Of a stretch of DNA of 64,000 nt, positions 1-64,000 are shown piece after piece (the stretch's first letter is position 1; each line of letters begins with the position of its first letter). A program made the translations under genes and the position numbers. The stretch comes from Octopus bimaculoides (lineage: Eukaryota), in the NCBI RefSeq assembly GCF_001194135.2, contig NC_068981.1:11999672-12063671 (forward strand). The letters run 5' to 3'. The notes under the pieces are model-generated. The model worked only from the letters and a program-made list of their open reading frames with translations, did not search any database and was not told where the DNA came from.

Positions 1-156
1 ATTCAAACTGACAGAAAGATAGACGCAAATAGGCCAGACATCATACTGAAAGACTTCAGACAAAAATCATGCCTCCTCATTGATATTACTGTCCCAATCG
101 ATATAAACGTATCTGTCAAGACCTACCAAAAACTGAGCAAATATAAAGATCTTGAA
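1..156 (+). mobile_element. R4/Dong-like non-LTR retrotransposon fragment, restriction-like endonuclease domain
   Basis: Frame +1 reads IQTDRKIDANRPDIILKDFRQKSCLLIDITVPIDINVSVKTYQKLSKYKDLE, matching the RPD...ID-x-P...K..KY RLE signature. It runs off the window start and similarity stops after DLE. Confidence 0.8.
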
Positions 157-252
157 AAATACCACTTACACAGTAAATACGTAATTTGAATAGTTACCTA
201 TACATGCAACTGTCCACGCATCTATGTACACACACGTTAATATTTATAAGCA

Positions 253-323
<71 letters not shown>
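253..323. repeat. (ACT)n microsatellite
   Basis: Uninterrupted ACT run read directly from the sequence. Confidence 0.95.
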
Positions 324-325
<2 letters not shown>

Positions 326-944
326 TAAGGCTGGTAATTATAATCCGTGATATATATCTACATATCAATGATGTGGCAGCAACCAATTAATATTCCACGT
401 TTCATACGCAACATTTTATAGATATTTCGTTGTTTGTGTTCGTCAAGGGTGATGAGCTGTAAATGAACTAATTATATATTTACAAATCGCGGAAATTCTG
501 GATTTGATTTAATCTACTAATTACAGTTATCGTAAAACATCTCTTCGAAAACTTATTTATCAGCTTATCTGTTCAACGACATATTAGAAATATTATAAGT
601 CTGGGTTGCAACAAAATAACAAGAACTGTAACACAAGTTCAACCAACACATTGATTTCCTACAAACAGGAATAAATACTGTGAATGAAACACAGCTATTT
701 GTAAATTAATTCCATTTAAGAAGTGTGGTATCTGTGGAAATTGGTAAGTGATTTTTTAACTTTTATTAACCTTATGTGGAAAAAATCGAATTACGTCTGT
801 ATGCATATATATATGTATGTATTTATTTATATATGTATGTATATAGGTAATGATATTTGTATATGATAGAGCGCTCAATTCCGTGTGAGATAATTGCCAT
901 TTAATGAATGAAGTTGATATAGACACACGCGAACAGAGTCATGT

Positions 945-946
<2 letters not shown>

Positions 947-986
<40 letters not shown>

Positions 987-1098
987 GCACACACACACAC
1001 ATGTGCACACACACGCAAACACAAGCAAACACGCACGCATAGATAGATAGATAAATATATAGATAGATACATACATACATACATACATACATAGATAA
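947..1098. repeat. Compound (CA)n/(GATA)n/(TACA)n microsatellite
   Basis: Read directly; it explains the VCVC/YLSI ORFs at 875-1158. Confidence 0.9.
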
Positions 1099-2559
1099 AT
1101 AGTTATAGTGATATTCATGTACATTTTTGTGTTTCTGAAGGATTTTTAGATCTTGCACGATGTGTTGTCGAAGCCCGTCCGATTACTGCAATATCTGAAC
1201 ATGAAACTTGCAGTAGTTCATGTGTAATTACTGTATTCAATGATACTGACATATTTTGATATTCATGTGGGTATTCACACGCGCCTCTATATGTGTGGTA
1301 ATACATATAGATCCATTCATCGACCCATGCAATCAGACTCACATAGAAATGGATTGTATGTGTTTATGTATATATTTCTGTGCGCTCGCAAGCCACCCAA
1401 AATAAATTCTCCTGCAATCAAAAGGTCACATTTCCCTTTCAAGGGCATGTTATTGATATCCAATTCTCTGTTTCATACACGTTTTTCAAGGGAAATTGTG
1501 TAAAATGTATCTGTAGTTTGAAGCTAGATGACGAAGTATAACCTTATTGCATACTATTATACGTTGAATAGGACATTAATTATGCATCTCTCTGCAGAAT
1601 CTAATCACACACTGTCATAATGAGAAGGTTTAGCAGGTAATTCTGAAATTTTATATACAGCTCTAAATAATTGTATTAGTTTTTTTCTTTTTTTTTTTAT
1701 TACTTACTCCTTAACATTGTTCTTGTCCCCGATTTTGTGATTGTATTTCTTCCACTTTGCTCTGGTCTTATTTACCTTTATTACTAAATATCCAAGGCTG
1801 AACAACATCTTAGCATGAATGTTCTTGGTCAGGGTTAACCGGATTTTAAAATGTAACTTATTAATAAAACCATTCTAATCATGGGATTATTGAATGGAGA
1901 CAAGATTCGTGACTTTTCCTGTCCTCACCAAACAAGACTTAGTAAATGTGATTCTGGACATTAGTTGAGGCTGGCCTGTACTGCGAGTATTGCATCATTA
2001 ATATGCTCACATATTTTTTCTACTATGTATATATTTTTAACTCAATACTTTGACCCATTCGTTTCTTACATTCACCTATGTATATATGTCCCCACAAATT
2101 GGAAACTGTAGTCGTAACATTTCCCTCATTTGATGACCTTTGTTCAATAAAATAAATTATATATTTGTAGTATTATTGTTCTTCTTCTTATTATTATTAA
2201 ACTGAAATGCGATAAGCTAATTGAGTTAGCATCATTCGCATTCAGTTCCTGAGTTACTTCTGATAATTTATCGTGAATCTCCTCAAGGTTAAGACGCAAT
2301 GCTCATAATTTAATCTAAACTGTTAAACCGTTAGCAAATATAAATTGAAGAAAATCAGCAGAGATGTTATGGTTTATATAAAGCAAGACTTTATAAAGGT
2401 ATTGCTTCGTCCTATCAGTTGGATGTTTATATCACAATACATAATTCTGCATCTCTGTCTGAGAAACTCTCTTATATGATTTGGGACTTCGTATAGGATA
2501 TACCATTTTTAATCATTAATAATGATTTGTTATTTATGCTCAATGTTAAACAATTTTGA

Positions 2560-2735
2560 ATGGAGAAGCTTTGACCGATATCATCGATCTACGTACTTGA
2601 CTGGTATTTCTTTTTCATCATCCTTGGAGAACGAAACTAAAGTTGACCTTGGCCAGATTTGAATTCAGAAAGTGCAAGAACAAACACTGCAAACATTTAT
2701 TCCAATGCCCTAACGCTTCTGCCATTCTATTGCCC
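2560..2735 (-). mobile_element. Diverged SINE copy
   Basis: ctggtatttc...aaagttgaccttggccagatttgaattcagaa matches the family core ctggtacttaatttat...gcaaagtcgacctcggcggaatttgaactcagaac seen in the better-preserved copy at 33035-33252. Confidence 0.7.
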
Positions 2736-2744
2736 TTATTTAAT

Positions 2745-2947
2745 TCTTAATAATAGTCTCAAACTTTGGCACAACGGCAGGAATTGAGGAAGGTTTTAGT
2801 ACGTAACTGGTAATTTATTTTATCGGCAATGAAATGATAAGCGGTAAAGGTGACCTCGCTAGCGTTCGAAATCAGAATGTAAAGTGCAAGTACAAACACC
2901 ACATCAATTTATTCTTATGTCCTAACAATTTTGCTAGTCCACCGCCA
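2745..2947 (-). mobile_element. Diverged SINE copy, tandem to the previous one
   Basis: gtacgtaactggtaatttatttt...ggtaaaggtgacctcgctagcgttcgaaatcagaatgt, same family core. Confidence 0.7.
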
Positions 2948-4774
2948 TTATTAATCACGAATAGTATACATTCTTTTCAAATAGTAAAATATTACCTTAT
3001 AGTAATACTACCCAGGAATTTTGATTTATAAAAATCAAATAGTAAAATTAGACATAAAATAAACTTTACAAAAATCCGAAAGCGTAGTTGGCAAATGCCG
3101 ACTACTGTAATGTGAGCAAACGTAAGAAAGTACTGTAAAACATTTTTGCAAAAAGTCCGACTTAATTGCCAATGTGCTACCAGGCACAAATTATTAATAG
3201 AAGCTTTGTGCTCATCTAACAAGGCTAAATATTTTGGAGTTTTAAGGAAAGGGAATTTCATCTACCACAGCATACTAACAAAATCTTATAAACCGAATTT
3301 AGGTGGTTGAAATATAAAAAAAAAACATTAGAAAGAATTGTGCTACTTACGGAGTGTTGTTAAGAAGTGGCGTTTGCAGATACAAGCTCCGGTTTCGAAT
3401 CTAATGCGAATTAGTACTTTGCTATTGGAATTTCAAAGGCTTAATAAGGGCCAGCAGTTTGTGTGAGTTTACCTTTTGACGATGCTTTAAACTTACGATA
3501 AAACGAACGCCGGTGGATTTCTCCGATCATTTGCAGACTTATAGGCCCTCCCTTGAAATTGACGCTATTGGAAATTCATCTAATAATTGTTCCACCAAAA
3601 ATGAGTAAACAAAAGTGGAATAAAATATTTTTTTTCATCAAGGCATTTAGGAAAATATTCTTTCATTGGCACATCTTTAGAGTAGCCTAAGGAATTCAGA
3701 GAAAATGTACATGTTATCTTGATAACAATATAATAAATAAATGGTTGAACTATGAGTTGAGGCAGACTAATATTAAAAAATTATTGCAGCAATGAAGATA
3801 ACTTCGAAACAAATTTTTAAATATTCATAACTTTTCTACGTTTAAAAGGTCAAACGTAAATCCTATCGAATAAAAAAATAAAATATTATCGCACAGCTTG
3901 ACAATACATTTTTGTCATTACCATTGTCGTTAAGAGATGTGATACTGAAAGCAACACAATTCTTAAAGCATAAACCAAGAAAATCAATAATTTGTTAAAG
4001 ATAAAATAGTGAATTTTAGGTCATCAAGTTGATATTGTAGTGATTCCTTTTGTTACAACTAAGTATGATATAGTCAGTCAAAATGACATGTGTAGCGGCA
4101 AACACATTGTGTGTGTGGCTGGAAAGATTATTTGGCAACGACAGCGTTTCGAGTTCGATGCTACTATGCTGAAAATTAATCACTTGCCTTCAAGGCCCGC
4201 TTAGTTAAATTTAATAATTCAATGGAAGTCAGCCGTATGTCAATCTATCGATGTATCTATTTACAAGATTAGATACGTATATATAAACGTTTACATACGT
4301 TTATGTATATATTATCTATGTATGTACATATAAAGTATATGTATGTATCTACACATGCATATTTATGTGTATGTGTGTTTAGATATGTGTGCATATGTGT
4401 CTGTGTGTCGACGAAGCCGAAGTTTCAATTTATCTTTCAATCATTCCTTTGCAAAAATGACATATATATGTATATACATGTTTCTGTTTTTCTGTCCGAC
4501 GGTGGAACACGGTGACGGTTTAAGTCACTTCCTGTAAAGATATTAACTTGGACATACAACAAATGGACGTAAGCATAACATGTACCAAAGAGAAATAATT
4601 GGTGGTGTTTATATTATCGCTGCTTAATTGTGACCAGAGTGATCAAGGTGCGGTTAAGCAGCAGGGAAACCAAGTGTGGTGCGCATCTTACCAAAAATTC
4701 CACGTTGGAAAATGGAATAATATTCCATCAAATACATTTAGAATTACATTTTAACGTTAAACATATCGAAGACA

Positions 4775-5165
4775 GCGTTCTACTAGAATCGCTAGCACCC
4801 TTGGCAAAATGCTTTCCGGCATTTCGTTCGTACTTATCTTCTGAGTTCAAATTTTGCAGAGGTAGAATATGCTTTTCATGCTTTCAAGAGCTAGAAACTA
4901 TGTATCAATGACTTCAATACACACAATGCACCGGTCATTGCCGCCTACTTGAACAATATTGCTTCAAATATCGCATGATGCAACTGACGCAATCACACAT
5001 CCCCACGACAAGCTGTAACATCAAAGTCCTTATAATACTTACAGCACTTGCAGAAAATATTTTCAAGTCATTGATAAATACTTTCTAGCTCTTGAAACGC
5101 GCTCGGGTAATCAATCTACCTCTTCCGCGAAATTCCTGACATTGTGCCAAAATTTGAAGTCACGT
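4775..5165 (+). mobile_element. Diverged SINE interrupted by an inverted-repeat-bounded segment
   Basis: 5' part ttctgagttcaaattttgcagaggtagaatatgcttttcat (to about 4881) and 3' part gtaatcaatct...ttgtgccaaaatttgaa (5098-5165) flank the 4882-5097 structure. Confidence 0.65.
4882..5097. repeat. 33-bp inverted repeat pair enclosing 150 bp
   Basis: 4882-4914 tttcaagagctagaaactatgtatcaatgactt versus 5065-5097 aagtcattgataaatactttctagctcttgaaa; 2 mismatches after reverse complementation. Confidence 0.85.
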
Positions 5166-5382
5166 TAAATACTATATACAACATAGATGCATAAACACAC
5201 ACATACACACACACATACACTGAATCGGGTAAAGGAATTCGAGAAGTGTGTGACTGTAATATATTTTAATGTCATTGCGTCAGAGATAAATTTCTTGGAT
5301 GCACTTTGTGCACAGTCTGTCTTTGTCATGTGTTCTGGTAGTGGGCAGCTGCACCATATCGAGATTTTAGGACGTTACAGGT

Positions 5383-6200
5383 TCAACACCGTATATGCCC
5401 TCCCGGGTGTTCAAAACGGTCATGCACCGTATGTATGTACATGGAGTACATGAAACGGTTCACAAAAGCCATTGGCACCTGTGCCCACATCCTGAGGAAA
5501 GCCGCCTCTAGTTCCACATGAGCTATCGGCCTTGAGACCATGTGATTCAACCATCTCTGGATTTCATCCTAAGGGTGAACAATTGGGTTCAAATCCGGGC
5601 TGAGAGCCCGGTACTGACGTTGGGCTAACTCAGGTAGTCCATGCTGACTATTGCCGTGTGGAGCATTGTCTCTGTTCTGCTGGAACATGTGGCTATGGTG
5701 ACGCCCGAAGAAGGGCATGGTGTGAGATCATAGGATCTGGTCAACGTATCACTGCACTATGATGCCATTCCCTCGGCTTGCACCAACAGTTTGGAACACA
5801 TGGGGCCGAAGTCTTTGATTAAGACCTATGACACCCCAAACCATGAAGCTTCGGTCACCCCCACGCGTCTCTCTCGATAACCCATGCATCTCTGTAGCGT
5901 TCACCTCTCTTACGCCACAACCTCGCTCTGCCATCGCAGGTGGAAACGCAGTACCGGCTCTCGTTAGAAAAGACTATCGGCCTCTATTTTTGATGCCGCC
6001 AATGTCGGTGCTGTGTAGGCCACTGTAGTCTTGCCTTACGGTGGCGAGTGATGAGGACAGGCCCTCGAGCAAGAAGACGTCAACGAATGCTAGCGAAGTG
6101 ACCTTTAACGCTTCTACACTATCTGTATGTTGAGTCCCTCCCTGCAGACTGCGTGTCGTATCGCTGAACTCCACACACGTTCACACGCACGCACATCGGC
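5383..6200 (-). pseudogene. Tc1-family DDE transposase pseudogene
   Basis: Frameshifted minus-strand translation: LITRHRKARLQW...IVFSNESRYCVSTCDGRARLWRKRGERY, SFMVWGVIG, MFQQNRDNAPH, ALSPDLNPIVHP*DEIQRWL...W..VP...GGHIRC*. These correspond to Tc1 motifs FSDESRF, VMVWG, QQDNA-H and SPDLNPIEHLW; several stops. Confidence 0.9.
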
Positions 6201-6379
6201 AACATTCGTCAATTTCTTGAAATGGGGTCATACCCCGAAATATTGAATACAAGGTAAGTCTACAGTAATTCACATATTTGTTTTCTTGTGATCTACTTTG
6301 CATTTACTTCGCGTTGTTTTGGCCTTACCCACGATCTTTTATACAATATATTCTACACAATGCTTCATAGTTATTATCC

Positions 6380-6848
6380 CACGCTGTGTGGTAAGTAGCT
6401 TGCTTACGAACCACATGGTTCCGGGTTCAGCCCCACTGCGTGGCACCTTGGGCCAGTGTCTTCTACTATTGCCTCTGGTCGACCAAAGCCTTGTGAGTGG
6501 ATTTGGTAGACGGAAACTGAAAGAAGCCCGTCGTATATATGTATATATATNNNNNNNNNNNNNNNNNNNNNNNNNNNNNNNNNNNNNNNNNNNNNNNNNN
6601 NNNNNNNNNNNNATATATATGTATGTATGTGTGTTTGTGTGTCTGTGTTTATCCCCCCACCATCGCTTGACAACCGATGCTGGTGTGTTTACGTCTCGGT
6701 AACTTAGCTGTTCGGCAAAAAGAGACCGATAGAATAAGTGCTAGGTTTACAAAGAATGAGTCCTGGGGTCGATTTGGTCGATTAAAGGCGGTGCTCCAGC
6801 ATGGCCGCAGTCAAATGACTGAAACAAGTAAAAGAGTAAAGAGTAAAC
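6380..6848 (+). mobile_element. tRNA-derived SINE with internal (TA)/(TG) microsatellite and an N-gap
   Basis: Head gtgtggtaagtagcttgcttacgaaccacatggttccgggttcagccccactgcgtggcacc with B-box-like ggttcagccc, an internal microsatellite, and a 3' gaaacaagtaaaagagtaaaagagtaaa repeated tail. Confidence 0.85.
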
Positions 6849-8288
6849 AGTATATATATATATATATATATATGCATAGAGTGGTTGAGTGAGATACGCA
6901 GTAAAGCTGGGAGAAGGAGTAATCTATAATGTTATACGTATTCATTGCATATATAAATACTTATATACGATCATAGCTATATGTACATAGACACACAGAA
7001 GCACTGAAATCATACACAAGCGGAAAGGTGTGACAACACGTATATCATCAGCAATTTAATAAATTGGAAACAATCCCAAAGTCGTCTTCAGACTGACGAA
7101 TATATTATTTTATAAATCTAATGCGCTAGCTTTTATTTCCATAATTGTATTGATGGATAGGATGGTGTGAAGGAATTATTAGACAAAGTTTTATTGTTAA
7201 TTAGCTTATTAAACAGTCATCAGCTGAAAGTATGCTGATTTATCAATATGGCGTGAGTTGTATGAATATGTTTACAGCTTATTTATTCTATATTCAATGT
7301 AGAATTCACAACAAGCTCAATTAAGGATGTTAGTGTTGAACATTTGCAAATATGCATGTATTTACATTCATATTGTCTTCGGTGAATTACATACATATAT
7401 GTAATAATTAAGATACATTGCTAAATACGCTGAAGTAATGAAAGAAATGTGCTATGTTATCAATATGTAATAGTTCTTAATATATTATGATGATGCAGTT
7501 CGTATATACAAATTATTCTAAATATTACATAAAGTTAAGACTCTTCGAGAAATTGTATCTTCTACAAAGATATATGTAGATGTATCAACATATTTATCTC
7601 TCTAGTTCAATTCCACACATACTATTTGTCGGTGTGATCTGTGTGTGTGCGTTGTGCGTGTGTATGTGTGCCTGTGTTTTTATGGTATATAAGTATAGAC
7701 AGATGTCTTAAGGTCACGTCCTCAAAGGAGCTGCCGGCAACTTGTCAACAAGCGGCAATATAGTGTATCAGAAACATTAGTTCAATGTCTTTGGCAGGCT
7801 ATGATGGAGATTTGTCTCGTGTCTGTAGATGTGTAGTCGTTCAGTGGATTTTATTGTCACAGTAGTGGAAGCGAAAAAATTTGAATGTGTTGGGTTAGAA
7901 TGAAACGTGTGCAGACTGTAGTCTATATGGGCCGCAAGGATTAAATAATCTACGCATGTGTGGAAGAAGACAGGCCCTCAAAATTAAAAAAAAAGAAGTG
8001 TCGTTTGCCAGTAGCATGGAGTTTAGTAATACTGCTAGCGCTGGTGATATGAATACGATAATTCAGTCCGCCAATTGATGGATATTGCAAATTGGTATAT
8101 TATATATAGTCTCTCCGGAGACAAGGATGGCAACTGGAAGTTCAAAGTGAGATCTCTCTTCATGATATTCCACTTGGTTTGGGGAAAGTAGTTCTGATGT
8201 CCTCCGATGCCATCGGATAGCATGAAGGTGGCTCTATAGACTACAGCCTTTGAAAGGCAAAATCCTTTCAAGTAGCAGCAGGAAGCAT

Positions 8289-8440
8289 TTTGATGTTACA
8301 GCTTGTCGTGGAGATGTGTGATTGCGTCAAATGCATCATGCGATATTTGAAGCAATGTTGTTCAAGTAGGCGTCAATGACCGTTACATTGTGTGTATTGA
8401 AGTGTTTATAATACTTACAGCACCTGCAGAAAATGTTTTC
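8289..8440. repeat. Second copy of the sequence inside the 4882-5097 element
   Basis: 8289-8403 is the reverse complement of 4911-5025, whereas 8406-8440 (ttataatacttacagcacctgcagaaaatgttttc) matches 5030-5064 in direct orientation. Confidence 0.85.
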
Positions 8441-8851
8441 CTGCAAAAGCATCTGTAATGCATGATTTATAGCCTTTTAGCATGTCTTTCCGATGGGAAC
8501 CATTCTAGCCTGTTCGAGTGTTCATGTTCATCTCACCAATGGACGGAATTATCTCCCCGTCTTTTACTTCGATGAACAAAATTTTGTTCCCTATTCCATA
8601 TATCCTACTGGGGAACTGTATGATGTATGCAAATCCAGAAACTTGCACTTTAAAACGATGATGTATGTGCATGTATAGTTGCTAAATTGTAAGGTTCTTT
8701 TGGACGTTGAGTGGTGAGGAATTAGTTACGAATTTCCCGTTCGTTCAGCTTTTACTTTTGCTGAGTTCTTGCTAAATCTTTGAAACATTATTTACTTAAA
8801 ACTACACACTCATTATTTTTCTTTTTTTTACCTATTTATAGAATATTCATG

Positions 8852-8900
<49 letters not shown>

Positions 8901-9589
8901 GTGTGCGGCGTCTATTTCTGTCTCTTCCTCTTTATTTGCCTCTTTCTTTACATTCCTCCCTCTCTCGTTCTTCTTCTTTCCCTCGCTGCTATTTTCTGCT
9001 GTTGCTTCTGTCTCCCTCTGGCTTCCACAACTGTTTCTCTCTCCTCCCACTACCACGTAACCCATGACCATCTAAAACCCTCTCATCCTTTTGTTGTTTT
9101 GCCATTACCAGGTCGGTCGCACTTCAAGCATTTTTTTCCTACAAGGCTTGTTTACTTCTTCCTTCATTCTGACTTTCTATCTCCTTCTCTTTCGTCTCTA
9201 GTCCTACTGGACAGTTTCAGTTCCTTTGCCACTCCCACAACTCATCTGTGTGGCAGCGGCACGGCTTTTTTGTTGGTTTAACTTGATTTGATTTGATCTA
9301 GCTTCACGCTAATGAGATGTGACCATATAATTAGTGTAATTACATTTTTCTCTCGTGTTTGTTGTCGTCATTGTCCTGTACGTTCGTTAGATATTCCCGA
9401 ATGGCTTTTCCCACTGGTCCCTCTAAAAGTGAACAATATCAACAATGAAAGGAGCGAGATTGTAAAGATTTTCGGAGATTGACAGAAGAGGCATTAACTA
9501 CGAATTTTCCAGTTGTTAATATCTAATTAAATTTTCCCGTTGCTGTGAAATCTTTAGAATATATACATATATATTCCAACGATGGAGAG

Positions 9590-9890
9590 ATGTAATTAAT
9601 ATTGAGTTCACATTTTGGCGAATGGTCAGGCATTCCGAATACGAGTTAATTCGATTACACCGACCCAGATGCAGAATACTGTTGCTAGACATAGGTCCTC
9701 CACCAGTAACCCTCTTGACCCAGGGCAGCACTACATCCTCCAAGCATTTGATATAGTCATTCATGTTGAGTGTGAGGCTGTGTGGGAAGATGAATGGAGG
9801 CATGACGTCCCCATCACTTGTGATCACTCCAAACTCCATGATGTTGACAGGATGTTTGATTTTTATCACTCTGGGTACATGTCCTCAAAT
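9590..9890 (-). pseudogene. mariner/Tc1-superfamily transposase fragment (catalytic region)
   Basis: VPRVIKIKHPVNIMEFGVITSDGDVMPPFIFPHSLTLNMNDYIKCLEDVVLPWVKRVTGG resembles KTKHP-x-x-MV-G-V-SDG-VMPP...Y...L..VV.PW transposases; decayed downstream. Confidence 0.8.
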
Positions 9891-9939
9891 TGCACTGTCC
9901 TCCGATTGACACTTAAACACACTGAAATGTATATATATC

Positions 9940-9985
<46 letters not shown>

Positions 9986-10590
9986 ACACACATATATATA
10001 TATGTTCAAAATTCAAATAAGTTATTACTATCTTAAAAAAAAAGAAATAATGATAAATTTTTCAGCTAACATAATCCAAATAGGCAAAATATATATTAAA
10101 AGTCCGGGCACAATATGTATCTGTTTGGAAGAAAGAAGATTTAAAACTCTCCGAAACCATGCATCTCTCGCCATTAGTAAGGTCGCGCGAGAATATAGCA
10201 AATGTAATTAGAAATAGTCTTCCTCTTTATAAAACTACAAATAAGGGAGTAGAAATTCTAGTTTCAACAGTTGCAATGTTTCATAAAAATAAAATGAATT
10301 GCAATTGCTCCTAAAATTCACTAGGGTGTTAAGAAACACTTGCATTGCTAGAAATAAGAGCTATAATTCTCTAATACTGTAGTTAATGCACTCGAATGAA
10401 AACATATACACTACCATATACGTATACATGGGAAGAGATACAAACTAGAATGCTGTAAGGCTGTAGTTAACGCACATGAATTGTTTATATAAATTTTATG
10501 TATCCACATTAGCGAATCACTAAATGATCCATTAATTTCGATGCCGAAAACATATACTAACAGAGAACAGAGAAGCAAGCCGAAGAAAAG

Positions 10591-10661
10591 CGAGATCAAG
10601 TGTGCTTAACTGATGAGGCAACGGAAATAGCCGAAGCTAACGGCTGTATTAAGAAATCCCG
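10591..10661 (+). ncRNA. Type I hammerhead ribozyme motif, array A copy 1 (A15.1 to G variant)
   Basis: Stem I cttaa(10605-09)/ttaag(10649-53); core CTGATGA 10610-16; stem II ggc..gcc; GAAG in place of GAAA at 10633-36; C-G pair then GTA triplet 10646-48; distal stem cgagat/atcccg. Confidence 0.65.
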
Positions 10662-10943
10662 AACAGTATTTTTCAGACAATTCAGATCACTGATAGGGTA
10701 TATATTTTCATTCATGTGCGTTAACTGCAGCATTAGAGTATTTTCGCTCGTAACTCGCGCAATGGAGGTGTTTCTTAACACTCTAGTCACATTTAGTGAC
10801 ACTTGTGTTTCGACTTTTTGGTGAAAAACTGGAACCTGCTGTTTATAGTAATATAATGTATACACATTAGCGAATCCTGAAATCATTCAGTAATTTGGAT
10901 GACGAAAACATATATACTAATAGAGAAGCAAACCGGAGAAAGC

Positions 10944-11010
10944 CGAGGTCGAGCGGGCTTAACTGATGAGGCAAGGGAAATTGTCGAAACGTGAGTACTA
11001 AGAATTCTCG
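10944..11010 (+). ncRNA. Minimal type I hammerhead ribozyme, array A copy 2
   Basis: cttaa CTGATGA ggcaa gggaaa ttgtc GAAAC gtga GTA ctaag: complete conserved core, 5-bp stem II, 2-bp stem III with 4-nt loop, predicted cleavage after A10997. One mismatch at the innermost stem I pair (a10962/c10998); distal stem cgagg/tctcg. Confidence 0.8.
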
Positions 11011-11132
11011 ATCGGCTTTTTTTAACGATTCAGGACCCTGTAAGTGCTTAACAACAATTTTAGCTAGTATTTCTAGCGATGTAGGTGTTTCTACACACCC
11101 TAGTCACATTTAGTGACAATTATATATATACA

Positions 11133-11171
<39 letters not shown>

Positions 11172-11302
11172 GGAGAGAGAGACAGCGAGAGAAAGAGAAG
11201 GAAGGAGAGAAACAGAGAATTTGATGTTAATGCCATATTCATCTGCACATCATATTTCTACCTTTTTCTCAATTTCTAGTGTGTGTGCGTGTGAGTGTGT
11301 GT

Positions 11303-11338
<36 letters not shown>

Positions 11339-13065
11339 ATGCACAAGCATATGCAATTATACTCGCTGTCGATGCGCGCGGGTGTGTGCGTATCTGAATT
11401 TCTTTGTATTGCTTTAAAAAATGTTTAAATTCTTATTTGAATGTAAATCTCAGAATCAAAACTATTCGCTATTGCACAGCCTATGAATAATTTAAATGAA
11501 TTCAAACATCTAGTTACTGATTTCAATTGTTTTTCCTCTCTAAAACAACGCTTTTTGAAAAAGTAATACTTTTCGTATGTCAGTGATATTCAATGATATA
11601 AGTCTACACAGGTCATCTACTAAATTAGGGATTCTTGTCCTTGGTGAGTAAAGTATATTTTGCCTTTCTTTTTAAGACGTTTTTAGATAGACTGGGATAG
11701 ACACAATGGGTAGATGCACTGAGCATGATACTGAAAGCTGAAGAATAAACCAAGGACTCGATTTCTTGGTGAAAGATATTCTCAATGGAAGGTGAAGTAA
11801 ATAATGATATTTTTGGTTAAACAAATGGAAACGTAATCCGCCAGTTCTTCCTGCACTTGTGTGGTTAATTCATCGCTCACTATTCATCTCGAAACAATGA
11901 ATGACTTGTTGGGAACACTAACCTTCAACTCATACAAAATACATACGTAACAAAGAATCAAACATGGGAGCAGTATATGATCGCTAAATACTATGCGTTG
12001 TTATAAAAAGATGCGAATGATTGCGTGTCTGCATTTAAAAACTTTAAATAATAAACAGTATTAAAGATCTACCATAAATATCAAACGATACTTTATTAAA
12101 AGAACACAATATTTTTGTCGAATTTTGATGTATTAGGCAGAGATTTCTTCTGTTATATGCTTTTATGAAACATATTTTATTTGCTGGGCTTTGTTATGGC
12201 TTCCTTTAAGGAAATAAACAACTTTTATGTATTCATCTTTTAGAAACAAGTGTTTCATTCCAATGCTGAATTTCAGTTTCCTAGGAAAGTAGTATATTGA
12301 CAATTCAATGCATTTCGATAGTTGAAATTTCTATCTTCCATATAGTATTGAGAAACGTAAACTAACACTGAAAGATCTACTTCAGATTTTCAAGGATTTT
12401 AGATTAAAGTTCACTAAAAATCAAGTTGTATCTAGTAATTCTTGGTGTTTACAGCGCAAATAACTTTAACATTCCCCTTGATACCTGAATTACTTCGTGT
12501 TATTGATGTAAGTCTTTCTCCTTGACGGAGGCACAAGAAAGTTATACATGAGTTTGTATGTACATGCTCGTGATTTCTAGTGTTTGTGCGCGTGACTGCT
12601 TGTATTTGCATGCTCCTATCTGGCCGGGAATTTGGAATATATCACGAATTCCATGCAGAATCCAACTCAGAATTTCAAGCAAATCATAAACAGCAAATCA
12701 CAATTCTCACATTACTGCGAAGCAAGGGAATCCACTGAAAACCTTTCACTGCACTCTTACTAGAGATAAAAAATTATCCAGTTTATTCAATACAATCTAA
12801 ACATGTTTGTAAACAAGACTGATACATGGTAATATGTATTATGCTTCTATTAATTGTTCAAGGTACTTATGTTATTGGTGAATTGGTCCTTGATGTTCTT
12901 ATCGCTTTTCAACGTATAGCGATTGTTAGGTAAATACGAAGTTGCTAATTATTTTGCTAAATTTATTTCCACAGAAATTTTAGTCAGCACTGATTTTTTT
13001 GCTACAACGTTTCATGTCCAGACGACAGATGTAAATGAACAATGAGATCGGAGACAAAAATGAGT

Positions 13066-13120
13066 AATGAATGTATATGCCATATTTCGGGAGTTATTGG
13101 CTATTCACTAGCGCTCATAT
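13066..13120 (-). ncRNA. Degenerate hammerhead in the inverted arm of array B
   Basis: Minus strand tatgagcg CTAGTGA atagccaataactccc GAAA tatggcatata cattcatt: core scrambled and stem II lost, while GAAA and stem III are identical to the 13565 copy. Confidence 0.4.
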
Positions 13121-13564
13121 AATCGACACTTTCCTCCGAAGACATTGTTTATATAGCCACTGTATACAGTGGTGTTAAAATATTGGATATAACAATTTAC
13201 TTATTAAACGCATTTATGGAGCTAATATGTAAATAGTAAAGACTTGTAGGCACGTGGAATTTCGTTACGCAACCTTAATATACAATAAAGTATATTTAAT
13301 GTTGTGTGTATATTTAATGTGTTTTTTTATGGAATAAGCTTAACAAAATAATGTAAAGAGCAATGCTGACGCAGCAGGCTGTTGTGTTCACTCATAAAGA
13401 AATCACTTACTATACTTCCTTTTATATTATGTCTGCGTAACGAAATTTCACGTGACGACAAGTTTGTAATACTTACATACCAGCCCCAGGAATGTGTTTA
13501 ACGTGTAACTTTACACCGCTGTATGCGGTGGCTGTTTATGCAATAAGTTCTGTGGCAATAGTGG

Positions 13565-13627
13565 GTTGGATGAATGCTGATGAAGTGGAAACAAACACCG
13601 AAATATGGCATATACACTCATTACCAA
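13565..13627 (+). ncRNA. Type I hammerhead ribozyme motif in array B
   Basis: ttggatgaatg CTGATGA a-gtg gaaacaaa cac-c GAAA tat ggc ata T A cactcatt-a-ccaa: core at 13577-83, stem II gtg/cac (A.C at its base), near-palindromic stem III atatg-g-catat, ATA triplet ending at A13614, extended stem I with one mismatch and a bulge. Confidence 0.7.
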
Positions 13628-14409
13628 TTTTTGTCTTCGATGTCATTGTTTCTTTATATCTGACGTCTCGATATGAAACGTTGTACCAAAACCTCGGGGC
13701 TGGCTATAATTTCTGTAGAAATAAATTTGGCAAAATAATGTAAAGAGCATTAGGCTGTGCTTTTGATTCATAGAAATACTTAATATACATTAATGTCTGT
13801 TATGGTTGCATGACGATTTTTACACGTGACAAGTCTTTAATAGAAGTTGATAATGACTATGTTACTAGTGACGGAAGCCATGGTTGCTAGTAATGGTAGA
13901 AAACAGCAAAGTCTTCACTCACGATAGCATGTAAAATTTGCAGGGCAGAAGTTTTATTATAACAAATTTTTCCTTAGCTATCAACGAACCCTCTTTTCTT
14001 TCGAGACATATAATCTGTTTTCATATTTAGTAAATGATTCGTTTGCAACTCACGTCGGAAAAAATAGCTGTGTCTTCACTAATTAGGAACGTCAATAAGA
14101 AATCACAGAATCTCATTTTCCCGAAACGGCCTTTCAATAGAGAAATGCATCATCCGATGAAGGCGGAGAAATTCTGAATAGAGAAGGGAATAAATTAGAT
14201 TGTGGGGCATGAAAGTGAAAACTTAGCAATAATGATTATAGCACAAGCGATTTAATAAAGTACAAAGGCATACAAACAATTCACTGTTTCACGAGTTTGC
14301 ATGGGGTGACAGTATATTGCACTGCTAGACTCATCCCGCATTCATTATGGACATTTCGATACACTATACCTGCTTGCTGCAAAAATAACCTCCGCAATGA
14401 AATAACACA

Positions 14410-14742
14410 GAAAAGCAATGGCGCTCCGTCGGTTATGACGTCGAGGGTTCCAGTCGATGCGTTCAACGGATCAACTTGTTCGTGAAATGAATGTACAAGT
14501 GGCTGAGCATTCCACAGACACGTTTACCTTTATTGTAGTTCTCAGGGAGATTCAGCGTGATTCAGAATGTAACCAGACTGGTCCTCCGAAGTACAGATAC
14601 TGCTCATTTTTGTCAGAGGAATGGACTGGAGCAGCGTGAAATAAAGTGTCTTGCTCAAGGATACAATGCATCGCCGGGAATTGAAATGGTAACCTTATAA
14701 TTTTGAGCCGTATACCTTAACCATTAAGCCACGCGTCTTCAC
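14410..14742 (-). mobile_element. tRNA-derived SINE (same family body as 61365-61739)
   Basis: Minus-strand head tgtgaagacgcgtggcttaatggttaagg...atttcaattccc (A-box/B-box-like); the body gctccgtcggttatgacgtcgagggttccagt...gtggctgagcattccacagacacg is shared with the 61.4 kb copy. Confidence 0.85.
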
Positions 14743-17700
14743 ACATACAGCACTTTATCTACTGGTATTGTCAGTATCTGACACAAAGTTTCTGCATAAT
14801 TTTCAAAGTAAATCCTTTCGAAGTAAATCCTTTGAATCACATTCATAAGTATTAATCACAGATGAATATGATTCAGAACAACACCCACAATTATTGAAAT
14901 GTGTGATGTAGTGATTAAAATATTTCCCTTTGTTCCTATGCCCTATATAATACTGTGTAGTAACATGTATAAAAAAAATTTATATTGACAGATTTTCAGA
15001 AATAAATGTTATTTCTTGTAATTAAAAAAAAGCAACAAAAACAAAATAAAAAAAACAACTTCACGACTACATCCCCTCGAAACAATTTTTTTTTTTTTAT
15101 ACCATAACAGTTGGTTACATATTTTAGTAGAGAGAACCTTCGATAGCATAGATTCCAACTACGAGATATTTTCACGACGAGGAAGGACGAAAGGCAAGTT
15201 CATATAGAAAATGTATATGAGGTTTAAAAAACTTACCTGAATATGTCAGAGAATATCAACAGTTGACTAAGACCTCAGTTTTTCTTCATCGATACTCAGC
15301 TTGGAATAAGCAACAACTAAAACGCCAAATTGTTATTAAATCCAACAAGTCATCTAGGTTCTTACTTAACTGACTAACAATAACAGACAAAACTTAATTC
15401 TGCTCTAGCTTCGTTAAAATATGGACACTTAACCGAATACCGCTTAGAATATGTAGAAGGTAAACCTGGAGACAATAACTAAAAAACAACAAAAACGAAG
15501 CTAACATCAACTGCAAGTAAATAATACACATTGGCTTACATAGTTTTACAGGGAAATTACGAACTGTTCAAAATCTATTTACTATTCTTTATATATCATA
15601 TTCTACAAAGATGGATTAAAATAAAAAAAATGTATTCTTGAAAGACTGCCAAATATATATAAAAAATACAGATTATTAGATTCCTGTTGTGTTTGAGCAA
15701 TAAGATCTATTAGTTTTCACTTGACATCTTGAAAAAATAGCAATAATTTTTGTATACACCGTATCAAGTGGATATTAATACTACATTTATATATTAAATT
15801 CTACATATTTATTATATTCTTTACCTCAAATATATCATGAAACGAATAAATACGTTGAATTATTTGCGTTTACTGTAGTCATGACTTGGCAAGTAGAAAT
15901 ACTTTCCGTGAAGCCATTGTTCGTTTTAATATAAACCAAACTCACCTGACAGCCAGTTTGTTTGCATCGAACTCTTTATAAAGTAATTGTCTTGAATTAT
16001 AACTCCAGAACCAGCGCTTTGATTCATGTGTCTAATATTAAGATATCTATATTTAAAAGTGAATTCACACCATTTCTATTATGTTGTATCAACAATTTTA
16101 ATGTACTGTGTATTGATTTCATAACGTTAGCTAAATTGCAATCTACAGTATTTTATATACACAGCCATGTAGAATACCCACATTTATCTGTAAGATTATG
16201 TATATATGCTAAAGACATATGCATGCATGTATACTTACACACATCCATGAATACATGCATACATACCAGCGCCATCTTCTGTACATACACCCACGCACAC
16301 ATACATTTATATAGAAAACCTCATAAATTAAGCAAATTGTAGAATATAAGTTAGGTTTCTTTAGACAGTATGAATAATACCAATTTTGTCTCCAAGACAT
16401 TATTATATTTACGTTAATGTTCCATAAATCATTTTCCTGCCTTAGCTCATGAATAACGCTTTCTAATGTAAATAATAATCAATCCTGCGCATACTGTATC
16501 TACACACACTCACGTACACACACAAAGTATTCTGCGTGTGCTTGTATATACGCATGACTATATACCTAATTACACATGCACACATTTATACATCAAAATG
16601 TTAATACACACACTCACATATATATATACACATATACCTGTATTAAATATACATATACATATATTTAATGTAAATATGTATGTATATATATATATATATA
16701 TATNNNNNNNNNNNNNNNNNNNNNNNNNNNNNNNNNNNNNNNNNNNNNNNNNNNNNNNNNNNNNNNNNNNNNNNNNNNNNNNNNNNNNNNNNNNNNNNNN
16801 NNNNNNNNNNNNNNNNNNNNNNNNNNNNNNNNNNNNNNNNNNNNNNNNNNNNNNNNNNNNNNNNNNNNNNNNNNNNNNNNNNNNNNNNNNNNNNNNNNNN
16901 NNNNNNNNNNNNNNNNNNNNNNNNNNNNNNNNNNNNNNNNNNNNNNNNNNNNNNNNNNNNNNNNNNNNNNNNNNNNNNNNNNNNNNNNNNNNNNNNNNNN
17001 NNNNNNNNNNNNNNNNNNNNNNNNNNNNNNNNNNNNNNNNNNNNNNNNNNNNNNNNNNNNNNNNNNNNNNNNNNNNNNNNNNNNNNNNNNNNNNNNNNNN
17101 NNNNNNNNNNNNNNNNNNNNNNNNNNNNNNNNNNNNNNNNNNNNNNNNNNNNNNNNNNNNNNNNNNNNNNNNNNNNNNNNNNNNNNNNNNNNNNNNNNNN
17201 NNNNNNNNNNNNNNNNNNNNNNNNNNNNNNNATATATATATATATGTATACGTCTATATAAATAAGGCTGGGTATACGTGCTTATAGGTATGTGTGCATG
17301 TTGGATGTTGGTATGTGAGTGCAATTTAGCATTCATGTGTGCATCTATGTGTATTTGTGTGTTTGTGCGTGTGTGTGTGTGTGTGTATGTGCGTGTGTGT
17401 GTGTGTGCGTATGAGAGAGAGACACGGAGAGACAGATAATGAGCGCTCGCTTGCCTGTATTAATGCACATTAAACTTTGCCGAATATAAACTGTAATAGA
17501 GTTTTCCTGAAATAGATATCTTTCCCAATTTCACTTACAAGACACACTCACACTCACACACACACACATCGACGTTTGCATTGATACACATATCTATCTT
17601 GCAATATATTATATCTATGCGCTTATATACGATGACTTTATTATCGTACATGCTTACTTGAAAATACATAGAATTATAACGCAATCAAAGGAAAGAACAT

Positions 17701-20700
17701 TCATTTTCTTCTGAATGGATATCTTTGGCTTTAGCACTTACATTATTTCTGCTGTTGATATTATTAGTAGTAGAAACATATATTTGAAATTGATCTTTTC
17801 GTTATGCATGTTATCTGGTAGTTACGTTTAAATTACCATGGTCCTGTGTTGTAGCCAATTTCTCAGAATTCAGTTTATCTTGAAGAATGATACACCTAGG
17901 ATATTTTCCTGGTGTTACGTAATTCTCAAAAGATGGTGTTCGATTCCGCAGCGACCAATCTGAGGTACCAAACATTTTACGTAGGCAAGCGTTCTATAAT
18001 TGGAATATTTTTATGATGCAGTTCCGTCAAATACACGCAATACACGTACAAAACCACACATAGCACATGTACACACAAATTGCGTGAATAGAGGAGGTAA
18101 AATTGAGCCTACATAGGTTTCCTAGCTAGCAGAACCTCAGAAGTAGTAATTACGCAATGTCGAATATCCCTTCGTTAAATGAAAGTTACATTGTCGTCCA
18201 GGTGCACCAAGTTAACAAGCAGGAGATTTGATCAAATTATCATATATAGCGACAACAGTTGCTAACCGGCAACTATAAGATAACTTTCTTCAGCTTCTCT
18301 AAGTCACTTATGATAAAAATTTACAGCCTTTCACGCCAATGAACCAATAATGTTCTTGACAGTTTTTTTTTATACCTTCTACGGAATGGTCGCTGTTCAC
18401 CAGCTTCTTACACCTGGGGCCTTGGGTCTTACCTGTACATAATTATATACATACACACACACACACACACACACATATATGTATGTATGTATGCATGTAT
18501 GTATGTATATGGAATATATATGTAGANNNNNNNNNNNNNNNNNNNNNNNNNNNNNNNNNNNNNNNNNNNNNNNNNNNNNNNNNNNNNNNNNNNNNNNNNN
18601 NNNNNNNNNNNNNNNNNNNNNNNNNNNNNNNNNNNNNNNNNNNNNNNNNNNNNNNNNNNNNNNNNNNNNNNNNNNNNNNNNNNNNNNNNNNNNNNNNNNN
18701 NNNNNNNNNNNNNNNNNNNNNNNNNNNNNNNNNNNNNNNNNNNNNNNNNNNNNNNNNNNNNNNNNNNNNNNNNNNNNNNNNTATATATATATATATATAT
18801 ATTTAGACATATGTACTCTTTCTCTTTGCACCAGTTTGATCACGTGAAAAATAAGAACAATCCCATTGCTAGTACACCACTCTTTGCCTCGGCAGCCATA
18901 TTTCGTATGTTCCCCTGGGTCGAGTCTAAGAGGACTTGGGTCTCTATTTAACTAACTGTTCATGATAACATAGAAACAGAAATCTATGAACGAATATACG
19001 GCATATATTAATACATCCTGCTCACTTGTGAGTGACTTGTTAATGTCATATATATAGATGTATATTGCTAGATACGCACATATACAATCATAGATTAACG
19101 AACACATATTCACCCTCACACACACATGTATATACATATACATACGTACATGCATACACATATATACATATATGTATATATAACTGTAAACGTCTCAAAG
19201 ATGCTTACACGCACACACGCGTGCATATATGCATATATATATATATGTGTGTGTGTGTGTGAGTGTGTGTGTGTAGGTATATATATATATATATATATAT
19301 ATGTTGATATTTATATGTCTCATTCCCTGAGACTTTTACCGTTGAAAATCCAATGCGGAAAAATCATTCATTGACCCATTAAAACATGTGAGTAACGATG
19401 CCATTGTCCACCAATTACTATCTAATATCAAATAAATCGAAATTCGTCTCGATATATAGTGAGAGTTTTATTCTTTGCAGAAGGTCAGTAAAATGTCACA
19501 TTCGCTTAATAGTTTAGTCTATAAATCCTGTTAATACATTGCCACGAAATCTTATGCCAGAAATATTAAAGTTAAAGAGAAGAGAATTACTAAACACTGC
19601 AGATATTTAAATAAATGCGCATGGAATTCTTTGATTCCAAATATAGTTTGCTGTGTACATATGTAAGACATTATTTAGTTTAGCCGTGATTAAAGTTAAT
19701 GGTGTGTCGTTTCATTTCGAAATTGTTTTATGCTTCAATGCAAACCAATAAAAAGAAGTGGAACCGTAATCATTACGAACAACCGTTCCCTCCTGATTTA
19801 GAAAAACGATAAGGTCACAATGTCTTTTCATTCAATTTAAGTACATGCAATACCTAATCTCTTGCAAAACGTACATTTTAAGTGTCTTGATATCTACGTA
19901 TTTTGGGTATAGCATTTAATAGCATAATAGAAAATATATAGTTAAATCCCTATGGATATCAGCATCTAGGAAATGATGCATGAGGAAATTAGTATAAAAG
20001 GAGACTGGAAAGAGAGATGAAACTGAAAGTAAACTTCAGAACTAGAAATTCCAAACTCCCAAAATCACATCAACATTTTATTCATTATAAAGGAAAGTGA
20101 GGAATACGATTTATGTTTTATACATTAGAATAACTAAAATGGGTGGAAAGTCGTCTATGAAGGATTACAGAGGGTGAGAATATATATATTATGAAATAAT
20201 GAGATGGTAAGGAAAATACGTCGATTTCTGAAAACACTAAGATATAAACGCCAAGAGGATCGAATGGAGACCTAATGACGTTTCAGAATATAATTGTAGT
20301 AAAACTATTTGTAGCAACTCACCGATTATTGTGGGGGTGAAATGAAATTATCACATGGGGCCACAGGGTGTCTACGATCGAGTAAACCATAATGCAGAAG
20401 GAAACCACTTTCGCGCTTCAAGGCGAATTTCAACAGTTGAACCATTGCTAAATAGGCAGATGTCTGGAATTAGTTTCTCACACTTGGTAACATCCATATT
20501 CTCCTGCGAGACATTCACAACCTGAGAGAAAACAAAATTAGTCGAGGTTGAATCCGTTGACAATTACAAAATAAAGTAAAAACTAGTAATGGATGCGAAC
20601 GAAGAGTGCTAATTAAATTCGGACGCAGATGTGATATTCTCTTATGGCATTCGAAGTAAATTTTAATATCACCCTCATCCCGTTTCCGAGACAAAGTGAC

Positions 20701-20894
20701 GAGGCCGGTTATAGTGGTAGTGAAAATATTGTATCTGGCTCCAAATGATTGTATGCTTATATGGTTAATGTTTCATACTTCAAGAGAATTGGACGAAACA
20801 CGCGTAAAATCTCACGTATATACGAATACAAAACCATATATGTGTGTGAGCGTATACAACAATATAAGTGCATATGTGCGTATAGACATATATA

Positions 20895-20949
<55 letters not shown>

Positions 20950-22272
20950 NNNNNNNNNNNNNNNNNNNNNNNNNNNNNNNNNNNNNNNNNNNNNNNNNNN
21001 NNNNNNNNNNNNNNNNNNNNNNNNNNNNNNNNNNNNNNNNNNNNNNNNNNNNNNNNNNNNNNNNNNNNNNNNNNNNNNNNNNNNNNNNNNNNNNNNNNNN
21101 NNNNNNNNNNNNNNNNNNNNNNNNNNNNNNNNNNNNNNNNNNNNNNNNNNNNNNNNNNNNNNNNNNNNNNNNNNNNNNNNNNNNNNNNNNNNNNNNNNNN
21201 NNNNNNNNNNNNNNNNNNNNNNNNNNNNNNNNNNNNNNNNNNNNNNNNNNNNNNNNNNNNNNNNNNNNNNNNNNNNNNNNNNNNNNNNNNNNNNNNNNNN
21301 NNNNNNNNNNNNNNNNNNNNNNNNNNNNNNNNNNNNNNNNNNNNNNNNNNNNNNNNNNNNNNNNNNNNNNNNNNNNNNNNNNNNNNNNNNNNNNNNNNNN
21401 NNNNNNNNNNNNNNNNNNNNNNNNNNNNNNNNNNNNNNNNNNNNNNNNNNNNNNNNNNNNNNNNNNNNNNNNNNNNNNNNNNNNNNNNNNNNNNNNNNNN
21501 NNNNNNNNNNNNNNNNNNNNNNNNNNNNNNNNNNNNNNNNNNNNNNNNNNNNNNNNNNNNNNNNNNNNNNNNNNNNNNNNNNNNNNNNNNNNNNNNNNNN
21601 NNNNNNNNNNNNNNNNNNNNNNNNNNNNNNNNNNNNNNNNNNNNNNNNNNNNNNNNNNNNNNNNNNNNNNNNNNNNNNNNNNNNNNNNNNNNTGCATATG
21701 TGCGTATAGACATATATATGTGTGTGTGTGTGTATATATATATATAAGTATATGTATATTTTTATATGTATATGTATGTATGTATAAAAACATAATTAAA
21801 TATTACTCACCTCATTCAGGGATTGCAAAATCCTATGAAAGTACTGCTTGATTTACTTTAATAGGAGTATTAAACATTAGATTGAATACTCCATTGCAAT
21901 GTAACTATATACACCGTGGTTTATATATACCTTATTTATTATAATTTTAAGATGAGAGAATAGAAAGGTAATTAATAATGTATTATTTGTTAATTAAAAA
22001 TGACAAACATCCCTTACATCTGTTTCAATTCAGGTTCTCAGAATTTAAATTAATTAGATTAAAAATTATTTGTAATTCGAATCTCTTGAGAGAAAGATAA
22101 AGGTATGCATAGTAGGTGTTCAATTTCCTTATATTTTATTAAATTGCTGCAAGCCGGCACACACACATATATAAATGAATATATGTATGGGTATGTGTGT
22201 CTTTCTGTTTATTATCTCTGTACCCTCTTTCTCGCTCTCCCCCTCCTTCTCTATACACACACACACACACAC

Positions 22273-22336
<64 letters not shown>

Positions 22337-22848
22337 NNNNNNNNNNTGGAATTGGTTCCCGAAAGACATAAATGCTATAAATTACAGCATCTACATTCCG
22401 GGTTGAAAAACCCTGTTCGGTAGAAAAAGTTAAAGCCTGCTCGTGGGACGCAAATTTGCATTTGTAAACACAATAGTCATTGCACCCTTCTACCTCTCCA
22501 ATCGAACCTGAATTTTGAACCCAATATTTATATGTTATTTATAGATTTCATGTACTTCGGGAACCAGTTATAATTATATATTTATAAGTGTTTATGTGTG
22601 TGTGTGTGTGTGTGTGTATGTGTGTGTGTGTGCGCGCGCGCACGTTTGTGTGTGTGTGTGCGTTTTTGTGTGTGTGTGGGTGCGTGTGTAACCGCGTGTA
22701 CCATTCATTTCTATCGTTACTCTCCTTTTATGCCGTTTGGCTTCAGAAACGAAGAAATTATCTTTTCTAATGTTCGTGTAACAACTTCGTCGACAACAAG
22801 TCTTGAGTTTCTTGTCGAGTTTACAGTTCCACAAGCATCACGCGTGCG

Positions 22849-22937
<89 letters not shown>

Positions 22938-24584
22938 ACAAGCAAACAAACACGCACACACGCGTATGTATACATATATGCAATTCCAGTCATGTGGAAA
23001 CATATTTAATAGAGTACATCCGTTAAAAATTGAATAAATTCATTTGCACCACTGTGTAATAAATTTCAAATCGTGGCTTATATTATTAATAAATGAGATT
23101 TTGCAGACGTTTTGCACGCCATTGGTTGGTATCACGAAGAAATCATACAGAAGTGCGGAACACAATCTTATGAATGAATCAATTTCTTATAATCTAAACT
23201 ACTTCGAGTTTCTATTTCCTCTCTTTGTGAACAAGATAAATAACTATTTACACTTTTCTAAGAATGAATATATCCGCTCCTTATGCCTTGTGGGCTGTTT
23301 TCCTTGTTCCATTAATAAAATGAATGCCATTCATTCATAATTAATAAATGATTTTCTTCATTATGTTAATAATAAAATTAATCTTAATACTAGAAATGAA
23401 AAGGCCGATCACTATAAGCATAAATACGATGACGACGATAAAAAAACGGGGAATAATGATGATATTCACAATTACGATGATGGTGATAATTAATTATGTT
23501 GCAGAACCTCATCGTAAATATGGTTTTATACGAACCAATATTATCATTTTACATTAATTACCTAAAGTAATTCGAAAATCATCTAATTCAATGGACAAAC
23601 AGGATCAAATGCGAAATAATTACTTTCATTTTGTGATATTCCAAAAGTCATCCTCAGCTTTGACGACAACAATACGAGTGGCGAAACATGAATTCTGTTT
23701 ATAAACTTAGGGGCTTTTAGTTATGAATTTAATTACATCTTGAACTCGTCAAACAAGCCAGAGCTCGCTTGACGAGTTTGAACTCGTCAAGCAAGCCATA
23801 GATAATGAATATGGAACCATATGTATGCATATAGATGCGCAAACATACACTGCATCAACATATACACATGTATTTGTATGTACTGAAGGTAGAGACAATA
23901 TGTAAGTTAAAATTGGGAATCGTAACAAGATGTCTATCACGTCTATCAAGATGTCTATCACGGGAATGAATTATTATTAAGTAAACGATACTTAATATAT
24001 TAAAATCTTCTAATAAATGTATTCTAACGACATACTATATACAGATATATATGTGTGAGTGTGTGTTTGTGTATGTGTGAGTGTGCGTTTTTGTAAGTGT
24101 ATGTGAGTATATATGTATTTATGTGTGTGTATGTACGTATTCATGCGATTTTTACACAGACTCGTTATGATTTGCTATTTTCTAAAACGCTTAACCAACA
24201 TGCAAACTAATTTAAATTTATCCAAGAAATGGGGAGTGGTCTATATATAGAGTTTATTCTATTCTCTCTTATTTTATTTCTGTTCTACTTTTATTTATCT
24301 ACTTTATTTTTATCAGATTTATTTGCTATTTTATAGCTTATATTTCTATTTCTATTTTATTTAAATTTTATATTACATTATTTTATTCTACCTTATTAAT
24401 ACCTTATTATTATATTTAAATTAATCCGTTATCCTTCACGAACGCACATAAATGAAAGTAAAATAACTTCATACCTGCCAGTATGCACTAAGGGATCAAC
24501 ATGTAATCGTGTTATATCGCACGTTTGGATGACCTTTATTGAACTCTCTCTTCCAAGGATTCGACTCAACCGACGGCTCCATCA

Positions 24585-24662
24585 CGCTCTTCCGCTCTTC
24601 CGCTCTTCCGCTCTTCCACTCTTCCGCTCTTCTACTCTTCCGCTCTAGCGCTCTCCCGCTCT
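24585..24662. repeat. 8-bp minisatellite (CGCTCTTC)n, about 9-10 units
   Basis: cgctcttc cgctcttc cgctcttc cgctcttc cactcttc cgctcttc tactcttc cgctctag cgctctcc cgctct. Confidence 0.9.
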
Positions 24663-24940
24663 GCTCGACGCTTTTCGTCTAGCTATTTATACGCATTGGA
24701 CTAGCCTACTTATTACCTGGGGGCGTGCACAGAAAAAACCGTTTGTTGTATATCATTTTCCACGATGACTTTTTGTTTATAACTTATAAATGCAAATTTA
24801 AACCATAATTTTGTAATTTATCTAATAAACTCAATTGAAACAACTGTAGGAAGAATGAATTATCATTCTGTTTATAAATAATTATTAAGTTTCAACTTTA
24901 CATTTTATTTTCTGCCAATAAGTGAATACGGATTATATGC

Positions 24941-24978
<38 letters not shown>

Positions 24979-25796
24979 CACATATATATATACAGCAACA
25001 TTTTTTGCCACTATGACATGACTGTTCTAAAAGAACTCCGTTAATACAGTTCAACCCCAGGAAAACGTCATTTCCAGATCCATAACGACACACAAACTGT
25101 GTCCTATATACTGTACGTAAGGGAGCTAATGACTCCCCGCCAGCTTGGCAAGACCAGCAAACTATGGTGTCTGGATCTTTTCCTTTCCTCGATAGTGAAC
25201 ACCTGCATGCTAGAGATAACAGTCAATTGCCCTTCCTCACAATATATATATATANNNNNNNNNNNNNNNNNNNNNNNNNNNNNNNNNNNNNNNNNNNNNN
25301 NNNNNNNNNNNTATATATTAGGGATAAAAATCCAAATTTACAGGTAAAAACGCAATTAAATTCAATTTATCAAAACTTTCACAGTTTATAATATATAAAT
25401 ATATAATTTAGAGAAAAGAACCAAAGTTCATGAACTCATCCATGAAAATGCACAGTCACATATAGAAAAAAAAATTAAATACACTAAAAAGAAGTATAAT
25501 AAGATACAAAGTAAAAATCATAAAATAATAATAATAAAACGACTACACGTGTTTCATAACCAAATTTTCAATTAAAAAATAAAATATAATCAAATCGATT
25601 GAATCGATCGAAAATCAATTTTGTTCAAAAATATATCTCATCTTCAGGTCAAAATACAACAACAATAATAATAATATGAATGTATATATCAACCAACAAT
25701 AAATAACAAATGAATATATATACAAATACTTAATATTTCAAGATGGAAAAATGTTAAACAATATTATTAAAAAGAAATGCAATACTAATCTTATCG

Positions 25797-26014
25797 AAAA
25801 TTATAAACGTGATGTTATTAACTTTACGTTTATTAGAATATAAACTAACAGAAATATTAGATACACATCTTATCTTAACGGATCTTTCGTTTAAAATACA
25901 ATTTAAACGAAGTTTTAGGTTAAACTAAAATTATAAACGTAATATAATTAACTTTAATTTTAATATAAACTAACAAAAAATAATTTATAAACGAAAGATT
26001 CGTTAAGATAAGAT
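25797..26014. repeat. Interleaved direct (about 57 bp) and inverted (27 bp) repeats
   Basis: aaaattataaacgt...taactt...aatataaactaaca at about 25797 and 25927. atcttatcttaacggatctttcgttta (25867-93) versus taaacgaaagattcgttaagataagat (25988-26014), 1 mismatch. Confidence 0.8.
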
Positions 26015-26038
26015 TTACATTTAATATTATGAGTAACA

Positions 26039-26258
26039 ATGAAAACACAAAATATTGTGAATAGCGGTGGTAATGAAAATGAAACACTGGATGTTAACAG
26101 TGTTACACCCCGCAGGCTCAGAGATACTGGTCCAACTCCAGCCTGTCGCTATCCAACAACGGACCAGCACACACAGCGTAAATGGAACAAAAAAAATCAA
26201 TGCTGTGGTTATGGTGTGTTACAATCTGAGCAACCCCATCTTAAGGGAGAAGTGTTAA
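26039..26258 (+). mobile_element. Probable N-terminal ORF fragment of an R4/Dong-like LINE
   Basis: With one frameshift reads TQRKWNKK-INAVVMVCYNLSNP, resembling the R-x-KW-x4-N-x3-M-x-CY-x2-S-x-P motif I recall near the N-terminus of R4/Dong ORFs. Confidence 0.55.
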
Positions 26259-26749
26259 ATAATCAGTTTCAAAGATATTTTCATTTGGTTCTCGTTTATT
26301 TTTCTGATACGTTTAATATGTTCATATTATTATTAGCAGGAATTTAGTTCTAAATTTGTTAAATAGTTTATCGGCCAGAAAGACATCACACGAATTAAAG
26401 CACGTATCTATTTTATTGAAACTAAACTAAAGAAACCATTAGATTTATAACTTAAGGTCATTATGGAGGAAAGCAACGTCTTGTATCCTTATAACAAGAA
26501 CCTTAAAATACAAGAAGTGTATATGAGAGTAAGTGACATAGCTTCCAGAAGTCACTGTATCCACTAGCTAAAATCGGCAAAAAATCCAAGTTTTTATAAC
26601 TCTCCATAGCAGTTTCTAGAAGCGTTCTGAAATATCTTTTAGACTATTTATGGCTAAAACCTTGACAGATTTCGGTTCAAATCCTTTCAAACAATGAGAG
26701 AATTTTCTAAACTTTGTTTAAAACAAAGCCACCAAAACAAACAGATTTC

Positions 26750-27000
26750 ACTGGACATTCAACATCCATAAAGAACCCTTATTCAGGACATTTTGAGCAG
26801 GGTCCCATTTGTAAGTTCATGTTCTGCTTATTTTGATATGAGATCAGCATGTCACGCACATATAGTTGTGATGCATGTGCCTGGTGTACTCATATCAAAC
26901 GGGTAGTCATAATGGGTATATTGGGCTTCTTATAATTTACCCTAGTATCCCTCTGATAGTATGCATTTCTCTGTCACAAAATAATAATAACAACAACAAC
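26750..27000 (+). mobile_element. Interspersed repeat with (AAT/AAC)n tail; partial copy of the 36739-37250 family
   Basis: Reverse complement aligns with 36760-37030 (tacccattatgactacccgtttgatatgagtacaccaggcacatgcatcacaactatatgtgcg versus tactcatcatgactactcatctgataagggtacaccagacacttgcatgacaaccatatgtgcg). Confidence 0.75.
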
Positions 27001-27002
27001 AG

Positions 27003-27216
27003 CAGCAGCGTCAATTATTTCTTATGTCGTGGGAGATTTTTTAGGGTGCGGCTTGTTACTCAATATTACCATCCCCAATATTTGATTGGAACATGGTTTT
27101 ATGGACTCTGGAGAGATGAAAGTCAACCTTCATTTCGACAGGTTTTGAATACAGAAACAAAAGAGTAGGAAAATTACCACATATAATTTTTCCGACGTTC
27201 TATCGTTTCTAGTTTT
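27003..27216 (-). mobile_element. Diverged SINE copy
   Basis: tgattggaacatggttttatggactctggagagatgaaagtcaaccttcatttcgacaggttttgaatacagaa resembles the family core on the minus strand. Confidence 0.6.
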
Positions 27217-27336
27217 CTGTCACTAAGAAAGTGGCACACGAGAAAAGTAGTGAAAATACAGTGAGTAATGCAGAGAATGGATATGCATCTGGGAGTGCTT
27301 GTATATGATGCTCTCAGGCAAAAATAAATCACTGAA

Positions 27337-27420
27337 ATAGATCTAGCTAATAGAGAGAAAATAAAATCCTTAAACGAAAGAGAAACATGTCAGTATCTGG
27401 GAATAGGAGATAAAAAGCAG
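27337..27420 (+). mobile_element. Possible R4/Dong-like RT thumb fragment
   Basis: IDLANREKIKSLNERETCQYLGIGDKKQ resembles the IKxL-x3-E-x-YKYLGI motif; short, so tentative. Confidence 0.45.
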
Positions 27421-27959
27421 AAGCAAAAGTTCAGATCTGAAGGAAGCCTTAAAGTGAATATTCTTGCTGAATGATGATAGAAAAATCCACCTTAAGTACG
27501 GGAAATATCACACCCACCGTCAACTTGGGAGCAATACTGCTTATAAAGAAAAAAAAGAAATAGCTGAAGTTAATTTGAAAATGAATTGGGGAAATGAGCG
27601 ATGAAGCGGTAGGAGATTGATGCAAAATAGATATAGGTTCCTTTTGGTTTCTCTCTCTCCCTCTCTCTCTCTCTTTGTCTCTGTTTCTTTCTCATTGTTA
27701 TAAATTCACTCAGTTTGACATTATAGATACTTATTCTTACATATGAGGACACAACGTGGGTAAAAACTTCGTATAATGATGGATTTTCCGATACTGAGGT
27801 CGTACCGATGCTGCTGAAATCTTCGATTTTATAGGTCTCTTTATATTTAACATAGTGAGTTTGGTATTTCCCATGGCTGTGATATTCCCACCCTAGATAA
27901 ATGCAGGAAGCAACTTACGTTTTCCTTCAGTCAATTACAACTTATTATGACTGTTTAAA

Positions 27960-28606
27960 TTTGATATATGAGGTGTTTCACAAGACCTGAACTCCTCCTC
28001 TTATAAATCCTACTACCATAAGCCCAATGAGACACGTTCCTATATAAATAAACAGTCTTCTCAACCCATTGTATTAAAAAACCCGATTGCTAACATTAAT
28101 AACAGTTTCTAACCTCTCTTCCTCTAAAGAAACTTTCGAGGAGGCTACCGCCTACTACAACCAATTCATGTTGTAAAGGTAAAGTAATATATAACTCCTC
28201 TAATATTAATCGGAATAATAGTAATAGACCTAAACATAGACCTAGGAAAATAAAAAGGTTCACCCACACCCCATTTATCCCTTAATGGGAGGTTTAACAT
28301 GGGTTAAAGATTCCTGTCTGTCCTAAACAAGCATTAGCCTGAAAGTCACGGGTCGATGAAAATATGTAACAAGCACTCAGTAAAATTATCATATATATGT
28401 CCCAAAATGAAAAACACCATTAAACGAGAACAACACGAAGAGCCAACTCTCTGCTGAAAATGTTCAGTCCCAGTAACCTCTCCATTCGACCATGGTTGTA
28501 TGATTAAATCGGTCATATATGAAGCAGAAGTTACAGCAACGCTAGATGAGAGCACAACCCTTAAGAAGAGCTATATCAGACTATGTGAAGGCGAATTCTA
28601 GATCCG
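27960..28606 (+). mobile_element. Penelope-like retroelement remnant (RT thumb, linker, GIY-YIG start)
   Basis: Frameshifted: DLNSSSYKSYYHKPNETRSYINKQSSQP, SNLSSSKETFEEATAYYNQ, RPRKIKRF, RFLSVLNKH, then PFDHGCMIKSVIYEAEV...KSYIRLCEGEF*IR (CPL-G-C...VIY-A-V...YIG-x-EG-FK-R). Confidence 0.8.
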
Positions 28607-29168
28607 AAATTTTCAGAAGTCGTAAGCATATGGGAAAATTCCTTTTGACGAACTGAAAAGTATCACAATCTCTGCATTGAGCAACTATACCACAGTCTCT
28701 AAGCCACTATCTTTTCAATCTTGTATTTTACGCTCTAAGGCGACATAACACTAATCCCCCATTTTGCATCTGTCTCACTTATTTTTGGATTTCCGGTTTT
28801 TCAAACTTTCCACCATTTATTTCTACTACTTTCTCGACTTATCTTGCTTTTCATTCATCTTATCTTCCCAATTTTAGTTCGTTATGCCATGTGTGCCATG
28901 CCTAATAAGTGTACTAGGACACCAGACGTGTAAAAAACTACTCTTTGGCATGCTCTCGTCGTATGAAGCTAACAATAGCACAAAAATTCCTAAATTGTGT
29001 TTCTCAAAAAATACATACATACATACAAAGCGACTCCATCTAAGAATATCTGAGGAGGGAATTGTATTCCGAAATATCAAGGGACTATGGATAACTAAAT
29101 TACAACAGGTATGTAGTCCATTTTTGTATTATAGTGTATTGTTGTACAATTCAAACTTTTTTATTCTT

Positions 29169-29202
<34 letters not shown>

Positions 29203-29595
29203 CATACANNNNNNNNNNNNNNNNNNNNNNNNNNNNNNNNNNNNNNNNNNNNNNNNNNNNNNNNNNNNNNNNNNNNNNNNNNNNNNNNNNNNNNNNNNNN
29301 NNNNNNNNNNNNNNNNNNNNNNNNNNNNNNNNNNNNNNNNNNNNNNNNNNNNNNNNNNNNNNNNNNNNNNNNNNNNNNNNNNNNNNNNNNNNNNNNNNNN
29401 NNNNNNNNNNNNNNNNNNNNNNNNNNNNNNNNNNNNNNNNNNNNNNNNNNNNNNNNNNNNNNNNNNNNNNNNNNNNNNNNNNNNNNNNNNNNNNNNNNNN
29501 NNNNNNNNNNNNNNNNNNNNNNNNNNNNNNNNNNNNNNNNNNNNNNNNNNNNNNNNNNNNNNNNNNNNNNNNNNNNNNNNNNNNNNNNNNNNNNN

Positions 29596-29639
<44 letters not shown>

Positions 29640-31341
29640 CCCTCTTAGCAAATATTAAACTTCATATTTTCTGTATATGCATACACCATGTATACACAAT
29701 ATCTAACCAATCACACATACAAATAAACACACATATATAAATACACCCACACATTTATGTATGTGTAATGAGTGGCAGCTTGCGTTATTTGCTGAAATAA
29801 TAGTTATTTATCATTAAGCGAACAACTAGTTATGATACGAATGAAATGTCATCTACTAAGCAATCATTATAATCCTTAATTTGGAGAAAACTGTGTCGTA
29901 TATAGTGCTTATCGATAACATACATGGAAGTTGAGATTAATGGACTTTCTATATCAAAAGTTATCGTATTACATCATAAACAAAAGGTTAATCTAGAATG
30001 TCGGCCTGATGCAAACGGAAAGGATTGAAGGGAATTAATTGATTTTATCGCTTGGAATGTAATTATATCCGAATGAAAAGGCATTGATTTCGCTGACTCC
30101 ACAGTGTTAATGATATAATTACTTCTGAATCTAACGGAGAGAAACGCATGTTTGTCTACAACAGGTTGAGCTTCACACAAATCGTGAAACAAAACCAATC
30201 GTTTCTAAGAGATTAGGCATTATATTTCTTTGAGCCCTGACGTCAGATGTGGTCAATACACACGAGATCTCAAATAAGTGAATATCGTTGTGGCAACTTT
30301 CAACTACGAAATAAATTATAGTTAAGAATAAGCAAGAAAATGAATTTGTAGACAGTATAATTTTCGGAGTGTGACCAGATGAATAAAAATAAACAAATCT
30401 ATAGCTAACGGCTTCAGAAAATATTAAAATGGTTCGCACGTTCTCAGTAAGAAATACAAAAATACCAAATTATTCTATAGCATTGTAATGGAATTTCCCT
30501 AAGGCAGTTTTTTCATCTAGTCGATACGATTTTTGTATTGGTAGACTGGAAGGGAAAGAAAACACAACCTTTAAGTATATTATAATAGGTAAACTCTTAG
30601 AATATTAATTACGGTTGGTCTGCCCGAAATAAAAATTTTGCGTGTGTGTATTATTTTATGTGTTGGAAGTCAGAGACATAACTTTTGTTTTAATAGTAAA
30701 TCGCGTTTTAAATGCATTGTCATTGTTTGTATGCACAAAAATGCACGTGAGACAGTTAGATCCTAGTGGCATTTTAAAACTGTTATTTCAATAAAATATA
30801 CCGAACGTTTTGTACTTAAACGAACAGTACAATAAATATAAACCGATAACAAAAAAATAGTGTAAACTATATCAGAAATAAAAGAATAAAGTGTTGTGTG
30901 CAATACTTTCAAATGATTTTCACAATATGTCAGTATCTTTCTAATTATTTTAACAATGGTTTCCTTAAAAACACATTGAACATTTTAAGAACAAGTTTGA
31001 ATGTTAAGCGGTATAGTGTATAAAAGAAGTGTAAGGAAATGGAAAATATGCCGCCAACACCCACAAGAACATACACAGGCACACAGGGATAAGAACATGT
31101 ATGTATTTATTAACACGCAAACACACACACACACACATAAACACACACATATCTATATATATGTAGGCATATTCGCGTACGTAGGGGAAACTGGCCTTTA
31201 GAGCTTTTATGTCTTGTGAAGGACTTTTCATGTTTTGTTTTTATATTTACGTAAATGTGTTAAAGGTATACACATAGCCATACAGTTGCGCATACACACA
31301 CATATATATATATATATGTGTGTGTATGTGTGTGTTGGAGT

Positions 31342-31378
<37 letters not shown>

Positions 31379-32284
31379 TGTGTGTGTGAATAATAATGCT
31401 TGTTCCGCTGGAATTAAAGGCTCAGGTGAAGATGTAAGATGAAGTGTAGCAGGGGCAAAGAGAGCACAGCAATGATATTTATATTCAGAAACTCATCTGA
31501 TCATGAGTTACACATACACGCGCTCACACGCACGCATACACACGTACAGACACACATACACTCACATATACACGCACACGAAGAATGTGTTTGTGTATGT
31601 GATTTTGAGCGCGTGTGTCTGACTGAGATAATGTATTTGACCGAGTGTAAGAATATTTATATGCTTCTGTGGTGTGCCTACATATATGTATGTGCGTTAG
31701 CGTTATGACTTTTTAATTTCTTTGGAACTAAACGATTTCCTTTATCAGAAATCGATAAACAGTTTCATATAAATAAAGAAAATAACATTTATTTTATGTT
31801 TCTTTTAAAAAAAGTCACCCGACAAAACTGCAGAAATCTAACACCACTTTTCACCCTAATCATGCAAACTTCTAGGGGTGGAGGCGGCTCATTAAGCCTA
31901 CTCAAGATTTTACCAAAATACCCGCGCTGTCTTAATGCAATGCAGAAGGAGTATGTCTCAAATTTCGGCTTTCATGTTTAAGTAGTTACAGAGTTTTTAA
32001 TTTGTTACCACTTTGGCCCATTTTTAGGAAATATCCCCTTCGTCTCCTTTTTATTTCTGTGACGATAAAAAACCTTGATTATATTAACTGCTTTTCAGAA
32101 TAGAAGGTTTGCTGACGTAAGGCACAGGCACACACACTCACACTGACACACACATTCTAACTATTCTTCTAAAGAATGTGTATGAGTATGTGAGCGCATG
32201 CGCGTAGGTGCGTTTTAGGTACGCGAGTGCGTGTGCGTGAGACTAAGTTAATGTATATGTGACAGTGTAAGAATATCTGTATGC

Positions 32285-32478
32285 TTGGTGGTATTTCGTC
32301 TGCCGTTAGGTTTTGACTTCAAACTCCGCCGAGGTCGACTTTGCCTTTCATCATTTCGGGGTCGATTAAATAATTACCAGTTACACAATGGGCTCGATGC
32401 AATCGACTTCAACCCTTTGTCTGCCCTTGTTTGTCCCCTCTATGTTTAGCCTTCTGTGGGCAATAGAGAAATGAGAAA
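32285..32478 (+). mobile_element. SINE copy
   Basis: ttcaaactccgccgaggtcgactttgcctttcatcatttcggggtcgattaaataattaccagtt...atgtttagcc..gtgggcaata. Confidence 0.85.
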
Positions 32479-32542
32479 ATGTTTGTCGATTCATCTCTTA
32501 CAGCTGGGCAGATTTTTGGTCTACTGACCAAATGTTCAATGC

Positions 32543-33022
32543 ACATGATGAATGAGAGCTGCTAGGAATATCAAATAGGGAATGATAATGTATACACACA
32601 CACACACGCACACATATATATATACACACACACACACACATATATATATACATATATATATATATATATGGACACATTTTAGCAGAAATGTCGATTGCTT
32701 TATGAGAAATTATGACTGTAATATGTTGGTATGGAGCAAACCTAGATTTTTCAGATGAATACTCACTCCATTATCGCTAGTCATTTGAACGGCTTTGGAA
32801 TTTGAAATAATAAATTGATCCCGTGGCAATTCTAATTTGGAATATGAAATTAAATCGTGGCAGCTGCAATTGCAATTCCTCTGGTATTATACGACTTAAA
32901 TCAATTCGAAAATATTAGAAAATACTGAAAACTTCGCATTTGATATGGATTAGACTTCAATCCAGTCTATCCAATACATGATGAATGAGAGCTGCTAGAA
33001 ATATCAAACAGGGAATGATAAT
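32543..33022. repeat. 47-bp direct repeat pair 433 bp apart
   Basis: acatgatgaatgagagctgctag(g/a)aatatcaaa(t/c)agggaatgataat at 32543-32589 and 32976-33022. Confidence 0.9.
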
Positions 33023-33034
33023 ATAAAGTAACAT

Positions 33035-33252
33035 ATTCTTTTCTAATCTTGGCACAAGGCCTGAAATTTTGCGAGAAGGGACCAGTCGATTAGATCGACC
33101 CTAGTACGCAACTGGTACTTAATTTATTGACCCCGAAAGGACGAAAAGCAAAATCGACCTCGGCGGAATTTGAACTCAGAACGTAAAGACAGACGAAATA
33201 CCTCTAAGCATTTCGCCCGGCGTGCTAACGTTTCTGCCAGCTCGCTGCCTTT
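33035..33252 (-). mobile_element. Well-preserved SINE copy
   Basis: ggcacaaggcctgaaattttg...cgattagatcgaccctagtacgcaactggtacttaatttattgaccccgaaagg...cgacctcggcggaatttgaactcagaacgt...gctaacgtttctgccagctcgctgcc. Confidence 0.9.
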
Positions 33253-33816
33253 GTAAAGTGACATATTAACAAACAATTCTTTCCCACATACACGGATTTC
33301 GGGCTATGTATCGCTACATTTATGATTTACAAAGGAATTCTGAGAGCAGCTGTGTTGCTTACGATACCGTATTTCACCCGCAAATTGTGCGGTACCTCTT
33401 CTTACACTTGAAATATAGATAGTGAATATTTCAGCTATTTATGATATATTTATTTACCAAGAAACATGACTCTATAGAATACAAATGAAACTCTCATATA
33501 TTTTACTCGTTCTATCACTATTACAAAATTGTCAGCTTCGCCGTTCTAGCTGTAAGCTTTTTCATTTATCCCGCACACGCTAAACACTTGTCTCTTCTAT
33601 TTTCTCTCTCAGTCGTAGTCCCACTGAATCCTTTATGTATACGCTTCATTGTGCATTAATGCATCACTTCTCAATAGATTTCGGTTAATCTAGCACCAAT
33701 TATCAAATTATGTCAATTGTTATAATGATTTTAAGCATCGCTGCTTGTCTGACAAATGACAAATAATAAAATATGTCACATCAGACTAAATCCATTAGAA
33801 GCATTTTTTTTTTTAG

Positions 33817-33878
33817 TTCTGCCCAGTTGCTGGCAGAGATAATATTGGTTGCCTTTTTATCATGTCATAGCTTTGCAG
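33817..33878 (+). CDS. Candidate coding exon encoding most of a signal peptide
   Basis: Strong poly-T acceptor gcattttttttttttag and donor GCAG|gtaggc. 62 nt, only one frame open: (x)SAQLLAEIILVAFLSCHSFA(G/D), a hydrophobic core with an S-F-A cleavage-like end, phase 1. The start-codon exon was not found. Confidence 0.4.
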
Positions 33879-34889
33879 GTAGGCATTTTTTTTGTATTTG
33901 TTGGTGTCCATTTGATTAAATAAAGATAATTCATACAAAACTTGTCTGTGCGACAAATTAAATGAGATCAATAAAATAAACAAATCTGACACCTCGGTTT
34001 TAAGCAATTACGAATTAGCTCATAAATATATCCCTTTACCAAATATCGGATTATTGAAAGCTAAAAATGAAATAATGTTCTAAATGATTACATCTGTATT
34101 TCATATGTGTCAACTTTGCATAAATCGAATGGAATTTGTGAATATTCATAATATCAGGCATCATTGTATAATTTTATAATCGTTTCAGACGCTTAAATTT
34201 AATCCGACTAGTTATTAAAATTGAGTTCCGTAAAAGGGAAGGAATTTGCCACATAAGAAATTGTAATATTTTGGCTTTCAAAAACTCGCATTTTGGAAAA
34301 TTGGCTACAAATACGAATCATGCGCCCTCGGAACAACCATAACATCTATGAAAACAAAAGACTCGCAAAAAATAGTTTTCCTAATAATCATATGTATCAA
34401 ATATATTTGATAGATCAACAATTAAAATTTCTTTTTCCACATTGCCGCTCATAGGATCAGTTATCGTCAGCTTGAAAAGTTAATAAATACAAATATAGTT
34501 TAAGAAATAATACTAACAACAGTAATACTAATAATGGAATACACAGTAGTGTATTTCCTAGAACACCAAGTAATACACAATATAAAACTAGTTCAAGAGA
34601 TAACATTTTGGGAATACACAGAAATACTATAACATTAACTGATTCTCAACAAAATTCCAATAATTATATATTTCAAAATTTGCAAACCACTAGACATGAT
34701 AGGATTCTAGATAATCGAATACCACAATCTAATAAAAATAGTAATACAGAAACAGTGAATTTACCTAGCTCTCTTATAAATGATTACACAACAATTTAAA
34801 CTATATCACCACACACCATAATAAATAATCCTAATACCATACAATCTAATACCACTTAACAAAAATATATAACTAAATATTGCACATGT

Positions 34890-35300
34890 AAAAATAATAT
34901 GTCATGTCCTTTAGAAGGCAAATATAGAAGGTTCAACCTTATATATAAATGTACTGTTACTAAAGCTGCCAACTCACATTGTAAGGTATATATAAAGAAC
35001 TCCATTAGCTTTAAACAAAAATATTTTGCCCATATAGATTCATTTAAATCGAATATCACGAACAACACTACCTCATTGACTGCATATATACATAAACGCA
35101 AACTGAAAAAAATGTTTACTATAAATTATCCTGGTCAATTATCGACTCAGCTACACCATATGCCCATTAATCTTCAATTTGTCGTCTATGTACTAAAGAA
35201 CCGCTATACATATTATCATATGAGTAAAATAATTTAATTAACTGCCAATCAGAAGCATTATACACATGTACACATCGGTTTTATAAAACATTTACACACT
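34890..35300 (+). mobile_element. Penelope-like retroelement remnant, GIY-YIG endonuclease and ORF end
   Basis: SCPLEGKYRRFNLIYKCTV...KVYI...FKQKYFAHIDSF...NTTSLTAYIHKRK, then after a frameshift WSIIDSATPY..SSICRLCTKE..YIL and NLINCQSEALYTCTHR, matching PLE C-terminal motifs. Confidence 0.85.
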
Positions 35301-35911
35301 ATAAGAGATCATTAGGAAAAACTTCAAATTAATATTTTGTATTTTATATTATATTATCATAATAAAATATCAAGATTATTATAAATAAAACAGTAAAAAT
35401 ATCTTAAAATTAAATTATTTAAAATCATGCACATATATTCACAAGATACAGTTTATCCATTAAATAAATACTTAGAATTTATCCTCTTGAAACTATACAC
35501 TTTTAAAATATAACTAATCGACTTTAAAAATAATACATTAATTTACTCTATATCAAATCAATATACAACCAGATCTATCTACATTTGCATAAAGTATAAA
35601 TTAATAATGGTATCTTCTGGTTTTATCTCAGTAATAATAAAAGCAAGAAATAATAACTTTTATTCTCTCGCATTTATGGATTACACATGGAAGAAGAAAT
35701 GGATCATAGGAATTCTATCTTTATACAAGCATCACGAATTTTTCCCGTGTATTTTTACCATGGATTTATTCAAATGTTTAGGGTTTTTGCTGAAATTTAT
35801 ACCAACTCAGGTATATGAATACCAATAATTTTTTAAGCATTTTCCTCATTCAATTTAAAGATTATTTTCTTCATTCGATTTCCTCCACTGAAAATCATCC
35901 TTTCGACACGA

Positions 35912-36001
35912 TTCTCTGATGAGTGGATATACTTCCCAACGATGCTTATCAATTTAGATTTCATTTTAAGAGGAAAATTTTTCACGAAACAACTGTAAGA
36001 A
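35912..36001 (+). ncRNA. Type I hammerhead motif with long (about 63 nt) stem II, downstream of the Penelope ORF
   Basis: ttct CTGATGA gtg[...57 nt...]cac GAAAC aact GTA agaa: stem I ttct/agaa, core at 35916-22, stem II base gtg/cac with possible internal ttcc/ggaa and ctta/taag pairings, predicted cleavage after A35997. Confidence 0.65.
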
Positions 36002-36250
36002 CTTTTAAACATTTTAAAACAATTTAATAATTAAAGCTATACTTTAATTTAAATATTAATAAAATATTGCTAATATTATATACCTATCTTTATTACGATT
36101 TTTAAGATATAACTATTCCAATATTTTACTCACTAATATATATATTTGCTCTCATGAATTACTAAACAACTTTTAAGATTTTAAACATATTTCATACTGG
36201 AGCATTTAATTAACATCCAGTACACCTTGTTTTCAAAGGACATATTTGTT

Positions 36251-36331
<81 letters not shown>

Positions 36332-36409
36332 GTGTATGTGCGTGTGTATGTGTGTGTGTATGTAATGAGTGTAAACATATATAATCGATTTGATATGTAA
36401 TGAGTTTGA

Positions 36410-36626
36410 ATGCTACTACTACTACTACTAATAATAATAATAATAACAGTAATAATAGACGAAGAAGACGGACTAGTAGAAAATGAAGTAGAGAAAAAGA
36501 AGGCGAAGAAGAAGAAAAAGAAGAAGAAAAAGGAGAAGGAGAAGAAGAAGAAGAAGAAGAAGAAGAAGAAGAAGAAGAAGAAGAAGAAGAAGAAGAAGAA
36601 GAAGAAGAAGAAGAAGAAGAAGAAGA
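36410..36626. repeat. Compound (CTA)n(ATA)n(GAA/AAG)n microsatellite
   Basis: Read directly; it produces the poly-L/I/K ORF 36410-36697. Confidence 0.95.
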
Positions 36627-36736
36627 ACCGCTCGAATACTCCAGAAGGTTCTCGAAAAATAAGGTGTTATCTTAGTTCACTGGTAGTGAACAGCTGACAC
36701 CGTAGTACATCTCCAGCATTAGAATCTGTGCAAAGG

Positions 36737-36738
<2 letters not shown>
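36627..36738 (+). mobile_element. Extreme 3' end of an R4/Dong-like LINE (heavily 5'-truncated)
   Basis: acc gct cga ata ctc cag aag gtt ctc gaa aaa taa = TARILQKVLEK*, the typical ...GTARILRKVL ORF end, followed by a short 3' UTR abutting an (ATT)n tract. Confidence 0.75.
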
Positions 36739-36767
<29 letters not shown>

Positions 36768-37250
36768 GAGTGAGAGAGCAGTGCGTGCCATCAAAGTGAA
36801 ACTGGGGTAAAATATACGAAGGGCAGTATACTCATCATGACTACTCATCTGATAAGGGTACACCAGACACTTGCATGACAACCATATGTGCGCGACATGG
36901 TGACCTCATATCAAAATAAACAGCGCATGGCTCTGCAGGTGGGCCCAGTTAAACCTTTCTTCAGGTCAAATAGCCCATCCCGCTCAAAGGGTCCCTGAAT
37001 AAGTTTTGTTTAAGGATGTTGAGCGAAACATCCATGTTTCCAAAGGTGAATTATTCAAACCCCAAAGAATTCCTCTCAACATATGGCTATGATGCTCCCC
37101 CACTACTTCTGCTCGTGATCAGAGATGCACATATCGTCAGCCACCAAGGGACATGTTCAACTGGTTAAGGTCAAACAACTGACAAGCAAATCTGTGGTAT
37201 TAAGCAGAATATTTGCTGTAGCTCATCTCTTATACCAAGACAAAACGTTC
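36739..37250 (-). mobile_element. Interspersed repeat ending in an (AAT)n tail (unclassified retroposon 3' portion)
   Basis: (ATT)n tail at 36739-36766; second, opposite-orientation copy at 26750-27000; no ORF. Confidence 0.7.
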
Positions 37251-37299
37251 CTACAGCCGAAAGTCCTGCGGTAAATTTTCCTGTGACAAAATGTTTACG

Positions 37300-37622
37300 G
37301 CAAATGTTACTAGAATCCGAATTGATGGGTCAACTTTAGGAACGAGCAAGTGATTCCACTGTTCTGAATCTGTAACAGATTGAACGAAACCATTGCTGCT
37401 ATTCCGAATGAATGCCTCTGACTTCCCTAAAATCACCACACGTTGTGGCGACACGATGAGGTAGCAAAAGAACTACACTGGAAACTGCGAAAAAAGTTGG
37501 GGCTAGAGATGCAAATCGCAATAGTGATGGAGTTTGAGACCTGAAGAATCCTTTGGAATTTCCCAATCCGAACAGTTCAGGTGCTAAAGCAAAACAGACT
37601 TGACCAAATTGTGGCGGACAAT
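37300..37622 (+). mobile_element. R4/Dong-like LINE fragment: zinc-knuckle region to start of RLE
   Basis: TRIRIDG..., CNRLNETIAAIPNEC, WRHDEVAKELHWKLRKKLGL, RILWNFPIRTVQVLKQNRLDQIVAD correspond to C..ET..HI..C, RHD-VA--LHW, ILWDF-IQTD and NRPD. Confidence 0.8.
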
Positions 37623-38187
37623 ATGCTCCATATATGCTATATAGTTTGTGTTTCGTGCCCATTTGACACACCAATAATCAAGAAGGAAGTAAAAAAAAAC
37701 ATAGATATACAATCCTCTTAAGTACGACGTTGTCCGGCTATGGAAAATGAAGAAGATTAAGATAGTGCCAATTATTGTTGGATTCTTGAGGACAGGATCA
37801 GAAAGCATCAAGAAAAATATAAAGAAAATCGTAGAGAGCCCAGTAGAACTGTTATGTAATTTACGCCGCCCTTTCACTGTCACAATAATTAGGTTAGCAA
37901 TATATAGTTAAAAAAGTACGGATAGCATGGTATTGTTGGCTGTAGTTAGTAAACCTGCGATGCATGCAAGACGCCAGGAGGTACAACAGAAGCTGATATA
38001 AAAAGAATAATACATTTATTACATATGAATGCATTGAGGAACTTTTAATATTTAAACTCATAATAACCAAATTATTTGTTCCCAACTCTATAACTAGTCT
38101 ATTAGCACCCTAGTATAATGCAAGTTTTGCAAATTTCCTTCACGTTATTCTCAAGAGGTATTTGTTTTTTTTGCCAAGAAGTAGTTG

Positions 38188-38878
38188 CTAGTACCTCGTA
38201 CACCTTGGATTTTGCTTTGAGCTTCGACAGACTAAACAGTGTGCCGCCTGATCTGGTGTCGGGGTAAACACCATCAGCTGATGTCCCAAATGCATATTTC
38301 AGCATGACTGCAAAGAATATGCCAAATAGGGTGCGGGCAAGACACAACTCTGTTTCACGCCACTACGTACGTTGAATGCCTCCGAAAAAAAAGTTATTAA
38401 ATAGAACGACTCTTTTGATGTCCGTGTGAAGTGATGGAACCATCCTGAAGAGTCTTGCAGGACAGCTAATCTTGGAGGATAGCTAATCATTGTGAAGTCG
38501 ATGAAGGTGAAACAGAGGGGTTGTCTTAGTTCTCGGCACTTTTCCTCTGGCAATTGGAGAGAGATCATAACGACGGTGTAGCGTTTTGCTCTGAAACGAC
38601 ACCGAGATTCGGGGTATACCCCATCAGCGATTTTCTGTAGCCTATGAAGAGCCACGGTGGCAAAGACTTTCCCAACGATGCTTGACAGCAAAATACGTCG
38701 GTAGTTATTGCAGTCGATTTTGTCTCCTTCGTTCTCATATAGGGTGTCACTGCTGTAGTAGTCTCTCATGTCTTGCGGTACTGCTCCCTCCTCCCACCAC
38801 TGATACAGTAGCTTCAGCATTAGGCTAAGTAGAAATCTCCTTACGCATCTGATGATCTCTGGTGGGATACCATCCAAA
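38188..38878 (-). mobile_element. RTE-clade LINE, inverted 5' RT segment
   Basis: LDGIPPEII...WEEGAVPQDMRD...GDKIDCNNYRRILLSSIVGKVFA...YPESRCRFR...FIDFT...SGVKQSCVL / PTLFGIFFAVMLKYAFG...LKAKSKVYEVL; frameshifted. Confidence 0.92.

Positions 38879-64000: not shown

What the first reader, a model, noticed from the sequence alone, without database searches (positions are those of the whole stretch)
10311..11118. Retrozyme-like tandem repeat: two units of about 350 bp, each carrying a type I hammerhead ribozyme
Seen: two diverged tandem units each contain stem I-CUGAUGA-stem II-GAA(A/G)C-short stem III-GUA-stem I' at the same position (cores at 10610 and 10963). The surrounding sequence has drifted, but pairing is mostly kept (stem II ggc/gcc versus ggcaa/ttgtc; distal stem I cgagat/atcccg versus cgagg/tctcg). 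Cleavage at both sites would release a 349-nt monomer (10649-10997). Established: minimal type I hammerheads with a tiny stem III occur in Penelope-like element termini and in non-autonomous tandem retrozymes of a few hundred nt that yield circular RNAs. Inference: this is a member of such a family, which I do not recognise as described; these two copies may be partly inactive (A15.1G in copy 1, innermost stem I mismatch in copy 2).
Basis: partly seen in the sequence, partly recalled or inferred. Interest (0 to 1): 0.82.

Follow-up and report, generated by a model that had tools for sequence, protein, structure and literature searches.

The report
Decayed hammerhead-ribozyme retrozyme repeat
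This is an old, mutated two-unit copy of a small mobile repeat that carries a self-cutting hammerhead RNA motif, a kind of element already well known in animal genomes, so it is a real but fairly ordinary feature.

Summary
Two head-to-tail units of about 355 bp (10482-10839 and 10840-11121, about 78-80% identical) each carry a type I hammerhead-like motif. The CUGAUGA boxes are at 10610 and 10963, and the predicted cleavage sites are 349 nt apart.

A covariance model built only from four published, experimentally cleaving retrozyme hammerheads picks these two sites as the top hits in the whole 64-kb window (19.8 and 17.7 bits; rough E 0.002 and 0.01). No Rfam model reaches its gathering score.

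Copy 2 has the full CUGANGA/GAAAY/RUH core, and helices I and II fold with probability 0.86 or higher. Copy 1 looks dead. A 4-nt indel turns GAAAC into GAAGC and creates a competing hairpin.

It is an inverted, 5'-truncated partial copy. Together with the partial tandem and the abutting (TA)n microsatellite, this is the published insertion signature of Penelope-like elements.

The hammerhead is no better conserved than its flanks, the monomer is not unusually structured, and no other copy was found in the window or in the searchable collections.

Verdict: a decayed non-LTR retrozyme or Penelope-derived non-autonomous element, a new member of a known kind. Interest is low to moderate.

The parts
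10265..10416 (-). Inverted, 5'-truncated partial unit. It is the reverse complement of the 3' part of the repeat unit. The core match is 10303-10416. The outer 38 nt match only weakly.
   Evidence: the repeat finder I1: 10302-10416 vs 10691-10805, 115 nt, 77% complementary. I2: 10303-10368 vs 11056-11121, 79%. Local alignment extends to 10265 vs 10841. The extension alone scores 15 against a shuffle mean of 11.6 and a shuffle maximum of 20, which is not significant. Multiple alignment A2.
10427..10481 (-). Second, inner inverted fragment of the same part of the unit. It also reads as an 84-nt-offset internal duplication of 10343-10397.
   Evidence: I18: 10435-10481 vs 10710-10756, 81% complementary. 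D8: 10343-10397 vs 10427-10481, 73%. Also.
10482..10839 (+). Repeat unit 1, full length, about 358 bp.
   Evidence: Direct-repeat families D4-D6 and D10. blastn E 6e-42. Alignment A1.
10590..10661 (+). Hammerhead copy 1, defective.
- Distal stem I 10591-10596/10656-10661.
- Proximal stem I 10605-10609/10649-10653.
- CUGAUGA 10610-10616.
- Stem II 10617-10619/10630-10632.
- GAAG 10633-10636.
- GUA 10646-10648, nominal cleavage after A10648.
- Competing hairpin 10628-10633/10641-10646.
   Evidence: Sequence. 4-nt indel relative to copy 2. Model R1 17.7 bits, rough E 0.0098. Hammerhead helices p about 0 and alternative hairpin p>=0.95.
10840..11121 (+). Repeat unit 2. It has 31 nt of internal deletions and lacks the last 35 nt or so of the unit, where the (TA)n run begins.
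   Evidence: Alignments A1 and A2.
10944..11012 (+). Hammerhead copy 2, core intact.
- Distal stem I 10948-10953/11007-11012.
- 4x4 internal loop.
- Proximal stem I 10958-10961/10999-11002, with an A10962/C10998 mismatch.
- CUGAUGA 10963-10969.
- Stem II 10970-10974/10981-10985 (5 bp, one G-U), loop GGGAAA.
- GAAA 10986-10989.
- Helix III A10989-U10996 and C10990-G10995 with a GUGA tetraloop.
- Predicted cleavage after A10997.
   Evidence: Sequence. Only strict descriptor hit in the window. Model R1 19.8 bits, rough E 0.0023, top hit of the window. Base-pair probabilities of 0.86-1.0 for helices I and II even in the 640-nt transcript. Rfam Hammerhead_3 18.7 bits, below the gathering score of 48.5.
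10786..10800 (+). Small conserved hairpin GTCAC-ATTTA-GTGAC near the 3' end of the unit. It is repeated at 11103-11117 and is degenerate in the inverted copy.
11121..11168 (.). (TA)24 microsatellite abutting the right end of the array, followed by GA-rich repeats. A (CA)25 run lies upstream at 9943-9992.
   Evidence: Tandem Repeats Finder.

Best explanation
The locus is one old insertion of a short non-coding retroelement. It is a metazoan 'non-LTR retrozyme', or equivalently a non-autonomous derivative of the pseudo-LTR of a Penelope-like element (PLE). Each unit of about 355 bp encodes one canonical type I hammerhead ribozyme.

How such elements work, from the literature and not shown here:
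1. A multimeric transcript of the tandem units self-cleaves at each hammerhead, here after the GUA triplets.
2. The unit-length RNA, about 349 nt here, carries 5'-OH and 2',3'-cyclic phosphate ends. An RtcB-type tRNA ligase circularises it.
3. The circle is copied by the reverse transcriptase of an autonomous PLE into multimeric cDNA.
4. The PLE endonuclease integrates the cDNA, preferentially at microsatellites. This leaves partial tandems and often an inverted 5'-truncated copy at the upstream end.

Shown here: the tandem units, a hammerhead motif in each unit, the inverted truncated copy, the abutting microsatellite, and the absence of coding capacity.

Inferred here: all copies arose in one event and then decayed neutrally, since they differ pairwise by about 20-29%. 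Copy 1's ribozyme is inactivated by a 4-nt indel that creates a competing hairpin. Copy 2 keeps a complete core and a foldable scaffold and might still cleave weakly. With only one plausible active site, this locus by itself can no longer release a unit-length circle. It is a relic, not a working copy.
For: 1. Tandem units.
2. Hammerhead anatomy in both units at homologous positions. A strict descriptor hits only 10963 and is expected 0.007 times per window.
3. Independent test: model R1, built only from the coral, mussel and two axolotl retrozyme hammerheads (supplementary Table 2 of PMC7229834), ranks 10957-11003 (19.8 bits, E 0.0023) and 10604-10654 (17.7 bits, E 0.0098) first and second in 128 kb of searched strand. 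The next hit has 11.9 bits and E 0.49.
4. Copy 2 satisfies the CUGANGA/GAAAY/RUH filter of the field. It has the 2-bp-plus-tetraloop helix III described for invertebrate retrozyme hammerheads. This matches the 'canonical metazoan type I' layout in PMC4209133.
5. Helices I and II of copy 2 have pairing probabilities of 0.86-1.0 in every transcript context tested.
6. Unit size of 349-358 bp and GC of 38% fit the published range of 170-400 nt and GC below 50%.
7. The inverted 5'-truncated copy at the upstream end, the partial tandem and the microsatellite at the end match the PLE insertion architecture described in PMC8557442.
8. The three copies of the 3' part of the unit are about equidistant at 71-75%. 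This fits a single origin.
9. A 2026 preprint derives retrozymes from PLE pseudo-LTRs.
Against: - No Rfam hammerhead model reaches its gathering score. There was nothing in the whole window. The best local scores were 18.7 bits against a threshold of 48.5 and 13.5 against 56.3.
- Only two non-independent copies exist, so there is no covariation evidence.
- The hammerhead is not more conserved than its flanks.
- The circular 349-nt monomer is not more stable than shuffled sequence (z = -0.68, 62% paired). Published retrozyme circles are described as highly self-paired.
- No further copy was found in the 64-kb window, in metagenome or viral contigs, or among spurious ORFs in the protein libraries.
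- No PLE reverse transcriptase or GIY-YIG remnant was seen nearby.
- No target-site duplication was found.
- The E-values of model R1 are rough by design.
- Across a whole genome scan, some descriptor hits are expected by chance, about 120 per Gb for my strict descriptor.
Confidence: 0.72

Rival explanations
1. The locus is a remnant of an autonomous Penelope-like element rather than of a dedicated non-autonomous family. The units would be pseudo-LTR copies left after deletion of the internal RT/GIY-YIG ORF, or after extreme 5' truncation of it.
For: PLE pseudo-LTRs carry hammerheads. PLE insertions are heavily 5'-truncated and are organised as partial tandems with an inverted truncated copy and a microsatellite bias (PMC8557442; PMC4209133). 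The locus shows exactly this layout.
Against: The hammerhead here is of the canonical type: helix II of 5 bp, helix III of 2 bp plus a tetraloop, and helix I with an internal loop. It is not the 'min-HHR' typical of metazoan PLE pseudo-LTRs, which has no helix III, a helix II of 7-8 bp and a short helix I. The two ribozymes are 349 nt apart with no trace of an ORF between them. No RT or GIY-YIG signal was detected near the locus. If retrozymes are PLE derivatives, this rival differs from the best explanation only in degree.
Confidence: 0.14
2. The hammerhead-like motif is a chance match in an unrelated local duplication. The candidates are a short satellite, a segmental duplication with an inversion, or a foldback/MITE-like DNA element with terminal inverted repeats. 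No ribozyme or RNA intermediate would be involved.
For: - The composite has terminal inverted repeats, 10303-10368 vs 11056-11121 at 79%.
- The two motifs share ancestry, so they count as one observation.
- The motif is not conserved above background.
- There are no Rfam hits at curated thresholds.
- No other copies were found.
- The monomer fold is unremarkable.
- Chance descriptor hits are expected at roughly 120 per Gb.
Against: - The joint occurrence has a low chance probability. It combines a complete core, a 5-bp helix II closed by G-C, a two-part helix I and a GNRA-capped helix III. All of this sits inside a tandem unit of the size typical of retrozymes.
- The chance rate is 0.007 per window for the descriptor and a rough E of 0.002 for the independent model. 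The tandem array occupies only about 1% of the window.
- For each variable hammerhead position, at least one copy keeps the canonical state.
- No target-site duplication flanks the terminal inverted repeats.
- The inverted arm is a copy of the unit's 3' part, as in PLE insertions. It is not a separate terminal sequence.
Confidence: 0.1
3. The locus is still functional. Read-through transcription would yield either a self-cleaved RNA from copy 2, or a long imperfect hairpin RNA (10302-10416 pairing with 10691-10805) that feeds small-RNA pathways.
For: Copy 2's core is intact and its scaffold folds. There is a 115-nt inverted repeat at 77% complementarity.
Against: All segments have diverged at a similar, apparently neutral rate. 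Copy 1 is misfolded. No expression data are available, and no promoter evidence could be obtained.
Confidence: 0.04

Closest known systems
Metazoan non-LTR retrozymes (Cervera and de la Pena 2020, PMC7229834), for example the Mytilus galloprovincialis 350-390-bp repeats (Mg353) and the axolotl Rtz353
   Same: - Head-to-tail repeats of a few hundred bp (349-358 here), AT-rich and non-coding.
- One type I hammerhead per unit.
- Helix III of 2 bp plus a tetraloop: GAAAC-NNNN-GUH in Mg353, Ax353 and here.
- Short arrays (dimers) are common.
   Different: - There is no sequence similarity outside the ribozyme core to Mg353, Ax353 or coral Amil224.
- The tetraloop GUGA is not palindromic.
- The predicted circle is not unusually self-paired.
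- One of the two ribozymes is broken.
- Genome-wide copy number and circular RNA are unknown.
Penelope-like elements and their pseudo-LTR hammerheads (PMC4209133; PMC8557442)
   Same: The insertion architecture matches: a partial tandem, an inverted 5'-truncated copy at the upstream end that forms flanking inverted repeats, and an association with a microsatellite. A hammerhead lies in each repeated unit.
   Different: There is no RT/GIY-YIG ORF. The ribozyme is the canonical type with a helix III, not the minimal PLE type.
Hammerhead-bearing 'satellite' repeats: newt satellite 2 (about 330 bp) and Schistosoma Sm-alpha, now regarded as retrozymes (PMC7229834)
   Same: The unit length is about 330-350 bp, with a type I hammerhead and a very short helix III.
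   Different: Those occur in long arrays or in thousands of dispersed copies, and transcripts are documented. Here only 1.8 direct units plus an inverted fragment are visible, and they are decayed.
Plant LTR retrozymes (PMC4918200)
   Same: Both are non-autonomous retroelements that use hammerheads to make circular RNA intermediates.
   Different: The plant elements have type III hammerheads inside LTRs, a PBS and PPT, and 600-1000-nt circles. None of these is present here.

Membership tests
Hammerhead ribozyme, type I | Conserved catalytic core: C3-U4-G5-A6-N7-G8-A9, G12-A13-A14, the A15.1-U16.1 pair, and H17 at the cleavage site (CUGANGA / GAAAY / RUH) | tested here: met
   Copy 2 has CUGAUGA at 10963-69, GAAAC at 10986-90 and GUA at 10995-97. 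Copy 1 fails: it reads GAAGC because of a 4-nt indel.
Hammerhead ribozyme, type I | Three helices around the core, with helix I open (both ends of the RNA in helix I) | tested here: met
   In copy 2, helix I (4 bp, a 4x4 loop, then 6 bp) and helix II (5 bp) have pairing probabilities of 0.86-1.0. Helix III is A-U and C-G plus a GUGA loop, which is too short to be predicted thermodynamically. In copy 1 the helices have p about 0, displaced by the hairpin 10628-33/10641-46.
Hammerhead ribozyme, type I | Score at or above the curated Rfam gathering threshold (clan CL00010 models) | tested here: not met
   There was no match in the window at gathering thresholds. The best sub-threshold matches were Hammerhead_3 at 18.7 against 48.5 bits and RAGATH-1-hammerhead at 13.5 against 56.3 bits.
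Hammerhead ribozyme, type I | Recognition by a model built from experimentally cleaving retrozyme hammerheads | tested here: met
   Model R1 (4 published sequences) scores the two sites as the top hits of the window: 19.8 bits with E 0.0023, and 17.7 bits with E 0.0098. The E-values are rough.
Hammerhead ribozyme, type I | Covariation or conservation of the helices across copies | tested here: inconclusive
   Only two related copies exist. The differences are mismatches and wobbles with no double compensatory change. Identity is 80-84% in the ribozyme and 75-80% in the flanks.
Hammerhead ribozyme, type I | Site-specific self-cleavage | not testable with these tools
   This needs in vitro transcription.
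Metazoan non-LTR retrozyme | Head-to-tail repeats of about 150-450 bp, each with one type I hammerhead | tested here: met
   There are two units with a spacing of 353-358 bp and 349 nt between cleavage sites. Only about 1.8 units are present.
Metazoan non-LTR retrozyme | GC content below 50%, with no LTR/PBS/PPT and no coding capacity | tested here: met
   GC is 38%. ORFs are 96 aa or shorter and have no Pfam family.
Metazoan non-LTR retrozyme | Many copies dispersed in the genome, as a family with a consensus | not testable with these tools
   The source genome is not available. There is no other copy in the 64-kb window. Motif scans of metagenome and viral contigs gave chance hits only. The only protein-library hit was a chance match in a bacterial genome.
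Metazoan non-LTR retrozyme | Unit-length RNA predicted to be a highly self-paired circle | tested here: not met
   The circular MFE is -75.2 kcal/mol, against -71.5 +/- 5.5 for shuffles, giving z = -0.68 with 62% of bases paired. This may reflect the decay of these particular copies.
Metazoan non-LTR retrozyme | Expression as linear and circular RNA of unit length | not testable with these tools
   No transcript data are available.
Penelope-like element (autonomous) | An ORF encoding a telomerase-like RT plus a GIY-YIG endonuclease between the repeats | tested here: not met
   There are 349 nt between the ribozymes and no such ORF in 7-15 kb. The only RT-like ORFs in the window are LINE-type fragments at 38.3-39.6 kb.
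Penelope-like element (insertion signature) | A partial tandem (pseudo-LTR), an inverted 5'-truncated copy at the upstream end, and a microsatellite target | tested here: met
   The definition is from PMC8557442.
Foldback / MITE-like DNA transposon | Terminal inverted repeats flanked by a target-site duplication | tested here: not met
   Inverted termini are present (66 nt, 79%). The flanks do not score above shuffled sequence (scores of 14-16 against shuffle means of about 17). The arms are copies of the internal unit.

The most novel reading that the evidence does not exclude
The unit belongs to a lineage-specific retrozyme family that has not been catalogued and that is still active elsewhere in this genome. 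On that reading, this decayed copy preserves a full Penelope-type insertion signature for an ORF-less hammerhead repeat: an inverted 5'-truncated copy, a tandem and a microsatellite. It would be direct structural evidence, from an invertebrate, that retrozymes are integrated by the PLE RT/GIY-YIG machinery. So far this has been argued mainly from co-occurrence and from pseudo-LTR phylogeny in vertebrates.
Probability: 0.35. Interest if true: 0.45.

Novelty: new member of a known kind. Interest (0 to 1): 0.27.

Why it matters
If confirmed genome-wide, the locus adds one more species-specific family to the catalogue of animal hammerhead retrozymes. These are abundant sources of small circular RNAs whose function is unknown. 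Its one modestly useful aspect is the architecture. An ORF-less hammerhead repeat laid down with the inverted-plus-tandem, microsatellite-associated pattern of Penelope-like elements supports the view that these elements mobilise retrozymes. As a single decayed locus it opens no new question and does not change what is known.

Tried and rejected
1. Rfam. The whole window at gathering thresholds gave nothing. Permissive searches of the region and of each copy gave only sub-threshold matches (Hammerhead_3, RAGATH-1-hammerhead), plus microsatellite-driven miRNA noise.

2. Type III reading of copy 2, proposed by the Rfam alignment. Rejected, because stems I and III in that reading are mostly mismatched.

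3. Alternative reading of copy 1, with a 7-bp helix III and almost no helix II. Rejected as a ribozyme. It is the competing hairpin that inactivates copy 1.

4. Search for more copies:
- blastn within the window found none.
- An exact-motif scan of metagenome contigs (112 stretches) and of viral contigs (1 stretch) gave only chance matches, mostly inside prokaryote-like sequence.
- I searched with the spurious 96-aa ORF that spans the repeat. The search for homologous proteins timed out twice.
- The exhaustive representative search gave one hit, P0041. It is a tandem-repeat ORF on a contig whose neighbouring genes are bacterial in type (TonB-dependent receptor, OMP decarboxylase). It has no hammerhead, and its score is inflated by five near-identical repeats. 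Rejected.

5. Identifying the organism:
- The LINE RT fragment gave only 43-62% identical hits from turtle, amphipod, sea slug and coral.
- Exact-protein look-ups were not on record.
- There are no tRNA genes.
- Pfam found nothing above threshold.
- The organism remains unknown. It is an AT-rich, microsatellite-dense draft eukaryote.

6. Homology to published retrozyme units (Mg353, Ax353, Amil224). There is none outside the ribozyme core.

7. Full-text searches for the motif string gave nothing relevant.

8. Target-site duplication. None was found. Similarity between 10416-10442 and the right flank 11158-11184 (score 29 against 15.3 +/- 2.5) is probably a low-complexity TA/GA effect, and part of it is unit-derived.

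9. The bacterial promoter/terminator scan is not applicable to a eukaryote.

10. Other CUGAUGA...GAAA matches at 13577, 17745 and 54518 are chance, with wrong cores or no helices.
Full report
**What is there**

The window is a draft eukaryotic sequence. It is about 33% GC, has dense (TA)n, (CA)n and (GA)n microsatellites and N gaps, and carries degenerate LINE and DNA-transposon fragments.

Between 10482 and 11121 there are two head-to-tail copies of a unit of about 355 bp:
- Direct-repeat blocks of 70-78 nt are 77-83% identical at spacings of 358, 353 and 317 nt.
- blastn gives E 6e-42.
- The MAFFT alignment has 80% mean column identity. Unit 2 carries 31 nt of internal deletions and ends at a (TA)24 run.
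- Tandem Repeats Finder does not report the period, because there are fewer than two full, indel-free copies.

- 10303-10416 is the reverse complement of 10691-10805 (115 nt, 77%).
- Weak similarity continues out to 10265, which corresponds to the unit boundary at 10841.
- 10435-10481 is a second inverted fragment, the reverse complement of 10710-10756 at 81%.

The composite therefore reads: inverted 3'-part of a unit, then a full unit, then a truncated unit, then a microsatellite. It has 66-nt inverted termini.

**The hammerhead motifs**

Copy 2 reads as follows:
- proximal stem I 10958-10961/10999-11002
- CUGAUGA 10963-10969
- stem II GGCAA/UUGUC, 10970-10974/10981-10985, with loop GGGAAA
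- GAAA 10986-10989
- helix III A-U and C-G capped by GUGA
- U10996 and A10997, with cleavage predicted after 10997

Every invariant core nucleotide is present. The motif passes the CUGANGA/GAAAY/RUH filter used in the field (supplement of PMC7229834). Its only blemish is the A10962/C10998 mismatch at the base of helix I.

Copy 1 has the same CUGAUGA (10610-10616), stem II (3 bp plus an A/A mismatch) and a perfect proximal stem I. The alignment shows a 4-nt indel (AGCU) that converts GAAAC into GAAGC and lengthens loop III.

**Is it more than chance?**

- A strict descriptor requires the core, a stem II of at least 3 bp closed by G-C, one extra helix III pair, and at least 4 of 5 stem I pairs. 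It hits only 10963 in both strands of the window. In 57 Mb of first-order Markov sequence it occurs 7 times. That is 0.007 per window, or roughly 120 per Gb.
- I built a covariance model, R1, from the four hammerheads of the published, experimentally cleaving retrozyme constructs: coral Amil224, mussel Mg353, and axolotl Ax353 and Ax330. Searched over the whole window, its two best hits are exactly the two sites: 19.8 bits with E 0.0023, and 17.7 bits with E 0.0098. The E-values are rough. The third hit, at 17745, has 11.9 bits and E 0.49.
- Rfam's curated models give nothing at gathering thresholds. Locally they give only weak matches. So formal Rfam membership is not met.
- The two motifs share ancestry, so they are one observation, not two.
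- The location matters more. The motif sits inside a tandem unit of exactly the size class of known retrozymes, and that array occupies only about 1% of the window.

**Folding**

In copy 2, helices I and II have base-pair probabilities of 0.86-1.0, whether folded alone, within unit 2, or within the 640-nt two-unit transcript. The favoured distal helix I is 10948-10953/11007-11012, separated from the proximal part by a 4x4 internal loop.

In copy 1, the hammerhead helices have probability near zero. The indel creates a 6-7-bp hairpin (10628-10633/10641-10646) that sequesters the 3' strand of stem II and the GAA box with p>=0.95. Copy 1 is therefore most likely dead. Copy 2 is structurally competent on paper.

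The 349-nt circle is not more stable than shuffled sequence (z = -0.68 for the plus strand and -0.59 for the minus strand). Published retrozyme circles are described as highly self-paired.

**Conservation**

Between the two units, identity is 80-84% in the ribozyme, 80% upstream and 75% downstream. All differences in the helices are mismatches or wobbles. There is no compensatory double change. With two copies there is no evidence of selection on the ribozyme at this locus.

The three copies of the unit's 3' part (unit 1, unit 2 and the inverted copy) are about equidistant at 71-75%. This fits one origin followed by neutral decay.

**Comparison with what is known**

Cervera and de la Pena (PMC7229834) describe the family:
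- Most animal type I hammerheads lie in tandem repeats of about 150-450 bp, called non-LTR retrozymes.
- They are AT-rich and non-coding, with species-specific sequences.
- They are expressed as 170-400-nt linear and circular RNAs in cnidarians, mussels (350-390-bp units), crustaceans, insects, flatworms and amphibians.
- Invertebrate ribozymes typically have a 2-bp helix III with a tetraloop.

PMC4209133 defines the canonical metazoan type I layout: helix I about 6 bp, helix II about 4 bp, helix III 1-2 bp with a 2-4-nt loop. It contrasts this with the minimal hammerheads of Penelope-like element pseudo-LTRs. The motif here is of the canonical type.

PMC8557442 describes the insertion signature of Penelope-like elements: 5' truncation, partial tandems, often an inverted 5'-truncated copy at the upstream end that makes flanking inverted repeats, and a bias for microsatellites. 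The locus shows all of these.

[quoted passage not shown] It also notes that dimers and short arrays are common.

The unit has no similarity to the published mussel, axolotl or coral units outside the ribozyme core.

**Interpretation**

The best explanation (confidence about 0.72) is a single, old insertion of a non-LTR retrozyme or PLE-derived non-autonomous element, now a neutral relic with one broken and one nominally intact hammerhead. The life cycle is taken from the literature and is not shown here. It runs from multimeric transcript to hammerhead cleavage, then RtcB-type ligation to a circle, then PLE-mediated reverse transcription and integration.

The rivals are:
- a remnant of an autonomous PLE (0.14)
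- a chance motif in an unrelated duplication or foldback element (0.10)
- a still-functional locus (0.04)

**Limits**

The decisive test is the copy number and consensus of the unit in the source genome. It could not be run. The organism could not be identified, and the searchable DNA and protein collections yielded only chance matches. Two protein searches timed out.

**Verdict**

It is imprecise in its boundaries, and the inverted copy was missed. Its novelty is overstated. It is a new member of a known kind, decayed, of low to moderate interest.

Noticed in passing
window 10302-10416 vs 10691-10805: The inverted partial copy and unit 1 form a 115-nt, 77%-complementary inverted repeat with hammerhead copy 1 in the 274-nt spacer. 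A read-through transcript could fold into a long imperfect hairpin.
   Followed up: partly
window 10416-10442 vs 11158-11184: ATATACGTATACATGGGAAGAGATACA resembles the sequence just beyond the right-hand (TA)n run, ATATATATATACATGGAGAGAGAGACA. The score is 29 against 15.3 +/- 2.5 for shuffles. This could be a low-complexity coincidence or a trace of the target site. Part of it aligns with unit-derived sequence.
   Followed up: partly
window 38299-38961 (-) and 38833-39601 (+): There are two degenerate LINE-type reverse-transcriptase fragments in opposite orientation. The minus-strand ORF has 43-62% identical relatives in turtle, amphipod, sea slug and coral (RVT_1 family), but itself falls below Pfam thresholds.
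   Followed up: partly
window 9519-9884 (-), 45810-46142 (+), 53446-54333 (-): These ORF fragments look like remnants of DNA transposases. By eye, one has a Tc1/mariner-like C-terminal motif just upstream of the finding. The others give weak HTH_Tnp_Tc3_2 (E 0.003) and weak DDE_1 (E 0.15) matches. None reaches the Pfam cut-offs.
   Followed up: partly
window 13577-13603, 17745-17790, 54518-54595: These are other CUGA(N)GA...GAAA-type matches. 13577 lacks a proper stem II. 17745 has CUGUUGA (11.9 bits, E 0.49 with model R1). 54518 passes only a relaxed descriptor. All were judged to be chance.
   Followed up: yes
whole window, e.g. 16.7-17.2 kb, 20.9-21.7 kb, 29.2-29.6 kb, 46.4-47.0 kb, 52.9-53.4 kb, 57.1-57.5 kb: 3,681 N bases lie in several assembly gaps. 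Almost all gaps are bounded by (TA)n or (TATG/CA)n microsatellites, so microsatellite density probably limited the assembly. Tandem and inverted structures like the one studied are also prone to misassembly.
   Followed up: no
locus L114 3001-4080 (NCBI assembly GCA_013294025.1, contig JABSNL010000002.1): A 359-aa ORF is made of five near-identical repeats of about 72 aa, a DNA tandem repeat of about 216 nt. It sits between a TonB-dependent receptor gene and a periplasmic-binding-protein gene on a bacterial-type contig. It surfaced only as a chance protein match, and model R1 finds no hammerhead in it.
   Followed up: partly
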